From a virus, in the IMG/VR virus record IMGVR_UViG_3300036852_000353, positions 16,435 to 80,434 of that record: a stretch of DNA of 64,000 nt. One strand, written 5' to 3'. Each line of letters begins with the position of its first letter. Within the stretch, counting starts at the first letter, position 1. The translations under genes were made by a program, and so were the position numbers. Positions 1-64,000 of the stretch are shown in pieces. The notes under the pieces are model-generated. The model saw only the letters and a list, made by a program, of their open reading frames with translations. It had not been told where the DNA came from and made no database searches.

Positions 1-1
1 G

Positions 2-559
2 CCGCCCGAAAAGCCCGACGGCTACCCGCCCTACCACAACTACAAGCGCGACCGCGAAGCCGTCCGCCTCAAGGCCATGGGCTGGGCACCGGAAGACATC
101 GCCGAAAAACTCGGCCTCACCAGCGACCGCGCCGGTGGCCAGCCGGACCCGCAGCGCGCCGTCGCCGCGATCAAACGCGGCACCGCCCTGCTCCACCAGG
201 TCAACGTGGACGAAAAACGCCTCGAACAGCTGCAGCACTACGAAATGATGAAGCAGCACATCTGGGCCAGCATCAACATGGAACACGTCCTCGTCCAGCA
301 GGGCAAAGTCGTCTTCCAGGACGGCGTCCCCGTCGAGGACCGCCGCTTCGCCCTCGAAGCCTTCGACCGCCTCAACCGCATCGAAGAGTCCATCTCCAAC
401 CTGCTCGGCACCAAGGCCGCCCAGCGCTTCTCCGTCGAGGCCGACCAGCTCGGCACCGAGATCAGCCAGCTCATCTCCCTCATCAACACCGACGACACCA
501 TCCAGGCCACCACCGAACGCCTGGACCGCACGGCCCTGGAAGCAGGAGACGAGACGTGA
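2..559 (+). CDS. Terminase small subunit-like HTH protein (5' partial)
   Basis: Frame is open from the window edge; RDREAVRLKAMGWAPEDIAEKLGL is HTH-like; acidic helical C-terminus; lies upstream of TerL. Confidence 0.6.
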   Translation, partial: PPEKPDGYPPYHNYKRDREAVRLKAMGWAPEDIAEKLGLTSDRAGGQPDPQRAVAAIKRGTALLHQVNVDEKRLEQLQHYEMMKQHIWASINMEHVLVQQGKVVFQDGVPVEDRRFALEAFDRLNRIEESISNLLGTKAAQRFSVEADQLGTEISQLISLINTDDTIQATTERLDRTALEAGDET

Positions 560-795
560 GCGACGACGCACAACGCATCGCCCTGACCTACATCAACCTG
601 CGCCTCATGGCCTCCGACACCGAAGCCGCACTGAAGAAGCTGGCCGCGCGCGGAGAGCACGTCGAGTTCCAGGCCGGGATCCTGCTCGGACTGACCGGTG
701 CCAAATACGTGCTCGACGGACACACCGCCGACGAAACGTGGGACCTCCTCAAGCCCCTCGTCGAAGAACTCCGCAAGGACACCGAGGCAGCATGA
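556..795 (+). CDS. Hypothetical protein
   Basis: GTGA overlap with the upstream stop; GC3-rich codons. Confidence 0.7.
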   Translation: MSDDAQRIALTYINLRLMASDTEAALKKLAARGEHVEFQAGILLGLTGAKYVLDGHTADETWDLLKPLVEELRKDTEAA

Positions 796-953
796 GCGAC
801 AGTGAACTCCCCGACAGCCCCCTCACCGACCTCGCCCAGGGCGCCGCACAGCTCCACGAGATGTACGCCTCCTACATGGACGCCGGATTCCCCGAAGGCC
901 GCGCCTTCGAGCTGGTCCGCATGACCCTCGGCCACTTCCTCGACAGCGACTGA
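792..953 (+). CDS. Small hypothetical protein (MSDSELPDSPLTDLAQ...)
   Basis: ATGA overlap, GAGG RBS. Confidence 0.7.
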   Translation: MSDSELPDSPLTDLAQGAAQLHEMYASYMDAGFPEGRAFELVRMTLGHFLDSD

Positions 954-965
954 CCCGGAGAAGCG

Positions 966-1076
966 ATGCTGCGTTTCCACCGCACCCACTACACCACCAT
1001 GACCGGCCGCCTCATGGAAGCCACCTGGTGGCAGCTCGGCGACCGCATCTTCCGCCACCGCCAGCGCGCCCTCTGA
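966..1076 (+). CDS. 36-aa hypothetical protein
   Basis: GGAG RBS then ATG; MLRFHRTHYTTMTGRLMEATWWQLGDRIFRHRQRAL; ends just before a hairpin. Confidence 0.45.
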   Translation: MLRFHRTHYTTMTGRLMEATWWQLGDRIFRHRQRAL

Positions 1077-1081
1077 CATGC

Positions 1082-1120
1082 GAAAGGTCCGCCCCTCGAA
1101 AAACAAGAGGCGGACCTTTC
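1082..1120. terminator. Hairpin, probable intrinsic terminator between convergent units
   Basis: gaaaggtccgcc...ggcggacctttc inverted repeat. Confidence 0.65.
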
Positions 1121-1183
1121 ACAACCTCAGCATGAGCCGGGGTCAGAACTTCTTGACGGTTGCCGTCCCACTGTAACATGCGA

Positions 1184-1216
1184 AAGGACCGCCCCGTAGC
1201 AAGTGGGGCGGTCCTT
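1184..1216. terminator. Hairpin, probable terminator downstream of tRNA-fMet
   Basis: aaggaccgcccc-9nt-ggggcggtcctt. Confidence 0.65.
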
Positions 1217-1247
1217 CGTTAAGGCAGGCCCAACGTCCTGCACTGCG

Positions 1248-1322
<75 letters not shown>

Positions 1323-1334
1323 TCCTGCAGTGTA

Positions 1335-1643
1335 TCACTCGATCTCGCGGTAGCAGGGAATCACCCACGCGTTCTCACCCGCCGGACGCCACCCCGCCAG
1401 CGCCGTCAGCGCCAGCTTCTCCACTTCCGACATGGACAGCGCCCCATACATCGCCCGCCGGTCCGGCATCCACCCCAGATCGATCAGCCGGTGCCCGAGG
1501 CTGTTGCCGGGGAAGTAGCCATGCTGCACATCCTGGTCATGCCACAGCTCATGCTTCTCGATGTCCGTGCCCGCCACTGACAGCCACCACTGCCCGAAGT
1601 CATCGATCCACGCACGGGCGATCCGCATGTCATACCTCGTCAC
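1335..1643 (-). CDS. Hypothetical protein
   Basis: GGAGG RBS, GTG overlapping the recombinase stop. Confidence 0.6.
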   Translation of the reverse strand: MTRYDMRIARAWIDDFGQWWLSVAGTDIEKHELWHDQDVQHGYFPGNSLGHRLIDLGWMPDRRAMYGALSMSEVEKLALTALAGWRPAGENAWVIPCYREIE

Positions 1644-2674
1644 ATCAAACCCTCCGTCACACTCTCCTGCTCCTCCGGCCGGTTGTAGCGGTGCACCTGC
1701 GTCCCCTTCACCGACCACCCGCCATGCTCGGCGATCATCATGGACGGCTTGCCCGCACGAAACGCCATCGTCGCACCCGAAGCCCGTGTCGAGTGTGCCC
1801 GGTACGTACGCCCCGACGGCGCCGTGATCCCCGCCTCCAGCGTCGCGCACTTGACCACCCGGCCCAGCCAGTCGCCTTCCAGACGGTAGTCGAGGACCGT
1901 GTAGCCGAAGGACGTCTTGCGCATCTGCCGGAACAACGGCCCGCTGTGGATGCCCTTCGAGCTGAGCACGTTCACCCAACGCCTGAGCGCCCAGACCGCA
2001 TCCGACATCGGATGTGCGCCGCGGTCAACGACGAGCCGACGGCCGCGGGCGCGCTGGTCCTCCTTGGACTTGGCGATGGTCATGACGACCTTGCCGTGGG
2101 TGAAGTGGATGTCTGCGATGTCCAGGCCCACGATCTGCGAACGCCGCGCGAACGCACCGGTCGCCAGCAACAGACCCGCCCGGTCACGGATCCCAAGTGC
2201 CGTATCTCCGGGCAGAGTTGCGCTCATCGCACGCAGCTGCTCGATGGTGTAGGTGGCCGCCTCATCCGGCCGCCAGCCCGACTCGATCAGCCTGCGCCGG
2301 TACCCGGCCACGATCCGCCAGCAGTCCTCCCGGTCCGGCATGTGACGCTCGGCCACGTTGTGGACGTTCTTGTGGAAGAACACCACGGCGGAGATGCCCT
2401 GCTCGATCACCGTCTGCGAGTGCCCGGCCGTGCACCGGTCGGCCACCCAGTTCGTGAGGTGGTCGGTCAGCACCGGCACCGGGTTGATGTCGTTGTACTC
2501 GCACCACGCAAGGAACTTGCCCCACTCGCGCTTGTACGCGTTGTACGTCTGCGTCGGGACCGAATCGAACAATTGTTGCCAGGCGTTGGCCGACAGACGG
2601 GACCGACGCGCCGGAAGCTGAGCTGACGGGGCATCAGATTCTTCGTCAGGATCGATTCTGACGAGAGTGGTCAT
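1640..2674 (-). CDS. Tyrosine recombinase (Cre-like architecture)
   Basis: RDRAGLLLATGAFARRSQ box I, HSTR (HxxR), GGW and RY C-terminal motifs; N-terminal SAM-like core-binding region; ATG overlaps the HIT stop. Confidence 0.9.
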   Translation of the reverse strand: MTTLVRIDPDEESDAPSAQLPARRSRLSANAWQQLFDSVPTQTYNAYKREWGKFLAWCEYNDINPVPVLTDHLTNWVADRCTAGHSQTVIEQGISAVVFFHKNVHNVAERHMPDREDCWRIVAGYRRRLIESGWRPDEAATYTIEQLRAMSATLPGDTALGIRDRAGLLLATGAFARRSQIVGLDIADIHFTHGKVVMTIAKSKEDQRARGRRLVVDRGAHPMSDAVWALRRWVNVLSSKGIHSGPLFRQMRKTSFGYTVLDYRLEGDWLGRVVKCATLEAGITAPSGRTYRAHSTRASGATMAFRAGKPSMMIAEHGGWSVKGTQVHRYNRPEEQESVTEGLM

Positions 2675-3063
2675 GACGACCACAGCTCCGGAGTGCAGTT
2701 CGGGACCGCCTGCCGGATCCCGCCGCGAGGATCCTCGACGTCCCCGAAATGCCGGGGGATCATATGGATGTGCAGGTGGTCGACGGTCCTTCCGGCCGCC
2801 CGCCCCTCGTTGACACCGATGGTGAACCCATCAGGATGGTGCTCTTCCACCAGGCGCTCGCGCGCGGTCACGCTCAGCGCATAGGCATCAGTCACCTCCT
2901 GCGCGGTCAGATCGAAGAAGGACTCCACGTGCCGCTTCGGCACGACTTCCACATGGCCAGCAGCGGCCGGGAAGTTGTCGTACCGGACGTAGAACGTCTC
3001 GTTCTCGGCCAGGATCCGGTTGAGATCGGCGCGGCCCCGCTGACAGAACAGACACACAGGCAT
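2671..3063 (-). CDS. HIT family nucleotide hydrolase
   Basis: CLFC N-terminus, GHVEVVPKRH, GRTVDHLHIHMIPR histidine triad. Confidence 0.92.
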   Translation of the reverse strand: MPVCLFCQRGRADLNRILAENETFYVRYDNFPAAAGHVEVVPKRHVESFFDLTAQEVTDAYALSVTARERLVEEHHPDGFTIGVNEGRAAGRTVDHLHIHMIPRHFGDVEDPRGGIRQAVPNCTPELWSS

Positions 3064-3174
3064 TCCGCCTCGATGATCGATCAGATGGTTGTCCACCTGA
3101 GGTTGACGCTTGTCGTAGTAAGGCAGCTTACACCAACCACCGTAAACCCCGAGTTGACAAACGAGGAGTTGATC

Positions 3175-3372
3175 ATGCTGCGTCGTTTCGCTCACCGCCG
3201 AGGCTGGCTGTGGTCCCCGTCGTGCGCGTGGATGGGTGTGCCGTTCGGGAAGCACGGGACTCCGCTGCTGCCAGTCAACGAGCGGCATAGGGCCTTGGTG
3301 ATGCGCGGCCATGATCAGTTCAACGAGAGTATGCGTCATTTCCTGGGGGAGTCATGTCGAACTTCGAACTGA
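3175..3372 (+). CDS. Hypothetical protein
   Basis: GAGGAG RBS 6 nt upstream of ATG. Confidence 0.45.
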   Translation: MLRRFAHRRGWLWSPSCAWMGVPFGKHGTPLLPVNERHRALVMRGHDQFNESMRHFLGESCRTSN

Positions 3373-3434
3373 TCTTGCTCATCGAAGTAGGGATCATCGC
3401 GGTCGGCAGCCTGCTCGGCTGGCGGCGCCCCTGA
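3354..3434 (+). CDS. 26-aa membrane peptide MSNFELILLIEVGIIAVGSLLGWRRP
   Basis: GGGGGAG RBS; single hydrophobic helix with basic tail. Confidence 0.55.
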   Translation: MSNFELILLIEVGIIAVGSLLGWRRP

Positions 3435-3438
3435 CCCA

Positions 3439-3510
3439 GGGGGCGTGGTGTAACTGGCAGCACGCGGCTCTCCAAAGGCCCTGGTCCGGGTTCAAATCCT
3501 GGCGCCCTCG
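3439..3510 (+). tRNA. tRNA-Trp (CCA)
   Basis: GGGGGCG/CGCCCTC acceptor, CT-CCA-AA loop, TTCAAAT T-loop; one C-C mismatch at the top of the anticodon stem. Confidence 0.88.
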
Positions 3511-3523
3511 CTGTTCGTTTTCT

Positions 3524-3829
3524 CTAACCCTCGCTGACTCGCCGTCCTCGCCGGGCCAGTCGGGCTTTTGCCTGTAGGTCCATCAGGCGTACGCGTGACG
3601 CCTCGCGAGCGGCTCGTTGGGCCTCTGAGTTCCACCAGTCCGATTTCATCCCGTGTTTCGGGCATTCCGGGTTCCAGTTGAGTGCTCCGCCGATGGACAG
3701 GCGCTGGCACGCGCAATTTGCCACGAAGCAGCGCTTCAGGTGCTGGGTGATCCCGCGCCGTACGTACTGCTCGCAGTAAGGGCATTCCGGATTGCGTCGC
3801 CTTTTTGAGGCTTTACGACATTTTCCCAT
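3524..3829 (-). CDS. Cys/His-rich hypothetical protein (possible Zn finger)
   Basis: CPYC...HLKRC, CACQ...CPKH; GACAAGGAAGG RBS at 3841-3850. Confidence 0.6.
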   Translation of the reverse strand: MGKCRKASKRRRNPECPYCEQYVRRGITQHLKRCFVANCACQRLSIGGALNWNPECPKHGMKSDWWNSEAQRAAREASRVRLMDLQAKARLARRGRRVSEG

Positions 3830-3873
3830 GGCACACAGGCCTTCCTTGTCACCAGCATCCTAGGGGAACCAGC

Positions 3874-4137
3874 ATGAGTTTCAGCATCCATGCCGCGGGC
3901 CGTATCGCGGACGTCATCGAGCAGGTCAAGGCCCACGACTTCGGGGGCGGCGACACCTCGCAGGCCGAGGCCGTGAGGGCGTTTGTGCTGTCTGAACTGC
4001 AGGCGTGGCCGGATGGTCCTTATTACCGGGGTGTCGTCGTCGAGTCGTCTGGCCACCACGATGGTAGCTCGCGGAATGTGACGCTGACGCTGCGTGCACT
4101 GCATATCCGGGAGCCGAAGCCGGAGGGTGATGCGTGA
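3874..4137 (+). CDS. Hypothetical protein
   Basis: AGGGG RBS; stop overlaps next ATG. Confidence 0.7.
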   Translation: MSFSIHAAGRIADVIEQVKAHDFGGGDTSQAEAVRAFVLSELQAWPDGPYYRGVVVESSGHHDGSSRNVTLTLRALHIREPKPEGDA

Positions 4138-4403
4138 TGGCGCGGTGTGCATCATGCGATGAGCCGGGGATCGGCGACATGGCGCAGCATCAGTGCGGTA
4201 GCAAAGAGCGCTTGATGAGGTACTTCGAGTTCGGTCATCTGCCCGTCAAGCTGCAGCACGTCTCGCGGCATTTCTACACGGTGGCCGATCTGGTGCGGAA
4301 TACGGTGCCGGACGGTCCGGAGAAGACGGTGTGTCTGCGGAAGCTGCTGGAGGCCAAGGACTGCGCGGTGCGGGCGGCGCTTGATCTGCCGGACGTTTCC
4401 TGA
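4134..4403 (+). CDS. Small helical-hairpin protein, possibly Acb2/Tad1-like
   Basis: LMRYFEFGHLP...PDGPEKTVCLRKLLEAKDCAVRAAL; translationally coupled on both sides; family recognised from memory only. Confidence 0.45.
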   Translation: MMARCASCDEPGIGDMAQHQCGSKERLMRYFEFGHLPVKLQHVSRHFYTVADLVRNTVPDGPEKTVCLRKLLEAKDCAVRAALDLPDVS

Positions 4404-4756
4404 TGAGGGTCCGTACGGTCGCGGTCGATTTCGACGGCGTCATCCACGCCTACAGCAGGGGTTGGCAGGACGGCTCGATTTATGATCCGCCGATGTGCGG
4501 TGCTCTGGATGGTCTGCGGACGCTGATGGCGTTGTATGCGGTGTTCATCTTCACCACTCGTGATCCCTGTCAGGTTGCGGCGTGGCTGACGGCGCACGGT
4601 TTTGTCTGCCGCACCGAGCATGAGGGTGAGTTCTGGAATGAGCAGGGGGTTCTTCTCGTGACGAACCGGAAGCTTGCTGCTGTGGCGTACCTCGATGACC
4701 GCGCTGTCCATTTTGAGGACTGGGATCAGGCGCTGGCTGATCTTGCGGACGTGTGA
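4403..4756 (+). CDS. HAD-superfamily phosphatase-like protein
   Basis: VAVDFDGVIH (DxD motif I), FTTR, RK and YLDD motifs. Confidence 0.8.
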   Translation: MRVRTVAVDFDGVIHAYSRGWQDGSIYDPPMCGALDGLRTLMALYAVFIFTTRDPCQVAAWLTAHGFVCRTEHEGEFWNEQGVLLVTNRKLAAVAYLDDRAVHFEDWDQALADLADV

Positions 4757-5103
4757 TGGGCGCGCCGCTTTCGTATGTGGTGAAGGCGCCGCGGGTGAGT
4801 GAGCTGGTCGCCTGGCTGAAATGCAATGACGTGGACCCGCAGGATGTGCCGTATTCGTCTTTGGTGTTCGTGGAGACGCCGGACGGTGAGCAGTGGTTCA
4901 TCCGGCACGAGGCGTATGTCCGTGAGGACGGGGTTATCAAGTACGACCCGGTGGCGAATTCCTGGGAGTACATCGAGCAGTTGACCGTGATGGTCAGTGA
5001 TCCGCCGATGTCGTGGCTCGTGGAAGCGGCCCCAACGGGGGATGGAGCCGCTCCCACTGGACCTGTCGGAGCAGAGGATCGACAGATCGTAACCGCACGA
5101 TAG
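4753..5103 (+). CDS. Hypothetical protein
   Basis: Coupled ORF, coding-like composition. Confidence 0.7.
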   Translation: MMGAPLSYVVKAPRVSELVAWLKCNDVDPQDVPYSSLVFVETPDGEQWFIRHEAYVREDGVIKYDPVANSWEYIEQLTVMVSDPPMSWLVEAAPTGDGAAPTGPVGAEDRQIVTAR

Positions 5104-5120
5104 CAGGTCGTGCGTACACC

Positions 5121-5354
5121 ATGAGTACGGAGAACATGATGTCCAAGATGCCTGACCTCCCGGAGTACACCTTTACGGTATCCACGGAGGGGTTCGACGG
5201 TATGCAGCGTGATGACAAGGTGGAGGCTGCGTACTTCCAGGAGTCCGGCCAGTACACCGTACTCAAGGACGCCACTCACGTGCCGGTGAGCGCGTTCAAG
5301 ACGGCCACGGTGCTGCAGATCAAGCGCTCGGCAGAGCCCCTTGACTTCGACTGA
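5121..5354 (+). CDS. Hypothetical protein
   Basis: ORF overlapping the TerL start. Confidence 0.65.
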   Translation: MSTENMMSKMPDLPEYTFTVSTEGFDGMQRDDKVEAAYFQESGQYTVLKDATHVPVSAFKTATVLQIKRSAEPLDFD

Positions 5355-6851
5355 CGTCGATCTGGAGCAGCTGCGGGACCAGGTCGAACGGCTGGTGCGG
5401 ACCGGTGACACGAAGCGGCTGAAGCTGGTGCATGCGCAGCTGAAGGCGGCGGTGGACCGCAAGCAGGCGGCTGAGCGTGCGGACCGGTGGGCGCAGGATC
5501 CCTCCGCGTGGGTCTCCGACCGGCTGGGTCAGCTGGTGTGGTCGAAGCAGCGCGAGATCATGGAGTCGGTGCGGGACAACCGCAAGACGGCCGTGAGGAG
5601 TTGTCACTCCTCGGGAAAAGTCATGTGGCTTCGCTCATCGTGGCGTGGTGGCTGGATGCGCACCCGCCGGGCGAAGCCTTTGTAGTCACCACCGCACCCA
5701 CGACGGCGCAGGTCCGTGCCATTCTCTGGCGGTATATCCGCCGGATACAAAGACAGCACAATCTGCCGGGCCGTGTGAATCAAGTCGAGTGGTTGATCGA
5801 CGAAGAACTCGTTGCTTTCGGACGGAAGCCTGCCGATACGGATGAGGCTGCGTTCGTCGGTATCCACGCACCCTATGTATTGGTTGTCATCGACGAAGCA
5901 TGCGGTGTGCCGGAGTCGCTGTGGATAGGTTCCGAGGCCATCACCACCGGTCCGTGGTGCCGTATCCTGGCCATCGGCAACCCCGACAATAGCGCCACTC
6001 ATTTCTACAAGGTGTCCCAGCCGGGTTCGGGCTGGAAATCGATCCGGATCTCCGCTTTCGACACGCCGAACTTCACCGGTGAGAAGGTGCCGGAGAAGGT
6101 GGCGGTCTCCCTCATCTCGCAGGAGTGGGCGGAGGAGAAGAAGCTGGAGTGGGGCGAGGGCAATGCCCTCTACAACTCCAAGGTTCTGGGTGAGTTCACC
6201 CTGGATGCCGCTGACACGGTGGTGCGTGCTTCCGATGTGGCGACCTGCTGTCTCGATACCGAGGCCGTCTACTCACCCGCCGATCTCTCCCCGGTGGAGC
6301 TGGGTGTCGACGTGGGTGGCGGGCTCGATGAGACCGTGGTGCGTGAGCGTCGTGGTGTGCTGGCCGGTCGTGAGTGGCGGATCCGTACGGACCGGCCGGA
6401 GAAGATTGCTCCGCTGGTGCTGAAGGCGATCCGTGAGTCGGGCGCGACCGCGGTGAAGATCGACTCGATTGGCGTCGGCTTCGGTGTGATCGGTGAGCTG
6501 CGCAATGCCGCTTCCCGTGGTGAGCACGCGGCCCGGATCATTGGGGTCAACGTCTCCGAGAACCCGCGGGACAAGAAGAAGTTCGCGAACCTGCGGGCGG
6601 AGATGTGGTGGACCCTCGGCCGGGAACTCTCGGCGCAGGGCGGCTGGGATCTGTCGCGGATGGAGAACGGCGACATCACCTGCGCGCAGCTGCTGCAGCC
6701 GCGGTGGGAGCTGGACACCAAGGGGCGAATCCTCGTCGAGCCCAAGGACAAGATCCGGGCAAGAACGGGCAGATCACCCGATAACGCCGACGCACTGCTG
6801 CTCGCGTACTACAGCGGGGCCAAGCCCCGTATCCGATTCCTCAGCAGCTGA
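5341..6851 (+). CDS. terL: Terminase large subunit, read across a -1 frame change at 5613-5619
   Basis: Frame 0 gives WSKQREIMESVRDNRKTAVRSCHSSGK; the -1 frame continues GKSHVAS...VLVVIDEA (Walker B), GNP, and a RNase H-like nuclease (LGVDVGGG, RSPDNADA). Confidence 0.9.
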
Positions 6852-6860
6852 AAGAAAACC

Positions 6861-7067
6861 ATGACAACGAAGACAAAGAACAATCACTCTGTTGCGGGCG
6901 ACCTCATCAGTCTGGTGCTGCAGGTTCTGCCTGCCGCCTATGTGGTGCTCACCGGACAGGCACCGTGGTGGATCCGGGCGTGGCTGGCCACCTGGCTGTC
7001 CCTGTGGCTCATCATGACCGTCGTCCAGGCGGCTCAAAAGCGCGAGCAGCTGAGGGGGGCGCGGTGA
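6861..7067 (+). CDS. Small membrane protein
   Basis: Two hydrophobic helices. Confidence 0.7.
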   Translation: MTTKTKNNHSVAGDLISLVLQVLPAAYVVLTGQAPWWIRAWLATWLSLWLIMTVVQAAQKREQLRGAR

Positions 7068-7345
7068 GCGACGAAGTCTTCGCCGTACCGTGCCGCCCGC
7101 AGACACTTCGGCAGGTGACGGAATGCACCACATCCGGCACGCCGGACAGTCCTCACTGGATGCACCGCAAGCTGACCGGGCTGGCGCATTACTCATGCAA
7201 CTGCGGCTATTCCAGCGGCTGGGTGCCCGTTGGCACGCTGCCGCTGGCGTCGGACTTCATCGACGCCCACATGCCCGATCAGGCATTCCTGGAGCGCGAG
7301 GAGACGCTCCGGCGCATGGAGCTGGGGTGCGCCTGCCATGAATGA
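7064..7345 (+). CDS. Cys/His-containing hypothetical protein
   Basis: GTGA overlap; HWMH...CNCG. Confidence 0.6.
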   Translation: MSDEVFAVPCRPQTLRQVTECTTSGTPDSPHWMHRKLTGLAHYSCNCGYSSGWVPVGTLPLASDFIDAHMPDQAFLEREETLRRMELGCACHE

Positions 7346-7535
7346 CAAGACGACCAACCGCACCCTGCTGCCCCGGCTGTCACCCGGGGCGCTGTCGTCT
7401 GCGGGGTCAGGGCTGCTCGCCCTGGTCACCGTGGCCTTGATCGCTCTCGGTGTCGGCATGATCTATCTGCCCGCTGGTGTCATCGTCGCCGGGCTCGGGT
7501 GTGCCGCTTTGCAGTGGCAGTTTTTCGGCGGCTGA
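7338..7535 (+). CDS. Small membrane protein preceding the portal
   Basis: Hydrophobic ALGVGMIYLPAGVIVAGL segment. Confidence 0.7.
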   Translation: MNDKTTNRTLLPRLSPGALSSAGSGLLALVTVALIALGVGMIYLPAGVIVAGLGCAALQWQFFGG

Positions 7536-7874
7536 CGCGGGCGCGTAGACCAGGTTCCCCATGCCGGGGCGTGACTCCATGTAGTGACGGGTGCCTCTCT
7601 TCTCGGGGTCCGGGGCGAGCTGATCGGCGTAGACGTGCGTGCTGCCGACTGTGAACTGGATGCTGCCGCCGAGTGCGCCAATGTAGCGGACCAGCGTCTC
7701 GTAGTTGACGTTCGGGTAACGGGCTTCGATCGCCGTGACGCGTGTCCTGTGTACGCCCATGCGTTCCGCGAGTTGTGCCACCCCGAGTCCTGTGGCTTTC
7801 CGCAGGTCGGAGAGGGTGCGCGGTGCCGGTGCTGGCTTGTCCGCGGTGGTCTTTCCGTCGGTTGTGATGGTCAT
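7407..7874 (-). CDS. XRE-family HTH transcriptional regulator
   Basis: TLSDLRKATGLGVAQLAERMGVHRTRVTAIE...LVRYIGALGG; GAGG RBS. Confidence 0.8.
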   Translation of the reverse strand: MTITTDGKTTADKPAPAPRTLSDLRKATGLGVAQLAERMGVHRTRVTAIEARYPNVNYETLVRYIGALGGSIQFTVGSTHVYADQLAPDPEKRGTRHYMESRPGMGNLVYAPASAAEKLPLQSGTPEPGDDDTSGQIDHADTESDQGHGDQGEQP

Positions 7875-7982
7875 GCAGTTCCTCACCTTGTGGTTCCTCT
7901 CATGATACGGCCACCCCGCGCGGCCTTGGATTCCAAGACGCCCGCCGAGGCGCCTCTTACGAATTGAAGACGGAGGGCCCCG

Positions 7983-9380
7983 ATGGCACGCACGCTTGTA
8001 GGGGCCCTCGTCCGGAACAAGGCCCCGGTCCCCTACGTACCGGCCGGTATGGGGCGCCGCGGGTGGCTGCCCACGACGATGTCGCCCGGCGGCATGCAGG
8101 CCCAGATGGACGCCGTCGGCCGCGTGGGCACCCTGTTCGCCATCACCGACCGCATCATCACCGCCTACTCGCAGGTCGAGTGGCGGCTGTACCGGGTGGC
8201 CAAGGACGGACGGCGCCGGTATGAGTCCGGCACCTCCGGCGCCACCGACGGCCGCATCGAGGTCACCAAACACCCCGTGCTGGACCTGTGGAAGCGGCCC
8301 AACCCGTTCTTCATGGGCAGCGCATTCCGCGAATCGGCACAGCAGCACGAAGAACTGACCGGCGAGCAGTACTGGGTCATCGAACGCAACGCGTTCGGCC
8401 TGCCCGCCGAGCTGTGGTTCGTACGGCCCGACCGCATGATGCCCATACCCGACCCGGAGAACTTCCTGATCGGCTACATCTACCGCGGCCCCGGCGGCGA
8501 AGAAGTCCCCCTCAGGGTCGAAGACGTCATCTTCCTGCGCCGCCCGCACCCCACCGACCCCTACCGCGGACTCGGCGCCGTCCAGTCCATCCTCGGCGAC
8601 CTGGACGCCCGCTACCTCTCCACCGAGTACAACCGCAACTTCTTCCTGAACTCCGCCACCCCTGGTGGAGTCATCGAAGCCGAGCAGAACATCTCGGACG
8701 ACGACTTCAACCAGTTCCAGGCGCGCTGGGCAGAAACCCACAAGGGAGTGTCCAACGCACACCGGGTGGCGATCCTCGAAGCCGGAATGAAGTGGGTCGA
8801 CCGCCGCTACACCATGGACGACATGCAGTTCGTGGAACTGCAGGAAGCCTCCCGCGAAACCATCCGCGAAGCATTCGGCTTCCCCAAAGCCATGACCGGC
8901 GCCACCGACGACGTCAACAAGGCCAACGCCTACGCCGGTGAAGTCATGTTCGCCCGGTGGATGACCAAGCCCCGCCTGATCCGCACCCGGGAAGCACTCA
9001 ACAACATCCTGCTCCCCATGTACGGGCGCTCCACCGCAGGCCTGGAATTCGACTTCGTCAACCCCGTCCCCGAAGACGACGAAATCTCCGCCCAAGTGCT
9101 GTTCAACAAAGCACAGTCAGCGAAATTCCTCGCCGAGACCGGCCAGTACGACGCGCGGTCCATCGCCGAAGTCTGCGGACTTCCGGACCTGAAGGAACTC
9201 GCCGACGCCCTCCCCATGGGCCAGCAGCAGCAACAGCAGCAGGAAGACCACCCCCTCGAACCCAAGAAGGACCCGGACGAGGACGGCCCCGTGCGCCCGG
9301 ACAAGCCCGTCAAGGACCCGAAGCGGAAGACGGAAAAAGAGCTTCAGCCCGACGACTGGCTCGACATTCTGCACCTGTAA
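7983..9380 (+). CDS. Portal protein (HK97 family)
   Basis: RPNP, LWFVRPDRM, GLGAV, FFLNSATPGG, ILEAGMKW, IREAFGFP motifs. Confidence 0.93.
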   Translation: MARTLVGALVRNKAPVPYVPAGMGRRGWLPTTMSPGGMQAQMDAVGRVGTLFAITDRIITAYSQVEWRLYRVAKDGRRRYESGTSGATDGRIEVTKHPVLDLWKRPNPFFMGSAFRESAQQHEELTGEQYWVIERNAFGLPAELWFVRPDRMMPIPDPENFLIGYIYRGPGGEEVPLRVEDVIFLRRPHPTDPYRGLGAVQSILGDLDARYLSTEYNRNFFLNSATPGGVIEAEQNISDDDFNQFQARWAETHKGVSNAHRVAILEAGMKWVDRRYTMDDMQFVELQEASRETIREAFGFPKAMTGATDDVNKANAYAGEVMFARWMTKPRLIRTREALNNILLPMYGRSTAGLEFDFVNPVPEDDEISAQVLFNKAQSAKFLAETGQYDARSIAEVCGLPDLKELADALPMGQQQQQQQEDHPLEPKKDPDEDGPVRPDKPVKDPKRKTEKELQPDDWLDILHL

Positions 9381-9402
9381 ACCGCCGCCGAGGAGGCGAC
9401 AC

Positions 9403-10950
9403 ATGCCATTCATTGAGCTGGTGGCGCAGCGCCGTCCGCCGACTCCGCCCCCGGGCATGCAGCCGCCGGAAAACGCCAAAGAGTGGTTCCGTATCGAGAA
9501 CAACGCCGACGACGCGGACACCACGGACGTGCTGATCTACTCCAGCATCGGCGGCTGGTTCGGCATGTGGGCCGACGAATTCATCGAAGAACTCGGCGCC
9601 GTCGCCACAAAGAACATCAACATCCGGCTGAACTCCCCCGGCGGTTCGGTTTTCGACGGAATTGCCATCGCCAATGCGATCCGCAGCCACCCTGCGAACG
9701 TCACCGTATACGTCGACTCCCTGGCCGCCTCGATCGCGTCGGTGATCGCCCTGGCAGGCGACCGCCTGGTGATGATGCCACAGTCGCAAATAATGGTGCA
9801 TAACGCCTCGGGCGCCTGCTATGGCGACGCCACCGAGATGACGAAGATGGCCGATCTGCTGGACAAGCAGTCCCGCAACATCGCCGAAGCCTACGCCCAG
9901 CACACCGGCCGCCCCCTGGCCGAGTGGCAGGACTACATGGCCGACGAAACCTGGTTCACCGCCGAGGAAGCCGTCACCGCGGGCCTGGCCGACGAGGTCA
10001 TGCCGATGCGCCCCAAGAAGGGCGAAGAGGCAGAAGACCCCGCCGCTGTCGGCGCCGAGCTGAACCGGGCCTGGGATCTGTCCATGTACAACTACGCGGG
10101 CCGCGAGGCAGCTCCCGCGCCGGTCATCCCCGAGAAGCAGACGCTCGTCCCGGGCGCAGTCATCACCGCTTCGGCACTGCGGGAGCTGTCCACGGTTCCC
10201 GCCGAGCCGATCGTCAAGGCCGACGTCAGGGGCGTTGACGCAGTTGTCCTGGACGTGATCCGGGACATGGTGCGCCAGGCCGTGCGCGACGAACTCGCCG
10301 TCATCGAAGGCACCGCCTGCCCATCCCACTCCACCGCCGTCAAGGACGGCACCTGGGACGCGGGCGCCAACGAAGGCCACCTCCCCTCACCGGTCCCGGT
10401 GGCGACGGTGAAGAAGATGTACGCCTACTACGACGAGGAAAAGGTCGAGGACGGCGCCGTGCCCAAGAGCGCGGCCAAGCTCCCCCACCACTTCGTCTCC
10501 TCTGATGGCACTCCCGGCGCCGCCTCCGTCAACGGTGTGCGCAACGCGCTGGCCCGTCTGCCACAGACACAGGGACTGTCCGACGCCGAACGCAAGGCGG
10601 CCGAAGCCCATCTGCGAAGCCACCTCAACGCCTACTCCGGCGGCGACGAGGACAACCACGATGGCCACGACCCCATCGCCGCGGACGAAACCGAGGACGC
10701 ACAGCCGGACGACGCCCCGGCTGCACCACCCCCCGAAGATCCCGGCGAAGAGCAGCAGGCCCCATCCGACGAGACGGACCCGCCGCCCATCGAGCAGCAC
10801 GCGCCGGAGGAGATCCCGCCGGACGACGGTGACCACGTCACCGAAACCCATGACGAAGCCGACGACTGGAACACCGTCGTCGGCTTTCTTTCTGCCCCCA
10901 CGTCACCCAGCGCGGATGACGTGTTCGCCACGCTCAAGGAGGCATGGTAA
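9403..10950 (+). CDS. ClpP-like capsid maturation protease with scaffold-like C-terminal extension
   Basis: IRLNSPGGSVFDG, LAASIASVI, IMVHNA, ETWFTAEEAV motifs; acidic/Pro-rich tail. Confidence 0.9.
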   Translation: MPFIELVAQRRPPTPPPGMQPPENAKEWFRIENNADDADTTDVLIYSSIGGWFGMWADEFIEELGAVATKNINIRLNSPGGSVFDGIAIANAIRSHPANVTVYVDSLAASIASVIALAGDRLVMMPQSQIMVHNASGACYGDATEMTKMADLLDKQSRNIAEAYAQHTGRPLAEWQDYMADETWFTAEEAVTAGLADEVMPMRPKKGEEAEDPAAVGAELNRAWDLSMYNYAGREAAPAPVIPEKQTLVPGAVITASALRELSTVPAEPIVKADVRGVDAVVLDVIRDMVRQAVRDELAVIEGTACPSHSTAVKDGTWDAGANEGHLPSPVPVATVKKMYAYYDEEKVEDGAVPKSAAKLPHHFVSSDGTPGAASVNGVRNALARLPQTQGLSDAERKAAEAHLRSHLNAYSGGDEDNHDGHDPIAADETEDAQPDDAPAAPPPEDPGEEQQAPSDETDPPPIEQHAPEEIPPDDGDHVTETHDEADDWNTVVGFLSAPTSPSADDVFATLKEAW

Positions 10951-12311
10951 TGGCGACTCCAGTCATTCCGCGCAATGACAACGAACTCGAAGAGATGTTC
11001 AACGACAAGGCCACCCTCACCGAGGTCGCCGCGTCGCGTACGTCCCTTCTGGACTTCGTCAAGGCGTATGCGGGCCAGTTCAACAAGGCCACCAACGGCG
11101 ACCTCGACGCCCAGATCGAGGCGGCCGTCCAGGACGGCCTCATCAAGTACATCGCCGCACAGGGCTCCACCGACGCGAAGGGCGACGCCAAGCGCCTCGA
11201 CCTGCGCCCCGCATCCTCGACGAAGCACGCGCGGATCGCGGACAAGTACAACCCCAACGCCCCCGGCGCGAAGCTGGACGCCATGTTCCCGGACGTCCGG
11301 GACTTCATGAAGGCGATCTGGCACGGCACCCGCTCCTCCGACGCGGTGGCCGCGCAGCACCAGATCAAGGAGATCATGAACTCCTTCGGCAGCAACGTGC
11401 CTGCCGACGGCGGATTCCTGATCCCCGAGTACCTGCGCTCCGAGCTGCTCCGCGTCGCCCTGGAAAAGGCGGTTGTACGCCCCCGGGCCCGCGTGGTCCC
11501 GATGGAAACACTCACCGTTCCTTTCCCGATGATCGACACGACCTCCAACGCGTCGAACATCTACGGCGGTGTCACCGCGTACTGGACGGAAGAGGCCGCC
11601 TCCCTCACCGACTCCTCGCCGACGTTCGGCCGCGTCAAGCTCGAAGCCAAGAAACTCACCGCGTACTCGGAAATCCCGAACGAACTGTTCGCGGACTCCA
11701 TCATCTCGCTGCAGATGTTCATCAACGAGATCTTCCCCGAGGCCATCGCCTGGTTCGAAGACATCGCCTTCATCGACGGCAGCGGCGTCGGCGAGCCCCT
11801 CGGCTTCCAGAACGGCTCGGCGGTCGTCTCCGTCACCAAGGAAACCGGCCAGGCAGCCGCGACCATCGTGTGGGAAAACATCGTCAAGATGTACTCCCGC
11901 ATGCTCCCGAGTTCCCTGAACTCGGCGGTGTGGCTGGCACACATCGACACGTTCCCGGAGCTGGCGACCATGTCGCTCTCCGTCGGCACCGGCGGCTCCG
12001 CGATCTGGCTCAACAACGGCGTCGGCGGCCCCCCGATGACCATCCTCGGCCGTCCGGTGATGTTCACCGAGAAGGCGGAGACCCTGGGCACCGCGGGCGA
12101 CATCCAGTTCGTCGACTTCTCATATTATCTGATCGGCGACCGCCAGGCCATCCAGGCGGACACGTCTCCCCACTATCGTTTTCAAAACGATCAGAGCACA
12201 ATTCGTTTTATCGAAAGGGTGGACGGGAGGCCGTGGATCCAGTCCGCGATCACGCCTCAGACCGGCAGTAACACCCTTTCGCCGTTCGTACAGCTGCAGA
12301 CCCGGAGCTGA
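10950..12311 (+). CDS. Major capsid protein (HK97 fold)
   Basis: DGGFLIPE, AYWTEE, LEAKKL, FIDGSG, ILGRPV, GDFSYY-like motifs. Confidence 0.93.
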   Translation: MATPVIPRNDNELEEMFNDKATLTEVAASRTSLLDFVKAYAGQFNKATNGDLDAQIEAAVQDGLIKYIAAQGSTDAKGDAKRLDLRPASSTKHARIADKYNPNAPGAKLDAMFPDVRDFMKAIWHGTRSSDAVAAQHQIKEIMNSFGSNVPADGGFLIPEYLRSELLRVALEKAVVRPRARVVPMETLTVPFPMIDTTSNASNIYGGVTAYWTEEAASLTDSSPTFGRVKLEAKKLTAYSEIPNELFADSIISLQMFINEIFPEAIAWFEDIAFIDGSGVGEPLGFQNGSAVVSVTKETGQAAATIVWENIVKMYSRMLPSSLNSAVWLAHIDTFPELATMSLSVGTGGSAIWLNNGVGGPPMTILGRPVMFTEKAETLGTAGDIQFVDFSYYLIGDRQAIQADTSPHYRFQNDQSTIRFIERVDGRPWIQSAITPQTGSNTLSPFVQLQTRS

Positions 12312-12321
12312 CAATTGATCT

Positions 12322-12347
12322 TGTTCGCATGACATAGAATGCGAACA
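12322..12347 (+). promoter_or_regulatory. Putative -10 box (TAGAAT) for a leaderless HNH transcript, inside a 9-bp inverted repeat
   Basis: TAGAAT at 12335-12340, ATG 6 nt later; tgttcgcat/atgcgaaca arms. Confidence 0.45.
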
Positions 12348-12883
12348 TGACCGGACGCGCGAAGTGCGTGCCGGGGTGTACCTGTCTCAAGCACACCCCG
12401 GCACCCAAGAAGAAGTGCCCCGAAGGCTGCACCTGCGGGAAGCACAACAAGCAGCGGCGGATCAACTGGGACGACCCCGAGGTACGCAAGGCGTACAACC
12501 GGGACATGGCCAGGAAGATCCGCGCAGTGAACCCTGAACCGAACCGGGAAGCGGCTCGACGCTGGCAAGCACGCAATCCGTACTACGTGAAGTACAGGAT
12601 CACGCGGGCCGACTGGGACCGTATGTTCACGGACCAGCAGGGGCGGTGCTACCTCTGTGGTAGCGCATTCGATTTGGAGAACCGTAAGGCCATCCATATC
12701 GATCATGACCATGAGTGCTGCCCGAGCGGTCGCGATGGGTCATCGTGCGGGAAGTGCATCCGAGGGCTGGCCTGCCGCATGTGCAATCAGGGCATCGGAT
12801 CGTTCAAGGATGATCCCGATCTGATGGAACGTGCGGCATCAGCACTCCGTGAAGCGAACAACCGGGTTCGTAAAACTGAATAA
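12347..12883 (+). CDS. HNH / endonuclease VII-family homing endonuclease
   Basis: QQGRCYLC...HIDHDH...IRGLACRMCNQGIG; two N-terminal CxxGCTCxxH repeats. Confidence 0.88.
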   Translation: MTGRAKCVPGCTCLKHTPAPKKKCPEGCTCGKHNKQRRINWDDPEVRKAYNRDMARKIRAVNPEPNREAARRWQARNPYYVKYRITRADWDRMFTDQQGRCYLCGSAFDLENRKAIHIDHDHECCPSGRDGSSCGKCIRGLACRMCNQGIGSFKDDPDLMERAASALREANNRVRKTE

Positions 12884-12899
12884 GTAACACCCCAAGACG

Positions 12900-12929
12900 A
12901 AGGACCCCGGCAATCCCGGGGTCCTTTTC
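12900..12929 (+). terminator. Intrinsic terminator
   Basis: aaggaccccgg/ccggggtcctt stem followed by a T-run. Confidence 0.75.
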
Positions 12930-13045
12930 TATGCCACTTTGCGCTGTGGCACGCACAGCCCTGCGGCGCATTCACACCCAATGCAGGGCCACGGACGCGG
13001 CGGCATTCATACCCCGCCGTGCCCGGCACTCCCTAGGAGATCAAG

Positions 13046-13567
13046 ATGACCACTGGCGCTTTCGGCCTGGGCAAGTCTTTTGACATTGTCTCGGGCATTG
13101 TTCCCGTCAACCTCAACACGGCTGGCAACACCGGCGAGCGTGTCCACATGAAGGACTGCCGCGCGATCAGCATCGTCGTTTTCGCGTCGATCGGCACGGC
13201 TGGTTCGGACCTCGCGGTCGACGTGCAGGAGGCCAATGCGGCCACTGGCGGCACGATCCGTGACCTGGACATCGTCACCAAGTACTACATCAAGGACGCG
13301 CTGTCCCTGACGTCGGCGACCACGTGGGCGGAGATCTCGCAGTCCGCGGCCTCCGAGATCAGCGACACCGGCGGCGCCGGTACCTCCGCTGAGCACTCGC
13401 AGATCGTCGTCATCGATGTCCGCGCCGAGCAGCTTTCGGACGGCTACGAGTGGCTGTCGGTGAACGTCCCCCAGCCTGGTGCAACCAAGCTGGGCTGCGC
13501 GTTCTACATCCGTCATGGCCTCGAAGTGATGCGCAAGCCGCAGAACCTCGCCGACCCGAACGCCTGA
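13046..13567 (+). CDS. Virion (head decoration-like) protein
   Basis: Position after MCP; beta-rich Thr/Ala/Gly composition. Confidence 0.55.
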   Translation: MTTGAFGLGKSFDIVSGIVPVNLNTAGNTGERVHMKDCRAISIVVFASIGTAGSDLAVDVQEANAATGGTIRDLDIVTKYYIKDALSLTSATTWAEISQSAASEISDTGGAGTSAEHSQIVVIDVRAEQLSDGYEWLSVNVPQPGATKLGCAFYIRHGLEVMRKPQNLADPNA

Positions 13568-13582
13568 TTGGGGCTGTGATCC

Positions 13583-14056
13583 ATGTCAACGATCATTCAG
13601 GGTTCCCAGATGCGGAACCTGCTGCTGGGCAGCTCGCCGGTCACCAAGTCGACCGGTACGCTCGCAGCGACGACGGTGGCGCTGTTCACCATTGCTGGCG
13701 GTGAGGTTCTCATCACCGCGATGTGGGGCAAGGTGACGACTGCGATCACCGTGGCCAACTCCTACAAGCTGCAGCTCAACCCGACCACCGGTGACACCGG
13801 TGACATGTGTGCGGCCACGGACATCGGTACCAACGACTCGGCGGCAGGGTCTTTGCTGACCTTCGCCCTGTCCACGACCACGGCGCCGCCGAAGCTGATC
13901 GCCGGTTCGGCGTCTGCCGGTGGCTACGCCGGTCCGCTGTCCACGGTGGTCACGACCGGCCAGATCGAGCACGTCTCCGCGGGCACCGACGGTGTCATCT
14001 CCTGGAACGTCTGCTGGGTTCCGCTCACTGACGGCGCCACGCTGGTGGCCGCCTGA
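13583..14056 (+). CDS. Virion structural protein, paralog A
   Basis: LFTIAGGEVLIT...GATLVAA; similar to the next gene. Confidence 0.6.
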   Translation: MSTIIQGSQMRNLLLGSSPVTKSTGTLAATTVALFTIAGGEVLITAMWGKVTTAITVANSYKLQLNPTTGDTGDMCAATDIGTNDSAAGSLLTFALSTTTAPPKLIAGSASAGGYAGPLSTVVTTGQIEHVSAGTDGVISWNVCWVPLTDGATLVAA

Positions 14057-14057
14057 T

Positions 14058-14516
14058 ATGAGCGTCATTCTCAGGGCCGCCGGGCCGCTGGGGCAGAAGG
14101 TGGAGAGGGCCACGGCAACGCTCCCGCAGAGCACTGCCGGGGCCCTGTTCACCGTCGCTGGCGGTCGTGTTCTCGTCACGTCGGTCGTCGGCGAGGTGAC
14201 CACGGTCATCCAGACTCAGGCGGATGCCACGAAGCTGACGTTCGATCCGACCGATGCGGGTGCCACGCAGGATCTGTGTGCAACGACCGACATCACTGCG
14301 GACGCGGTCGGCACGATGTATTCCATTACCGGCACGCCGGGCACCGTTTTGCAGGATGCACTCAATTTCTTGCCGAGTAACAAGGTGCTGGCGCAGCCGC
14401 TGATTCTGAAGCCGGGCAGTGTCCTGCTGGACTGTGCTGGGTCCAATACCGGTTCGGTGAAGTGGACGCTGGCCTATTGGCCCATTGACACCGGCGCGAC
14501 GGTTGTCGCTGCCTGA
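14058..14516 (+). CDS. Virion structural protein, paralog B
   Basis: LFTVAGGRVLVT...GATVVAA. Confidence 0.6.
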   Translation: MSVILRAAGPLGQKVERATATLPQSTAGALFTVAGGRVLVTSVVGEVTTVIQTQADATKLTFDPTDAGATQDLCATTDITADAVGTMYSITGTPGTVLQDALNFLPSNKVLAQPLILKPGSVLLDCAGSNTGSVKWTLAYWPIDTGATVVAA

Positions 14517-14533
14517 TCAACCACCTCGGAGTT

Positions 14534-15169
14534 TTGATGCCTGCCAACTTGCGGACGTGCGCCGACTGTACGACGGCATATGCGCTCGATCTGTTGACCT
14601 GTCCGCACTGCGGCAGCAGCAACTTCGTGGACGAGGGGGGAGCTGTGATGAAGCGGTTTCCCCTCTTCGTCTCCCTGTCCTGCGGCAGCTGCGGGCGTGG
14701 TCCCTGGACTGTGCGGCTTCAGTCCGTGACGTCCGGGCTCATTGAACTCCCGACACTGGCCTGCTCCTCGTGCGGTTGCCGGGTGCCGGTCACCTGGCCT
14801 CCCGAGGAGGAGCCGATGTCTCCCAAGATCACCGCTCATGGCGGTGCCACGAACGCTCGCGACGCGGACGTCTCCCCGGCTGCGGTCGTGAGCCAGCCCC
14901 AGGACGTAGCCGAGGACGTCCTGGGGCGTCCAACTTCTGATGCTCAGGAGCCTGTTACCACCTTGCAGGAGGCCATGCCGGGCGATGCGCTGCCGGAGGT
15001 TGCAGAGTCGGCGTACACCGCAGACTCCGTGCCGTTGCCGCTGGTCAAGGACTACGAGTCGATGACGCTGGCCGAGCTCCGCGAGGAGGCCACCGGCCGC
15101 GACGTTCCCTCCTATGGCACCAAGGCGCAGATCGCTGAGCGTCTGCGTGAGGCCGACACCGAGGAGTAG
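14534..15169 (+). CDS. Zn-ribbon protein with C-terminal SAP/Rho-N-like domain
   Basis: CADC...CPHC, CGSC...CSSC; MTLAELREEA...GTKAQIAERL. Confidence 0.65.
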   Translation: MMPANLRTCADCTTAYALDLLTCPHCGSSNFVDEGGAVMKRFPLFVSLSCGSCGRGPWTVRLQSVTSGLIELPTLACSSCGCRVPVTWPPEEEPMSPKITAHGGATNARDADVSPAAVVSQPQDVAEDVLGRPTSDAQEPVTTLQEAMPGDALPEVAESAYTADSVPLPLVKDYESMTLAELREEATGRDVPSYGTKAQIAERLREADTEE

Positions 15170-15172
15170 TCC

Positions 15173-15352
15173 GTGTCCTGGGAGCAGATGCTGAGCATCG
15201 TCACGGAAGCCGTCGGCTACCAGGAGCGTGAGCGTACTGATCCGCCTCTGGCATGCCCTTTCGACGGTGAGCCCCTGCGTTCGTCACCCGACGGCGGTCT
15301 GTTTTGTCTGCTCGGGAACTACGAGTGGCCCAGGCAGCCGCGCATCATCTGA
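15173..15352 (+). CDS. Small hypothetical protein
   Basis: GAGGAG RBS, GTG start; CPFDGEPL...C motif. Confidence 0.65.
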   Translation: MSWEQMLSIVTEAVGYQERERTDPPLACPFDGEPLRSSPDGGLFCLLGNYEWPRQPRII

Positions 15353-15367
15353 TCGAGGGGGTCACTG

Positions 15368-16336
15368 GTGACCATCAATACGGTAACCGATCTCCGTAAT
15401 ACCGATGCGGGACAGACGGCTTTCACGGTCCGGCAGAACCCGGTCGGCGGGTCTACCGCTTGCCACGCTGTCCAGGTCACCCAGGCGGCGACGGCCGGGG
15501 ACGGCGCAGGTGTCAACGTTGTCTCCAACAACACCAGTTCCCCCGCGGTCCGGGTCAAGGCGGCCGGTCCGCTGGTGCAGTTGTACGACGCCAGCAACAT
15601 TCTCAAGTTCGAGATCAGCAACGGTGGCGCTATCACTACGGTCAGCGGTATCACGCTGACGGGTGCGATCAGTGCGACCACCCTCACGTCCACCGGCGCC
15701 ACGTCGGTGGGCACCACGCTGGCGGTGACGGGTGCAACGACGCTGACGGGTGCACTCTCCGGTAGTAGTGCGACGTTCAGCACCACCCTGGGCGTCACAG
15801 GCGCCACCACGTTGTCGACCGTGTCGACGTCAGGTGCGGCGACGCTGAACTCTGCCGCCGTGACCAACAACGCCACGGTGGGCGGCACCCTGGGCGTGAC
15901 GGGCACGACGACGGTGGCCGCGGTCAACGCGTCCGGGAATATCACAGTGACCGGTGCGGACCTGCAGATCAACGGCACCAACAAGGCCTACCGGTTCCGC
16001 CGCGGCGGTGGCGGCCTGGACCTCGAAGCCACCGGCGCCGACCTGGTCGTCTCCAACTGGTCGGGGACGAACTTCAACGGGACACAGCGCTCCTACTTCC
16101 GCCTGTCCGCCGATGCACAGAATGTGCAGGTCGCGGGCAAGGTCGAGTTCGTGGACGCCCTGTATGGGGCGACGAAGCACGTTCTGGACGGCGCCGCCAA
16201 CACCATCGGCTTCTTCGGTACCGCAGCGGCGGCCAAGCAGACGGTGTCCGGGGCGAAGGGCGGCAACGCGGCGTTGGCGTCCCTGCTGACGGCACTCGTC
16301 GCGTACGGGCTGGTCACGGATTCGACGTCGGCATGA
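15368..16336 (+). CDS. Fibre-like virion protein
   Basis: Repeated VGTTLAVTGATTL / VGGTLGVTGTTTV beta-spiral-like motifs. Confidence 0.65.
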   Translation: MTINTVTDLRNTDAGQTAFTVRQNPVGGSTACHAVQVTQAATAGDGAGVNVVSNNTSSPAVRVKAAGPLVQLYDASNILKFEISNGGAITTVSGITLTGAISATTLTSTGATSVGTTLAVTGATTLTGALSGSSATFSTTLGVTGATTLSTVSTSGAATLNSAAVTNNATVGGTLGVTGTTTVAAVNASGNITVTGADLQINGTNKAYRFRRGGGGLDLEATGADLVVSNWSGTNFNGTQRSYFRLSADAQNVQVAGKVEFVDALYGATKHVLDGAANTIGFFGTAAAAKQTVSGAKGGNAALASLLTALVAYGLVTDSTSA

Positions 16337-16479
16337 GTGATCTGTCGGTCGAGGATTTCAAGAACATTCTTCTGGACCTGTATCTGGTGCAGCGCGAGAA
16401 CGCCGAGCTGAGGGGCGAACTTGCGCTGCTCAAGCAGCCCCATCTCCTAGCAGAAGAGCGTGCAGACGAGGAGGTCTGA
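16333..16479 (+). CDS. Small coiled-coil protein (possible fibre chaperone)
   Basis: ATGA overlap; LYLVQRENAELRGELALLK heptads. Confidence 0.55.
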   Translation: MSDLSVEDFKNILLDLYLVQRENAELRGELALLKQPHLLAEERADEEV

Positions 16480-17556
16480 ATGACCATCACGACCCCCGTC
16501 TACACCACCCGTGAAATCATCAAGCGGGCCCTGGACCAGGGCGAGATTTCGCGGAACAACCGGAACATCGACCGGTGCATCGAATCGGCGTCCCGGAATG
16601 CGGAGGGCCTGTGCCACCGCATCTTCTACCCGCGGATCGCCACGAAGTACTTCGACTGGCCCAACGACCAGGGCACTCTGCCCTGGCGGCTGTGGCTGGA
16701 CGACCAGGATCTGATATCCGTCACCACGCTGTCCTCGGGCGGCACCACGATCCCCGCAGCCAACTACAACCTGGAACCGAACACCACGGGCCCCCCGTAC
16801 ACCCGGCTGGAAATCAACATCGGCACCAGCTCGGCGTTCGGAGGCGGCTCCACGCACCAGCGCGACATCACCATCACCGGGCTGTGGGGATCCACCGACG
16901 ACCACGTCAGCACGGGCACCGTCGCCGAGGCCCTCGACGCCACGGAGACCGGGGTCGACGTGTCGGCCGCCGCATCCGTCGACATCGGGGTGGGCTCCAT
17001 CCTGAAGGTCGATACGGAGCGGATGCTGGTGACCGACCGGGCCCAGCTGAGCACCGGGCAGACCGTCGGCGGCACCGGACTGACCACGAACAAGAACTCC
17101 CAGGCGCTGACCGTCGCCGACGGCACGCAGTTCGCCGTCGACGAGGCGCTGCTCATCGAGAGTGAACGCGTCCTGGTCACCGACATCGCAGGCAACGTGC
17201 TCACCGTCGAGCGGGCTTTTGACGGGTCCACCATCGCCGCCCACGCGGCGGGCGTCACCATCTACGCCCCGCGCACCCTCACCGTCACACGGGGGGCTCT
17301 GGGATCGACGGCGGCCACCCACCTGACCGGGGCCACCGTATCCGTGTGGCGGCCCCCCATGCCGGTGCGGCAGTACGTCGCCGCGGAAGCCATCCACGAA
17401 CTGATGCAGGAACAGACCGGGTGGTTCCGCACCATGTCGGCGTCGTCGATCTTCGGCGGCACCGCCAAACGGGCCGCCACCATCGAAGCCCTCATCGACT
17501 ACCGCGACCAGCTGTACCAGACGCACGGCCGCAAGGCCCGCACCCGGGCCATCTGA
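16480..17556 (+). CDS. Head-to-tail adaptor-like protein
   Basis: Synteny; YTTRE N-terminus; internal duplicated ERMLVT/ERVLVT domain. Confidence 0.65.
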   Translation: MTITTPVYTTREIIKRALDQGEISRNNRNIDRCIESASRNAEGLCHRIFYPRIATKYFDWPNDQGTLPWRLWLDDQDLISVTTLSSGGTTIPAANYNLEPNTTGPPYTRLEINIGTSSAFGGGSTHQRDITITGLWGSTDDHVSTGTVAEALDATETGVDVSAAASVDIGVGSILKVDTERMLVTDRAQLSTGQTVGGTGLTTNKNSQALTVADGTQFAVDEALLIESERVLVTDIAGNVLTVERAFDGSTIAAHAAGVTIYAPRTLTVTRGALGSTAATHLTGATVSVWRPPMPVRQYVAAEAIHELMQEQTGWFRTMSASSIFGGTAKRAATIEALIDYRDQLYQTHGRKARTRAI

Positions 17557-17571
17557 ACGGGGAGCCGGGAC

Positions 17572-17964
17572 ATGTTCGAAATCAAGTTCAAGAGCCGCGT
17601 CCAGGGCCCCATCAGCTCCGGGCGGATGGCCCGTGACGCCGCGGCGTACTCCCATGACGTCGCCAGCGCGATCGCCGACTCCGCCAAGGACACGTGGCTG
17701 AACAATCTGCACAGCTCCATCCGTCACCAGACGCCGTACTACACCACGCAGATCCGCAAGCACGAGCTGACGCCGACGCATTACCGCATCGACGACGGCG
17801 GCGTCATCTACGGCGACTGGCTTGAGTCCGGTGCTTATACACCCCGCCGCAGGTTCGAGGGCTACCGCGCCCAGGAACGCTCCGAGGCCGAGGTGCAGGC
17901 CAAACGCGGCAACATCTCCCGCCGCATCCTGCGCCGCTACCGCTCCAGCGGACGACTGATCTGA
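17572..17964 (+). CDS. Neck / tail completion-like protein
   Basis: Synteny; GVIYGDWLE...FEGY motif. Confidence 0.55.
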   Translation: MFEIKFKSRVQGPISSGRMARDAAAYSHDVASAIADSAKDTWLNNLHSSIRHQTPYYTTQIRKHELTPTHYRIDDGGVIYGDWLESGAYTPRRRFEGYRAQERSEAEVQAKRGNISRRILRRYRSSGRLI

Positions 17965-17974
17965 AGGAGCCGGG

Positions 17975-18430
17975 ATGGCCCTCGACATCAACGGCATCCT
18001 CGACGCCGTCGTCTCCCACACCCTGTCCACCGGACACTTCCAGACCGTCAACGAACACGAGTCGAAACAGTCCGGTACGAACGGCATCACCGCCGGTGTG
18101 TGGGTGGAGAGAATCACGCCGGTCAAATCCTCCGGACTGGCCAACACATCGATCCGCCTCGAACTGCAAATGCGGATCTACAACTCCACCATGGCCGAGC
18201 CGTACGACCACATCGACGCCAACCTGACGCTCGCCCTGGACGCCGTCTTCACCAACTTCATCTCCGACTTCGACCTGTTCGGCGAGGCCCGGCACATTGA
18301 CATCTTCGGCGCCTACGGACAGAGCCTCCAAGTCGACGTCGGATATATGAACATGGACGGCCGCGAGTTCAGGGTTTTCCAGATCCGCCTCCCAGTGATT
18401 ATTGACGACGCCTGGCCGCAGTCAGCGTAA
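17975..18430 (+). CDS. Tail terminator-like protein
   Basis: Synteny before the tail-tube genes. Confidence 0.6.
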   Translation: MALDINGILDAVVSHTLSTGHFQTVNEHESKQSGTNGITAGVWVERITPVKSSGLANTSIRLELQMRIYNSTMAEPYDHIDANLTLALDAVFTNFISDFDLFGEARHIDIFGAYGQSLQVDVGYMNMDGREFRVFQIRLPVIIDDAWPQSA

Positions 18431-18442
18431 TCAGTCCCACTC

Positions 18443-18474
18443 ACAAAGGACCGCTCTCTTGAGCGGTCCTTTGT
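18443..18474. terminator. Perfect 14-bp hairpin
   Basis: acaaaggaccgctc-tctt-gagcggtcctttgt. Confidence 0.75.
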
Positions 18475-18498
18475 CATGTCCCGAGGAGGGCAGTAGAT

Positions 18499-19257
18499 AT
18501 CGCAAAGACCAGCGGCCTCGGCGACAATTTTTTCGTGGGTGGTTATGACCTCTCCGGAGACACCGCCTCCCTCGACGAAGTCGGCGGCGGCCCCGCCCTT
18601 ATCGACGTCACCGGCATCAACAAGTCAGCCTTCGAGCGGATCGGCGGTATCCGGGACGGCCGAATCGAGTGGACGTCCCACTGGAACCCAGATGATGTCG
18701 GCGTCACGTTCACCGAGCACACCGCGCTGGCCGGTCTGACCACGGCGGACCGCGGCACCATGTACTGCCGCGGCACCACGCTGGGCAACCCAGCCGCCTG
18801 CCTGGTCGGCAAGCAGCTCAACTACGACCCCACCAGGGCCGACGACGGCAAGATGACCTTCAAGATCCGCGTGGAAGGCAACGCCTACGGCCTGGAGTGG
18901 GGACGGCAGCTGACCGCCGGTATCCGTACAGACACCGCGGCGACGAACGGTGCGTCGATCGACACCACCGCCTCGGCTTCTTTCGGCGGCCAGGCCTACC
19001 TCCAGGTTTTTGCGTTTACCGGCACGGACGTGACCGTGAAGATCCAGGACTCGGCCGACGACTCGTCTTTCGCAGACGTCACGTCGTTCGCCTTCACCCA
19101 GGTGACGACCGGCCGACAGACCCAGCGGATCTCGATCACGAACACCTCGACCATCCGCCGCTATGTACGCGCCGTGACCGTGACCACGGGTGGCTTCACC
19201 TCGGCCGCCTTCGCCGTGGCTGTGGTCAAAAATGACACGGCCGGAATTCTCTTCTGA
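18499..19257 (+). CDS. Tail-tube-related structural protein, apparent ATC start
   Basis: GAGGAGG at 18483-18489, then ATC-GCA-AAG-ACC-AGC-GGC-CTC (xAKTSGL) matching MAKQSGL of the paralog at 20830; DVTGINKSAFER motif. Confidence 0.7.
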   Translation: MAKTSGLGDNFFVGGYDLSGDTASLDEVGGGPALIDVTGINKSAFERIGGIRDGRIEWTSHWNPDDVGVTFTEHTALAGLTTADRGTMYCRGTTLGNPAACLVGKQLNYDPTRADDGKMTFKIRVEGNAYGLEWGRQLTAGIRTDTAATNGASIDTTASASFGGQAYLQVFAFTGTDVTVKIQDSADDSSFADVTSFAFTQVTTGRQTQRISITNTSTIRRYVRAVTVTTGGFTSAAFAVAVVKNDTAGILF

Positions 19258-19706
19258 TGAAGGTTTGCCGTACATGCGGGGTGTCCAAGCCTTTCGGAGA
19301 TTTCTACGCTCATCCAAGAACCGCAGACGGTCTACTCGCATTGTGCAAGGAGTGCCAGAAAAGGGTATCGAGGGATCGTCATGCTCGACTTCGCGATGAT
19401 CCTGAGTATAAGCGGGGCAATGCGCGAAGGAATCGCGTACTTCGCTTGAAAAAGTATGGACTCTCGGAGAGCGAGTACGAGGCGCTGCTTCATGGTCAGG
19501 GCGGCGTATGCGCCATATGCGGTTCTGCTCATCCCGGCCTGGACTTCTCCTTCTTTCCCGTGGATCACGATCACGTGACTGGAGAGGTGCGCGGACTTCT
19601 CTGTAACGACTGCAATCTTGGGATTCAACGCTTCAAGGACAACGCAAACTTCCTCGTCTCGGCCGCGACATATCTGCTGAAGCACGTCAACGTCCTGGAG
19701 TCGTAA
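19257..19706 (+). CDS. HNH / endonuclease VII-family endonuclease
   Basis: CRTC...CKEC; QGGVCAIC...VDHDHVTGEVRGLLCNDCN. Confidence 0.9.
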   Translation: MKVCRTCGVSKPFGDFYAHPRTADGLLALCKECQKRVSRDRHARLRDDPEYKRGNARRNRVLRLKKYGLSESEYEALLHGQGGVCAICGSAHPGLDFSFFPVDHDHVTGEVRGLLCNDCNLGIQRFKDNANFLVSAATYLLKHVNVLES

Positions 19707-19717
19707 GGGGAGAAGCC

Positions 19718-20158
19718 ATGCAGCGCATGAACCGCATCGAGCCCCAGGGGCGCGTACAGGACTACAAGACCTACCAGATCGTCTCGCCGCTCAGTACGCA
19801 CTGGCGCCCTGCCACCTGCGCCGAGGTGGAGTGCCCAGAGTACGAGAACGGCTGGCGCGTGCGGATCGAGGGCCTACCGCCGGAGATGGTGCACGCAGCC
19901 CGCACATCGGGCCGGAAGTACACCGAGCTGGAAGTCGCGGCAAACGAGCACTGGCTCGTGTTCGAAGCCGGACAGTCCTGCTTCCGCGCCGCGTACCACC
20001 GGCGCCTGCTCGACAAGCAGGAGATCTTCATCGTGCGCGACGGGGATTTTCGTGGGAACCCGACCGGTCAGGTTCGCAGGCATACTCGCCCGATGGATTG
20101 GCAAGAAGATTTCGCCGACCACCAGGACAGGCTAGCTCAGCGAATCCAACAGGGTTGA
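19718..20158 (+). CDS. Conserved hypothetical tail-region protein
   Basis: THWRPATCAEVEC...GQSCF; between the tube genes. Confidence 0.7.
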   Translation: MQRMNRIEPQGRVQDYKTYQIVSPLSTHWRPATCAEVECPEYENGWRVRIEGLPPEMVHAARTSGRKYTELEVAANEHWLVFEAGQSCFRAAYHRRLLDKQEIFIVRDGDFRGNPTGQVRRHTRPMDWQEDFADHQDRLAQRIQQG

Positions 20159-20189
20159 TCACGTTCCTGATGTGTATTAACCTGGACGT

Positions 20190-20750
20190 GTGAACTCAGA
20201 AAAGGAAGAGCCCCCACCCTGTGCATGCGGATGCGGTGAGTCAACGCGCTGGTACCCCAGGACTGGATGGAAGAAATTCAGGCGAGGGCACAATTCCCGG
20301 AACACTGGTGCAGCCAGTCACCCAGGGCGTACCCACAGCATGACCAACACGCCCACGTACTATTCGTGGGCCAACATGCTCGCCCGCTGCACGAACACGA
20401 ACCACCCGGCATATCCGCGGTACGGAGGCCGTGGCATCACGGTCTGCGATCGATGGAAGGGCAAGGAAGGCTTCAAGAACTTCCTCACCGACATGGGTGA
20501 GAAGCCCAACGGACTCACGCTGGAGCGGATCGACAACAGCGGGGGTTATACGTCGACGAACTGCCGTTGGGCCACACGCAAGGAGCAGGCGGCCAACACT
20601 CGACACATCAACCTCCTCGACATTGACATCGAGTGGGTCCGCGCTCACCCGGAGAAGTCGCGCAACGAGCTTGCACAAGCTCTCGGCGTGTCCGAGGTGA
20701 CGATCTCAAACATACGAAACCGGAAGGGGCGCTTCGCCGACCCCTCCTAA
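20190..20750 (+). CDS. HNH homing endonuclease with C-terminal HTH
   Basis: CACGCG, YYSWANMLARC, YGGRGITVCDRW, TLERIDNSGGY...NCRWAT. Confidence 0.9.
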   Translation: MNSEKEEPPPCACGCGESTRWYPRTGWKKFRRGHNSRNTGAASHPGRTHSMTNTPTYYSWANMLARCTNTNHPAYPRYGGRGITVCDRWKGKEGFKNFLTDMGEKPNGLTLERIDNSGGYTSTNCRWATRKEQAANTRHINLLDIDIEWVRAHPEKSRNELAQALGVSEVTISNIRNRKGRFADPS

Positions 20751-20765
20751 CAAACAAGAGGCAAT

Positions 20766-20799
20766 AAAGGCCCGCTGTATTCACAGCGGGCCTTTGTTA
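20766..20799. terminator. Hairpin terminator
   Basis: aaaggcccgctg-tattca-cagcgggccttt. Confidence 0.7.
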
Positions 20800-20829
20800 T
20801 GCCTCAAAACGGACAAAGGAGGGTGAGTC

Positions 20830-21237
20830 ATGGCAAAGCAGAGCGGACTTGCATGGACCACGCTGAGTGTGGACGATTCAGGCGGAACGCCCCGAGACCT
20901 GAGGAATGACATCACCAACCTCGAATTCGCCACACCTCGCGCAACCCAGGACGTAACGGGCATCGACAAGTCCGCGATGGAGCGCCTGCTTCTGCTCGCC
21001 GACTTCACCATCACGCTCAACGGCGTGTTCAACGCGGCGTCCAACCAGGCGCACGACGTGTTCAAGACGGTGCCGTCGACCAGCGTCAACCGGACCGTGT
21101 CGATCACTGTCGGCGGCAAGTCGCTGCCGAACGAGTGCATCTTCACGGACTACCCGTTGACGCGTGCGGACAGCGGTGAGTTGACCTGGGCTGTTCCTGG
21201 GCAGCTGGCCGATGGGACAGTACCGCTTTGGGCGTGA
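20830..21237 (+). CDS. Major tail (tube) protein
   Basis: DVTGIDKSAMERLLLLAD; directly before TAC and TMP. Confidence 0.75.
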   Translation: MAKQSGLAWTTLSVDDSGGTPRDLRNDITNLEFATPRATQDVTGIDKSAMERLLLLADFTITLNGVFNAASNQAHDVFKTVPSTSVNRTVSITVGGKSLPNECIFTDYPLTRADSGELTWAVPGQLADGTVPLWA

Positions 21238-21320
21238 TGTCCGTTTCGTTCTAGGCAGTGCCTCGGCAGTCCATCGCAGACGCGGTGGGCTTTTTTCATG
21301 CCCACGTTCGGGGAGAACGC

Positions 21321-21710
21321 ATGGCTTTTCAGCGCAAGCGCAAGGTGTACCGGCTGGATTTCTCCGGTACCGAGTACGACGGCCTTGAGGTCCGGGTCCA
21401 GGGACTCACCACGGGTGAGTACCTGGAACTGGTCTCACTGACTGGTTCTTCGGGTGATTCGGAGAACGAGACCGAGCAGTTGCTGAAGCTGTTCGCCACC
21501 CACCTCGTCGCCTGGAACTTGCAGGATGAGGAGGGCGAGCCGGTGTCATCTGATTTCGCAGGCATCAAGGCCAACGATCTCGCGATGAACATGGCGATCA
21601 TCAACGCCTGGACGGATGCCATGGTGACGGTTTCGGCGGCCACGGAAAAAAAGTCGCTCGTTGGCGATCCTTCCCTGGTGGCGTCGATTCCGACGGAGAG
21701 TCTGTTGTAA
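21321..21710 (+). CDS. Tail assembly chaperone (short form)
   Basis: GGGAG RBS; LVAWNL motif; precedes TMP. Confidence 0.85.
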   Translation: MAFQRKRKVYRLDFSGTEYDGLEVRVQGLTTGEYLELVSLTGSSGDSENETEQLLKLFATHLVAWNLQDEEGEPVSSDFAGIKANDLAMNMAIINAWTDAMVTVSAATEKKSLVGDPSLVASIPTESLL

Positions 21711-21859
21711 AGCCGGAAGAGGTCGCGCGGGCTGAGGCAATTCTTAGTCTGTGCGACCGCTTTCATGTGTTGCCCAGTCAGCTTCTGGACGAGCCTGTCG
21801 AACTTCTGCAGCTCCTTGATCTCGCGGCGCTGGCCGCCACGGAAGGCGGTGATGGCTGA
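21321..21859 (+). CDS. Tail assembly chaperone long form via -1 frameshift at A AAA AAG (21647-21653)
   Basis: In-frame heptamer; the -1 frame reads KVARW...CDRFHVLPSQLLDEPVELLQLL and stops at 21857-21859, overlapping the TMP ATG. Confidence 0.85.
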
Positions 21860-24800
21860 TGGCTGATGACATTACTCTCACCGTTCGGGTCCGCGACCTG
21901 ACCCGCGGCGACTTCAATCGTCTTGACCATCAGCTCGACCGTATGCGGCGTGATCTGCGGGGTGTGTCCCGGGACACGGACAGTGCCGGTATGCACTCGC
22001 GGCGCCTCGGTCAGGACATCAACCAGCTGCAGCAGCGTTTTCAGCGTATGCAGACGACGGGCAGTCTGACCCGTCGTGAGCTGACGCAGATGCGCGGTCA
22101 GCTGGATGCCATGGGGCGCAGCGCCCTGAACGCGGCGCGCTCCGGTGAGATCACACATGACCGGTTTCACTCTCTGAACAGTGAGATCGGCTCCATGCGC
22201 GCACAGCTAGCGCGGCTCGACGAAGGGCTCAACAACAACACCAACGCGCTGCGCCGGAACAACAGCCAGACACGCACGACGGTGCGGATGGTGAACGGCG
22301 TAACACAGTCCATCCGTACCGCCACGCGGTCCACGGACGGCAACACCAATGTGATCAACACGTGGCGGCGGTCGGCCAATACGGCAGGCAACACCATGCG
22401 CCGCCTGGGCACCAATGGAAGTTTCGCGGGCGGTGTGTTCAGCAACATGCGGTCCAAGCTGATTGGCCTGGCCGTCGTGCTGATCGCGTCGGTGCTGCCG
22501 ACGCTCGGTGCGCTGGCGCCCATGCTGGCCGGTATCGCGGCGATCGTCGGTACGGTGGCGCTGGCCTTCAGCGGGCTGAGCAAGCCGACGAGGATGCTGG
22601 GCAAGGACGAGAAGGAGTTCCTCAAGGGGCTTTCGCCTCTCAAGAGGGAGTTCGAGGCGCTGCAGAAGACGGCGCGCAAGGCTGTTCTGCCGGGTCTGAC
22701 GAAGTCCTTCAAGGATGTCGGCAACGCCGTGAAGGGCATGAACCCGGTCATCAAGATCGCGGGTGAGCATTTCAGTACGCTGGTCGGGAAGATTGCCAAG
22801 GGGGTCGGCAACAAAGACTTCATGAAGTCTTTCACCGAGAACGTTCGGATCGGTTCCGACTGGGTCATCAAGTTCACCGGCTCATTCGGAAAATTCCTGA
22901 AGGAGTTTCTCGACTTCGGCACGAAGTCGAAGCCAGCGCTGGATGCGTGGCAGTCTCTGCTCGGCGGTTTCCTGGACACGGGCCTGCCGAATATGTTCAA
23001 GGAGATGGAACGCGGGATCAAGGGGTCGTCCACGTATCTGACCGGGTTCGCTGACTTCCTCAACGGGAAACTGCTTCCGGTTCTGGGGCGTGTCATTGCG
23101 GCCTTCATGGACGCGTTCGGCCCGCTTCTCGCACAGGTACTGCGTACGGCGGGTAATCTCCTCGACGTTTTCGGCACCGTATTCGCCGGTGTCATGGAAG
23201 GCCTCAAGCCCGGTATCAGCCTGGTCACCGACGTCTTCGCCGGTCTGAACGAGATGTTTGAGATCGCGATCGGTACGGTCGGAAACCTCGCGAAGGCACT
23301 CGGGACGGTGTTGTTCGGCGCGCTGGCCGATCTGGCGGGTGAGAACCGGTTCACCGCCATGAAGGATGACTTCACCGGTTTCTCCGACTGGGTCAAGACG
23401 AACCAGTCGTCGATCCGCGCGACGTTCGACGCGGTCGCCCTGGCGATCATCGACATGGTGGACACCGGTGTGGGGATGCTGCCGCTGCTTGCGAATGCCT
23501 TCAAGCTCATGGTGGATGCTGCTCTCATCGCCGTGGGTGCGATGATCACCGGCTTGGCCACTGCGTTCGGGCACCTGCCCGGCATGGGGTGGCTGAAGGA
23601 CGCCAAAAAGAATTTCGATGAATTCGCGGCGGGAGTCAACGAGAAATTTGATAAGGCTGCCGGTGCGGCGGAGAAGTTCGCCACATCGGTGTCGAAGCGG
23701 TCCGCGCGCGCCAAGTTCGTCTTCAAGGTGGACGAGGCGAAAGCGAACCTTGATTACATCAAGGGGCAGCTGAACGACAAGTCTCTGTCCAAGCCCCGTC
23801 GTGCACATCTGGAAGTCGAGAAGAAGCAGGCGGAGCAGAAACTTGCCGAGGCGAGGCGTGAGCTGCGTTCCTTCGACCGGAAGAGGGCCATAGCCACGGT
23901 CGAGGCGAACAACGCTCCCTTCTTCGGAAAAATCCGCCAGGCACGCATGGCGCGGATCCCGAGAAAGTCCGTCACGATCACCGCGAACCCCGGTTCCTTC
24001 TGGGAACGGGTCAGGTCACTGACCGGCCGGGTGCTGGGCACGTCCTACATCAACGTGCAGATGCGCAAGGTCGAGGCACAGAACGCGCCGAGGTTCAGCG
24101 CCCACGGCAATATCTTCCGGAGCTTCGCCGATGGCGGCATGGAAGACCACCGCGCGCAGATTGCGGACGGCGGCCCGACACGCATATGGAACGAGCCGGA
24201 GACCGGGGGCGAGTCCTACATCCCCCTCGGCCCGTCGAAACGGACACGCTCACGGCAGATCGCCACCACGACCGTCGGCATTCTCGGCGGCTCGGTGCAG
24301 TGGTTCGCCAAGGGCGGTCTCACCAAGAAGCAGAAGGCCCAGGCCGATGCCGAGAGGCAGGCCCGCAGTGAGGCGCGCGGCGAACTCACCATCTCGCACT
24401 TCGGCCGCATGGCCGGGTACAAGAACGATGAGTTCAAGAAGGCGCTCGGCCTCCCCGAGGCCCTGGGCAGCCTGGTCTCCTCCCTGAACCACTGGCGCAG
24501 CGTCATCCTCAAGGCGACGCACGGCGGCGTTGAGCGCAGTCTGCTCAAGCAGCTCGACAGGGCGGGCAAGTCGCTCATCAAGTATGAGAAGTCCCTGTCC
24601 AAGGTCGAGAAGTCCCTGGACAAGGCGAAGACCAAGCTGGATGACCTCAAGTCGGCGGCGTCCCAGCTCCGGGAGTCCGTCACGTCCGGTGTCATGTCGG
24701 CGACGAACATCACCAGGAACACCAGCGAGGACAAGAACCTCACCGTCGCCGACCTCATGACCACGATGACGCAGGGCCGTGACAAGGCGACAGCTTTCTC

Positions 24801-25437
24801 CGACGCACTCGCCCGTCTCAAGAAAAAGGGTGTCGCCAAGGAGATCATCCAGCAGATCGCCGAGGCCGGTATCGAGGGCGGCGGCCTGCAGACCGCGGGA
24901 ACCCTGCTCACGGCCTCGGAATCCGAGATCGCCTCGCTCAACAGCCTGCAGAAGCAGATCAACGAGGCTGCAAAGAGTTCCGGCAAGACCGCGGCGGACG
25001 CCATGTACGCCGCGGGCATCAAGGCGGCCGAGGGTCTCGTCAAGGGCCTGGAGAAGAAGCAAAAAGACATTGAGAAAGCGATGATGAGGATCGCTAAGTC
25101 AATGGAAAAGGCCATCAAGAAGGCTCTGGGCATCCACTCCCCCTCCAAGGTCATGCAAGAGGTCGGCCACCTCACCGCCGAGGGCTATGCCATCGGCATC
25201 CAGAAGAACCGCAGGGTCAACTCGGCGTGGGAATCCATGCTCACCACGAAATCGACCGGACCGCGTTCTGGGGGCGGCGCCATGTACGGCGGGGGTGGCG
25301 AGCCGATGATCCTTCGTGTGCAGATCGGTGACCGTGTCCTGGACGAGATCATGCTCGATTCGGCGCGCCGCGTTGTGCGTACCCGCGGCGGAAATGTCCA
25401 GGCCGTCCTCGGTCCTCCCGGGCGTAGGACCGGCTGA
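21859..25437 (+). CDS. Tape measure protein
   Basis: 1192 aa, helical, after TAC; FADGG...EPETGGESYIP and IHSPSKV motifs. Confidence 0.93.
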   Translation: MADDITLTVRVRDLTRGDFNRLDHQLDRMRRDLRGVSRDTDSAGMHSRRLGQDINQLQQRFQRMQTTGSLTRRELTQMRGQLDAMGRSALNAARSGEITHDRFHSLNSEIGSMRAQLARLDEGLNNNTNALRRNNSQTRTTVRMVNGVTQSIRTATRSTDGNTNVINTWRRSANTAGNTMRRLGTNGSFAGGVFSNMRSKLIGLAVVLIASVLPTLGALAPMLAGIAAIVGTVALAFSGLSKPTRMLGKDEKEFLKGLSPLKREFEALQKTARKAVLPGLTKSFKDVGNAVKGMNPVIKIAGEHFSTLVGKIAKGVGNKDFMKSFTENVRIGSDWVIKFTGSFGKFLKEFLDFGTKSKPALDAWQSLLGGFLDTGLPNMFKEMERGIKGSSTYLTGFADFLNGKLLPVLGRVIAAFMDAFGPLLAQVLRTAGNLLDVFGTVFAGVMEGLKPGISLVTDVFAGLNEMFEIAIGTVGNLAKALGTVLFGALADLAGENRFTAMKDDFTGFSDWVKTNQSSIRATFDAVALAIIDMVDTGVGMLPLLANAFKLMVDAALIAVGAMITGLATAFGHLPGMGWLKDAKKNFDEFAAGVNEKFDKAAGAAEKFATSVSKRSARAKFVFKVDEAKANLDYIKGQLNDKSLSKPRRAHLEVEKKQAEQKLAEARRELRSFDRKRAIATVEANNAPFFGKIRQARMARIPRKSVTITANPGSFWERVRSLTGRVLGTSYINVQMRKVEAQNAPRFSAHGNIFRSFADGGMEDHRAQIADGGPTRIWNEPETGGESYIPLGPSKRTRSRQIATTTVGILGGSVQWFAKGGLTKKQKAQADAERQARSEARGELTISHFGRMAGYKNDEFKKALGLPEALGSLVSSLNHWRSVILKATHGGVERSLLKQLDRAGKSLIKYEKSLSKVEKSLDKAKTKLDDLKSAASQLRESVTSGVMSATNITRNTSEDKNLTVADLMTTMTQGRDKATAFSDALARLKKKGVAKEIIQQIAEAGIEGGGLQTAGTLLTASESEIASLNSLQKQINEAAKSSGKTAADAMYAAGIKAAEGLVKGLEKKQKDIEKAMMRIAKSMEKAIKKALGIHSPSKVMQEVGHLTAEGYAIGIQKNRRVNSAWESMLTTKSTGPRSGGGAMYGGGGEPMILRVQIGDRVLDEIMLDSARRVVRTRGGNVQAVLGPPGRRTG

Positions 25438-26214
25438 TCAGTCGGCGTCGTGGGACTTCCAGGCGGTCCCACGACGCTGATTGTGCCGCTGCGTCACAGG
25501 GTCCGCCCAGCGGAGATTTCCCGGCTCGTAGTTCCCTTCGTTGTCGATGCGGTCCATCGAGTACCCGTCAGGACATGGACCGAGTTTTTCCTCAAGGTAT
25601 CGAATGAACACAGCTGCATCGTGCCACTCTGTAGCGACTTCGATCCCGCGTGCTCCGTAGTACGTGTAGTGGTCGTTACTCGGGTCATAGCAGCGGTCCA
25701 TCATGTTGGACCATCGCGAATAGTGTGGATGATTAGACATCCCATGGGTTGCCCTGATCCGGTTCGATTCAGAAGCTCGCTCACGCTGCAGACAACCGCA
25801 CGACTGCACGCTTCCTGCTCTGAGGTTATTGACCGTGGCGATGGTCTTCTTGCCGCAGTCGCATGAGCAGTGTGCGATCCAGATCTTGGTGCCGTCGCGT
25901 CGCGCTTCCTGCTCTTCTGCGTCGACGGTCAGGCGTCCGAAACGATCACCTGGCTGTGTCGTGAAGAGTCGGGGACGTCCCCTGGTTTCACGGAAACGTT
26001 CGGACATGGTGGCACGTTTCTTGATGCAGCCACATGACTGTGTGCCCCCTTTAAGCCCTTGCAGGAGAACAGTTATGCGTTCTCCACAGTCGCAGTCACA
26101 GACGGCTTCCCATAGTGAGGCTTTACCGGGCCGCTCCCTGAGCCTTTCCTCACGCACGACGAGGCGTCCGAACCGTTGGCCTGGATGTACGAAGAATGAT
26201 CGCTTCTTTCCCAT
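25438..26214 (-). CDS. HNH endonuclease with two GxRFGRL...CxCxCG repeats, antisense to the tail operon
   Basis: GQRFGRLVV...CDCDCG...SCGC twice; YYGARGIEV, MDRIDNEGNYEPGNLRWA. Confidence 0.9.
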   Translation of the reverse strand: MGKKRSFFVHPGQRFGRLVVREERLRERPGKASLWEAVCDCDCGERITVLLQGLKGGTQSCGCIKKRATMSERFRETRGRPRLFTTQPGDRFGRLTVDAEEQEARRDGTKIWIAHCSCDCGKKTIATVNNLRAGSVQSCGCLQRERASESNRIRATHGMSNHPHYSRWSNMMDRCYDPSNDHYTYYGARGIEVATEWHDAAVFIRYLEEKLGPCPDGYSMDRIDNEGNYEPGNLRWADPVTQRHNQRRGTAWKSHDAD

Positions 26215-26221
26215 GGAGAGA

Positions 26222-26249
26222 AGCATACCACAGGTTTGAGGAGTTGTAA
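26222..26249 (-). promoter_or_regulatory. Putative promoter for a leaderless HNH transcript
   Basis: TTACAA-N16-TATGCT, ATG 7 nt downstream. Confidence 0.45.
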
Positions 26250-26251
26250 CT

Positions 26252-26758
26252 GTGCATCGATACCGCACGTGGAACGGCCCGATGCCAACTACTGCTGCCC
26301 AGCAGACGGTAACCACCGGCACGGGCGTCAAGACCATGCTGCAGATCGCCACCCCGTCGACCCGTCAGATTCAGCTTATCAGCTGGGGCTTTAGTTTCGA
26401 TGATTTCCCGGGTGATGACTCGACGATCGAGCTCCTTCAGACGGACGTGGCGGCCACCGTCACTGCCCACGTGGCGGCCGGTGTGCAGCCACTTGATCCG
26501 AACGCCCCGGCGTCTCTTATGACGCTCAGCACCACAGCTACCGGTTATACCGCGACGGCTGAAGGCACCACTACAGCCAGTCGTGTCTTCGATGTGGTCG
26601 GTATTGGTACGGCGGCGGGCATTGTCAGCTCGCCTTACGTGTATCAGTGGATGCCGGATGAGCGGCCGATTATCGCGGTGTCGAAGTTTCTTCGGGTGCG
26701 CACCACGGTGTCGACTTCTGCGATCGATTTTCGGACCTGGGTGGTTTGGGACGAGTGA
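26252..26758 (+). CDS. Minor tail protein
   Basis: Synteny after TMP. Confidence 0.7.
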   Translation: MHRYRTWNGPMPTTAAQQTVTTGTGVKTMLQIATPSTRQIQLISWGFSFDDFPGDDSTIELLQTDVAATVTAHVAAGVQPLDPNAPASLMTLSTTATGYTATAEGTTTASRVFDVVGIGTAAGIVSSPYVYQWMPDERPIIAVSKFLRVRTTVSTSAIDFRTWVVWDE

Positions 26759-26789
26759 TCCCTTCTTGTCCCTTTTAGGAGTGTAGCGC

Positions 26790-29681
26790 ATGCCGGGGAG
26801 AATCGCCCCCCTGGCGATGGCCTGGCGCCGCCGTATGGGCGGGACTGCCGGGCCTTTGTCAGCTTCGGGGGAAGCCAGCAACGGGGATCCCGTCCAGATC
26901 GAGATGTACATCAACGGGTCCTGGGTCGACATCACGTCGTATGTGATGGTCCGGGACAACAGTGGGAACATCTCGGTTGCCCGTGGCCGTCGTGATGAAG
27001 GGTCGGCGACCGAGCAGTCCACCTGTCAGATGACGCTGGACAATCGGGACGGCCGTTGGTCGCCGCGCAATCCCACGGGCGCCTACTACGGGTTGATCGG
27101 ACGTAATCAGCCGATCCGTGTGTCGGTCCCCAATGGCCTCGGTGGGAAGTCGTACCGGTTTCAGGGCGAGGTTTCTCTGTGGCCGCAGATGTGGGATCCG
27201 ACCGGTACGGATGTGTACACGGAGATCGAGGCGTCCGGGATTCTGCGCCGTCTTTCGCAGGGGCCTGCGCCGTCCCACTCTGTCCTGTACGACGCACTGA
27301 CGGGGTCGTTCCGCAGCACTCTGCTGGCTTACTGGCCGATGGAGGACGCTGCGGAGTCCTCGAAGCTGTCGACGCCGCTGACCAATGGGTCGGCCATGAC
27401 GTACACGGGGACGCCGGACCTCGCTTCGTTCGACGGTTTCACGGCGTCAGACCCTGTGCCTTCGCTCACTGGCTCTGCTTTCACCGGGAATGTCACGAAA
27501 TTCGACACCTCGTCCATGACGGGGTATCAGATGCGTTTCCTGCTCAACGTTCCCGCAGCGGGGTTCAGCAACCTGGATGCCATCGCGCGCATGCATGTCC
27601 TGGAAGTGGCAGCAGGCGCTTCTCTGCTGAACTACTACGACATCTTCTACAACGATCCTCCGGGCGGTCTGGGAAGCTTCGGCGGGCCGGGGACGCTCAC
27701 TGTTCAGGCGAGGGACGGCGATCAGGCAGATATCGGTGCCAGCGCCTCAATTGCGCTGGACGTACGTGGCCGTCGCCTGTGGGTGTCCCTGGAGATAGCC
27801 ATCAGCGGCACCACGATTACCCCCACACTCCGGGTCCTGGACATCGACAGTGGCGTTACGGACTCTGCTGCCAGCTCACTCGTCTCGACCAGTCTTTCCC
27901 GGGTCGTGTACATGTCGCTGGCGCCCTCCACTCTGGCCGATTCGTCGGCGGGCGTCACCGGCGCATCGGCCGGTCACCTGATTCTGCAGAACAGCATCAC
28001 GTCCATCACCGATCTCGGGCGTCATCTCCAGCCGAACGGTGAGACAGCGGGGCGCCGGGTTGAGCGTCTGTGCGGTGAGAACGGTATTCCTTTCGAGTCG
28101 ATTGGTGACCTCGACAGCAGCACGCAGCTCGGAAATCAGTCCCGGCTCAATCCGCTGGACCTGATGCAGGAAGCCGAGCTGGCGGACACCGGGATGCTGT
28201 ACGAGAGCATGCCGATGCTGGGGCTCGGTTACCGCACGCGACTCGCCCTGGGCAATCAGGATCCGCAGCTCACCCTCAGCTATTCCGGGTTCAACCTGGC
28301 GGAGATCCCGACCCCTGTCGAGGACGACCGGTATATCCAGAACCAGGTCACCGTTACCGTCAGCGACATTTCCCAGACGTATTCACTGTCGGACGGCTCG
28401 GTTCTTTCCACATCGCTGCCGCCCGCCGGTGTCGGTGTGTACGGGACAGATCTGTCGCTGAACCTCAAGGACACGCAGACCGCGATGCTCCGGGACCAGG
28501 CGGCGTGGCGTGTCCATCTGGGGACTGTGGATGAGCCCCGTTATCCGCATATCAGTGTGAATCTGGCGCACAGCAGCTTCACCAGCAATCCGGCGCTCAA
28601 GCAGGCCGTTCTCGGGCTGCGCCAGGGCGACCGGGTTCTCGTGCAGAATCCGCCGTCGTGGCTTCCTCCCGGTGACATTGACCAGATCATCCTCGGGTTC
28701 GAGGAGACGATCACCCATTTCGAGCACCGGGTCACGTTCATCTGTGCTCCGGCCAGCCCCTACAACAATCTTGGCATTCTGGATGCCACGGATGCACGTA
28801 TCGACACCGACGGCTCGGAAGTCCTTTCCGCCATCACGTCGTCGGCCACCACCATGATGGTGATTCCGTCCACGTTCGGCGGCTCACTGTGGACGACGGC
28901 CAACGCCGATGCCCCCTGGAACATCAGGGTCGGTGGCGAAGTCATGACGGTGACCGCGAACACCTCGTCCGTCTACGACAGCTTCACCAGAACCGAGTCG
29001 AACGGCTGGGGCACCGCGAATTCCGGGCAGACCTGGACGGTGGTCGGAACGGCCGCGGATTACGCCGTTGGTTCCGGTATTGGCACGGCGACGTTGCCTG
29101 CGACGGGTATCGCTCACATCACCACCATCACGTCACCCAGCGCGAACACCGACGTGTACGTGTATGTCGGCACCTCGGTCCTTGCCACCGGTGCGTCACT
29201 GCTCGCCGGTCCGGTCGTCCGGTATATCGACAACAACAACCATTACATGGCGAGGATCGAATTCACCACGTCGAACACGTTGATTCTGACTCTGCGCAAA
29301 CGTGTCGGTGGGACGGAGACGTCACTTGCCAGTTACGCCCCGACCGATATCACCCATGTCGCGGGGACGCTGTATGCACTCAGGTTTCAGGTGAATGGAT
29401 CGTCCCTGAAAGCCCGCGTATGGGATACGGGAGCCTCCATCGAGCCGCCGCACTGGCATGTCGAAGCGACTGATACGGCGCTTGTCCTTGCCAGCAGCCT
29501 CGGTACCCGGTGCTTTTCCAACACCGGAAATACGAACGTGAACCCGGTTGTCCAATACGACGGCTATGACCTGCACAACGTACAGACGTTCACGGTCACC
29601 CGATCTGTCAACGCGGTCGTGAAAGCGCAGGTGGCTGGTGAAGACGTCCGTCTGGCAACTCCGACCATCATCTCGCTGTAG
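26790..29681 (+). CDS. Minor tail / baseplate hub-like protein
   Basis: ITSYV...RGRRDE...LTLDN-like N-terminus, YWPMED, DSFTRT...WG lectin-like C-terminal region. Confidence 0.8.
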   Translation: MPGRIAPLAMAWRRRMGGTAGPLSASGEASNGDPVQIEMYINGSWVDITSYVMVRDNSGNISVARGRRDEGSATEQSTCQMTLDNRDGRWSPRNPTGAYYGLIGRNQPIRVSVPNGLGGKSYRFQGEVSLWPQMWDPTGTDVYTEIEASGILRRLSQGPAPSHSVLYDALTGSFRSTLLAYWPMEDAAESSKLSTPLTNGSAMTYTGTPDLASFDGFTASDPVPSLTGSAFTGNVTKFDTSSMTGYQMRFLLNVPAAGFSNLDAIARMHVLEVAAGASLLNYYDIFYNDPPGGLGSFGGPGTLTVQARDGDQADIGASASIALDVRGRRLWVSLEIAISGTTITPTLRVLDIDSGVTDSAASSLVSTSLSRVVYMSLAPSTLADSSAGVTGASAGHLILQNSITSITDLGRHLQPNGETAGRRVERLCGENGIPFESIGDLDSSTQLGNQSRLNPLDLMQEAELADTGMLYESMPMLGLGYRTRLALGNQDPQLTLSYSGFNLAEIPTPVEDDRYIQNQVTVTVSDISQTYSLSDGSVLSTSLPPAGVGVYGTDLSLNLKDTQTAMLRDQAAWRVHLGTVDEPRYPHISVNLAHSSFTSNPALKQAVLGLRQGDRVLVQNPPSWLPPGDIDQIILGFEETITHFEHRVTFICAPASPYNNLGILDATDARIDTDGSEVLSAITSSATTMMVIPSTFGGSLWTTANADAPWNIRVGGEVMTVTANTSSVYDSFTRTESNGWGTANSGQTWTVVGTAADYAVGSGIGTATLPATGIAHITTITSPSANTDVYVYVGTSVLATGASLLAGPVVRYIDNNNHYMARIEFTTSNTLILTLRKRVGGTETSLASYAPTDITHVAGTLYALRFQVNGSSLKARVWDTGASIEPPHWHVEATDTALVLASSLGTRCFSNTGNTNVNPVVQYDGYDLHNVQTFTVTRSVNAVVKAQVAGEDVRLATPTIISL

Positions 29682-29690
29682 GGAGGCAGC

Positions 29691-30218
29691 ATGGCCGCTG
29701 AATCATATCCGACACCTCTGGCCGGTCAGAAGATTACGGCATCGCTGCTGAGGTCCATGCTGCCGCAGGTGGTCAGGAAAACAGCTGACACGTCGAGGTC
29801 CGCCACGACGACTTTCGCCGATGATGACCATCTGGTGTATGCCGCGGAGGCAAGCGCCGTGTACACCATGGTCGGCTGGATCAAGTATTTCGCCGACTCC
29901 ACGCCGGACATCAAGGTGCAGTTCACGGTACCAACGGGATGTTTGGGCGAATGGGCCTGGATGATGCCCGGACAGCTCACTGCCGGTGCCACTGTGAACG
30001 GTTATTCCATCCGGACAGAGACGAATGATGTCGGATCCGGTAACTTCCGTACTGGTTACGGAACGACTGACTCCACTCATTTCACGCCGATGAGCGGTCT
30101 TTTTCGTATGAGCACCACTGCCGGGAATATTGCTCTGCAGTGGGCGCAGAACACTTCGAACGCGACGGCAACCGTCTTGTACACCGACAGCTGGATGCAG
30201 TTTACCCGGATCGCATAA
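29691..30218 (+). CDS. Minor tail protein
   Basis: AGQKITASLL...VRKTAD; synteny. Confidence 0.7.
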   Translation: MAAESYPTPLAGQKITASLLRSMLPQVVRKTADTSRSATTTFADDDHLVYAAEASAVYTMVGWIKYFADSTPDIKVQFTVPTGCLGEWAWMMPGQLTAGATVNGYSIRTETNDVGSGNFRTGYGTTDSTHFTPMSGLFRMSTTAGNIALQWAQNTSNATATVLYTDSWMQFTRIA

Positions 30219-30227
30219 GGAGGATCC

Positions 30228-31145
30228 ATGGCGACGCCTCTGACAGCGGACCATTTCCTCGCCGCCCTCAAGGCCGAGGGCCTGCATGTGGTTGAGCGTG
30301 CCGGATGGCGCACCCACAACCGCGAGGGCCACGGCGGGTGGGGGCCGATGAACGGTGTGGTTATTCATCACACCGCCGGGACCGAGAGCAAAAGCATCGT
30401 CTGGAATGGTGTCACCGGTCTTCCGGGCCCGTTGTGCCACACCCACCTGGGCAAGGACGGCGTGGCGACGATGATTGCGAACGGCCGGGCCAATCACGCC
30501 GGAACGTTTGCGCAGAACGCCCACAACGCCGTGGTGAATGAATCCTCGACGCACCCGTATCCGGACGCCGCGGAGCCGGTCGACGGCAACGCCCACTACT
30601 ACGGCATCGAGATCGAGAATCTCGGCAATGGCCATGACCCCTACCCGGCTGTGCAGTACGAGGCGGCGGTGCGGTGGGCAGCGGCGCTGTGCCGGGCGCA
30701 CGGCTGGTCCGAGGAGTCGGTCATCGGCCACAAGGAGGGCACGCGCCGGAAGATCGACCCCTCTTTCGACATGAAGCTGTTCCGCAAGAACGTGGCCGAG
30801 CGGCTTGCTCATTCGGCCGACTGGACTTCCGGGGAGGAAGATGACATGCCCACGGCAACCGAGATCGCTGACGCGGTGCTCACCCGGGACGGGAAGATCT
30901 CCATTCCAGGCGCTCCGGCGTCCAACCCCACCTACACGCTCGCCAGCACGCAGACCGAGATCCTCAAGCGGATCGACAAGGCGAATGCGGCCATTGCGGC
31001 GCAGCAGGCGGCTATCACCGAGCTGGTGAAGACCGTGGTCTCGCTGGCCTCCAATGTGACGGCCATCGACCCGGATGCGCTCGTCGCGCGTATCACCGGC
31101 GCCATCGAGAGCGTCACCGTACATCTCGATGTTCCGGACAACTGA
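30228..31145 (+). CDS. Endolysin, N-acetylmuramoyl-L-alanine amidase
   Basis: VVIHHTAG, GRANHAG, YGIEIEN, VIGHKE...KIDP. Confidence 0.92.
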   Translation: MATPLTADHFLAALKAEGLHVVERAGWRTHNREGHGGWGPMNGVVIHHTAGTESKSIVWNGVTGLPGPLCHTHLGKDGVATMIANGRANHAGTFAQNAHNAVVNESSTHPYPDAAEPVDGNAHYYGIEIENLGNGHDPYPAVQYEAAVRWAAALCRAHGWSEESVIGHKEGTRRKIDPSFDMKLFRKNVAERLAHSADWTSGEEDDMPTATEIADAVLTRDGKISIPGAPASNPTYTLASTQTEILKRIDKANAAIAAQQAAITELVKTVVSLASNVTAIDPDALVARITGAIESVTVHLDVPDN

Positions 31146-31402
31146 TGGAAGGGAAGCACGCCGTGGCTTCAGCCGCTGTGGAAACGAAGGTGAAGGCGGC
31201 CACCAGCGCAGCCGTCGCCGTAGGCGTCGCAATTGCCCTGCTGAATGGCACTGTGGGCAACTCCCAGCTTCTGGGGGTGCTTCCTGCCTGGGCGCAGGCG
31301 GTCGCGGTCGCGGTCGTGCCACCTGTGGTGACGTTCCTGTCCGGCTGGCAGGCCCGGCACACTCCGCGTTCCGATACGGGCGTACTCACCCCGGAGGACT
31401 GA
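31145..31402 (+). CDS. Holin
   Basis: VETKVKAAT, two TM helices, GWQARHTPR; follows the lysin. Confidence 0.8.
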   Translation: MEGKHAVASAAVETKVKAATSAAVAVGVAIALLNGTVGNSQLLGVLPAWAQAVAVAVVPPVVTFLSGWQARHTPRSDTGVLTPED

Positions 31403-31420
31403 CCCTGAGCGGAGGCGCTC

Positions 31421-31768
31421 ATGCCGGACAACGTCACCCTCGGCGAGGTGATGAGACGCCTGGACGATGTCCGCCTCGACCTCAAGGAAGACATCCGCCA
31501 ACTGCTGCAGATGCTGGAGACCAAGGTTTCCATGGAGCGCTATCAGTTGGAGCAGCTGGCGCGTGATGAGACAGCCCGGATGATCCTGGCCAGAATCCAG
31601 GCCATTGAGGAGTCCCGGGAAAGAGAACAGCAGCAAAAACGCGAGGATGAGCAGAGGCTCGCCGACCGCCGTGCCGCCGACCGCCGCCTGATCTTCACGG
31701 CCATCATCGCGCCCGTGATCATGCTCTTCCTCACGCTGTATCTGAGCGCACGAGGGGCCGGTTCATGA
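31421..31768 (+). CDS. Coiled-coil membrane protein (lysis cassette)
   Basis: Coiled coil plus C-terminal TM helix. Confidence 0.7.
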   Translation: MPDNVTLGEVMRRLDDVRLDLKEDIRQLLQMLETKVSMERYQLEQLARDETARMILARIQAIEESREREQQQKREDEQRLADRRAADRRLIFTAIIAPVIMLFLTLYLSARGAGS

Positions 31769-32406
31769 GCGGGCAGCACAAGGATGCCGTACAGAGCAAG
31801 CGGCGCATGGATGTCGTTTTCGGTCTGCTGGCTTTCGCCGTCCTTGTCGCTTTCGCCGTTCTGGCTTTCTGGGTTCAGAGTCTGTCCAGTGAGCTGCGGG
31901 TTTCCAATGATGCCCGGGATGCGCTGGCGCGTCAGGTCCAGCAGCTCGGGCAGAAGCCGGTGGCTGGTCCGCCGGGCAGCCGTGGAGAGTCAGGTAAGTC
32001 TGTTGTCGGGCCGAAAGGCGACAAGGGAGACAAGGGCGATACGGGACCTGAGGGACCGGCCGGGAAGACCGGCCCGAAGGGTGACAAGGGCGATCCAGGC
32101 AACGAGGGCACGTCAGCTACCGGGAGTCCCGGCACGAACGGCGCGGACGGGTTGCAGGGACCTGCCGGTCCCGCGGGGCCCCAGGGTGAGGCAGGACCGG
32201 CAGGACCGCAGGGGCCCGCTGGCGCGGACGGGGCGGATGGTCAGGACGGTCAGACCTGCCCCGACGGATATGGCCTCCAGGCGCCGAGCTACGATCCGGA
32301 TGCGCTGGTCTGCCGCAAGGACGGTAGCAGCGATCCGTCGCCCACCGACAGCCCGTCCACGGCCGCCATGAGCGGTCTCGATCCTCAGCGTCGTCAGTAC
32401 ACGTGA
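31765..32406 (+). CDS. Membrane-anchored collagen-like protein
   Basis: N-terminal TM, coiled coil, Gly-X-Y repeats, CPDG...C. Confidence 0.8.
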   Translation: MSGQHKDAVQSKRRMDVVFGLLAFAVLVAFAVLAFWVQSLSSELRVSNDARDALARQVQQLGQKPVAGPPGSRGESGKSVVGPKGDKGDKGDTGPEGPAGKTGPKGDKGDPGNEGTSATGSPGTNGADGLQGPAGPAGPQGEAGPAGPQGPAGADGADGQDGQTCPDGYGLQAPSYDPDALVCRKDGSSDPSPTDSPSTAAMSGLDPQRRQYT

Positions 32407-32421
32407 GAGGAGGTGGACTTC

Positions 32422-32472
32422 ATGCTCGACGTTCTCGTACAGGTAATGGTCTCGCTCTCGCTGTTCCTCTGA
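32422..32472 (+). CDS. 16-aa hydrophobic micropeptide MLDVLVQVMVSLSLFL
   Basis: Strong GAGGAGGT RBS. Confidence 0.35.
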   Translation: MLDVLVQVMVSLSLFL

Positions 32473-32487
32473 TTGTAGGGTCGTGCC

Positions 32488-32745
32488 ATGGCTCGCATGT
32501 ATGGGGCGTATGGCCGCCCGCGTTGTCCTTCATGCCGTGCGTCATCCGGTCCTGGCTGTCCTGATCAGTCGCGTGGCAAGCGCGGTCAGCGGCAACTCGA
32601 AGAGCGGCAGTGGCGCCGAGAGGCGGAACCGGACATTCTCGATGTCGAGGAGGAGCTGCGTGCCCTTGACTTCATCGAGAGAACATGGCTGCCCGGCTGG
32701 TATCTTGATCGCTTCGACTTCATATGGATTCGCCCGGTAGAGTGA
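32488..32745 (+). CDS. Hypothetical protein
   Basis: ORF before a terminator; CPSC. Confidence 0.5.
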   Translation: MARMYGAYGRPRCPSCRASSGPGCPDQSRGKRGQRQLEERQWRREAEPDILDVEEELRALDFIERTWLPGWYLDRFDFIWIRPVE

Positions 32746-32778
32746 ATCCGTCCACAACAGTTGAGGCGTGGCACAGTG

Positions 32779-32820
32779 AGGCCCCCGGTTGCTGCTCAGG
32801 CAGCGGCCGGGGGCTTTTCT
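32779..32820. terminator. Bidirectional terminator at the convergence of the two arms
   Basis: gcccccgg...ccgggggc stem plus T-run. Confidence 0.7.
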
Positions 32821-33110
32821 TCGTTGTCGGGGTCCATCAGTTCGTACAGGGCGATGAAGTCGGCCGAGCGGTAGACGCGGGCGTAGCGGCCGGGCTGTCC
32901 TGGGCGGGTGCTGCGTCGTTTGCCTGCGGGTGGCACCTGGTAGTGGTGGTAGCGGGTGAGGTTGCGCAGCTTGGTGACGGTGACGTCGAGAGGGGTGTCC
33001 TCGGGGTCACCGGGCAGCGGGCCGAGGTGGCGGGCGGCGTCGGTGATGGTCCACAGGCGTGCGTCGTCACCGACGGCGGACAGATCCTGGGAGGTCCAGC
33101 CGCGTGTCAT
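32796..33110 (-). CDS. HTH DNA-binding protein
   Basis: LWTITDAARHL...RVYRSADFIALY. Confidence 0.6.
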   Translation of the reverse strand: MTRGWTSQDLSAVGDDARLWTITDAARHLGPLPGDPEDTPLDVTVTKLRNLTRYHHYQVPPAGKRRSTRPGQPGRYARVYRSADFIALYELMDPDNEEKPPAAA

Positions 33111-33325
33111 GTGAGTTCCTTCGGGTAGTCGATCCAGGCGGTTTCGTGCCCGCCCCAGGGACAGGGAACCGGAACGACTTCAGCAACGTCCGACCACTCA
33201 CGGAGTAGTGCCGTGTGTTCGGAGCACTCGTGAACGTGTCCGTACTGGCCGTGGAAGCGTAGGGCGAAGGCCGCCGCCTTCGGGCAGCCGGACCAGCTGC
33301 ATTCGTCAGGCCGCGCGGGTGTCAT
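33107..33325 (-). CDS. Small Cys/His protein
   Basis: CSWSGC...ECSEH; coupled. Confidence 0.65.
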   Translation of the reverse strand: MTPARPDECSWSGCPKAAAFALRFHGQYGHVHECSEHTALLREWSDVAEVVPVPCPWGGHETAWIDYPKELT

Positions 33326-33948
33326 GCCGCCTCCGTCTCGTCCCAGCGGAACGCCAGACCGTTCGCCGTGATGGTGAACTCGGCGGACCAGCGCGGGCGT
33401 TGGTCGTTGTGGTTGCGGCAGTCAGGGTTGACGCAGACGGCGAGGCCGCGGGCCGGGTTCCAGCGCATGGTCTTGTGCTGGCAGTACGGGCAGGGCGGTT
33501 CCTTCTCGCCGGGCTCCCGGGGCAGGCGGTGCAGTCCGCCCGCCGGGTTGAAGTAGACCTCGGCGCGGCGGGCCCAGCCGGTGAAGTAGTTCAGGATGGC
33601 GAGGACATCATTGTCGTCGCAGGCCTCGCAGAGGTTGACCACCGAGTCGACGGCGTAGCGGGTGTTGTCGGCGGAGGAACCCCGCCGCTTCAGGTACCCG
33701 CCGGTGACGCGTTCCTTGAGGTGGATTTCCAGGCGTCGTATCTCCTGGTGGAATTCGAGCGTCAACTCCGCGGCGACAGAATTCCATGGAATGGGCGCCA
33801 CGGAGCGCTTGTGGTGCGGTATCGGCGCCTGATATTCGCCGGTGACCTGCCGGTATGGCACGGCGAGTTCGAGGGTGTTGTGGAGGCGAAGTGCGTGGTC
33901 GGCGGTGGTGCGCAGGCGTGCGCGGAGGCTCCCCGGCTCATGGATCAT
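33322..33948 (-). CDS. Hypothetical protein with C-terminal Zn ribbon
   Basis: CPYC...CVNPDC. Confidence 0.75.
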   Translation of the reverse strand: MIHEPGSLRARLRTTADHALRLHNTLELAVPYRQVTGEYQAPIPHHKRSVAPIPWNSVAAELTLEFHQEIRRLEIHLKERVTGGYLKRRGSSADNTRYAVDSVVNLCEACDDNDVLAILNYFTGWARRAEVYFNPAGGLHRLPREPGEKEPPCPYCQHKTMRWNPARGLAVCVNPDCRNHNDQRPRWSAEFTITANGLAFRWDETEAA

Positions 33949-33981
33949 GCTGGAATTGTAACCAGTAATGCGGGAAAGAAA

Positions 33982-34015
33982 GCCCCGCCCCCGGAATTCC
34001 TCCCGGGGGCGGGGC
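33982..34015. terminator. Bidirectional terminator
   Basis: gccccgcccccgg/ccgggggcggggc with A-tract on the left and T-tract on the right. Confidence 0.8.
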
Positions 34016-34064
34016 GCATTTTGTTTTTCTGACGTATTGAATTACGTCGTGGTGTGTCGTGTCA

Positions 34065-34430
34065 TCATCCGTCGTCTGGTTCTTCGGCACCGGCGCCGTG
34101 TGTGCTCACTACGGCCGTGGGGCCCGGTACCCAGTCGCCGCCGCACTTCTTGGGGTCCTGCACCACAATCATCTGGGATCCGTTGTAGTCGGTGTTGGTG
34201 CCCTCGATGAGACGCCACGGCGGGGCGCCCGCCACGCACTTCGTGGAGACGTTGCCGTACCCGTCGGGCATGTTGGTGACGATGGCCGGGGTGTCGTCGC
34301 CACCCTTCTTGCCGGTGCTGCTGGTGGCTACCGGCGCGTCGCCCATGCCCTTGCTGTCGTTGTCCCTGCTGCAGCCGGTGGCCGTCAGAGCGAGAGTGGC
34401 CGCCGCGGCGGCTGCGAGCCAGCGCCTCAT
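34065..34430 (-). CDS. Lipoprotein
   Basis: MRRWLAAAAAATLALTATGC signal peptide and lipobox; ATG overlaps the TerD stop. Confidence 0.85.
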   Translation of the reverse strand: MRRWLAAAAAATLALTATGCSRDNDSKGMGDAPVATSSTGKKGGDDTPAIVTNMPDGYGNVSTKCVAGAPPWRLIEGTNTDYNGSQMIVVQDPKKCGGDWVPGPTAVVSTHGAGAEEPDDG

Positions 34431-35011
34431 GCGTACTGAGCCGCTCGTGCCATCAGGACATCCTGGCTGCTGGCGGTGAAAAGCTCGTCGATCAGCGACA
34501 GCTCCCACTCCTGACCGGCGCGCTTGGCGCGGAGCATGGCGCAGGTGTTCTGGCTGGAGTTGATGGTGACGCGCGAGGGCTCCCACGCCTGGCCGTCGAC
34601 CGTGATCTCCACGGTCACGGAGGAGACGTCGCGGAAGGAGACGCCCGGCTTGTAGGCGGAGATGCAGAAGACGAGTGTGTCGACGTAGGCCGGGACGGTG
34701 GAGAGGTCGACCTCGTGGGCCTCTCGGGAGAGCGGGTCTTTCTTGCCGAAGGGCAGCTTGCGCCCCTTGGCGTCCTTCCCGGCGACGAGAGAGCCGTTGT
34801 TGAAGGGATCGGTGTCGTCGAACCAGCAGATGCCCTTGGCGGCGGTCCCGAGCAGGCCCACGGTAATGATGTCGAGGTCGACACCCACGGCAGACTTCAC
34901 CTTCCCCGCCAGGGACTTGTCGCCGCCGCTGGTGCCCTTCCAGGCGCCCCCCACACGGACATTGCGGCCGGTCACGCGGACGGCGGGGCCGTCCTTCGTC
35001 ATGCTGTGCAT
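34427..35011 (-). CDS. TerD-domain protein
   Basis: GAWK, VDLD, EAHEVDLSTVPAYVDTLVFCISAY...SF, LRAKRAGQEW; GACAAGGAAG RBS. Confidence 0.8.
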   Translation of the reverse strand: MHSMTKDGPAVRVTGRNVRVGGAWKGTSGGDKSLAGKVKSAVGVDLDIITVGLLGTAAKGICWFDDTDPFNNGSLVAGKDAKGRKLPFGKKDPLSREAHEVDLSTVPAYVDTLVFCISAYKPGVSFRDVSSVTVEITVDGQAWEPSRVTINSSQNTCAMLRAKRAGQEWELSLIDELFTASSQDVLMARAAQYA

Positions 35012-35054
35012 AGAGGTGGTTCTCTTCCTTGTCGGTGGTACAGAAGGCAGCCCG

Positions 35055-35404
35055 CTACTGTGCGGACTGCCGGTTTTCCTGCGCGAGGCGGCTGGTGTTC
35101 GCCTCGTTGCGGGCCAGGATCTCGCCGGGCGGTGTCTGTCCCTCCCCGTAGCCGGGGACTTCGTCCAGTGTCCAGACGGTGACCTTCCTCCAGACCCGCA
35201 GGTCCGTGTCATCCGGGTCCTTGGCGAGGTGGTAAGCCTGGATCCTGGTGACCTCGTCCCGGTCCACGCGTTCGTTGGTGGACTGCACCCAAGCGCCATG
35301 GGACAGCTTGGTCTGCATGACGTAGACCGGTTCGGTTTCGATGACGTACCCCTGAAGCTGGTCGATCTTCAGCGGATCGTTCTTCCACAGTTCCTCGTCG
35401 GGCA
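35055..35404 (-). CDS. Hypothetical protein
   Basis: MPDEELWKND..., coding-like composition. Confidence 0.65.
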
Positions 35405-35512
35405 TACGACACCTTTCACCAGGGGCAAAACGCGAGAAACCCGCAGTGCAAGCACCCGAGAGATGAGGAACTTGCACTGCGGGAGCGCCGTGGCATGGGC
35501 CGCGGCGCTTCG

Positions 35513-35586
35513 TACGCACGGAGGGACTTGAACCCCCATCATCCAGGACCTGAACCTGGCGCCTCTGCCAATTGGACTACGTGCGC
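35513..35586 (-). tRNA. tRNA-Leu (CAG) with a short variable loop
   Basis: GCGCACG/CGTGCGT acceptor, A73, CCAGG-TT-CAG-GT-CCTGG, 5-nt variable loop. Confidence 0.85.
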
Positions 35587-35619
35587 TCGTTCACCCGCAG
35601 CTTTGATGCACACGGGTGA

Positions 35620-35647
35620 ACTCTATGCTATTCACTACCCTCATCAA
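35620..35647 (-). promoter_or_regulatory. Possible promoter for tRNA-Leu
   Basis: TTGATG-N16-TAGAGT. Confidence 0.3.
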
Positions 35648-35769
35648 GCGGCAGTCATTGGTGTTTCCTCGCCGGACCACTGCACTCCGGCGAGGAACTG
35701 ATGCGAAACCCCGTCGTGCACTTCCGCATCCACCACTGAGGTGCGTGCATGCGGCATGTCTTCAGGCAC
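35644..35769 (-). CDS. Small hypothetical protein
   Basis: GACAAGGAAG RBS at 35781-35790; GTG start. Confidence 0.4.
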   Translation of the reverse strand: MPEDMPHARTSVVDAEVHDGVSHQFLAGVQWSGEETPMTAA

Positions 35770-35833
35770 ATGCCGCGCACCTTCCTTGTCGGTGCGGGCC
35801 GGAAGACCTCCCCAGGTGCGTCCGGCCCGCGGA

Positions 35834-37504
35834 TCAATCGCCCTGGGACACCGCATCCCAGGGCCAGACGCCCGCCACTCCCGCTTCGAGCATCGGGATC
35901 AGCTTGAACGCCTGGTCAGTTAGTCCGCCAAGCGTGAAGCGGGCATCACTGCCGCTCGGCATGGCGGAGGCCGTGTATCCCGCGAAGTTCCACATGTACA
36001 CGGGAACGTTGAGAGGGACGACGGCGTCGATGCGGGTGTGCTCGACGCTGTAGCCGTTCTCGTTGGAGGGCAGGTACCCGGGCTGGGTCTGCTCGTCGGT
36101 GATGATGACGACACGGTCGTGGTTGTTGTAGTGGCGGCGGACAGCGGCGGGGATGTTGGTGCCCCAGTCCTTGCCGAACTGCTCGACCAGGGGCAGCACA
36201 CTGGTGCCCTTCTTGACCGTGATCTCCCGGGACTGGCCGTGAAATTCGACCAGGGTCGGGATCTCGGCACGTACAGCCAGCGCGGACCCGAAAACAGCGG
36301 CCTGGTCGGCGCGGGAGATGTCTTTCATCTTCATGTTCGGGAACTTGTGATCCCAGTCGGGGAACATCGACGGGCTGCGGTCCACGAGGATCAGCGTGCG
36401 CCCGCCGAGGGAGGGCACGTTGGCCAGTGAGTGGTTCAGTGCCTGTTCCAGCGGATAGGCCCAGCGCAGCAACCCGGCGTCCTTCGTCGCGCGGTGGGCG
36501 GCGAGAAAGCGGAAGGGGAACTGCCGCGACCGCGCGATGACGTCGGCGTCGGTCAGCGCGGACACGATCTGCTGGGCGACCTTGTCAGAGACCCCTGCCT
36601 GGTCGAAGTTCCGCAAATTGCGGATCTGCGACATGATGCCCATGGACGGGATCATCGCTTCCCAGGCCGCCTTGTCCAATGGGCCCTGCAGCCATCCGGC
36701 CAACGCCTCCCACGTCATCCCCGCTTTGGCGAGGATCTCCGGACCGTCGGGGCCGGTGACCACCGCACGGCGTTCCTCGACCGGCATCTCCATCAGCCTC
36801 TTGCGTGCCGTGAGTGTCCGGTTCGAGTCGGGCGGTACCGCGGTGTCGGGGTGGTGGCGGCGGTCGAGGGCGTATTGGAAGACGTCGCCCTGCCACGGCT
36901 TGTCGGGGTCCGGCGACGCGTGCACCAGGTTGAGGATGTCGCCGAAGCGGTAGCCCTTGGACGCGGTGTCGTACTTCAGCAGCGCCTTGCCGTTGTAGAG
37001 ACGGCGTACGGCGTCGGCGATGCCGCGCTTGACGGGCTTGGGTACGTTGCGGCCGTACGTGGACGTCCAGTAGGCGAGCAGCTCGCCGGGCTCGTCGGCG
37101 CGCTGCAGCACGGAGTCGATGACCTTGCGCGAGCCGAGCTGGTTGTGCTGGAGGCGTTCGGCGGTGAACTCGGCCGCACCAACGAGGGCGGCAGTGCGCA
37201 TGTTGCCCGGTCCGCGGAGCCACTTGAGCATGTCGGCTGTCCAGACCGGGTCTTCCACGGTGGTCTTGCGGATGAGGCGGGCGAAGCGGCTGTCACGGTC
37301 GATGCCCGACTCGTGGAGATGGTCCTTGCCGTCCAGGAGGGCACCGGACGCCATGAGGAATAGCTCACCCTGTGCGGTACGTGTCCATCCCGGCGCGCCG
37401 AGGGCGGTCGTGGTGTCGGGGGTCTTGGAGACCGTGGCGATGGGACTCGTGGTCGTGGCGACCGGAGGCTTGGTCTTGTGGCTGGTGGTGTTGAAGCGGG
37501 CCAC
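35834..37504 (-). CDS. Ro60/Rsr-like TROVE-domain RNA-binding protein with vWA domain
   Basis: ELFL, LRGPGNMRTAALVGAAE, RADEPGE, KYD, LRNFDQAG, RQFPFRF; vWA LILVDRSPSM and VVIITDEQ. Confidence 0.93.
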   Translation of the reverse strand: MARFNTTSHKTKPPVATTTSPIATVSKTPDTTTALGAPGWTRTAQGELFLMASGALLDGKDHLHESGIDRDSRFARLIRKTTVEDPVWTADMLKWLRGPGNMRTAALVGAAEFTAERLQHNQLGSRKVIDSVLQRADEPGELLAYWTSTYGRNVPKPVKRGIADAVRRLYNGKALLKYDTASKGYRFGDILNLVHASPDPDKPWQGDVFQYALDRRHHPDTAVPPDSNRTLTARKRLMEMPVEERRAVVTGPDGPEILAKAGMTWEALAGWLQGPLDKAAWEAMIPSMGIMSQIRNLRNFDQAGVSDKVAQQIVSALTDADVIARSRQFPFRFLAAHRATKDAGLLRWAYPLEQALNHSLANVPSLGGRTLILVDRSPSMFPDWDHKFPNMKMKDISRADQAAVFGSALAVRAEIPTLVEFHGQSREITVKKGTSVLPLVEQFGKDWGTNIPAAVRRHYNNHDRVVIITDEQTQPGYLPSNENGYSVEHTRIDAVVPLNVPVYMWNFAGYTASAMPSGSDARFTLGGLTDQAFKLIPMLEAGVAGVWPWDAVSQGD

Positions 37505-37551
37505 GCCTGTCCTTCCTTGTCATCGCACCAGCCGGTGGCTGGTGATCAGGT

Positions 37552-37683
37552 GTCCCCGAGATCAGGTCGGTATCGGAACAAGGCGTCTTGGGCCACTCGA
37601 CCACACCAGCAAGCTGGCGACGGGATTCGAACCCGCGTCTCCCTCTGGAAAGGAGAAGTAGCCGATACCTTCGCACCGGGGAC
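37552..37683 (-). ncRNA. Y RNA, YrlA-like (permuted tRNA-like domain), copy A
   Basis: GTCCCC-GGTGCGAAGG 5' strand pairs with CCTGATCTC-GGGGAC 3' strand; inside, a T-arm (GCGGG TTCGAAT CCCGT) precedes a closed acceptor-like stem and a D-arm. Confidence 0.85.
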
Positions 37684-37687
37684 GTCG

Positions 37688-37765
37688 TGGGAGATGAGGG
37701 ATTCGAACCCTCTCGCGACCGGGGCCTGCCGGTGCTTCAGCCGTGTGTCTGGCCAGGACTCTCCC
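37688..37765 (-). ncRNA. Aberrant tRNA-like RNA (Ser-like acceptor, T-arm and long variable arm; irregular D and anticodon arms)
   Basis: GGGAGA/TCTCCC-A acceptor, GAGGG TTCGAAT CCCTC T-arm. Confidence 0.55.
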
Positions 37766-37780
37766 GTGTTCAGTTATATG

Positions 37781-37816
37781 CTGACGGGCTGCGGGAACCA
37801 CCCCGCAGCCCGTCAG
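37781..37816. other. Perfect 15-bp hairpin inside the RNA array
   Basis: ctgacgggctgcggg-aaccac-cccgcagcccgtcag. Confidence 0.8.
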
Positions 37817-37848
37817 TGTGGCCGGACCCACCCGGATACCAGACCAAG

Positions 37849-37923
37849 TGGAACATGGGGGAATCGAACCCCCGACCTCTCGCTTTTCAGACGAGCGCTC
37901 TCTCCGAGCTGAGCTAATGTTCC
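37849..37923 (-). tRNA. tRNA-Phe (GAA)
   Basis: GGAACAT/ATGTTCC acceptor, CT-GAA-AA loop, canonical D and T arms. Confidence 0.93.
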
Positions 37924-38055
37924 GGGTGACCCCTCCCTGTGACGGAAGGGGCAGCGCGACTCGGGACGATCACTCCGGGGTATTCAAGGAAGTGACTCCA
38001 TCACGCTTCTCCAGCGGCCCGTGAAGGCGTACTGCACTGGAGCCGATTTCGGTTG

Positions 38056-38130
38056 TAGGGCCTGGAGGACTTGAACCTCCGACCACTTGCGTATCAGGCA
38101 AGTGCTCTAACCGGGCTGAGCTAAGACCCC
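38056..38130 (-). tRNA. tRNA-Ile (GAT)
   Basis: CTTGC-CT-GAT-AC-GCAAG; canonical cloverleaf. Confidence 0.93.
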
Positions 38131-38133
38131 TAG

Positions 38134-38279
38134 GTGCCTGAGATCAAGATCGACGACACTGTTCGTACCAATGCTCTACCAACTGAGCTACCGGACAGAG
38201 GGGGGAGCTGCCCGGACAGGACTTGAACCTGTGACCTTTGGTTCCCTGTGAAGTAGGTATCGTCTGTCGCACCAGGCAC
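38134..38279 (-). ncRNA. Y RNA, YrlA-like, copy B
   Basis: GTGCCT-GGTGCGACAG / CTTGATCTC-AGGCAC terminal helix; ACAGG TTCAAGT CCTGT T-arm before TAGCTCAGTTGGTAGAGC D-arm. Confidence 0.88.
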
Positions 38280-38288
38280 ATGATGTGA

Positions 38289-38358
38289 CTGTCTGAGATC
38301 AGATCGGCGTCAGGGGGGACTTTTATCAGAAGTACCCTGTTGCCTGCGCACCAGACAG
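38289..38358 (-). ncRNA. Short Y RNA without a tRNA-like domain, copy C
   Basis: CTGTCT-GGTGCGCAGGC / GCCGATCTGATCTC-AGACAG; TACTTCT loop. Confidence 0.75.
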
Positions 38359-38369
38359 AAGTCATGCGC

Positions 38370-38447
38370 GCGCCTGAGGTCAAGAGTGGGCGTTCCGGCG
38401 TGATTTCACCAGAAGAAGTAGCCGGGGGTGCCGTTCGCACCAGGCGC
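38370..38447 (-). ncRNA. Short Y RNA, copy D
   Basis: GCGCCT-GGTGCGAACGG / CTTGACCTC-AGGCGC; CTACTTCTTCT loop. Confidence 0.75.
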
Positions 38448-38478
38448 ACAATGGTTGGCACTCTGTTGAGTTGTCTAG

Positions 38479-38553
38479 GACAGACGACGGGATTTGAACC
38501 CGCACTGCCCCCTCGCATGGCGGGGGCGTGCTGCCAACTACACCACGTCCGTC
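38479..38553 (-). tRNA. Atypical tRNA with His identity (G-1:C73) and ATG at the centre of the anticodon loop
   Basis: 8-bp acceptor GACGGACG/CGTCTGTC; CCCCC-GCCATGCGA-GGGGG anticodon arm; normal D and T arms. Confidence 0.6.
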
Positions 38554-38557
38554 AGGT

Positions 38558-38697
38558 GTACTGCCCGAGATCAAGTCGACGACGCGTTCGTAAGCGCTCT
38601 GCCAGACTGAGCCACCGGCCGACAGCCGGGCGGGATTTGAACCCGCGACCTCTCCATTAACGGTGGAAGAATTCGTCATCTGCGCACCGGGCAGTAT
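38558..38697 (-). ncRNA. Y RNA, YrlA-like, copy E
   Basis: TACTGCCC-GGTGCGCAG / CTTGATCTC-GGGCAGTA; GCGGG TTCAAAT CCCGC T-arm before TGGCTCAGTCTGGCAGAGC D-arm. Confidence 0.88.
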
Positions 38698-38769
38698 TGA
38701 GCGGCCCACCTTGGCGGGTGGCCCACCCTCGGTTGCACTCAGGCCTTGAGATGCCACCGAAATTTTGGT

Positions 38770-38847
38770 TCGAACGGCAGAGGTCCGTGGCGTCGCCGGG
38801 TCGTATCTTGGAAGGAAGGAACCGGCTCCTTCGCACCTGCCGTTCGA
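38770..38847 (-). ncRNA. Short Y RNA, copy F
   Basis: TCGAACGGCA-GGTGCGAAGG / GACCTC-TGCCGTTCGA; TTCCTTCCTTCC loop. Confidence 0.72.
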
Positions 38848-38855
38848 GTGCGTTC

Positions 38856-38883
38856 ACACTATCACCGCCGGTGACTCTGTCAA
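38856..38883 (-). promoter_or_regulatory. Sigma70-type promoter heading the Y RNA/tRNA array
   Basis: TTGACA-N16-TAGTGT with extended TG; predicted start a few nt before copy F. Confidence 0.65.
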
Positions 38884-38943
38884 CGCGCTTTCTTGCTTTA
38901 GTCGGCTGAAAGTTCTGACCGGGTTTCAGAACGCTGCCTCATG

Positions 38944-39282
38944 TCAACTAGCTTTGGCCATAGGTTTGTTGACGGTGCGCAGCGGGATCGTGGTTTCCGT
39001 GTCGTCGCTGTCGAACGAATGGCTGGTCGGCATATTTCGCATGACCTCGTTGATGTCGTCCTGAAGGTAGAACGTGTTGTTCTCGCCTTGCAGGCGGCGC
39101 AGTTCTCCGCGCAGGAACTTGACATCTGAAGTCAGTGAAAGGTTGTGCTCCTGTGAGGACTTGTAGGCCTGGTAGATCTCCTGCATCCGGCGGTTGATGC
39201 GTCTCTTGCCTCTGCCGGGGGAGATGACACCGATGGCGAAGGTCAGCAGCCAGAAGACACGGCCGGGTTTGCGTGGTGCCAT
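38944..39282 (-). CDS. Membrane-anchored coiled-coil protein
   Basis: N-terminal hydrophobic stretch; GACAAGGAAGG RBS. Confidence 0.65.
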   Translation of the reverse strand: MAPRKPGRVFWLLTFAIGVISPGRGKRRINRRMQEIYQAYKSSQEHNLSLTSDVKFLRGELRRLQGENNTFYLQDDINEVMRNMPTSHSFDSDDTETTIPLRTVNKPMAKAS

Positions 39283-39326
39283 AGGCGGTGTACGCCTTCC
39301 TTGTCATGGCATGTCCTGATGTCCGA

Positions 39327-39695
39327 TCAGGCGGCCAGGGTGCCCTTGTCGTCCGTGGACGGTTCGGTGCCCGTGATGCGCTGTGTCTGCTCCTGCGGGG
39401 CGGCGCTGTGCACGCCCCGATGTCGGAGGTAACTGGCGTACCAGTTTTCGACCTCGGTCAGGTCGAAGACGGAGCGTCCCTTGCCTCCGTTGGCCGTTCC
39501 TGTTGTCTGGACGGCTTCAGGAAAATCGTTGAAGTGGCGGTAGTGCCACCACTTGTGTACTAGCTGTCGGCTGATCGGACGTGGACGAGTCGGGTAGAGC
39601 TTGTTGAGGTGTTCCGCCGCCTTGGCGAAGCCCCCCCGGTCAGCAGTGCCGTCGTCGTCTACAACCGGTTCAGCCGGACGTTCCTTGTCAGTCAT
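39327..39695 (-). CDS. Excisionase/AlpA-like HTH protein
   Basis: ISRQLVHKWW...DFPEAV...FDLTEVENWY. Confidence 0.6.
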   Translation of the reverse strand: MTDKERPAEPVVDDDGTADRGGFAKAAEHLNKLYPTRPRPISRQLVHKWWHYRHFNDFPEAVQTTGTANGGKGRSVFDLTEVENWYASYLRHRGVHSAAPQEQTQRITGTEPSTDDKGTLAA

Positions 39696-40081
39696 CCGTA
39701 CCTCCCCGTGTTGCATGCGGTGGTGCGGGGGCCGGATGTGGACCGGCACAGGGGTCTGGTTTTCCGCCAGGCTGGGCTACCCCGCGTTGGTGTACCGCGT
39801 ATTGAGAGCAGGCCCACAGTAGACACGAGTAGACGCAGATGCGCCTGCGGGTCTGTCACTTTTGTGCAACGCCTGTATACGGACTGTGTCACAGCCGTTG
39901 CGGGAAGCTGCCGGTCCCTGTGTGCCCGGCAGCTACAGAATGCAGGTTATCCCCCGGCACACGCGCGACGACACAGGCAGGCTCACGGTGGTCCGTCAAG
40001 AATCAGCGGTGATCTCACCCTAACAGGTAAGGGTCGTGTGTTGAAGGAGTGAAGCAGGAGGTGGGACGGCGTGTCGGAGCG

Positions 40082-40603
40082 TCAGAACGGGGGCAGTCCG
40101 GGGGCGTTGGGGTCGGCCACCGGACCGGGCGCGGGCGCGGTGGCCATCGCCATCGGGTCCGGGGCGGGCGGCGCCACGGGACCGGCCGATACCACGGGTG
40201 GCAGAATCCGGATGTCCTCCACCTCTTCGTCGCTGTTCTTCTTCTTCCGGCGGCCGACCTGGGCGCGGGCGGTGCGGCCCTTGAGGGCGGCGATGACAGC
40301 GTCGTCGCTCGGCTCGGCCTCGAAGAAGCCGTCGTCGAGGCCGAGAGCGGCCATCTCTTTCAGCCAGATCGCGACGAGGCCCGGGTACTGCTCGATGACC
40401 GTGTCCGAGAGGGTCATCCAGTTCTTGAACTTCCGTCCGGCCAGCGGGCCGGTGGTCACCTCGAACTGGACGATGAAGCCCATGCCGCCCTTGCTCGGCT
40501 TCTCGGCGTCCACCACCTTCACGTCGTAGGCGCCGACGGGGAACAGCTCGAATCCGGCGTCGCGTCGCTTCGCCAGCAGGTCTCGGTAAAAGGCATTCGC
40601 CAC
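40082..40603 (-). CDS. DUF669-like (SSB-like OB-fold) protein
   Basis: FPVGAYDVKVVDAE...QFEVTTGPLAGRKF; downstream of the AAA and exonuclease genes; start could be 40615. Confidence 0.7.
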   Translation of the reverse strand: MANAFYRDLLAKRRDAGFELFPVGAYDVKVVDAEKPSKGGMGFIVQFEVTTGPLAGRKFKNWMTLSDTVIEQYPGLVAIWLKEMAALGLDDGFFEAEPSDDAVIAALKGRTARAQVGRRKKKNSDEEVEDIRILPPVVSAGPVAPPAPDPMAMATAPAPGPVADPNAPGLPPF

Positions 40604-40604
40604 T

Positions 40605-41096
40605 TTAGTCACCATCTTTCCGATTTCGCCTGGATTGCCAGGCTTTGCGCGTGTTCTCGGATCGCTGCTCAGGAGTGAGTGATGCATTCCATGCCCGCTG
40701 GGTCTCGCTCCGTCGAGCCCGTTGAGCATCGGTGAACCTGCGCCCCACGTTCGCGGCGCGCAACTTCTCGAACACGCCGTCGTAGGTGAAGTGGCAGGAC
40801 ACACACATGGCTTGGTAGTGCTCGTAGGGATCGAGACCGTCGGTGTCGTGGATCTGCGCCCAGTGCTTTGCCCCGGATCCGCACTCGCAGCACTGTTGAT
40901 CAGCCGCCTTGCCACGTGTCTCCCAGACGCGCGCATGGCGCGCTTGGTATCCCACGGGCGAGTCGCCGTGCTTACCACACGCGCAGTCCGGCTCGCACTT
41001 CCGCATCCTGTGGCGTGCGCAGACGCACCCGGGCTCACAGAAGACACCCCGGTGACGACCGCATGTACAACCCGGCGGACACTTCGGGCGTTTCAT
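40605..41096 (-). CDS. HNH endonuclease with three CxxxCxCxxH repeats
   Basis: KCPPGCTCGRH / FCEPGCVCARH / KCEPDCACGKH; CCECG...CVSCHFTYD. Confidence 0.8.
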   Translation of the reverse strand: MKRPKCPPGCTCGRHRGVFCEPGCVCARHRMRKCEPDCACGKHGDSPVGYQARHARVWETRGKAADQQCCECGSGAKHWAQIHDTDGLDPYEHYQAMCVSCHFTYDGVFEKLRAANVGRRFTDAQRARRSETQRAWNASLTPEQRSENTRKAWQSRRNRKDGD

Positions 41097-41824
41097 GCGG
41101 CTGGCGCCTCGTCATCCATGCTGCCGTGAATCACGGAGAGCATGTCCGTGATGCTGGGGTTGTCGATAAACCGACCCAGTCGTCCGCCCACGCGTTCACC
41201 GGTTGCGTAACCCTGGGCCGGTCCGATCAGGAGCCGGTGGACTGCGGTGCCATCCTCTTGGGGGAGCGCCGCCAGATATGTCAGCAAATCGACATAATAG
41301 GGCAAAGTGACCTTCAGCTGGCCCTGCACGAAGGGGAACCAGGTGCCGTCCTGGCGCTGGTTGGTCATGGCGATGAACAGCACCGCGTCGAGTGGCTTGA
41401 CGGGGTGGGTGACGAGGTCGCGGAGGTTGCGGATCAGGAGCGAGGCCTTGCGGAGCATCTCGCCCCAGTCCTTGATCTCCAGCGGGTGGTCGCCCTTGAG
41501 GCTGTCGGCGAGGCGTTGCTGGACCTCGGAGATGGAGTCGACGACGACGCTGCGGAAGGGGTGCTGGCCGGTGTTGAGCCACTCGTAGGCCTTCTCCACC
41601 GCGCGGTATTCGCGGACGGTGACCAGGCAAGAGTCCCAGGTTCCGTCGTGCTCGGGGATCTTGTCGGTCAGCGGGTTCCAGTAGATCTTCCGGGAAGGGG
41701 TGAAGCGGGAGCCCATCTCGGCGTCCAGGACGAGTCGCGGTGCGGGGGTGGTGTCTCCGAGGTAGGACTTCCCGGCGCCCTTCGGGCCGTGGACGATCAT
41801 CGAGATGCCGGGCATGTCAGCCAT
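41093..41824 (-). CDS. AAA ATPase, Sak4-like annealing protein
   Basis: HGPKGAGKS Walker A, VVVDSISE Walker B. Confidence 0.85.
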   Translation of the reverse strand: MADMPGISMIVHGPKGAGKSYLGDTTPAPRLVLDAEMGSRFTPSRKIYWNPLTDKIPEHDGTWDSCLVTVREYRAVEKAYEWLNTGQHPFRSVVVDSISEVQQRLADSLKGDHPLEIKDWGEMLRKASLLIRNLRDLVTHPVKPLDAVLFIAMTNQRQDGTWFPFVQGQLKVTLPYYVDLLTYLAALPQEDGTAVHRLLIGPAQGYATGERVGGRLGRFIDNPSITDMLSVIHGSMDDEAPAA

Positions 41825-42782
41825 GCGTGCCCCCTTCCGGCGAGGACATGCCGATGGCCGCCTTCACCTGAGCGAGAAGATCGAGCTTGCGATATGCGTA
41901 TGCGTCGGCGTTCTCGATGAACTCGGCGCGCATCGCGTCCTCGACGCGGGAGCCGTCGTCGAACAGCGGACACATGTTGACGAAGGGGCAGTCCCAGTCG
42001 CAGCGGTCCGGGATGGGGTTGTGGTAGGCGACGAGGCGGTGGTCGACGCCTGCATTGAGCTGGCGGACCACCCGGTCCATGTCGTCCATGATCCCGGTGA
42101 TGCGGGTGAGGGCGTTCTTGCGCTCGACCTCGTTGTATCTGATATGAACCTGGTCGTAGAACGGGCCGGTGGCGCGGGCGGTGCGCTTGGAGCGGAGCAT
42201 CATCGTGTAGAGAGCGCCGTCGACCCGCTCGTCCTTGTTGGACAGGTCCAGGAGGGTGGAGTAGATCAGCATCTGGGGATCGAGCATGATCCGGTTTGCC
42301 TTGCTGAGAGTGCCGACCGTTTTCCAGTCCCTCAGCTGCAGGGCGCCGTCCAGGGTGCGGCGGACGATCTGGTCGAGTTTGCCGTGGATGCGGGCCATCG
42401 ATCCGTTGGTGAGCAGGATGTAGGTGTCGATCTCCTGCTCGGTGGAGACGACTTCGTGCTGTTCGTCGAGTCCGTTCTCTGCGGCCCACTCCATGAATCC
42501 CGCGATCATGATCGTGGCGTAGTCCTGCTCGCCCGTCAGTTCCGCCGCATACTCGGGCCGCTGACTGCGGGCGATGTCGTAGATGATGGCGACCGAGGCG
42601 AACGGGTCGATGTCGTACCCGTAGTACCCCTCCATGGCAGCGTGAATGCGGGTGCCGAGAAGGGCGGCGCCGACGGGCTTGGCACGCATCGGGTCGACGC
42701 CCCACTTGAAGTAGTAGGTGAGTGCCCACTGCCGACGACAGCGCAAGAATTTGGCGAGTTCCGAAGGGCTGGCGCTGAGCAT
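41817..42782 (-). CDS. PD-(D/E)XK (Cas4/RecB-like) exonuclease
   Basis: SPSEL..FLRCRRQW, GTRIH, GKLDQIV, DWKT, C-terminal C..DCPF...C. Confidence 0.9.
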   Translation of the reverse strand: MLSASPSELAKFLRCRRQWALTYYFKWGVDPMRAKPVGAALLGTRIHAAMEGYYGYDIDPFASVAIIYDIARSQRPEYAAELTGEQDYATIMIAGFMEWAAENGLDEQHEVVSTEQEIDTYILLTNGSMARIHGKLDQIVRRTLDGALQLRDWKTVGTLSKANRIMLDPQMLIYSTLLDLSNKDERVDGALYTMMLRSKRTARATGPFYDQVHIRYNEVERKNALTRITGIMDDMDRVVRQLNAGVDHRLVAYHNPIPDRCDWDCPFVNMCPLFDDGSRVEDAMRAEFIENADAYAYRKLDLLAQVKAAIGMSSPEGGTHG

Positions 42783-42988
42783 CAGGCGGCCTCCCCGAAG
42801 AGGTGGTCGTCGCACTCCCAGGAGTAGAAGTCCGCCTCGCAGGTGAGTTCACCGTCGTGGTTGTTGCCGTCGTGTGTGCACCGTCCCCACGGGACCCAGT
42901 GGCTGCCCTCGTTGATGCAGCGCACGGAGGTGGCCTCGCTGTAGATCTGGCAGCGGCGGACGGCCGGTGGGTGCATGTCGATGCTCAT
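42782..42988 (-). CDS. Small Cys/His protein
   Basis: Coupled ORF. Confidence 0.6.
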   Translation of the reverse strand: MSIDMHPPAVRRCQIYSEATSVRCINEGSHWVPWGRCTHDGNNHDGELTCEADFYSWECDDHLFGEAA

Positions 42989-43278
42989 GTGTGATCGCCG
43001 TCCGGCCCGGTGTGGCGGGCCCAGATGCCGTGCTTGCCGCCTGTGGTACGTGCGACTGCCTCGAAGGTGCCCTCTGGTGCGTAGGCGGCAATCTTTCCTC
43101 GGCGGATGAGGTGGGCCACGGAGTTCGCGCTGGATGCGTTGTCGTAGGTGCCGATATGCGCCCATTCCCCTGTGACCTTGCGGAGCTTGTCGGCGATCTT
43201 CCGGTGCTTGGACCTCTTGGCATTGCCGTGGATCTTCGCGGGAGGTTCTTCGAAGCGGATCCGTGTGTGGAGGGTCAT
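42985..43278 (-). CDS. Hypothetical protein
   Basis: Coupled ORF; GEWAHI...IWARH. Confidence 0.7.
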   Translation of the reverse strand: MTLHTRIRFEEPPAKIHGNAKRSKHRKIADKLRKVTGEWAHIGTYDNASSANSVAHLIRRGKIAAYAPEGTFEAVARTTGGKHGIWARHTGPDGDHT

Positions 43279-44852
43279 GGTTTCTCCCCGAGGAGTCGGA
43301 GCAGGGTGGTCCGGTCCCGGACGAGTTCCTCCGCGTGTATCGCCTTGGCCTGGAGGATGTCCTGCTTGGTCTCTTCGACCGTTCCCGGGGTGATCTGCCG
43401 GATGATCTGGATGGAGTCGTGGCGTTCGGATCCGATGCGGTAGATCCGGTCGACGAATTGCTGGTTGCGGATGCTGCTGTAGCTGTCCTGCATGGACAGC
43501 AGCCTGGACGCCCGGGTCAGGGTGAGTCCCTCGGCCCCTGCCCCGAGCGTCAGCAGGATGACGCGGAGTTTGCCGTTCTGGAATCGTTCGACGGCCTGTC
43601 CGCGTTCGTATCCCGACTGGGCCCCCGTCACGAGGCCGTGCGGGATGTCAAGTTTGACTAGTCGTTCTGCTGCCAGTTCGATGAGCTGGCGTGATTCGGC
43701 GCCGACGACGAGGGGCTCGTCACCGAGTTCTTCGAGGAGGTCGGCGAGGTCGTCGACCTTGGGTGAGGGGGCGACGAGCTTGACGTCGAAGTCGGGGTAC
43801 TCGTAGAGGTACCTCTCGTAGACGAAGTCACCATTCTCATCGCGCTTTTGTTCACGGATGAGTCTGCCGTCGAAGTCCACAAGCCGGTTGCCTGTGTAGA
43901 CCGGGCGTCGTCGCCATTCACGGCGGGTGACCGGCTCCAACTCGGCGCAGGAGGAGGCCAGCTGGTTCAGGCGCATGACCTGGGCGAGCGGGTTGGGGGC
44001 GACGAGCAGGCCGTCGATGTTGGCGATCATGTGCAGGCGCATCTGCTCGTACGCCTTCTTCTGCTTGGGCAGCATCGGCGTGTGCCGGATCTGGTCCGGC
44101 AACTTCGGTGGGAGCTGCGGCAGGGCGGCCTGCTTGGGGATGCGCCGCATCAGAGGGTCGACGATCTGGAAGAACTCGGCCTTGTTCTCGGACTTGATGC
44201 CGTGGACGTCAAGGCCGCCGAAAAAGTTGGGTGTGACGTCGGCGTACCGTTCGGTGTACTTGATCTTGGACGGGGTCCACTCGGGCTCGATGCCATGCAG
44301 GAGTGCCCAGAGCTGGACGATGTCCTTGTCGATGGGTGTGCCGGTGGCGAGGTAGCGGAACTCGGCGCCGTGCAGGACTGCCCAAGTCGCCCTGGTCTGG
44401 GCTGACCTCGGCTCCTTTAGTCGGTGCGCCTCGTCACAGATGACGGTGCGCAGGCCCATCTCGTTGAGTTCTTTGGGCTCGCGGTCCTTGTCGGAGAGGG
44501 CGATGGTGCCGTATCCGGCGAGGCGGGAGTGCAGGCGCACGGCCTCCCAGTTGACTATGAACACCGAGGCGTCGCTCGCGAGCTGCTTGCGTCGCTTGAG
44601 GGCGGAGCCGTCGACCACCTGGACGGTGAGTTCGGGCGCCCACTTCGCGAGTTCGAAACTCCAGGTTGACGACTTCAGGGAGTTTGGGCACACTACGAGG
44701 GCTGGGAAGGGGTTCTGCCCCATCTCGGCAAGGACCTGAAGGGTCCGGATCAATTGGGCTGTTTTGCCCAATCCGGGCGAATCGGCAAGAATCGCCCGTT
44801 TGTTCCGTACGAGAAACGCGACACCGGGGCGCTGGAAGTCAAGCAGCTTCAC
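43275..44852 (-). CDS. SNF2-family DNA helicase (core)
   Basis: DSPGLGKT, VVCP, VICDEAH, LATGTP, QFVDRIYRIG. Confidence 0.92.
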   Translation of the reverse strand: MKLLDFQRPGVAFLVRNKRAILADSPGLGKTAQLIRTLQVLAEMGQNPFPALVVCPNSLKSSTWSFELAKWAPELTVQVVDGSALKRRKQLASDASVFIVNWEAVRLHSRLAGYGTIALSDKDREPKELNEMGLRTVICDEAHRLKEPRSAQTRATWAVLHGAEFRYLATGTPIDKDIVQLWALLHGIEPEWTPSKIKYTERYADVTPNFFGGLDVHGIKSENKAEFFQIVDPLMRRIPKQAALPQLPPKLPDQIRHTPMLPKQKKAYEQMRLHMIANIDGLLVAPNPLAQVMRLNQLASSCAELEPVTRREWRRRPVYTGNRLVDFDGRLIREQKRDENGDFVYERYLYEYPDFDVKLVAPSPKVDDLADLLEELGDEPLVVGAESRQLIELAAERLVKLDIPHGLVTGAQSGYERGQAVERFQNGKLRVILLTLGAGAEGLTLTRASRLLSMQDSYSSIRNQQFVDRIYRIGSERHDSIQIIRQITPGTVEETKQDILQAKAIHAEELVRDRTTLLRLLGEKP

Positions 44853-45174
44853 GTGTCTCCCCTCGCGCTTCGATGCGGTCGATGATCTGGGCGATGGGGT
44901 CGCTGGCAGGCAACTCCATCGCAGTTCTCAGGTCTGTGGCCGGTTTGATCCGGCTGTTGTATTCCTCCCACGACCACTTCGTCAGCAGCGTCCCCACGCT
45001 CAGATCGCTGTCGAAGAGGCCTCGGAGGGTAATGCATGTGGCCCAGCTCAGCGGGGCCGTCCAGTACCCGGCGTTCTTGTCGTAACGGGCGCCGGGTACT
45101 TGCTGGACCAGGTGCCGCTCGTGGTACTGCGTACGCACGGCGATGCGACCGTCCACGATCTCAGCGACCGGCAT
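44839..45174 (-). CDS. Probable helicase N-terminal (HARP-like) domain encoded separately
   Basis: VPGARYDKNAGYWTAPLSW; stop overlaps the helicase start. Confidence 0.55.
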   Translation of the reverse strand: MPVAEIVDGRIAVRTQYHERHLVQQVPGARYDKNAGYWTAPLSWATCITLRGLFDSDLSVGTLLTKWSWEEYNSRIKPATDLRTAMELPASDPIAQIIDRIEARGETREAA

Positions 45175-45239
45175 GCCATCCTCCGCATGTCTGCCGCCTC
45201 GAACAAGATTCCGAGTACGGCGGCGATCATAACACCTGC

Positions 45240-45731
45240 TCAGTAGCCGAGGGGTAGTCCCTTGCGGACGTTTTCCGGCACAGGTTTCATTCTGATCAGG
45301 TGTCTGAACAGGTGACATGCCGCGTCGTTGGCGTGCTGCTGGCCCGGCTGGTACCAGCCCAGACGGCGCAGGAAGACCGTCGTACTGCCCGCCATGCGGG
45401 CCGAGGACGGCTGCCCCTTGATCTGCGGGATGCCGTACTGCTGGCATGCCTGGTCGATGACGGCAATGGCGTCGTTACTGGGCTTCGCGTTCGACCCCGG
45501 CCGAGGGCGAGGCGTCTGGATGTACAGCTCGTAGCCGACGGCGAGGCGCCCTTCGTACATGTACTGCAAGTCGGCAAGACACTGCCCGAGTTCCTCGTAG
45601 CTGTACTGACCGGAGGTGACGTCAAGGACGGCACTGTACTGGCCGGAGGTGAACCGGTCGGCCGTGATGTCATAGACGGCGCCGCCGGTGGTGAGGCCGG
45701 GATCGAACCAGGCAATGACGTCCTCGGTCAC
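45240..45731 (-). CDS. RuvC-like Holliday junction resolvase
   Basis: AWFDPGLTTG, VGYE, HANDAACH; GTGA overlap. Confidence 0.75.
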   Translation of the reverse strand: MTEDVIAWFDPGLTTGGAVYDITADRFTSGQYSAVLDVTSGQYSYEELGQCLADLQYMYEGRLAVGYELYIQTPRPRPGSNAKPSNDAIAVIDQACQQYGIPQIKGQPSSARMAGSTTVFLRRLGWYQPGQQHANDAACHLFRHLIRMKPVPENVRKGLPLGY

Positions 45732-46042
45732 TGGTCGTCCTTGATCTCGGTGACCTTCACCCCGCGCCGCCAGCCACCGCGCCACATCTCGTGGTACTTC
45801 TGCTGGTCGATCCTGGCGAGTTCGAGCAGCAGCTCGGGATCCTCCGGCGGCGCGGCGGCCATCAGGCGCTGGACTTCGCACACGGGGTAGCGGCGCAGAC
45901 CGTTGGGTGTGCGGAAGAACCCGATGATGCCGTTCGTGGCCCACTTGGTGACGGTCCGGGCGTCGACGTCGAAGATCTTCCCAACGTCGCGGGGGGTGAG
46001 TGTCTCCTCGTGGAGCCAGTGCTTGGGGATCTCGGCAGCCAT
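45728..46042 (-). CDS. BldC-like MerR-family HTH protein
   Basis: LTPRDVGKIFDVDARTVTKWA...RTPNGLRRY..EV. Confidence 0.8.
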   Translation of the reverse strand: MAAEIPKHWLHEETLTPRDVGKIFDVDARTVTKWATNGIIGFFRTPNGLRRYPVCEVQRLMAAAPPEDPELLLELARIDQQKYHEMWRGGWRRGVKVTEIKDDQ

Positions 46043-46075
46043 GCGGCCTCCTTTACGCCAACGTTCGGTTGTGGG

Positions 46076-46432
46076 TCACAGGGCAGGCGGCCGGGCCAGC
46101 AGCCGGGCGATGTCGCTGAGAGTCTTGGTGTGTTCGTCAACCCGCTTGCGCTCGGCGTCGTAGTCGCGTCGCAGGGCGCGGGTGTCTTCGGCGCCCTGGT
46201 AGTGACGCACCAGCGCATCGAGGAGTGACTGGCCGACCTCGAACGGCAGACAGAAGGACGGCTTGTCCTCCTGGTCCGAGGCAGCGGCACCATCCGGGAG
46301 CGGTTCCCACCGGCGCCCGAACTCGTCGCCTTCCGGTCGCAGGATGTAGCGCGGATCGCCGTCAAACTTGCGGATGATGTAGATATCGAGACTGTCGCGG
46401 AAGAATCTCTCGCCGATGTAGACCTGGATCAC
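46076..46432 (-). CDS. Hypothetical protein
   Basis: GTGA overlap; C-terminal coiled coil. Confidence 0.7.
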   Translation of the reverse strand: MIQVYIGERFFRDSLDIYIIRKFDGDPRYILRPEGDEFGRRWEPLPDGAAASDQEDKPSFCLPFEVGQSLLDALVRHYQGAEDTRALRRDYDAERKRVDEHTKTLSDIARLLARPPAL

Positions 46433-46797
46433 CAGCTCACCACCCTCGGAGCATCGTCGGAGACCTCGTGGTGCGACCACACCGTGATGTGCTTGAAGCC
46501 CCCGGCCTTCAGGCGATCGACCAGCTCATCGGGCTGGGCGTAGTTCCAGCCGAACCAGATGACCGCGCTCCCGGCGACCTTGCTGCCGTGCTGTAGCGTT
46601 GGCCAGTCGTCCCGCTCCAGGGAGATGATCGGGATGTCTGCGGAGAAGTCTTCTACCGGACAGTCGTCGCCGTACTCGCGTGCGGGGATGGCATAGACGG
46701 CTTCCCAGATGGCCTTGGCGACCTTCGGTGCGACGGCTTCGGCGAGTCCGTCTTCGCTGTCGCCGATGATGACGAACATGTCGGTGACGCTGCTCAT
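46429..46797 (-). CDS. Hypothetical protein
   Basis: Coupled ORF. Confidence 0.7.
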   Translation of the reverse strand: MSSVTDMFVIIGDSEDGLAEAVAPKVAKAIWEAVYAIPAREYGDDCPVEDFSADIPIISLERDDWPTLQHGSKVAGSAVIWFGWNYAQPDELVDRLKAGGFKHITVWSHHEVSDDAPRVVSW

Positions 46798-47081
46798 GAC
46801 GACACCGCCTTCCACAGATCCGACACCAGGTGCCAGACCAGCGCTCCGTCCGGTGTCAGCGCGGTGCCTACATACAGAGCTTCCTCGGGTATCTCGTGGC
46901 CAGTGCCATAGACACGGAAACGCAGCTCGTCTACAAACTCGTCAGCGTCGTCTTCAAAAGGATGCGCCCAAAACTCCACGAAACCATGGTGGCGGCAGGC
47001 CACGTGCAACGGCGGCCCGCACTTGAAGGTGTGCCAGCGGTCGTCGACTGGGACCTCGTAGCGGTAGATGCGGTATGTCAC
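46794..47081 (-). CDS. Hypothetical protein
   Basis: GTG overlapping the polymerase stop; YVGT...LVWHL. Confidence 0.7.
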   Translation of the reverse strand: MTYRIYRYEVPVDDRWHTFKCGPPLHVACRHHGFVEFWAHPFEDDADEFVDELRFRVYGTGHEIPEEALYVGTALTPDGALVWHLVSDLWKAVSS

Positions 47082-48862
47082 TTCTGCCACCTCTCCGCCA
47101 TGATCTTTCCGCCAGCAGTGAGGGGCACGCGGTAGGACGTTCTGTCGGTCATGCACTCCTGGACGGTCCTCAGAACTTCTTCAGCCTGGTCGGCAGGCGC
47201 TTCGAGAAGGATCTCGTCGTGCACGGGCAGGCGCAGCATGGAGGTCAGGCCTGCTGCGTCCATGTTCAGCAGGCAGAGCTTCATGTAGCGAGCGGCTTCG
47301 CCCTGGATTGCGTAGTTGAGGGTGGCGTATTCCTTGCCTCTGTCGCAGGGCAGGAAGCGGCCGTCGCTGAGGTGCACTCCCCCTCGTCCGTGGGGACCGT
47401 TGCCGCGTTTCGCGTCGTGTTCGAGGCGGTTCATCAGCCGCTTCATGCCGGGGAAGCGGGAGTTGAACATTTTCTCGAAGTAGGCCACGTGCTCCAGGCT
47501 GGCGCCGGAGGTCATGGCGATCTTGTCGCGGCCTCCGCCGTATGCCTTCGCGTAGACGCTGTTCTTCGTCAGCTGACGGCGGGGGTCGTCCTTGATGAGG
47601 GCGGCGTCGGCGTAGAGGGTCCGCGCGACCAGGGTGAAGAAGTCGGGGCCGATCGTGTCTGCTTCATGGAACGCCTGGATGAGGCCTTCGTCGCCGGAAA
47701 GGTGCGCGAGGATACGCGCTTCAACTTGATCCAAGTCGCATGAAACCAGGACGCATCCGGGGCGCGGGATGAAGCTGCCGCGGATGACTTTGTCATCCCG
47801 TGGGAGCTGCTGCAGCGGTGGGTCGGAGACGGACATCCGCCCTGTGCGGGCGCCCATGACGTTGATGCTGCAGTGGACTACATCATGTGCGTCGGCCAGT
47901 TCCAGGAAGGCGCTGCTGTAGCGGTCGCGGATGTCTTCGGTGTGCCGGACGGCGCGTATGTACTGGGCGAGCTGGCGGACGGCTGCATTCTCGCCGTGGT
48001 CGGCGTAGAACTTGAGGGCGTCCTTGTCGAATTGCGGGGCGCCCTTGTCCGTGTAGTACATGATCTTTTGCCCGCAGGCGTCCATGGCCTTGGCTATCTG
48101 GGCGCTGGACTTGGGGCTGGTGATCTTGTGGGCGTTCTTGAGCCAGGTGCGGATCTTGTCCGATGCGGCGTCGAAGTCGTCGATGGACTGCTTGACGTAG
48201 GGGACGTCGAGCTGCAGGCCGCTGCGCATCATGAGGGTGCAGATGCGGGTGGCGGCCCGCTCCAGGGAGTACGCATCGGGGCAGGTGGCGTTGACGCGTG
48301 AGCTGAGGTGCGGCTCCAGGTGGACGGTCTCCACCGGGTCGAGACTCCCGTACAACCAGAAGGGCGGGTAGTCGATGGGGACGGTGCCCCAGTCCCAGCC
48401 GTTGGCTTTCATGCCTTCGTCGAGTTCCTGCTGGCCGACGGCGGCCTGCGGGTCGACGAATCGTTTGTTCAGCGGCTTGAGGCGGTTGTCCCGGGTGGGG
48501 TCGTCGAGCCGGGCCATGGTGAGGGTGTCGTGCAGGCGCTCCCAGGGGATTTCGTAGCCGGTGTGCTCGGCGACGAACTGCCAGTCGAAGGGCGCGTTGT
48601 GGGCGACGTACTCGCCGTCGTACTCGCGGAAGGCTTCGAGGGCGACGCCACCCCACTGCTGCCAGGGGATGAGCCAGCCGTGGTGGTGGTCGCCGAACTG
48701 GAGGGTGCGCAGGTGATTGCGGTACGCGCTGAGCCCGGATGTTTCTGTGTCGAATCCGAGGGGGCCTTCGCGGCGCTGGCCGAGCCAGGTCTTGAATGCG
48801 ACGGCGTCGGCAACGGACTCCACCAGGTGGAGTTCTACGTCTGCGAGAGGTGACGTCGTCAC
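47078..48862 (-). CDS. polA: DNA polymerase, family A (3'-5' exonuclease plus polymerase)
   Basis: GFDTETSG, HNAPFD, TGRMSVSDPPLQQ, SCDLDQVEARI (motif A), KNSVYAKAYG (motif B), VHDEI (motif C). Confidence 0.95.
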   Translation of the reverse strand: MTTSPLADVELHLVESVADAVAFKTWLGQRREGPLGFDTETSGLSAYRNHLRTLQFGDHHHGWLIPWQQWGGVALEAFREYDGEYVAHNAPFDWQFVAEHTGYEIPWERLHDTLTMARLDDPTRDNRLKPLNKRFVDPQAAVGQQELDEGMKANGWDWGTVPIDYPPFWLYGSLDPVETVHLEPHLSSRVNATCPDAYSLERAATRICTLMMRSGLQLDVPYVKQSIDDFDAASDKIRTWLKNAHKITSPKSSAQIAKAMDACGQKIMYYTDKGAPQFDKDALKFYADHGENAAVRQLAQYIRAVRHTEDIRDRYSSAFLELADAHDVVHCSINVMGARTGRMSVSDPPLQQLPRDDKVIRGSFIPRPGCVLVSCDLDQVEARILAHLSGDEGLIQAFHEADTIGPDFFTLVARTLYADAALIKDDPRRQLTKNSVYAKAYGGGRDKIAMTSGASLEHVAYFEKMFNSRFPGMKRLMNRLEHDAKRGNGPHGRGGVHLSDGRFLPCDRGKEYATLNYAIQGEAARYMKLCLLNMDAAGLTSMLRLPVHDEILLEAPADQAEEVLRTVQECMTDRTSYRVPLTAGGKIMAERWQK

Positions 48863-48917
48863 GTGTGTGCACTCCTCGTGCTGTTGTTGCCGAGGAGTGC
48901 ACAGTAAACACGTCAGA

Positions 48918-48996
48918 GTTGACGCGGCAAGATTTTCTCAGATCAAATCTAGCTTGTCAACCTGGTGGAGACAAAAAGTGTCAACCCGGTGGTGAC
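48918..48996. promoter_or_regulatory. AT-rich control region upstream of polA with an 18-nt direct repeat
   Basis: tgtcaacctggtggagac (48955-48972) and tgtcaacccggtggtgac (48979-48996); each contains TTGACA on the minus strand. Confidence 0.5.
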
Positions 48997-49001
48997 GAAG
49001 A

Positions 49002-49355
49002 TCAGGCGGCCTGTTCCTCCACCGGGCCGGACTGCCCGATCCACTTCAGCCACGTGCGTTTTTCGGCCTCCGTGACCGATGGGAAGCTGGAATCGAGGCC
49101 CAGCGTGTCGAGGATGCCCGGGTGCCGTTCGTCCGTGGTGAGCAGGCTGTCGGCGTCCCGGCGGTGATTGGGGTGCGTGCACGGCGTGGTCGGCGTGGCG
49201 TCGCATCGGTGCCGGTTGCTCAGGCGGCGTGCTTCCATGGTGGCCATGCGGCGCTGAATGTCTTCGGCGACGTCGTCGGGGACCCGGGTAGCGTGCCGCG
49301 GGCGGCGTACGGGGCGGGCGGAGGGGTCCTCGGCGTACAGCTCATCGATATTCAT
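49002..49355 (-). CDS. Hypothetical protein
   Basis: AAGGA RBS; CD...CTHPNH. Confidence 0.65.
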   Translation of the reverse strand: MNIDELYAEDPSARPVRRPRHATRVPDDVAEDIQRRMATMEARRLSNRHRCDATPTTPCTHPNHRRDADSLLTTDERHPGILDTLGLDSSFPSVTEAEKRTWLKWIGQSGPVEEQAA

Positions 49356-49369
49356 ACAGTTTCCTTATC

Positions 49370-50023
49370 TCAAATCCTTCTCGGACCCTTCCACGCCATC
49401 GCGATGTCCGGATCTTTTCGGGCCGCCTCTCGTAGCATCCTGGCGGCCATTTGGCTGATTTCACCACTGTGGCGATACAGCCTGCTGACGATGGCAGCCG
49501 CGTCGGAGCACAGATAAACATGGGTGTCCGAACGTTCTTCGGCGATACGTTCATCGGCCCGCATCTCTTCCAGGTCCAGCGGTTTGCACGTCGGGCAGGG
49601 ATAAAGATTGCGCCAACGGGTGGGATTTCGTTGTACGGATCCGACCGCGTTGATCATATGCCTTCTTCTGACGCAGGGACCATCGGCGCGGTGGTAGACC
49701 CAGGAGCGGGCGATGATCTCCAGGGCGTAGCGGAAGGGTTTGTCCTGCTGCCTTTCGTCGGGGGCGAAAGGTTTTGCGCAAGCTGCGCAGATGATCTGGC
49801 CCTCCGTGAGCGTGTCCTCGCTGGCCAGCAGCGTGCGGGGTGGACTGCACCCTCCGCAGCTGAGTGTGAGCCGCCAGTCATGGACCGTCTCGACGATCTG
49901 ATAGAGCGCCATATCGGTCCAGCGTGGTTTGCGGTCACTGCCGAAGCGCTGGTCGACCAGCAATACGCCTGTGACGGTGAACGGGCCCAGACGGTCGTGC
50001 ACGGTGAATTCTTTGTTTTCCAT
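49370..50023 (-). CDS. Hypothetical protein with Zn ribbons
   Basis: CGGC...CAAC, CPTC. Confidence 0.7.
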   Translation of the reverse strand: MENKEFTVHDRLGPFTVTGVLLVDQRFGSDRKPRWTDMALYQIVETVHDWRLTLSCGGCSPPRTLLASEDTLTEGQIICAACAKPFAPDERQQDKPFRYALEIIARSWVYHRADGPCVRRRHMINAVGSVQRNPTRWRNLYPCPTCKPLDLEEMRADERIAEERSDTHVYLCSDAAAIVSRLYRHSGEISQMAARMLREAARKDPDIAMAWKGPRRI

Positions 50024-50291
50024 GTGCTCGTCCTAGCTGGCGCCTACATGTCCCTACTGCTTCCGGCGAGCAAAGTAGTTGACTGGGGTTCAATGCCCGT
50101 CGCACGCCATAGGAGTGCGACGGGCTTCCTCGTCCTGGCGCGAAGCGTAACAGAGAGTGTGCAAAATTGCCGCCCCGATGTGGCACGAATCATGCCCACG
50201 ATCGGGGCGGCTGCTCCGTTCATTCCGTCGAGTAGTGTTTCGGTCAAAACCAGGTGGACAGGACCGGCCGTTGCACAGTGCGTCAGTATGC

Positions 50292-50480
50292 CTACGGTCG
50301 GTGCGTATATCCGTCCTCTTGTGCAACTTCCTGACCGATGTCCACTTGCTTCCCCCTGCCACTCATACAAGCGGATGAGTGCCCGTGAATGTCACAGCAG
50401 GCGCCGCAGTCGCAGGCGGGGTCGCGCCGCAGGTGGGCGGGTACGCCATCCATCAGACTGCCCCCTGGTCGGTCATCCAT
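50292..50480 (-). CDS. Possible small Cys-rich protein
   Basis: CDCGACC...H..C; weak support. Confidence 0.3.
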   Translation of the reverse strand: MDDRPGGSLMDGVPAHLRRDPACDCGACCDIHGHSSACMSGRGKQVDIGQEVAQEDGYTHRP

Positions 50481-50908
50481 CTACGGGCGCGCTGGACGGA
50501 CCACTCGTCAACCTCGATGCACGACTCCTTCATGCGCTTGACACAGTCCCAGGTTCCACGCGAGGTCGGCTCGGGGAAGGCCAGACCGTGAATCATGTCG
50601 GTGGGTGCCAGCTGCAGGGCCTCATTCACGATGCCCTGATTGCGGATGGGGCCCGCCGCATTGTCGTAGCGGTCCCAGTCCGCCGGACGGCGCCGCAGAT
50701 CGATGCCCGGGGCGGTCTGCGCCCAGTCGTCTGCGTAGCGGTCGGCACCTGTCATCTCGTCGCTGCCGAGTGGCTGGCAGGCGCCGTGGAAGAGGATGAA
50801 GTTCCCATACCAGACGTAGAGGGTGTTGAGGTTCGATTCGACCACGCGGCGCAGGTTCTGCGGGTAGCTGCGTCCGCCGGTCACGATGACGACGTGCTGA
50901 GCATTCAC
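50453..50908 (-). CDS. SLOG-superfamily (DUF2493-like) protein
   Basis: VIVTGGRSY, LFHGAC, GAD, ADWDRY..AAGPIRN, FP...SRGTWDC. Confidence 0.85.
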   Translation of the reverse strand: MNAQHVVIVTGGRSYPQNLRRVVESNLNTLYVWYGNFILFHGACQPLGSDEMTGADRYADDWAQTAPGIDLRRRPADWDRYDNAAGPIRNQGIVNEALQLAPTDMIHGLAFPEPTSRGTWDCVKRMKESCIEVDEWSVQRARRWMTDQGAV

Positions 50909-51051
50909 GCGGCCATCCCGTTCAGTGCGTCGAGAACACGCCGCATGGTGTCGATGTCGTTGTCGTAGGGCCGGGCCAGCGGGTTTTCCTGCTCGCTGGC
51001 GGGCTCGCCCTGCGTGATGTCATCGGTGTCGTCGTGCTTGTCCAAAGCCAT
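50905..51051 (-). CDS. Small acidic protein
   Basis: GACAAGGAAGG RBS; stop overlaps next GTG. Confidence 0.6.
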   Translation of the reverse strand: MALDKHDDTDDITQGEPASEQENPLARPYDNDIDTMRRVLDALNGMAA

Positions 51052-51093
51052 GGCTGGCCTTCCTTGTCATGTTCCCCTGTACCCGAGGGGCGG

Positions 51094-51609
51094 TTACTGC
51101 TGTGGTGCGGGGGGCTCATCGTCGATCCAGACGATCTCAGTGTTGCCGTTGTGACCGCTGATCTGCTGGAACGGCGCGATGCCGGGGTTGTCGTAGAACT
51201 CGAACTTGGGCTGATTCCGCGGCGGGCCGCCGAGCCAGCGGATGGCGGTGGCGCCATCGGAGAAGACGCAGAACTCCACGATGTGGCCGAGACCGGAGAT
51301 CCCGGTGATGTCGACCTTGCGCAGGGCCGTTCCGCGGCTCGGCTGCCGCTCTGGTATCGGCCGCACCGGCTGGGGTGGTGCGTGGATGACGCCGTCGTCG
51401 TGGTTCTCGGGTATGTACGACATAGGTTCCTCCTGTGCCGGTTGCTTCAGGGCCTCGCGCAACCTGACGTACAGGTCGCGTGTGGCCTCGCTGACACTGT
51501 GCCCGAGGGGCAGGTCCGCCATGATGTCGTCGGCCTGCCCCTCGGTGAAGCTCAGGGTGATCGTGCGCTGCCCCGGGGGCGCACTATTGGCTGCTGGCAG
51601 CTCGTTCAT
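51094..51609 (-). CDS. Hypothetical protein
   Basis: DITGISGLGHIVEFCVFSDG...IRW...HNGNTEIVWID. Confidence 0.7.
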   Translation of the reverse strand: MNELPAANSAPPGQRTITLSFTEGQADDIMADLPLGHSVSEATRDLYVRLREALKQPAQEEPMSYIPENHDDGVIHAPPQPVRPIPERQPSRGTALRKVDITGISGLGHIVEFCVFSDGATAIRWLGGPPRNQPKFEFYDNPGIAPFQQISGHNGNTEIVWIDDEPPAPQQ

Positions 51610-52264
51610 CGGACTTCTTCGGGGCTCCTTCCGGCTCCTGGTCGATGCGCGGCAGCGGGCATCCCCGGTAGTGCTGCGGCAGACTCTGCGGCGTGGTGAA
51701 CGCCAGGCCCAGCTTGATGCACTGCGCGTGGGCCCGGCACTGGTAGCGGGGCTCGCCGTTGCTCTCCCGGGGCAGGATGCCCTCGGGGTCTTCCCAGGCG
51801 ATGTCCCACGCCCTGAGACCGTCATGGATCATGTCGGCGTGGGAGTTGCGGTCGGAGTAGTTGACGAGTTTCGGCCCGCCGCCTTCGGTGGGGTGCGGCA
51901 GCGGGCAGAGGATGCGGCGGACGGGCTTGTCGGATTTGCCCTCCTCGGCCTTGTCTTCGATGGGCAGCTGCTCGGCGGCCTGGGGAGGGGGAGCACCCAG
52001 TTCCTTTGGCTTGGCAGTCTTCACTGCCTTGGCCCTCTTCCTGGGTGGTGCTTCCTCCTGAGCGGGGGCTGGGATCTCCCGGCCGCAGTCGACGAAGAGC
52101 CGCACGAACTCCTGGAAGAACACCTCATCCCTGCCGCACACGTCGACTTCCACCGGCGGGCGCCCGTCGACGGCGATGGTGTGCTGAGCAACAGCTTCCG
52201 TGTTGGGGAGGTCGTGCTGGTTGCAGGGATCGCATACTTCGATCCACTTGATGTCCTTGGCCAT
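51584..52264 (-). CDS. Lsr2-like N-terminal domain fused to a Cys/His C-terminus
   Basis: MAKDIKWIEVCD...EAVAQHTIAVDGRPPVEVDVC...GR follows the Lsr2 oligomerisation-domain pattern. Confidence 0.55.
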   Translation of the reverse strand: MAKDIKWIEVCDPCNQHDLPNTEAVAQHTIAVDGRPPVEVDVCGRDEVFFQEFVRLFVDCGREIPAPAQEEAPPRKRAKAVKTAKPKELGAPPPQAAEQLPIEDKAEEGKSDKPVRRILCPLPHPTEGGGPKLVNYSDRNSHADMIHDGLRAWDIAWEDPEGILPRESNGEPRYQCRAHAQCIKLGLAFTTPQSLPQHYRGCPLPRIDQEPEGAPKKSDERAASSQ

Positions 52265-52620
52265 CAGCGGTTCGCCTTGCTCCGGTACTCGGCCTCGACG
52301 GCGGCTTCCCGGAAGACGGCGCGGCCGTCGCTGTCGAGGCGGCCGGTGCCCTTCGGCATCAGGTAGCCGTCGGGGTATTCCGACGTCGCATTGAGGATGT
52401 GGCCGCCGCTGATGACGTAGTGCCGCTTGTAGCCGCAGCGGCGGCAGCGGCGTGTGCGGATGTAGGTGCCGTTCTCGTCCATCTGGACGTCGTGCTTGGC
52501 CATGCTGTGGCCGTCGCTGCGGCACTCCACCCACGCCTGCTTGATGGTGCTGGCGAACTCCTGGACGTCGCCCACTTCGGCGATGGGCGACGCCTGCTTC
52601 TTCCTGCGGTTGGCAGCCAT
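52264..52620 (-). CDS. Zn-binding hypothetical protein
   Basis: VECRSDGH...RCRRCG. Confidence 0.7.
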   Translation of the reverse strand: MAANRRKKQASPIAEVGDVQEFASTIKQAWVECRSDGHSMAKHDVQMDENGTYIRTRRCRRCGYKRHYVISGGHILNATSEYPDGYLMPKGTGRLDSDGRAVFREAAVEAEYRSKANR

Positions 52621-52685
52621 GCGGATGTCCTTTGTGGTGGTGGTGATCCGGTGGTGTGCAGGTTACCTGCACACCACCGGGTGTT

Positions 52686-52958
52686 TCAGCGGCTGGTCGG
52701 GGATTTACGGCCCCTGAGTTCGCTGGCCTTCTTCTTGCCTGCTTTGGTGACGGTGTAGACGGGGCTGTTGTCCTCCAGCTTCTCGTCGAGGAAGCCGTGG
52801 CGGACCAGGCCCTGGCACACGGCGTCGGTCAGCGCCCGGTTCTCGTCGTACAAGGCGTCGCCGTCCTTCAGGCGCCAGACGGGCTCCTTGCGTTTGGCCG
52901 CGGTGAGCTTGAGGAGCACCTCGGCGTGGGCTGTGCCGAAGGGGAGCTGCCGCGTCAT
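52686..52958 (-). CDS. Hypothetical (winged-helix-like) protein
   Basis: ATGA coupling; LVRHGFL...YTVTKAG. Confidence 0.6.
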   Translation of the reverse strand: MTRQLPFGTAHAEVLLKLTAAKRKEPVWRLKDGDALYDENRALTDAVCQGLVRHGFLDEKLEDNSPVYTVTKAGKKKASELRGRKSPTSR

Positions 52959-53338
52959 CGCCGCGCCTTCTTCCTGCTGTAGTCGACAGCCGAGTTGTAG
53001 CGGTCGCCCGCCCCCAGGGCGTTGTAGGCGGCCTTGTCGCACACCTCGATCTCCTTGCCGGTGTAGTCGGCGCGGATGTCGAGTTCGTAGCACTCCGGCT
53101 TGGTGGTGGCCGTGGCGGTGATGGACCCGGTCGTCACCGTCGTGCAGGTGCGCTTGCCCTTCTTGACGGTGCAGACCCGCTCCTTGACGGGCTTGTTCGT
53201 CTTCTTCGTCTTGGCGGGCTCGTACTCCTTTTCGATGACGGTGCCCTTGACGGGCCTGGTGTGGGTGTCGGCGCCGCAGGCGGTGATCAGGAGCACCGGT
53301 GCAGCGATGAGGGCGGCGATTACGAGGCTGGTTCTCAT
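52955..53338 (-). CDS. Lipoprotein
   Basis: Hydrophobic N-terminus ending LITAC; GACAAGGAAG RBS. Confidence 0.75.
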   Translation of the reverse strand: MRTSLVIAALIAAPVLLITACGADTHTRPVKGTVIEKEYEPAKTKKTNKPVKERVCTVKKGKRTCTTVTTGSITATATTKPECYELDIRADYTGKEIEVCDKAAYNALGAGDRYNSAVDYSRKKARR

Positions 53339-53419
53339 AGACGATGTGTCGTCTTCCTTGTCAGATGCGGAAACGGCGGCCAGCTGCAGGGGCTGGCCGC
53401 CGTCCTAGTGTGGCGCTTC

Positions 53420-54838
53420 TTACCGGAGGTTTCCAGGAATCGGCAACTCCGTGGTGATCGTGCTATGTGGGTCGTAGAGCGTGTGGACTGGCGCCGTCAA
53501 CTTCCGTAGTGGCATGGTCTCCTCGTGCCGCTGCGCCGGGATGATCACCTTCGGCGGTGCTTCATCCGCGGTGCTCTTGCGCGTTCCCCAGTGGGTGGTC
53601 CGTGCCTGTGTGATGGCCCAGTACATGGCGGGCTTGATGAGGAGCAGGTTCAGCAGCGAGACGAGCGGCGTCAGGAAGAGCCACGCAACGAACTTCTGTC
53701 CTGTACTCATCTCGGGGCGCAGTGCCACGTACATGCCCGTCTGCGCGTAGGTCATGATGACCCAGTACCCGAAGCCTTGGAGGAATACGAAGTATTCGCC
53801 CTGGTGGTACGGAAGCGCGAAGAACACCCAGGCGTAGAGAACAGGCGCGACTCCTGTGAGCACCATGCCGTACAGCCGGAAGAAGAGCGGTGCACCCTCG
53901 AAGTAGGTCAGTTCGTAGCCGACGTACTTCCAGTAGGACTTGAACCACCGTACTCGTTGCGTCCAGAGTTCCCCCAGGCCTGTCGGCATGGCGCTATACA
54001 CGAGTGCTTCGTTGACGGCGACGACCTGTCCACGCTGGAGTGCGTAGTGCGTGAGACGGCGGTCGTCGCCTGCGGTGCCGGAGGTGATGTAGTCCTCAAG
54101 GTTGTTGAGGACCAGCTCCTTGCGGTAGACCGCGAGGATTCCGGATGTCGGTGCTACGGCGCCGAGCTGGGAGCGTGCCATGCGGGTGACCAGGCACCAG
54201 GTGACGATCTCGACGTCGATGACGCGGGTCAGCCAGTTGTCGAGGCGGTTACGCACCAGTGTCAGGCCGGTGCATGCCTGGATTCGGGCGTCCGACATGG
54301 CCTTCATGCAGTGCCAGAGGGCCATCCTGTGGAGCACCGAGTCGGAGTCCACCGTCAGGAGCATGTCGTAGGAAGCGGGGTCGACGCGTCGCAGGACGTA
54401 GGCCTGTGCGTGACGCTTGCCCGCGTTGGCCTGCCGGTGCCACGTCACCAGCGGGTGGTCGAAGGGGACCACAGGCACCCGGGATCCATCGTCGACCACG
54501 TGAATCGCTTGGGGCGGGCGCGCCTGGTTGATGAGCGCCCACACCGTAGCGTAGAGCGCTTCTTGCGGTTCGTTGTAGGCGGGCACGATTGCGAGGACAC
54601 GCGCCGGGGAAGGCGGGTAGTGCTGGAAGCTGCGCCCCCGGATGGCGGCAGTGAGAGAGAAGACCATTACCACCGTGATGACGCAGTAGAAGACCAGCGC
54701 TACACCGAAAGACTGCTTGCTCCACATGAAGTGGTACAGCAGCGACCATGCGGTGGCCGCCAGGATGGCGGCCACACACACGAACACCTGCCAGGGGGAG
54801 CGGGTCCTCCTGGGCTTCATGCGGTGTTTATTACCCAC
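53420..54838 (-). CDS. Processive GT2 glycosyltransferase, hyaluronan-synthase-like
   Basis: Two N-terminal TMs; PAYNE, VVDDGS, GKRHA, TVDSD, GDDRRLT, QRVRW; C-terminal TMs. Confidence 0.88.
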   Translation of the reverse strand: MGNKHRMKPRRTRSPWQVFVCVAAILAATAWSLLYHFMWSKQSFGVALVFYCVITVVMVFSLTAAIRGRSFQHYPPSPARVLAIVPAYNEPQEALYATVWALINQARPPQAIHVVDDGSRVPVVPFDHPLVTWHRQANAGKRHAQAYVLRRVDPASYDMLLTVDSDSVLHRMALWHCMKAMSDARIQACTGLTLVRNRLDNWLTRVIDVEIVTWCLVTRMARSQLGAVAPTSGILAVYRKELVLNNLEDYITSGTAGDDRRLTHYALQRGQVVAVNEALVYSAMPTGLGELWTQRVRWFKSYWKYVGYELTYFEGAPLFFRLYGMVLTGVAPVLYAWVFFALPYHQGEYFVFLQGFGYWVIMTYAQTGMYVALRPEMSTGQKFVAWLFLTPLVSLLNLLLIKPAMYWAITQARTTHWGTRKSTADEAPPKVIIPAQRHEETMPLRKLTAPVHTLYDPHSTITTELPIPGNLR

Positions 54839-54989
54839 GGGTGCCGTTCCGCTTGGCCACGCGGTAGGTGAACGCGCCGATCAGGATCAGCGCGATGACT
54901 ATCGCAAGGAGCCAGTCGATGCCCACCCCCACGCCGAAAATCGTCAGCGTGCCCAACCCCGTCTTCGCGAGGGCTCCTTCGTCGTACAT
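54831..54989 (-). CDS. 52-aa peptide with LAKTG motif, TM helix and basic tail
   Basis: MYDEGALAKTGLGTLTIFGVGVGIDWLLAIVIALILIGAFTYRVAKRNGTRG; GACAAGGAAGG RBS; stop overlaps the GT2 start. Confidence 0.8.
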   Translation of the reverse strand: MYDEGALAKTGLGTLTIFGVGVGIDWLLAIVIALILIGAFTYRVAKRNGTRG

Positions 54990-55012
54990 GATTTCCTTCC
55001 TTGTCGGTGCGG

Positions 55013-56278
55013 CTAGAGCCGCTCGATGTGTGGGGCCGTCGGCATGACGCCCCGGGTGTCCAGCACGTAGGTCGCGTAGACGGCGACGTGCTGGAGATCG
55101 AAGGCCGTGTGCGGCGTGAGCAGCACGACGGCGTCGTAGTCCCCGATGTTGAGATCGTGACGGTCGGGAATCTCCTTGAGCTGGTCGAGGTCCCCCTCAG
55201 GGAAGAAGGGGTCGACCACGGTGACGCGGGCTCCGGCCTCGCGCAGCAGGTCAATGACGTCGGTGGCCGGGGATTCGCGCATGTCGGCGGTGTCAGGCTT
55301 GTAGGCCTGGCCGAGCGCGAGGATGAAGGCGCCGTTGAGCGCCTGGCCGTAGCGCTGGCTGAGACCGTCCTGCAGACGGCGTACGACATAGGCGGGCTGG
55401 TTGTCGTTGATCTCCTGCGCCAGTTCGACGAGGCGGAACGTGGCGCCGAACTCGGTACGCAGATGGTGGGTCAGGTAGACCGGGTCGCAGGGGATGCAGT
55501 GGCCTCCGACGCCGGGCCCGGGGGTGAACTTGGTGAAGCCGAAGGGCTTGGTGGCGGCGAGGTTGAGGACGTGGTGGACATTGACGCCGAGGGTGTGGGC
55601 GTGCCGCTGGAGTTCGTTGACCAGCGCGATGTTGACCTGGCGGTAGGTGTTTTCGAACACCTTGGCCAGCTCGGCTTCTTCGAGGCTGTCGGCCGGGACC
55701 AGGTGAGCGGTGATGCCCTGGTAGAACTCCATCACCTTGGCCAGGCAGTCTTCGGTGAGGCCGGAGATGATCTTCGGGGTCTTTTGGAACGTCCAGATGT
55801 GGTTACCGGGGTCGATGCGCTCCGGGCTGAAGCCGACGTGGAAGTCCTTGCCCGCGGTGAGTTCGGAGGCCGTCTCCAGGATGGGGATGACGACGCTGTG
55901 GGTGGTGCCCGGGTAGGTCGTCGACTCCAGGATGACGGTGGCGCCGGGGTTCAGGTACATCGCCACTGTGGTGACGGCGCTTTCGACGTAGCTGAGGTCG
56001 GGGGCGCCCTTCTTCACGGGTGTGGGGACCGTGATGATGGCGACGTCGAAGTCCTTCATGTGGTGTTCGTCGTTGATGGGGCGGTACAGCCCGTGCAGGC
56101 CAGCGAGGGTCTCCTGCAGCTGGAGGGAGGTGATGTCTTCTACGTAGGAGATGCCTGCTGTCAGCTGCTGGTAGCGCTGCTGGTCGGGTTCGTAGCCGAG
56201 TACTTCATGGCCCGCTTGCGCGGCAGCCATGGCCAGGGGCAGGCCGACGTAGCCCTGCCCCATGACGAGAATCTTCAC
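55013..56278 (-). CDS. Nucleotide-sugar 6-dehydrogenase (WbpA/WecC/TviB type)
   Basis: GQGYVGLP Rossmann motif, ESTTYPGTT, SPERIDPG, KVFENTYRQVNIA, PGPGVGGHCIPCDP, YKPDTADMRESP. Confidence 0.93.
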   Translation of the reverse strand: MKILVMGQGYVGLPLAMAAAQAGHEVLGYEPDQQRYQQLTAGISYVEDITSLQLQETLAGLHGLYRPINDEHHMKDFDVAIITVPTPVKKGAPDLSYVESAVTTVAMYLNPGATVILESTTYPGTTHSVVIPILETASELTAGKDFHVGFSPERIDPGNHIWTFQKTPKIISGLTEDCLAKVMEFYQGITAHLVPADSLEEAELAKVFENTYRQVNIALVNELQRHAHTLGVNVHHVLNLAATKPFGFTKFTPGPGVGGHCIPCDPVYLTHHLRTEFGATFRLVELAQEINDNQPAYVVRRLQDGLSQRYGQALNGAFILALGQAYKPDTADMRESPATDVIDLLREAGARVTVVDPFFPEGDLDQLKEIPDRHDLNIGDYDAVVLLTPHTAFDLQHVAVYATYVLDTRGVMPTAPHIERL

Positions 56279-56419
56279 AGGGATTGCCCTTCCTTTTCAC
56301 GGATCATCGTACTGGTCAGAAGTTGACGTTCTGCTTGTAGTGACGCATCTGAGACATGCGTCAGCCCGGAACCTCAGGCTCCGGGCTGAGTTGGTGTTGT
56401 GATCAGCAGTTGTGGCTGA

Positions 56420-56617
56420 CTAGAAGCCCCAGGCCTCATCGCACATGTCGACGATCTCGGCCAACAGGATGTTGCCTTCGGTGACGGAGTCCGACCAGGC
56501 GGACGCGTCGGGGTAGTCGGCGTCAATCATCTTCTGTCGCTTGTCGCGCCAGCCTTTGGCCTCGACCAGCTTGCGCTGCAACTTCGGGGGGATGTGGTGG
56601 GTGGGTTCGCTGTCCAT
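56420..56617 (-). CDS. Hypothetical protein
   Basis: AGGAG RBS. Confidence 0.6.
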   Translation of the reverse strand: MDSEPTHHIPPKLQRKLVEAKGWRDKRQKMIDADYPDASAWSDSVTEGNILLAEIVDMCDEAWGF

Positions 56618-56723
56618 GGCGTTCTCCTGTTGGTGGTGGGGTGAGGTGCGGCACTCGCGAGAGTGGCGTCCAACCCGGCCCGACGCCGTGCTGCACCTCC
56701 TTACCGGCCAGTCGACCCTCACA

Positions 56724-56933
56724 TCATGCGGCGTTCCTGTGCACTGCCTGGCGGATCTCGTCGCTTCTGCGGACTAGGCAGCCGTCGCATGTGCAGGCTT
56801 CGGGATGGCTGAGGGTGTCCTGGCGGCGGGCGGCGGCGAGGGCCTTGATCTCGTCGACCAGCTGCTCGTTGCTGTCAGGCAACGGGCTCTCCCCGATGGC
56901 CCAGGGGTTGGGGATGTCCTTCTTGCGTGCCAT
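56724..56933 (-). CDS. Hypothetical protein
   Basis: Coupled; H..CTCDGC. Confidence 0.6.
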   Translation of the reverse strand: MARKKDIPNPWAIGESPLPDSNEQLVDEIKALAAARRQDTLSHPEACTCDGCLVRRSDEIRQAVHRNAA

Positions 56934-57184
56934 CAGATGACCTCCGCGTGCAGAATCCGGGCGGGTGCGACGTCACTCTTGATCATGCCGTCGTCGGTAC
57001 GGGCGAAAACGCCGGAGGGTCCGATGGACAGGACGTTGCCCTGGTACACGCCGTAGACGCTGTCGTCGGTGAAGGTGACGCGGAGGATGCCGTGGGCGGT
57101 GACGTGGCTGTAGGTGGCTCCGTAGTGGAGGGCCTTCAGGGTTGTGAGTGAGTAGCGCGGTTCCTCTGCGATGAGCTGTTTCAT
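56933..57184 (-). CDS. Hypothetical protein
   Basis: GACAAGGAAGG RBS. Confidence 0.65.
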   Translation of the reverse strand: MKQLIAEEPRYSLTTLKALHYGATYSHVTAHGILRVTFTDDSVYGVYQGNVLSIGPSGVFARTDDGMIKSDVAPARILHAEVI

Positions 57185-57265
57185 AGGGTCTGAGCCCTTC
57201 CTTGTCGTGTTCCGGGAGTCGGCCCGGCTCCGTCAACTCCTGTCTGGACCGTGTCCAGTTTGCGA

Positions 57266-57796
57266 TCAGGCTCCTTTCAGGTCATACACGGTAACGGGGA
57301 TACCACACGCAGTGAGGGTGTTTTGGATGATCGGTTCGATTTCATCCCAGGTGCCGCCGCCGAGACCGCATCCGATGCGCGGCATGTGGACGGAGGCTTC
57401 GTTGAGGTAGGCGATGTGGGCGACCTGTTCCAGACAGGAGTGCACCGCGTCGTAGTCGACGGCGCGGGGTGCGCTGCTGTGGTGCCGGATGCCCCGCTGG
57501 GCGATCATGTTGGCGACCAGGGTCCTGGACTCGTAGTCCGCCTGCTCCATGGGGCGCGGGTTGTAGTGGGTGAGCTGGATCTGTCCCAGCGTGAACGGGA
57601 CTTCTTGGTCGCCGTTCTTGTAGAAGGTGTTCTCGGCCCAGTGGCGGTAGCACATCTCCGGTTCACGGTCGCGCTTGGAGAGTGCGACCACGAATCCACT
57701 GCCCCACTTGCCCTTGTCGTTACAGACGTGCGCGATGATCTTGAGGCCGTCGCCCTGGGGGTCGGTGGCATCGCCGGTGGTGTAGGTGATGGTCAA
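57266..57796 (-). CDS. Macrodomain ADP-ribose hydrolase (TARG1/DarG/SCO6735-like)
   Basis: GDAT, IIAHVCNDKGKWGSGF, VANMIAQRG, VHMPRIGCGLGGGTW, GIPVTVYD; TTG overlaps the upstream stop. Confidence 0.9.
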   Translation of the reverse strand: MTITYTTGDATDPQGDGLKIIAHVCNDKGKWGSGFVVALSKRDREPEMCYRHWAENTFYKNGDQEVPFTLGQIQLTHYNPRPMEQADYESRTLVANMIAQRGIRHHSSAPRAVDYDAVHSCLEQVAHIAYLNEASVHMPRIGCGLGGGTWDEIEPIIQNTLTACGIPVTVYDLKGA

Positions 57797-58071
57797 GTTG
57801 CTGCCTTCTGCTTCCTCGTCAGGGAGATGCCGGGCCTCTTCGGGCTGGCTGCCCGGGGCGGGCAGGGAGGCAGCTGCGCGGGCTGGTGGTTGAGCCGGTC
57901 GCATTCGGCGTCGGCGCTGGTGTAGTCGGGGTGCTGGCTGATGAAGGTGTACGTCTCCTTCTCGCCGAGGGCCACGGCGACCCACTCCTTCAGATGGACC
58001 ACGGCGTAGTCCTTGGTGGGGTTCAGCCGCATGCCGCGGTGCAGGACTATGTAGGGGTGCGAGGTTTTCAT
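57793..58071 (-). CDS. Hypothetical protein
   Basis: Coupled ORF. Confidence 0.6.
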   Translation of the reverse strand: MKTSHPYIVLHRGMRLNPTKDYAVVHLKEWVAVALGEKETYTFISQHPDYTSADAECDRLNHQPAQLPPCPPRAASPKRPGISLTRKQKAAT

Positions 58072-58439
58072 GTGCGGCGTCCTCTCCTTACGGCTTCGGC
58101 GCGGATGGCGTCGGCGGGGTAGAGCGCGATCATGCGTCCGCTGTTCTCGTCTTGTCGTTCACGGGATCTCTTGATACCCCAGCGGGACAGGGCGGAGCGG
58201 GCGGCGGCTGCATCGCGGTAGCCGAGGTACTCGGCTGTCTCGGCTGCGTTCCACGCTTCGGCTGTGTCCGCTTTTGCTGCCTCTTCAACAGCAGCCGTGA
58301 CGTACCGGTCGATCAGCTTCATGGCGGCAGCGACGTCGCTGTCACAGGAGCAGTGGCAGAAGGGACACATCTCCTCGTTGCCGCCCGGACATCCGATGAT
58401 CAGTTCGCGTAGCTGTTGTTCGAGTTCGTCACGGTTCAT
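58068..58439 (-). CDS. Protein with C-terminal HTH
   Basis: WNAAETAEYLGY...ARSALSRWGI...LYPADAIRA. Confidence 0.7.
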   Translation of the reverse strand: MNRDELEQQLRELIIGCPGGNEEMCPFCHCSCDSDVAAAMKLIDRYVTAAVEEAAKADTAEAWNAAETAEYLGYRDAAAARSALSRWGIKRSRERQDENSGRMIALYPADAIRAEAVRRGRRT

Positions 58440-58821
58440 GGTGTGGTTCCCTGCCAGGGTGCGAGGTATACGACGAGCCAGGAGACGGCCAGCCAGCAGA
58501 GAATGACGGATACGCAGCCGATGCAGTACTCGGCGACGGGGTTACGCTCGCGTGGTGGTGGCTCTTGCGCCGTCTCGTGATCCATTGCCCTATGTTTTTC
58601 AGGAGTGCCAGGACGTCGGCAACGATCCTCGCGATGAAGGCGGCGGTCCACAAGATGGACGCGGCGGCCATGGGGGCGATGTAGCCGGTTGCCAGCAGCC
58701 AGTCGGTCCGCGTGGAGGGTACGGGCAGCACGCCGATGGTGATGACCAGCCACTCTGCGAGTGTGAGGACCGTGAGGCAGACGAGCAGGCAGCCCAGGGC
58801 GGATCTTCGTGGAGCGGCCAT
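58429..58821 (-). CDS. Membrane protein
   Basis: Two TM helices then RRRK; GACAAGGAAGG RBS. Confidence 0.6.
   Translation of the reverse strand: MAAPRRSALGCLLVCLTVLTLAEWLVITIGVLPVPSTRTDWLLATGYIAPMAAASILWTAAFIARIVADVLALLKNIGQWITRRRKSHHHASVTPSPSTASAAYPSFSAGWPSPGSSYTSHPGREPHHEP
58436..58585 (-). CDS. Possible small membrane protein
   Basis: Hydrophobic C-terminal half; stop overlaps next ATG; lies within the tail of the upstream ORF. Confidence 0.35.
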   Translation of the reverse strand: MDHETAQEPPPRERNPVAEYCIGCVSVILCWLAVSWLVVYLAPWQGTTP

Positions 58822-58855
58822 CGGGCCGTCCTTCCTTGTCGGGGTGGTGCGGGTG

Positions 58856-59128
58856 TTACTCGTCGATCTCGCGTGCGGAGAAGGAGCAGACGCGCGGGAT
58901 GTAGGCGCCGGTGGCCTGCGCCGCATCGTGCAGGATGGGGCGCGCTGTGTCCATGGCGTCGTACACGGTGTCGGCGTCGACCTGCCAGCACAGGTGGACC
59001 TGCTTGTTGACGCGGTCGAACTTGACGAACGATCCGAAGCCGAGGATCTGCCGGATGGCGAGCGTCTCCGTGGTCTTGAGCCATCCCACGTCTGCGATGA
59101 CGCTTTCGATGCTGTAGGTCTGTATCAC
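58856..59128 (-). CDS. Hypothetical protein
   Basis: AGGAGG RBS, GTG. Confidence 0.7.
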   Translation of the reverse strand: MIQTYSIESVIADVGWLKTTETLAIRQILGFGSFVKFDRVNKQVHLCWQVDADTVYDAMDTARPILHDAAQATGAYIPRVCSFSAREIDE

Positions 59129-59176
59129 TGTTTCACCTCCTTGAACAGGGTCTGTGCTCATGGGTGTTGTGGATGG

Positions 59177-59371
59177 TCATGGTGCCTCCCAGTCGACGCA
59201 GCCGTTGAGGAACATGGCGGCCTCCAATGCGGTGTCGTGGTCGGTGTAGTTGCCGATCCGCTGGGTGGGGCGGTGCGGGCTGTGGCGTGCTATCTGGAAG
59301 CAGCCGTCCAGCTCTGTGTGCGGCTCGACGCGGTACTCGGCGACGGGCCTGGGTAAGGGATCGGCTGGCAC
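59177..59371 (-). CDS. Hypothetical protein
   Basis: GGAGG RBS, GTG. Confidence 0.55.
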   Translation of the reverse strand: MPADPLPRPVAEYRVEPHTELDGCFQIARHSPHRPTQRIGNYTDHDTALEAAMFLNGCVDWEAP

Positions 59372-59385
59372 GGCTGCCTCCGGCG

Positions 59386-59538
59386 TCAGGCGGTGAGCAT
59401 CTGGATCAGGACCCACCCGGCGACGGCGGCGATGGACCACCAGATGCAGAAGCGGGTCAATGGGTGATGCCGATCGTTTCTCCAGAGATAGACCCAGGTA
59501 TCGACATCTTGGTCGTACTCGTCGTCGTAGTCGTTCAC
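59386..59538 (-). CDS. 50-aa membrane protein
   Basis: GACAAGGAAG RBS; acidic N-terminus plus one TM. Confidence 0.6.
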   Translation of the reverse strand: MNDYDDEYDQDVDTWVYLWRNDRHHPLTRFCIWWSIAAVAGWVLIQMLTA

Positions 59539-60024
59539 TGACTTCCTTGTCGTGGCATCTCGCTGCAGAACGGGTCGATATCGCAGACCCGGTCGTGAAG
59601 ATAGCTGCCGTGGACGCAGCGTGGGCGGTTGTAGTCGGGATTGTGATCCCGGCCGGGTGCCCGGCGCGGCTCACCGGCGCGCTTGTGCCAGAAGAGGGGC
59701 TCGTCCTGGGTGCCCGGCGCGGCTCACCGGCGCGCTTGTGCCAGAAGAGGGGCTCGTCCTGGGTGCCCGGCGCGGCTCACCGGCGCGCTTGTGCCAGAAG
59801 AGGGGCTCGTCCTGGGTGTCCGGCTCCCAGAGCAGGAGTGCGGCGTAGGCATGGTGGTAGGTCTTGAAGCACCAGCCATATGTGGGCATGTTCCGCTGGT
59901 CGATGCCGATGAGCCGGTGGTTGAGGCCCATGCGGACAATCAGGTAGCGGTGCGTGCCGTCCGTTGCCAGCTCTGCGGCCTTCCACGCCGCGTTGAGGGC
60001 GTGGGGCTGCTCATGGAGCTGCAT
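59535..60024 (-). pseudogene. Gene frameshifted by a 53-bp tandem triplication
   Basis: Removing two repeat units (106 nt) gives a 384-nt ORF whose TGA overlaps the next GTG. Confidence 0.7.
59655..59824. repeat. Three perfect 53-bp tandem copies plus an 11-nt partial copy
   Basis: Units start at 59655, 59708 and 59761; partial gggtgtccggc at 59814. Confidence 0.97.
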
Positions 60025-60601
60025 GCTCGGTCTCCGGGTCCGGGATGTACTGCATGTCGGTCTCCAGCTGTTCGTCGTCGCCGGTGTCCTCGACGGGCTG
60101 CGGGAGTGGGTGTGTGAGGAAGTAGCGGACAGGGAACTCAGGGCTGCTCCGGGCGGTGGAGTAGAGCGTGAGGCCGAACTGGTTGCCGAGGTTCTTGGTG
60201 GCACGCAGGAAGGCCACGGAGAGAGCACCGTTCATGCAGTCGCTGTGCAGGTCCCAGATGGCTGTTTTGTCGCGTGCCTCCCTGCCCTGGCCCCAGGCTC
60301 CGGCGCCGTCCCAGAACGCTCCGGGAGTGCCATCGGGGTTGCGGATGATGATGCGGACGCGGGCGCGGTAGGCGACGTATCTGTTGAAGGATTTTCCGTC
60401 GTCGCCGGTGGGTACTTCGGTCAGTTCGAGCGTTTGTTCGCTCCAGCCCAGGGGGCCGAAGATTTCGCTGAGCCGTGCCCTCACATAGTCGTGGGGAACG
60501 ATGAGCTGGTTGTCGCTCTCTCGTTGCCCGACGATGTTGTGGTCGAAGGGTTCGAGGAGTTCTTTGATTTGGGCGTGGCTGAGTCCGTTCACGGTGTTCA
60601 T
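60011..60601 (-). CDS. Rad52/Rad22-family single-strand annealing protein (Sak-like)
   Basis: YVRARLSEIFGPLGWS, ARVRIII, AFLRATKNLGNQFGLTLY. Confidence 0.85.
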   Translation of the reverse strand: MNTVNGLSHAQIKELLEPFDHNIVGQRESDNQLIVPHDYVRARLSEIFGPLGWSEQTLELTEVPTGDDGKSFNRYVAYRARVRIIIRNPDGTPGAFWDGAGAWGQGREARDKTAIWDLHSDCMNGALSVAFLRATKNLGNQFGLTLYSTARSSPEFPVRYFLTHPLPQPVEDTGDDEQLETDMQYIPDPETEHAAP

Positions 60602-60671
60602 GCGGACTTCCTTGTCGGTGGAAGGTGGTGCTGAAAAGGGCGGCACGAAGCCGCCCTTTTTTCTGGTTTGT

Positions 60672-60917
60672 TCAGTTGTTGACGAACCGCAGTGCGAACC
60701 CGTCGTGATCCCGCAGGGTCGCCATCTCGGCCTTCTTCTTGTGGGCCTTCGCCCAGACCGTTGCGTTCATGCGGGCGCTGCTGGTCTGGACGTGGTAGTC
60801 CTCGCCCTTCCGCAGTTCCCACCAGTCGCCGTCGTCGTAGTGCTCCCAGTTGTACTCGGTACGCGGGGCGGTCTTGGTGATGTGAGAGACCATCTCGTTG
60901 GGGATTTTCTTAGCCAT
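60672..60917 (-). CDS. Hypothetical protein (YNW...DG.WW family)
   Basis: EYNWEHYDDGDWWELRKGEDY; probably leaderless. Confidence 0.7.
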   Translation of the reverse strand: MAKKIPNEMVSHITKTAPRTEYNWEHYDDGDWWELRKGEDYHVQTSSARMNATVWAKAHKKKAEMATLRDHDGFALRFVNN

Positions 60918-60923
60918 GCGAGG

Positions 60924-60952
60924 AATCTATAGAGACGTGCTGTTCCGCGCAA
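60924..60952 (-). promoter_or_regulatory. Promoter for a leaderless mRNA
   Basis: TTGCGC-N17-TAGATT, ATG 6 nt downstream. Confidence 0.5.
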
Positions 60953-60983
60953 CCAGTTGTTCTCACAATTTTATGGATTTTCG

Positions 60984-62405
60984 TCAACGCCGGTAGCTTG
61001 TGATGATCGCTGCATCCTTGGCTCGTGTGAGGGCCGTGTAGAGCCACTGTGGATAGATGCCGCCCGGTGCGCCCTCATCCATCACAATCACCTGGCTGAA
61101 CTCCGATCCCTGCGCCTTGTGTGCGGTGAGTGCGTAGGCGTAGTCCCACAGGCGGGAGTGCCGCGGGCGGTCCGGGGAGTTCTTCCACAGGTCCCGCTCG
61201 GCGCCGAACTGGGCGCGTGCGCAGCCTGCGACGAGGAGACAGACTGGTGCGGCGGGCGTGGCCAGGACGTGGTCGTCGAGCTGAACGACCATGTCGAGGG
61301 TGGGGCCGCCGCGGTCGTGCACGTGCCGCACGGTGCCGGTCATGCCGTTGTGGACTTGCAGGAAGTCGGCCGTTGCGCGGTAGCTGGCGCCCTCCATGAC
61401 GACGCGGACCGTGTCGTAGGGCTGTCCGCCGAGTGCGACGACCCTGTCTCCTGGGCGGGGCGGGCCTCCGCCGTGGTGGGAGGCGTTGATCTCGGCGCGC
61501 AGGCGGTTGGAATGGGTGATGATGACCCGCTCCGGGTCGGGGACCCAGCGCTCGAAAACGCCCTGCATGACGGGGTCGGACAGCGGGTAGCGCACCGCGT
61601 CCCCCTGGCCGTACCGCTGTCGTGTCAGGTAACCGTGGTTGCGGACGTCGTAGGCGGCCTGCAGGATGCCGGAGTCGGCGCCCTGACGGTGGATCTGGGT
61701 GAGCAGCACCTCGGGGTTGCGGGTCCAGTGGTTCATGTCCGCCTTGACGGGCGGGAGCTGGCCGTGGTCGCCGACGATGATGACGGGTATGCCGAAGGAG
61801 CGGACGTCTTCGACCTGTTCCTCGGAGAGCATGGACGATTCGTCGATGATGACGATCTCCCGGTGGCCGCCGAGGTAACGGCGGCGCTCGTGGGCGAGTT
61901 CTTCCCGGATCTTGCAGGTGTGGTCTGCTCGGGGGGTGCAGGGCTCGAAGCGTGCCGGGCACTGGCAGGCGTCGTCCTGCTGGCAGGTGCAGGTGTCGAC
62001 GACGCGCTGTACGAGCTTGCCGGTGGTGTCACAGTGGTAGACCGGCAGCATGTGGTAGATGAGCGAGTGGTAGGTGCGTACCCGGTGGCTCTGGTTGCCG
62101 GTGAGTTTCCTGCGCAGGACGGCTGCCGCCTTGTGGGTGGGCGTGCCGAAGACGGCCCTCACGCCGAGGGCGTTCTCCAGGGCCTGCATGAGGGTGGTTT
62201 TTCCCGTACCGGCGAGACCTCCGAGGGAGATGGCGGGGGCGCGGCCGGAGGCGTGGGTGTGGGGCGCGTTCGGGCACGCGCCGAAGCCGAGTTCTTTCTT
62301 GCCTCCGTTGCAGTGGACGATGTTCGTTGTGAGTGATTTGTGCCATTCGGTGAGCTGGTCGAGGGCGTTGGCCTGGTCGGCGCTGAGGGTGGTGGTAGTG
62401 GTCAA
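60984..62405 (-). CDS. RecD/Dda-like SF1B helicase
   Basis: GLAGTGKTT, TPTHKAA, IIDESSM, GDHGQLPPV, LTQIHRQ, YALTAHKAQGSEF, YTALTRA. Confidence 0.92.
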   Translation of the reverse strand: MTTTTTLSADQANALDQLTEWHKSLTTNIVHCNGGKKELGFGACPNAPHTHASGRAPAISLGGLAGTGKTTLMQALENALGVRAVFGTPTHKAAAVLRRKLTGNQSHRVRTYHSLIYHMLPVYHCDTTGKLVQRVVDTCTCQQDDACQCPARFEPCTPRADHTCKIREELAHERRRYLGGHREIVIIDESSMLSEEQVEDVRSFGIPVIIVGDHGQLPPVKADMNHWTRNPEVLLTQIHRQGADSGILQAAYDVRNHGYLTRQRYGQGDAVRYPLSDPVMQGVFERWVPDPERVIITHSNRLRAEINASHHGGGPPRPGDRVVALGGQPYDTVRVVMEGASYRATADFLQVHNGMTGTVRHVHDRGGPTLDMVVQLDDHVLATPAAPVCLLVAGCARAQFGAERDLWKNSPDRPRHSRLWDYAYALTAHKAQGSEFSQVIVMDEGAPGGIYPQWLYTALTRAKDAAIITSYRR

Positions 62406-63004
62406 AGCACCTTCTCACCTTCGAGGAGGCTGGAGACGGCGTGAGTGAGCATGCCTTGCTGCACCTGCTCGCTGACGATGAGCGTAGAAGCCCTGTGCGC
62501 CCATGACGTGATACACCGCTTACACGCCCGATCGGGACGTCCTCGCTTGTGACGACAGTATTGCGCAAGCAAACTGATGGCTTCCTGCAGCTGCTCCGCA
62601 TACGCAGATTCACCGCCACCCACGACAGGCAGGCCTGTCCTATGCGCCAGCGCTTGTCCGGCTGGCGAGAGCGGACCCTTGAGGATCAGTTGCTCTGGAC
62701 ATGCGTCGCGCAGCTCCTGTAGGGCTGCACGTCCGATGCCGCATCCGCGGTACGTCCTGTCCAAGTACATGAGTTCCACGGCGGGAGGGTGTATTTGCAC
62801 CGTGACGAAGCCCACAGCGCTCTCTTTTCCGGTGGTCACAATAAGCAACGTTCGGAGGTAAGGAGCTAGTGGAGCACCCGCCAGCGATAGTCCGGCAGAC
62901 ATCTGCTCGACGAGGAAATGTCTGTAGAGACGGGCTATCTGCATACGGTCTTCTGGATCCGCCACATCGAAGCGCCGTAGGGAAACTTCTTCCTTGTCTG
63001 TCAT
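62402..63004 (-). CDS. GNAT-family acetyltransferase
   Basis: ELMYLDRTYRGCGIGRAALQEL (motif A). Confidence 0.75.
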   Translation of the reverse strand: MTDKEEVSLRRFDVADPEDRMQIARLYRHFLVEQMSAGLSLAGAPLAPYLRTLLIVTTGKESAVGFVTVQIHPPAVELMYLDRTYRGCGIGRAALQELRDACPEQLILKGPLSPAGQALAHRTGLPVVGGGESAYAEQLQEAISLLAQYCRHKRGRPDRACKRCITSWAHRASTLIVSEQVQQGMLTHAVSSLLEGEKVL

Positions 63005-63024
63005 GATGCACCATGTTCTATTAA

Positions 63025-63999
63025 CTATTGTCGGTTTTCTTCTGATCTTTTATGGACAACGGTGGCGGATCGGCTCACTGTACGAAGAACCGAGTTGACA
63101 CAGCTACCAACCTCAGCCCCGCGGCGTGACGGCGGGCCGCTTGCGCCCTCTCGCGGGGCAGGTACGGAGTCGACCGCTGGCTGTGGTGAATCCGGCACCG
63201 GGAGCGCTTCCTGCACGGGTCCGTCGGACTCATTGTCCTCATCGGCCTCGGGTGCGGGATGGTCGATACGCAGGCCGATCCCCCGGTAGACCGGGGTGAG
63301 TTTGCCGTCGATACGCTTCTTCTGGTCCCTCGCCTGAATGGTGGGGACCATGCCGAGGAGCTTCGTGGTGAAGGACTCCCGGGTGTCGGGAACTGTGCGG
63401 CCGTGCTCGCGGTTCCAGAGGACCCACATTTCGCGCAGGCGTTCCTTGGACACCCACTTGTCGCCGCCGAGGACGCATACCTCCTCGACGAAGCCTTTCT
63501 GCGGGGCCGAGCGGTCCCGCTGGGCGCCGACGATCTCGGGGGTGGCGGTATTGACGGTGAACTGGCCCTGCTTGATGAGTCGGTCGAGGCCGTCGAGTGC
63601 CCAGTTGAGGATGCCGGGGAGTTCGGTGACGAGCCGCCCGAAGAGTGAGGGGTCTTCCTTGCCCAGGAAGGATCGCGCGGTCGTGGCGACGATCCACCGG
63701 GTGGGCAGCACGCCTGCCGAGTCCGCCCAGTTGGGGATCTCGTTGCTCAGCAGAACGATCCGGGCGGGGATCTTGCCCTGCCAGGGCTTCATCCACTTGC
63801 GGTCGACCTGGATGGTGTCCTCGCCGGTGATCGACAGCAGCCGCTCGGTGATGATCTCCGTGCCACTCTTGGGCAGGCGGGCGTCACCGATGACGGCCAG
63901 GGTCTTGTCGGTCAGGGCCCACAGGCCGAACTGTTCCGTGAGGCTGTTGAGCGTGGGTCCGCAGCAGTTCGAGGTTCCCGCGAGCTTCTGGAGGATCCG
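63025..63999 (-). CDS. D5/P4-family primase-helicase, C-terminal part (5' partial)
   Basis: Frame is open to the window edge: LAVIGDAR (Walker B), LLSITGEDTIQVDRK, LLSNEIP, ELPGILNWALDG. Confidence 0.9.
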   Translation of the reverse strand, partial: RILQKLAGTSNCCGPTLNSLTEQFGLWALTDKTLAVIGDARLPKSGTEIITERLLSITGEDTIQVDRKWMKPWQGKIPARIVLLSNEIPNWADSAGVLPTRWIVATTARSFLGKEDPSLFGRLVTELPGILNWALDGLDRLIKQGQFTVNTATPEIVGAQRDRSAPQKGFVEEVCVLGGDKWVSKERLREMWVLWNREHGRTVPDTRESFTTKLLGMVPTIQARDQKKRIDGKLTPVYRGIGLRIDHPAPEADEDNESDGPVQEALPVPDSPQPAVDSVPAPREGASGPPSRRGAEVGSCVNSVLRTVSRSATVVHKRSEENRQ

Positions 64000-64000
64000 A

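What the first reader, a model, noticed from the sequence alone, without database searches (positions are those of the whole stretch)
37683..38558. tRNAs abut the Y RNAs within 3-4 nt, possibly acting as processing punctuation
Seen: E ends 4 nt before the His-like tRNA, B ends 3 nt before tRNA-Ile, and the Ser-like RNA ends 4 nt before A. Established: RNase P and 3' processing enzymes recognise the acceptor/T-arm, not the anticodon. Inference: the tRNAs release mature Y RNA ends from one precursor. That would explain why two tRNAs here keep good acceptor and T arms but have aberrant anticodon arms.
Basis: inference. Interest (0 to 1): 0.65.

Follow-up and report, generated by a model that had tools for sequence, protein, structure and literature searches.

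The report
tRNA punctuation in phage Y-RNA array
A soil phage of Streptomyces makes six Ro60-partner RNAs (Y RNAs) from what looks like one long transcript, and tRNA-shaped genes pressed against three of them, two of which can no longer read codons, probably mark where host tRNA-cutting enzymes release those ends, although most ends need another route and the odd tRNAs appear to have jobs of their own.

Summary
The spacings are real: Y RNA E to the His-like RNA 5 nt (reader: 4), B to tRNA-Ile 3 nt, Ser-like RNA to A 4 nt. The array sits behind one promoter, conserved in all 8 orthologous arrays, ahead of a Ro60 gene. Support for punctuation: Y-tRNA junctions are 6 nt or shorter in 15/27 cases against 2/23 for Y-Y junctions; unrelated tRNA bodies fill the same slot; aberrant bodies flank Y RNAs 11/12 times against 8/19 for canonical tRNAs; in three arrays A's stem starts right after C74. 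Limits: only 19 of 86 Y ends touch a tRNA; the His slot is empty in 3/8 arrays; about 58 of 61 other Y loci have no abutting tRNA. The His-like RNA keeps G-1:C73 and lost its anticodon twice independently. The Ser-like RNA is 92% conserved (Ro60 gene 79%), has an extra covarying hairpin and occurs once without a Y RNA. Punctuation is therefore a likely local mechanism, not the main reason these RNAs exist. Precedents: Deinococcus Yrn2/tRNA-Asp/Yrn1 precursor, plant t-elements. The scan noted similar arrays in other phages. No RNA data; cleavage is inferred.

The parts
38856..38883 (-). Promoter of the array: TTGACA, 16 nt, TAGTGT with an extended -10 TG
   Evidence: Only TTGAC-N16-19-TARNNT match on the minus strand of the 111.5-kb genome; -35 and -10 conserved with variable spacer in 8/8 orthologous arrays
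38770..38847 (-). Y RNA F (short; first RNA of the precursor)
   Evidence: GGUGCG and GACCUC closing-stem motifs, fold z -2.95
38559..38696 (-). Y RNA E (YrlA type, permuted T/acceptor/D domain)
   Evidence: Rfam YrlA 57.3 bits, E 3.7e-11, below the gathering score of 69
38479..38553 (-). His-identity tRNA-like RNA (G-1:C73, 9-nt anticodon-position loop), 5 nt behind E
   Evidence: Rfam tRNA 44.9 bits; arms; slot holds canonical His(GUG) in L002 and L084, aberrant His-like in L001 and L060, nothing in L004, L033, L111
38451..38478 (-). 28-nt spacer with the A/C-rich ACAACUCAACAG motif (candidate tRNA-independent cut site)
   Evidence: Kept in L004, where the tRNA is deleted; AACT in 11/43 spacers against 2.4 in shuffles
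38367..38450 (-). Y RNA D (short)
   Evidence: Motifs and fold z -3.11; orthologues in 8/8 arrays
38289..38358 (-). Y RNA C (short); 8 nt from D and 9 nt from B, with no tRNA between
38134..38279 (-). Y RNA B (YrlA type)
   Evidence: Rfam YrlA 39.4 bits, E 5.7e-6
38056..38130 (-). tRNA-Ile(GAU), canonical, 3 nt behind B
   Evidence: ARAGORN and Rfam 68.1 bits; the matching slot holds Asn, Gln, Pro or a 152-nt aberrant body in relatives
37924..38050 (-). Unnamed three-hairpin element X, ending UNACCC directly at G1 of the next tRNA body
   Evidence: Fold z -3.16; homologues in L004, L033, L084 with compensatory changes; followed at 0 nt by Phe, Arg, Arg or Ser-like; no Rfam hit
37849..37923 (-). 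tRNA-Phe(GAA), canonical; abuts X, not a Y RNA
   Evidence: Rfam 68.7 bits
37778..37846 (-). Element Z with a 15-bp hairpin
   Evidence: Inverted repeat 37781-37795/37802-37816; paired double change at 37790/37807 in one low-depth contig of another sample; partial homologue in L001
37688..37765 (-). Ser-like anticodon-less tRNA-like RNA: acceptor, extra 5' hairpin, GG..AAG stretch, capped 4-6-nt loop arm, T arm, A73, C74; 4 nt before A
   Evidence: 7 distinct members with compensatory changes in acceptor, hairpin 1 and T stem; not in Rfam; 92% identical W/L001
37552..37683 (-). Y RNA A (T-loop-bearing, last of the array)
   Evidence: Motifs, T loop, fold z -2.64
35834..37504 (-). Ro60/Rsr gene (556 aa)
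   Evidence: Pfam TROVE E 5e-15; DNA matches to annotated Ro-like RNA-binding proteins of Streptomyces and Gordonia phages

Best explanation
The array is one transcript from the promoter at 38883-38856 that runs through six Y RNAs, four tRNA bodies and several unnamed RNAs into the Ro60 gene. It is cut by a mixed code. Where a tRNA body touches a neighbour, host tRNA-maturation enzymes free the neighbour's end: RNase P at the His-like and Ile 5' ends leaves E and B with 5- and 3-nt tails, and the tRNA 3' cut after A73 or C74 of the Ser-like RNA leaves A with a 4- or 3-nt leader. Every other end comes from the transcription start or from single-stranded A/C-rich spacers (RNase E or J, then trimming to the Ro60-protected stem). 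Any tRNA body can punctuate, which relaxes the anticodon. The two aberrant RNAs are nonetheless kept as products with their own roles: the His-like RNA as a histidine-chargeable, non-decoding tRNA, the Ser-like RNA as a conserved tRNA mimic. Shown: positions, conservation, slot occupancy, single conserved promoter. Inferred: transcription, every cleavage, the enzymes, charging.
For: Promoter conserved in 8/8 arrays and unique on its strand; no internal terminator found by the scan. Y-to-tRNA gaps 3-12 nt in 13/15 junctions; tRNA-to-A gaps 1-5 nt in 6/7 arrays that have A. The slot before A holds the Ser-like RNA (5 arrays) or canonical tRNA-Arg (L084, 3 nt); where nothing abuts (L004) the spacer is 22 nt with ACAACUU. 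The slot behind the upstream Y block holds Ile, Asn (twice), Gln, Pro or a 152-nt aberrant body. Element X ends at G1 of four different bodies. C74 is encoded in 33/33 host tRNA genes and 29/29 non-type-II bodies in the arrays. S. coelicolor cuts CCA tRNAs between the Cs and has RNase E and tRNase Z (PMC4681348). In L002, L033 and L111 A's stem begins at the base after C74. AACT is absent from all 19 short junctions and present in 5/5 long tRNA-to-Y spacers. The phage has no RNase Z-type, RtcB or CCA-enzyme gene. Own-function signs: G-1:C73 in 5/5 His-slot RNAs, which is the main HisRS determinant while the anticodon is weak (PMC4357726); anticodon loss twice (L060 77% like canonical His, 60-64% like W/L001); Ser-like 92% against 79% for the Ro60 gene and 82-87% for E, D and B.
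Against: No RNA data, so neither the precursor nor any cut is observed. The eight arrays are related, so the counts are not independent. The RRCNU RNase E motif is not enriched in long spacers (3/9 against 2.6 expected), so the enzyme for the second route is a guess. High conservation of the Ser-like RNA could also reflect strict demands of the processing enzymes. Its acceptor is 6 bp plus a mismatch or bulge, and a 7-bp stem is described as a major RNase P determinant (PMC4201824).
Confidence: 0.55

Rival explanations
1. Dedicated punctuation: the aberrant bodies are pure processing signals, like plant mitochondrial t-elements, kept only to release Y RNA ends.
For: 11/12 aberrant bodies in the arrays flank a Y RNA against 8/19 canonical ones (p 0.008, non-independent). 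The anticodon loop is the most variable part (4-9 nt). The Ser-like RNA precedes A at 1-5 nt in 5 arrays.
Against: The His slot is empty in 3/8 arrays while E and D remain. G-1:C73, the D arm and the Ser-like 5' hairpin are kept. Ser-like is behind A in L004 and has no Y RNA in the 7.4-kb L123 contig. The type II body in L060 touches tRNA-Ile, not a Y RNA. 67 of 86 Y ends have no tRNA.
Confidence: 0.15
2. Packing only: the array is compact, and the ends of all Y RNAs are set by RNase E or J nicks in spacers followed by exonuclease trimming to the Ro60-protected stem. tRNA cuts happen but do not matter for the final Y ends.
For: Y-Y gaps are also short (median 9 nt). Streptomyces-type two-Y loci have a 9-11-nt spacer and no tRNA. 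Only 5 of 61 other Y loci have a tRNA within 500 nt. M. smegmatis YrlA and YrlB are processed from one precursor (PMC4201824). Streptomyces has RNase J with 5'-3' activity (PMC10126417).
Against: A 1-5-nt junction leaves almost no single strand for RNase E. A's stem starts at the base after C74 in three arrays. The AACT motif is missing where a tRNA abuts and present where it does not.
Confidence: 0.25
3. Separate transcription units: each Y RNA or block has its own promoter and terminator, so no release is needed.
For: The 15-bp hairpin Z could act as a U-less terminator ahead of the Ser-like RNA.
Against: Spacers of 3-9 nt cannot hold promoters. There is one conserved promoter per array and no second match in the region. 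Z's homologue in L001 runs straight into tRNA-Ile.
Confidence: 0.05

Closest known systems
Deinococcus radiodurans Yrn2/tRNA-Asp/Yrn1 polycistronic precursor, and YrlA/YrlB loci (Chen et al. 2014, PMC4201824; Rfam RF02553)
   Same: Y RNAs upstream of an rsr gene, made as one precursor that includes a tRNA; YrlA-type permuted tRNA domains; extra T-arm RNAs (a, b) near rsr
   Different: Phage-encoded, six Y RNAs and four tRNA bodies; two bodies cannot decode; slots are filled interchangeably across relatives. In the passages read, that paper does not assign release of Y ends to the tRNA.
Plant mitochondrial t-elements (Forner et al. 2007, PMC1920247) and the mitochondrial tRNA punctuation model (PMC8601606 abstract)
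   Same: Canonical tRNAs and degenerate tRNA-like bodies with an intact T arm mark RNase P and RNase Z cuts that define neighbouring RNA ends; released elements can gain C or CC
   Different: Bacterial phage rather than organelle; the neighbours are Y RNAs and other ncRNAs, not mRNAs; the aberrant bodies here are strongly conserved and one keeps His identity; ends are not mapped
Bacterial tRNA-His (G-1:C73)
   Same: G-1:C73, 8-bp acceptor, D and T arms, C74
   Different: No GUG anticodon; 9-nt loop without U33 or a purine 37
Thermus phage phiLo Ro60 with Yrl1 and Yrl2 (PMC12135203)
   Same: Phage Ro60 with upstream Y-like RNAs
   Different: Two RNAs; no interleaved tRNAs or processing model in the passages read
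Phage T4 stable RNAs species 1 and 2 (own knowledge; the literature search found nothing)
   Same: Non-decoding tRNA-like RNAs in a phage tRNA cluster processed by host RNases
   Different: No Ro60 or Y RNA link; different fold; not tested here

Membership tests
Bacterial/phage Ro60-Y RNA locus | Adjacent Ro60 (TROVE) gene | tested here: met
   PF05731 E 5e-15 at 35834-37504
Bacterial/phage Ro60-Y RNA locus | 5'/3' closing stem with the GNCGAA-type motif | tested here: met
   Six elements with GGUGCG[AC] and UGA(U/C)CUC stems
YrlA (RF02553) | Rfam gathering score of 69 bits | tested here: not met
   E 57.3 and B 39.4 bits; significant E-values but below the cut-off
Bacterial/phage Ro60-Y RNA locus | RNAs bound by Ro60 | not testable with these tools
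   Needs immunoprecipitation or gel shift
tRNA punctuation / t-element processing | Single polycistronic precursor | tested here: inconclusive
   One conserved promoter in 8/8 arrays; no transcript data
tRNA punctuation / t-element processing | tRNA-like body with intact acceptor and T arm at the neighbour's boundary | tested here: met
   3-5 nt here; 15/27 junctions 6 nt or shorter
tRNA punctuation / t-element processing | tRNAs flank most mature RNAs of the transcript | tested here: not met
   3/12 Y ends here, 19/86 in 8 arrays
tRNA punctuation / t-element processing | Mapped RNA ends coincide with the body's ends and depend on RNase P or Z | not testable with these tools
   Needs RACE and in vitro cleavage
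Canonical tRNA-His | G-1:C73 | tested here: met
Canonical tRNA-His | 7-nt loop with GUG anticodon | tested here: not met
   9-nt loop GCCAUGCGA
Canonical tRNA-Ser (for 37688-37765) | Cloverleaf with D arm, 7-nt anticodon loop and long variable arm | tested here: not met
   No Rfam or ARAGORN call; 4-6-nt loop; no variable stem; extra 5' hairpin

The most novel reading that the evidence does not exclude
This phage clade has evolved bacterial t-elements: a conserved, Rfam-unknown anticodon-less tRNA-like RNA whose 3' processing cut, after C74, sets the 5' end of the last Y RNA exactly and frees the Y RNA and Ro60 message, while the released RNA and a repeatedly evolved His-chargeable non-decoding tRNA act as further tRNA mimics in the Ro60 system.
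Probability: 0.3. Interest if true: 0.68.

Novelty: new variant of a known kind. Interest (0 to 1): 0.45.

Why it matters
How bacterial Y RNAs are released from their precursors is not worked out in the papers read, which only report polycistronic precursors. These arrays provide natural swap and deletion variants (tRNA present, aberrant, replaced or absent in the same slot) that make the question directly testable in Streptomyces. If the cuts are confirmed, degenerate tRNA bodies serving as processing signals, known from plant mitochondria, would extend to phages. The work also defines a new conserved tRNA mimic (7 members) and shows anticodon loss with retained His identity twice.

Tried and rejected
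Sequencing runs: no RNA holder listed; laying the two DNA runs only confirmed the assembly. Sigma-70 scan missed the promoter because TAGTGT matches only 3 of 6; found by pattern and conservation instead. RRCNU (mycobacterial RNase E, PMC10641625) is not enriched in long spacers, so RNase E is not claimed. Ser-like RNA searched by pattern in viral and metagenome contigs, by covariance model in 213 held sources, in 151 Streptomyces genomes (no match, no positive control) and by blastn in GenBank phages: only 7 distinct members, and 51 of the 53 metagenome pattern hits were not members. A short pattern in two genomes and the promoter pattern in viral contigs added nothing. Pair counting on the His-slot alignment was dropped because MAFFT misregistered the two lineages; arms were parsed by script. 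Arm 2 of the Ser-like RNA is misaligned in A4, so its low pairing is an alignment artefact (it pairs 4-6 bp in each member). ARAGORN calls inside YrlA 5' halves (Asn, Thr, Ser, Glu, Trp at low threshold) were rejected as Y RNA domains. The Rsr tree resolves only W+L001. Two reviews on bacterial Y RNAs were not held; the T4 precedent was not found. An internal -10-like TATAAC before the Ser-like RNA was rejected: it is not conserved and has no -35.

Full report
Setting. The window belongs to a complete 111,555-bp phage. ORF 35834-37504 (-) is a Ro60/Rsr protein (Pfam TROVE, E 5e-15), with DNA matches to Ro-like genes of Streptomyces and Gordonia phages; its closest chromosomal relatives are in Streptomyces. 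Upstream on the minus strand lie, in order: a promoter, Y RNAs F and E, a His-like RNA, Y RNAs D, C and B, tRNA-Ile, element X, tRNA-Phe, element Z, a Ser-like RNA, Y RNA A, and a hairpin at the ribosome-binding site. E and B match Rfam YrlA at E 3.7e-11 and 5.7e-6, below the gathering score.

Observation. Using the ends of the closing stems, E to G-1 of the His-like RNA is 5 nt, B to G1 of tRNA-Ile is 3 nt, and A73 of the Ser-like RNA to A is 4 nt. The His-like RNA has an 8-bp acceptor with G-1:C73, normal D and T arms and a 9-nt anticodon-position loop. The Ser-like RNA has a 6-bp acceptor and a canonical T arm but an extra 5' hairpin and a 6-nt capped arm, and neither ARAGORN nor Rfam detects it. 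tRNA-Ile is canonical.

Comparison set. Protein and pattern searches gave seven further distinct arrays of the same design: L001, L002, L004, L033, L060, L084 and L111. All eight carry the same promoter ahead of F, with conserved -35 and -10 and a variable spacer. In this genome it is the only such match on the minus strand. One precursor is therefore likely, though not observed.

Evidence for punctuation. (1) Y-tRNA junctions are 6 nt or shorter in 15/27 cases and Y-Y junctions in 2/23 (Fisher p 7e-4, non-independent). Other actinophage tRNA arrays are not packed like this (3 of 45 gaps 13 nt or shorter). (2) Slots take any tRNA body. Behind the upstream Y block stand Ile, Asn (twice), Gln, Pro or a 152-nt aberrant body at 3-12 nt. 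Before A stands the Ser-like RNA in five arrays (1-5 nt) or canonical tRNA-Arg (L084, 3 nt). Element X ends with UNACCC directly at G1 of Phe, Arg, Arg or the Ser-like RNA. (3) Aberrant bodies flank a Y RNA 11/12 times, canonical tRNAs 8/19 times (p 0.008, same caveat). (4) C74 is encoded in 33/33 host tRNA genes sampled and in all 29 non-type-II bodies of the arrays. S. coelicolor cuts CCA-encoding tRNAs between the Cs and has RNase E and tRNase Z homologues (PMC4681348). A cut after C74 would give A a leader of 0 nt in L002, L033 and L111, 2 nt in L084, 3 nt here and 4 nt in L001; that extension to CCA-less genes is my inference. (5) An AACT motif, usually ACAACU, is absent from all 19 short tRNA junctions, present in 5/5 long tRNA-to-Y spacers (four of these are one orthologous spacer), and enriched overall (11/43 against 2.4). 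This suggests a second signal where no tRNA abuts. (6) The phage lacks RNase Z-type, RtcB and CCA-enzyme genes, so host enzymes would act.

Evidence against the full claim. Only 3 of 12 Y ends here and 19 of 86 overall touch a tRNA body (F was not scored in L002 and L033). D-C and C-B are joined by 8 and 9 nt without a tRNA. L004 has a clean deletion of the His-slot gene that keeps E's end and the spacer motif; L033 and L111 also lack it. Among 61 other distinct Y loci only 5 have a tRNA within 500 nt and one abuts by script, three with L076 and L107 seen by eye. Streptomyces-type two-Y loci use a 9-11-nt spacer, and M. smegmatis YrlA and YrlB come from one precursor (PMC4201824). tRNAs are thus not required to mature Y RNAs.

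The aberrant RNAs keep more than processing needs. All five His-slot RNAs keep G-1:C73: two are canonical His(GUG) and three are aberrant. L060's is 77% like the canonical ones and 60-64% like W/L001, so the anticodon was lost twice. G-1:C73 is the main HisRS determinant and the anticodon a weak one (PMC4357726), so charging is plausible; simple inheritance of G-1:C73 is not excluded. The Ser-like RNA has seven distinct members with compensatory changes in the acceptor, the 5' hairpin and the T stem (covariation score reached by 1/500 shuffles and above all slid controls; arms). It is 92% identical between the window and L001, against 79% for the first 600 nt of the Ro60 gene and 82-87% for E, D and B. 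It lies behind A in L004 and has no Y motif nearby in L123. A different type II aberrant body in L060 touches tRNA-Ile and no Y RNA.

Mechanism. Best reading (0.55): one precursor, cut by RNase P and the tRNA 3' endonuclease where a tRNA body abuts, and at A/C-rich spacers elsewhere; the aberrant bodies punctuate but are also products in their own right. Rivals: packing with tRNA-independent trimming (0.25), pure processing signals (0.15), separate promoters (0.05). Positions and conservation are shown; transcription, cleavage, enzymes and charging are inferred. The RRCNU RNase E motif was not enriched, so the second enzyme is open.

Known relatives and novelty. A Y RNA-tRNA polycistron is published for D. 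radiodurans (PMC4201824), and degenerate tRNA bodies as RNase P and Z signals for plant mitochondria (PMC1920247). The locus works like t-element punctuation at some ends but fails the feature that tRNAs flank most products. What I did not find described is the use of interchangeable canonical and anticodon-less bodies at Y RNA boundaries in phages, and the Ser-like RNA family. Earlier notes of this scan record Y RNA arrays with tRNA-shaped units and anticodon-less mimics in other phages; these are unchecked and not counted as support. Verdict: observation confirmed, interpretation partly supported, new variant of a known kind, interest 0.45.

Noticed in passing
window:37510-37545 (-), and the same place in L001, L002, L004, L033, L060, L084, L111: A hairpin carrying the Ro60-binding GGUGCG[AC] motif sits just before the ribosome-binding site of the Ro60 gene in 8/8 arrays. 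It may let Ro60 regulate its own translation.
   Followed up: partly
L001:2446-2550, L002:2281-2386, L004:1994-2100, L084:968-1070 (-), L060:5078-5180 (-): A conserved structured element of about 100 nt (GG...GGGG, AAAAUCCACC, GCC...GCG, AGGCG) with 7 compensated pairs of 25, often wedged directly between tRNAs; no Rfam hit. Not seen in the window's array. Possibly pseudoknotted; function unknown.
   Followed up: partly
window:37924-38050 (-); L004:2408-2540, L033:3225-3329, L084:679-780 (-): Element X, a conserved three-hairpin RNA that ends exactly at the next tRNA body; not in Rfam.
   Followed up: partly
L033:3065-3216: A 152-nt tRNA-like RNA with intact acceptor, D and T arms and a long insert in place of the anticodon and variable region, 6 nt behind a Y RNA (Rfam tRNA 38.9 bits).
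   Followed up: no
L084 (-) sense positions 6588-6684 and L060 (-) sense positions 2178-2278: A second family of aberrant, long-armed tRNA-like RNAs (97-101 nt, C73, no C74), behind A in L084 and behind tRNA-Ile in L060.
   Followed up: partly
window:38134-38279 (-): Y RNA B has an 8-bp acceptor-like stem. A 7-bp stem made M. smegmatis YrlA an internal RNase P substrate (PMC4201824), so B may itself be cut.
   Followed up: no
L002:2563-2655, L004:2310-2402, L060 and L084; also L004:2186-2305 and L111:3833-3955: Two more unnamed conserved elements shared between arrays; no Rfam hit.
   Followed up: no
window:35512-35586 (-): tRNA-Leu(CAG) of short-arm length (75 nt) downstream of the Ro60 gene; similar short Leu genes in L002:4919-4992 and L060.
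   Followed up: no
L002:1665-2265: An open reading frame is inserted into the RNA array behind Y RNA B and ends in a Y-like 3' stem motif.
   Followed up: no
window:34427-35299 (-): ORF with a weak TerD match (E 4e-4, below cut-off) downstream of the Ro60 gene.
   Followed up: no

What the first reader, a model, noticed from the sequence alone, without database searches (positions are those of the whole stretch)
53420..56278. Phage polysaccharide cassette: UDP-sugar dehydrogenase, LAKTG micro-peptide and hyaluronan-synthase-like GT2
Seen: three co-oriented genes, with the peptide stop overlapping the GT2 start. The GT2 has the membrane-embedded processive layout with GDDRRLT and QRVRW. The dehydrogenase has GHCIPxDP, typical of UDP-HexNAc dehydrogenases rather than UDP-glucose dehydrogenase. 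Established: chloroviruses encode a comparable synthase plus dehydrogenase and coat the host in polymer. Inference: infected or lysogenic cells export a uronic-acid (possibly HexNAcA) glycan that masks receptors or alters hyphal surfaces.
Basis: partly seen in the sequence, partly recalled or inferred. Interest (0 to 1): 0.72.

Follow-up and report, generated by a model that had tools for sequence, protein, structure and literature searches.

The report
Phage-borne HasA-like glycan synthase cassette
A Streptomyces-type phage carries a gene set taken from its hosts: a sugar-oxidising enzyme, a hyaluronan-synthase-like membrane enzyme and a 52-residue membrane partner that carries a sortase tag, which points to an undescribed link between polysaccharide secretion and cell-wall anchoring.

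Summary
On the minus strand lie a nucleotide-sugar dehydrogenase (56278-55013), a 52-aa micro-ORF (54989-54831) and a 472-aa membrane GT2 (54838-53420).

- **GT2:** its closest structural match is Streptococcus HasA (TM 0.75/0.84), followed by chlorovirus and vertebrate hyaluronan synthases. It reaches no curated family cut-off.
- **Dehydrogenase:** it scores as UDP-HexNAc type rather than UDP-glucose type, as do its counterparts in bacterial cassettes.
- **Origin:** the cassette is not phage-specific. It is a conserved operon of Streptomyces and Pseudonocardiaceae, nested in a Streptomyces clade, and was captured as a moron.
- **Micro-peptide:** it recurs directly upstream of this GT2 family in about 49 loci. 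L, A/P, T and G are kept, the x position varies freely, and synonymous changes occur within the motif. A controlled complex model supports it binding the synthase, and its anchor is homologous to the C-terminal anchor of a secreted deacetylase in a sister clade.

Sortase processing, the polymer's identity and receptor masking remain inferences.

The scan had already found this GT2/micro-peptide pair in another phage (e1-5351205). I found no paper describing it.

The parts
55013..56278 (-). Nucleotide-sugar 6-dehydrogenase (421 aa), UDP-HexNAc type by similarity ranking
   Evidence: TIGR03026 at 391 bits. The best equivalog models are UDP-ManNAc dehydrogenase (248 and 208 bits) and TviB (207 bits), against UDP-glucose dehydrogenase models at 160, 141 and 56 bits; all are below their cut-offs. 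The best solved structures are 4r16 UDP-ManNAcA dehydrogenase (5e-64) and Cap5O (4e-52). GHCIPCDP lies at residues 259-266.
54831..54989 (-). 52-aa micro-protein: acidic N-tail (MYDEGA), LAKTG, about 31 hydrophobic residues, basic tail (RVAKRNGTRG). Predicted single-pass subunit of the synthase carrying a class-E-sortase-type signal.
   Evidence: L7, T10, G11, G38 and R43 invariant in 28 sequences that were selected for the motif. Complex model: score 0.72 against a best control of 0.00. hhalign to the deacetylase C-terminal anchors: 96.3% probability.
53420..54838 (-). HasA/NodC-like membrane-embedded processive GT2 synthase (472 aa; alternative start ATG 54820). Residues 421-472 form a disordered tail.
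   Evidence: Pfam GT2 models. NodC model at 102 bits, below its 550 cut-off. Profile search of solved structures: hyaluronan synthases at 2e-24 and 3.5e-22. AF2 model pLDDT 81. Foldseek: the top 13 PDB hits are all hyaluronan synthases. S. pyogenes HasA: TM 0.75/0.84, rmsd 3.3.
56361..56390 (-). 10-bp inverted repeat in the 141-bp spacer upstream of the dehydrogenase. Probably the terminator of the preceding gene, which would make the cassette a separate transcription unit.
   Evidence: Read from the sequence. The terminator-like scan gave a hit on the opposite strand. No sigma-70-type promoter was found.
53375..53401 (-). 10-bp GC-rich hairpin (GGCGGCCAGC / GCTGGCCGCC) starting 19 nt after the GT2 stop. 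Probable terminator of the cassette.
   Evidence: Read from the sequence.
52955..53338 (-). Small lipoprotein gene immediately downstream (127 aa, lipobox LITAC). Possibly travels with the cassette in phages.
   Evidence: A homologue sits in the same position after the GT2 in phage L003 (32% identity, E 1.6e-5) but not in bacterial loci. Matches phrog_4392, function unknown.

Best explanation
The cassette is a host-derived moron that encodes a compact exopolysaccharide machine.

1. The dehydrogenase oxidises a UDP-HexNAc (UDP-GlcNAc or UDP-ManNAc) to its uronic acid. This is inferred.
2. The GT2 is a HasA-type synthase. It polymerises the glycan and threads it through its own membrane channel. 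The fold and motifs are shown; the product is inferred to be an acidic HexNAc-containing polymer.
3. The 52-aa protein is an integral single-pass subunit, N-terminus outside and C-terminus inside, packed against TM2, TM3 and interface helix 3 of the synthase. This is predicted. It would play a role like IcaD or PgaD.
4. Its outward N-tail carries L[A/P]xTG. Host class E or F sortases probably cleave it, which would link the N-terminal decapeptide to lipid II or peptidoglycan, or otherwise couple synthase activity to the wall. This is inferred.
5. In the phage, the cassette is expressed from the early or moron region and changes the Streptomyces surface, for example to block superinfection or adsorption. 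This is inferred.
For: - **GT2 identity:**. All catalytic motifs are invariant in the family.
- **Dehydrogenase class:**. The same ranking holds for cassette dehydrogenases from Streptomyces, Amycolatopsis and Marmoricola. A dehydrogenase lies within 4 kb of the GT2 in about 40 of 90 loci, in three different arrangements.
- **Host origin:** the same three-gene order occurs in chromosomal Streptomyces tibetensis and Amycolatopsis thermoflava contexts. Similarity of the window to other loci ends at the cassette borders. The window GT2 nests in a Streptomyces clade with 100/100 support.
- **Micro-peptide as partner:** it is found upstream of the GT2 in about 49 loci on both sides of the deepest split of the GT2 tree.
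- **Complex model:** score 0.72 with best of 3 controls 0.00. That mark was reached by 58 of 80 solved complexes and 2 of 110 mismatched pairs. Partner pLDDT is at least 66 and the runs share at least 43% of contacts.
- **Topology:** the peptide anchor is homologous to the C-terminal anchor of a signal-peptide-bearing CE4 deacetylase encoded upstream of the GT2 in the sister clade. The basic tail contacts the cytoplasmic interface helix in the model.
- **Sortase signal:** L, A/P, T and G are kept while x is K, R, Y, V, F, A, S, H or P. Both LAxTG and LPxTG occur. Synonymous codon changes occur in the motif. LAXTG followed by a hydrophobic stretch and basic tail is the class E sorting signal (PMC5148588). 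All 20 canonical-motif host genomes among the 40 tested carry 2-11 sortase matches.
Against: - No sortase is encoded in this phage or in 25 other viral records that carry the pair.
- In about 14 loci the positional homologue has a degenerate motif or none, and in about 15 it is replaced by a deacetylase anchor without the motif. Sortase processing therefore cannot be essential to the synthase.
- Sortases are also present in most motif-less genomes, so the presence/absence correlation is weak.
- The peptide lacks a signal peptide and a passenger domain, and it reaches no curated sorting-signal model.
- The Kromp-like and L093-L096 phage-borne pairs lack the dehydrogenase.
- Dehydrogenase substrate and polymer identity rest on similarity ranking alone, below all equivalog cut-offs.
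- No promoter was detected and there are no expression data.
- The complex model is a prediction.
Confidence: 0.6

Rival explanations
1. The cassette makes true hyaluronan (alternating GlcA and GlcNAc), as the streptococcal hasA-hasB pair and the chlorovirus genes do. The dehydrogenase would be a divergent UDP-glucose dehydrogenase.
For: HasA is the best structural match over its full length. The profile search and Foldseek put hyaluronan synthases first. The residues that CvHAS uses to hold the GlcA carboxylate (Lys177, Arg341; PMC12987647) align with the conserved K141 and R297.
Against: The dehydrogenase, and all cassette dehydrogenases tested, score much higher against UDP-ManNAc, UDP-GlcNAc and NDP-GalNAcA dehydrogenases than against UDP-glucose dehydrogenases. 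K141 and R297 lie in two motifs invariant across this family (GKR and QxxRW), so they may not discriminate. The sister clade couples the GT2 to deacetylases (CE4, PIG-L), which suggests HexNAc chemistry.
Confidence: 0.12
2. The L[A/P]xTG in the micro-peptide is not a sortase signal. It is a structural element at the outer face of the synthase, and the peptide is purely an IcaD/PgaD-like subunit that is never cleaved.
For: T10 and G11 and the following residues are among the confident contacts with the GT2 in the model. Related peptides and deacetylase anchors work without the motif. No phage in my set encodes a sortase. There is no passenger domain to display.
Against: The conservation pattern (L, A or P, free x, T, G) matches sortase specificity exactly, in lineages with only 29-40% peptide identity. 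The motif is followed by the canonical hydrophobic stretch and basic tail, with an N-out topology. An earlier scan report describes another phage with the pair plus a sortase (e1-5351205); I could not verify this here.
Confidence: 0.25
3. The GT2 makes a neutral chitin-like polymer or chito-oligosaccharide (NodC-like or chitin-synthase-like), and the dehydrogenase serves another pathway.
For: The NodC model gives the best NCBIfam hit (102 bits). Many pairs, including Kromp-like phages, lack a dehydrogenase.
Against: A dehydrogenase of one class is linked to the GT2 in three independent gene orders across clades. HasA fits better than NodC structurally (TM 0.75 against about 0.6).
Confidence: 0.1
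4. The GT2 glycosylates phage DNA or virion proteins rather than making a secreted polymer.
For: None beyond the fact that many phage glycosyltransferases do this.
Against: The enzyme has two N-terminal TM helices, further C-terminal membrane helices and interface helices in a synthase channel architecture. Orthologues sit in ordinary bacterial chromosomal contexts.
Confidence: 0.01

Closest known systems
Streptococcus pyogenes has operon (HasA class I hyaluronan synthase with HasB UDP-glucose dehydrogenase)
   Same: A synthase of about 420 residues with the same full-length architecture (TM 0.75/0.84, rmsd 3.3, 25% identity). It has the GDDR, QxxRW and WGTR motifs and is encoded next to a nucleotide-sugar 6-dehydrogenase.
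   Different: The dehydrogenase here is of the UDP-HexNAc class, not the HasB type. A translationally coupled micro-protein subunit is present, and to my knowledge HasA has no such partner. The product is unknown.
Chlorovirus PBCV-1 hyaluronan synthase with virus-encoded UDP-glucose dehydrogenase (PMC5408694; structures 7sp6-7spa)
   Same: A virus carries both a processive GT2 synthase and a sugar dehydrogenase, and the infected host is coated with polymer. CvHAS is the top solved structural match.
   Different: This is a bacteriophage with a different dehydrogenase class. The synthase lacks the extra C-terminal part of CvHAS (the alignment ends at CvHAS residue 463 of 570). There is an added sortase-tagged micro-subunit, and the cassette was clearly borrowed recently from the host genus.
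IcaA-IcaD and PgaC-PgaD PNAG synthase pairs
   Same: A GT2 synthase works with a small membrane protein encoded next to it. The sister clade also carries an extracellular CE4 deacetylase, as IcaB and PgaB are.
   Different: There is no detectable sequence relation. The PgaC/IcaA model scores 63 bits against a 422 cut-off. The partner here is single-pass, lies upstream and carries L[A/P]xTG.
Class E sortase substrates of Streptomyces (chaplins ChpA-C, LAXTG; PMC5148588)
   Same: An LAxTG pentapeptide, a hydrophobic segment and a basic C-terminal tail, in the same host genus.
   Different: There is no signal peptide and no passenger domain, and only 6 residues precede the motif. The hydrophobic part is longer (about 31 residues) and is predicted to be bound to a synthase.
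NCBIfam NF058583 'LAXTG motif-containing small protein' (LAXTG_small_WW)
   Same: A curated model for about 54-aa LAXTG small proteins. 15 of the 28 peptides match it weakly.
   Different: All scores are far below its 65-bit cut-off (window peptide 14 bits, best 27 bits). The model carries no functional statement.
Streptomyces phage Kromp gp78-gp79 (MH744420)
   Same: An isolated Streptomyces phage with the same micro-ORF (LASTG) overlapping the start of a homologous GT2 (29% identity).
   Different: It has no dehydrogenase. The genes are annotated only as 'hypothetical protein' and 'glycosyltransferase'. It belongs to a deeply separate GT2 clade.

Membership tests
Class I hyaluronan synthase (HasA / CvHAS / vertebrate HAS) | GT2 GT-A domain with DxD, GDD(R) and QxxRW catalytic motifs | tested here: met
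   DDG at 116-118, DSD at 164-166, GDDRRLT at 257-263 and QRVRW at 294-298. All are invariant in 16 family members.
Class I hyaluronan synthase (HasA / CvHAS / vertebrate HAS) | C-terminal WGT(R/S)G loop after the membrane helices | tested here: met
   WGTR at 417-420 aligns with WGTSG of Xenopus HAS1 and WGTRG of CvHAS. W417, T419 and R420 are invariant.
Class I hyaluronan synthase (HasA / CvHAS / vertebrate HAS) | Full-length membrane architecture like HasA | tested here: met
   AF2 model against the HasA model: TM 0.75/0.84, residues 15-427 against 3-419. The top 13 PDB hits are hyaluronan synthases.
Class I hyaluronan synthase (HasA / CvHAS / vertebrate HAS) | Sequence-level membership in a curated model | tested here: not met
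   PF03142 (Chitin_synth_2, 'Chitin synthase') scores 25.6 bits against a 27 cut-off. phmmer finds no solved hyaluronan synthase at E <= 0.001; only a family profile reaches them.
Class I hyaluronan synthase (HasA / CvHAS / vertebrate HAS) | Makes alternating GlcA-GlcNAc polymer, supplied by a UDP-glucose dehydrogenase | tested here: inconclusive
   The product is not testable here. The linked dehydrogenase ranks with UDP-HexNAc dehydrogenases, not UDP-glucose dehydrogenases.
NodC chito-oligosaccharide synthase (TIGR04242) | Score at or above the equivalog cut-off | tested here: not met
   102 bits against a cut-off of 550. Structural TM is about 0.6, lower than for HasA.
PgaC/IcaA PNAG synthase (TIGR03937) | Score at or above the equivalog cut-off | tested here: not met
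   63 bits against a cut-off of 422.
Nucleotide-sugar 6-dehydrogenase (TIGR03026; UDPG_MGDP_dh) | Three-domain architecture and subfamily score | tested here: met
   391 bits against a cut-off of 190. All three Pfam domains are above cut-off.
UDP-ManNAc / UDP-GlcNAc 6-dehydrogenases (WecC, Cap5O, TviB) | Equivalog-level score | tested here: not met
   248, 208 and 207 bits against cut-offs of 750, 459 and 592. These are still the best-ranking classes, and GGHCIPxDP around the catalytic Cys is present. That this motif is typical of the class comes from my own knowledge.
Sortase substrate (cell-wall sorting signal) | L[A/P]xTG followed by a hydrophobic segment and a basic tail at the C-terminus | tested here: met
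   LAKTG at residues 7-11, 31 hydrophobic residues, then RVAKRNGTRG. The same layout occurs in about 49 loci. The signal definition is taken from PMC5148588.
Sortase substrate (cell-wall sorting signal) | N-terminal signal peptide and a passenger domain to be displayed | tested here: not met
   Only 6 residues precede the motif.
Sortase substrate (cell-wall sorting signal) | Cleavage between T and G and transfer to lipid II | not testable with these tools
   Needs biochemistry. 38 of 40 carrier genomes tested have sortases (2-11 matches in those whose peptide has the canonical motif). The phage has none.
NCBIfam NF058583 LAXTG_small_WW | Score at or above 65 bits | tested here: not met
   The window peptide scores 14.3 bits. 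The best of 28 peptides has E 1.8e-6 (27.5 bits).

The most novel reading that the evidence does not exclude
The micro-protein is an adaptor that lets a sortase couple a synthase-made polysaccharide, or the active synthase itself, to peptidoglycan. For example, the glycan could be attached to the short acidic N-tail (conserved Tyr or Ser at position 2-3), and the sortase would then transfer the glycopeptide to lipid II. This would be a wall-anchoring route for polysaccharides that is independent of LCP enzymes, and phages would have borrowed it at least four times to remodel the host surface.
Probability: 0.15. Interest if true: 0.9.

Novelty: new variant of a known kind. Interest (0 to 1): 0.66.

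Why it matters
Processive GT2 synthases such as cellulose, chitin, hyaluronan and PNAG synthases are well studied. I found no description of one whose obligate small subunit carries a sortase sorting signal.

If the signal is used, it connects two major Gram-positive surface pathways, synthase-dependent polysaccharide export and sortase anchoring, through a 52-residue protein that gene callers often miss.

The pair is widespread in Streptomyces, Pseudonocardiaceae, Nonomuraea, Nocardiopsis and others. Phages have captured it at least four times, which argues for a strong effect on the cell surface that phages exploit, such as superinfection exclusion or adsorption control.

The dehydrogenase class also hints at a HexNAc-uronic-acid polymer. 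To my knowledge no synthase of this type has been reported to make one.

Tried and rejected
- **Nucleotide search:** megablast of the cassette against phage records found nothing.
- **Single-sequence structure search:** phmmer of the GT2 against solved structures found nothing; a family profile was needed.
- **Sortase next to the pair:**
  - None in this phage.
  - None in 21 viral records or 4 more.
  - Only one crude motif hit, in the bacterial locus L043, which belongs to the motif-less deacetylase clade.
  - I could therefore not reproduce the sortase adjacency reported in e1-5351205.
- **Sortase presence against motif presence:** across 40 genomes the test was uninformative. 38 have sortases. 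The two without (L030 Longimicrobium, L033 MAG) have motif-less peptides, but so do many sortase-bearing genomes.
- **Literature:** four searches for the pair found nothing relevant: LAXTG small protein with glycosyltransferase; hyaluronan synthase with Streptomyces phage; NodC-like with Streptomyces; sorting signal, micropeptide and polysaccharide synthase.
- **GlcA-binding residues:** I tried to discriminate GlcA use through the CvHAS residues Lys177 and Arg341 (PMC12987647). Both are conserved here, but they lie in two motifs invariant across this family (GKR and QxxRW), so the test does not discriminate.
- **Second small ORF in L006:** the 54-aa ORF upstream is not a paralogue.
- **Promoter scan:** no sigma-70-type site was found. 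This is uninformative for Streptomyces.
- **DNA or virion glycosylation:** rejected because of the membrane-channel architecture.
Full report
**Observation**

The window is a siphovirus-type actinophage. It has a capsid protease, major capsid protein, tape measure, DNA polymerase and helicase, and its GC content is 60-67%. It comes from a 111,555-bp virus record with direct terminal repeats. Its capsid protein is closest to Streptomyces phage Dagobah at 50% identity. A tyrosine-recombinase-like gene lies at 1640-2683, next to a tRNA-Met, so a temperate lifestyle is possible.

Three co-oriented ORFs lie on the minus strand:
- a 421-aa dehydrogenase at 56278-55013;
- a 52-aa ORF at 54989-54831;
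- a 472-aa GT2 at 54838-53420.

The overlap between the peptide stop and the GT2 start depends on using GTG 54838. The database version of the protein starts at ATG 54820, 10 nt after the stop. Hairpins flank the block at 56361-56390 and 53375-53401.

**The GT2**

It hits three Pfam GT2 models. It also hits NodC (102 bits), PgaC/IcaA (63 bits) and PF03142 (25.6 bits), all below their cut-offs.

A profile of 16 family members finds hyaluronan synthases first among solved structures: Xenopus HAS1 at 2e-24 and chlorovirus HAS at 3.5e-22. Chitin and cellulose synthases follow far behind. The alignment runs through the WGTR loop.

The AF2 model (pLDDT 81) has two N-terminal TM helices, the GT-A domain, interface helices and further membrane helices. 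Foldseek puts 13 hyaluronan-synthase entries on top in the PDB. Among reviewed proteins, Streptococcus pyogenes HasA is best over its whole length (TM 0.75/0.84, rmsd 3.3, 25% identity), ahead of NodC at about 0.6.

So it works like a class I, HasA-type synthase, but it belongs to a separate actinobacterial family with more than 500 members. I found no characterised member.

**The dehydrogenase**

It is a clear nucleotide-sugar 6-dehydrogenase (TIGR03026, 391 bits). The ranking of specific models and of solved structures puts UDP-ManNAc, UDP-GlcNAc and NDP-GalNAcA dehydrogenases well above UDP-glucose dehydrogenases. None reaches an equivalog cut-off.

The same ranking holds for the cassette dehydrogenases of Streptomyces tibetensis, Amycolatopsis thermoflava and Marmoricola. 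A dehydrogenase lies within 4 kb of the GT2 in about 40 of 90 loci, in three arrangements: upstream, downstream, or separated by a deacetylase. This repeated linkage is the best argument that the polymer contains a HexNAc-uronic acid. It remains an inference.

**Origin**

The order dehydrogenase, micro-ORF, GT2 occurs in ordinary chromosomal contexts of S. tibetensis and A. thermoflava and in a dozen more Streptomyces genomes.

Similarity between the window and those loci stops at the cassette borders, roughly 53560 to 56305.

In a maximum-likelihood tree (midpoint root only), the window GT2 groups with a second complete phage with direct terminal repeats (L003, 86 kb) and its prophage relative in S. 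cylindrosporus (L009; its flanks match L003 at 82-84%). That trio is nested in a 13-member clade in which the other ten copies are Streptomyces genome loci, with 100/100 support.

Viral copies of the pair appear in at least four separate places of the tree:
- this group;
- Kromp-like phages together with L075, L084 and L086;
- L093-L096, next to the S. amakusaensis group;
- L072 and L073 in the deacetylase clade.

**The micro-protein**

A 48-59-aa ORF lies directly upstream of the GT2, often overlapping its start, in 44 loci of the first two scans, 4 more viral loci and the window. Its layout is a short acidic N-tail (M(G)YD[DE] or MSD[NH]), then L-[A/P]-x-T-G, about 30 hydrophobic residues and an Arg-rich tail. 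This includes the isolated Streptomyces phage Kromp, where gp78 is annotated only as hypothetical.

In 28 diverse copies, L7, T10, G11, G38 and R43 are invariant; these copies were selected for the motif. The second motif position is A or P, and x is K, R, Y, V, F, A, S, H or P. Codons of the motif carry synonymous changes. This is the pattern expected of a class E (LAXTG) or LPXTG sortase signal (PMC5148588).

Without conditioning on the motif, the picture is broader:
- About 14 loci have a positional homologue with the acidic N-tail but a degenerate motif or none. They include Chloroflexi, Longimicrobium, Solirubrobacteraceae and some Streptosporangiaceae.
- In the Nocardioides, Kineococcus and Marmoricola clade the upstream gene is a CE4 deacetylase with a signal peptide. 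Its C-terminal anchor aligns with peptide residues 13-52 (hhalign 96.3%, E 1.6e-9).

The conserved core is therefore a synthase-associated membrane anchor with its N-terminus outside. The sortase motif is an addition, or an ancestral feature lost several times: the tree needs 5 changes.

**Complex prediction**

The complex was predicted with family alignments for both chains. The score was 0.72 (runs 0.72, 0.74 and 0.71) and the best of 3 controls was 0.00. That mark was reached by 58 of 80 solved complexes and 2 of 110 mismatched pairs. Partner pLDDT was at least 66, and the runs agreed in at least 43% of contacts.

The model supports binding; it does not show it. Peptide residues 24-47 pack on GT2 residues 45-54 (TM2), 302-311 (interface helix) and 322-338 (TM3). 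The basic tail sits at the cytoplasmic interface helix. T10 to V20 are also listed among the confident contacts.

**Sortase link**

The phage has no sortase, and neither do 25 other viral records carrying the pair. Among 40 bacterial carrier genomes, 38 have sortases. All those with the canonical motif have 2-11 matches, but so do most motif-less ones.

An earlier report of this scan (e1-5351205) describes another actinophage with a synthase, an LPVTG micro-protein and a sortase. I confirmed that the pair is widespread, but I could not retrieve or verify the sortase adjacency.

NCBIfam has a narrow model named 'LAXTG motif-containing small protein'. It matches 15 of 28 peptides only weakly, at most 27 bits against a cut-off of 65. 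I found no paper on the pair.

**Mechanism and verdict**

| Status | Point |
|---|---|
| Shown | Three real genes |
| Shown | HasA-like synthase fold and motifs |
| Shown | HexNAc-type ranking of the dehydrogenase |
| Shown | Host origin of the cassette |
| Shown | Conserved micro-protein carrying a sortase-type motif |
| Predicted | The micro-protein is a bound subunit, N-terminus outside |
| Inferred | An acidic HexNAc polymer is exported |
| Inferred | Host sortase cleaves the subunit and links its N-terminal decapeptide, or something attached to it, to the wall |
| Inferred | The phage uses this to change the hyphal surface |

The enzymology calls were good. The 'phage cassette' is a borrowed host operon, and the surface-masking role is untested. 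The chlorovirus parallel (PMC5408694) holds as an analogy.

Noticed in passing
window 53420-53578 (GT2 residues about 421-472); also L001:6230-6344, L003:5300-5410, L009, L074, L076, L081-L083, L085, L087: Phage-borne GT2 copies from two deeply divergent clades (28% identity) share a C-terminal tail motif, roughly P-L-x-A/V-K-L/M-L-D-P-D/E-S/T-E-T/N-T-L. It is degenerate in the window (TLYDPHSTITTEL). The closest chromosomal Streptomyces copies end right after WGTRK and lack it. No bacterial chromosomal locus in the set has it.
   Followed up: partly
window 52955-53338 (-): A small lipoprotein gene lies directly after the GT2 terminator hairpin. Its homologue sits in the same position in phage L003 (32% identity) but in no bacterial cassette. 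It matches phrog_4392 (unknown function) and may be a phage-specific fourth member of the block.
   Followed up: partly
window 1247-2683: A tyrosine-recombinase-like ORF (1640-2683, minus strand; PF00589 at 38.8 bits) lies next to a tRNA-Met gene (1247-1322). The 111-kb phage may be temperate.
   Followed up: no
window 57266-57796 (-): A macrodomain-like ORF about 1 kb upstream of the cassette matches phrog_335 ('phosphatase', 8.7e-28).
   Followed up: no
L043 around 6386 (-): A class-E-like sortase signature (LLTLVTC...R) lies about 1.2 kb downstream of a deacetylase-type GT2 locus in a Nocardioidaceae MAG. It is the only sortase-like hit within the flanks of about 90 loci.
   Followed up: no
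L044 (contig labelled Sphingomonas paucimobilis MAG): Its GT2 locus is nearly identical to that of Nocardioides rubriscoriae (L063) in the tree. This is probably a mis-binned actinobacterial contig.
   Followed up: no
protein P0031 (697 aa): A natural fusion of this GT2 family with a PF02156 (glycoside hydrolase 26) domain. It hints at a beta-linked product that a GH26-type enzyme could trim.
   Followed up: no
L072, L073 (viral contigs of 206 and 177 kb): Large viral contigs carry the deacetylase-clade GT2 together with a dehydrogenase. L073 has the deacetylase anchor and L072 has neither peptide nor deacetylase. This looks like a fourth, independent viral capture of the family.
   Followed up: no
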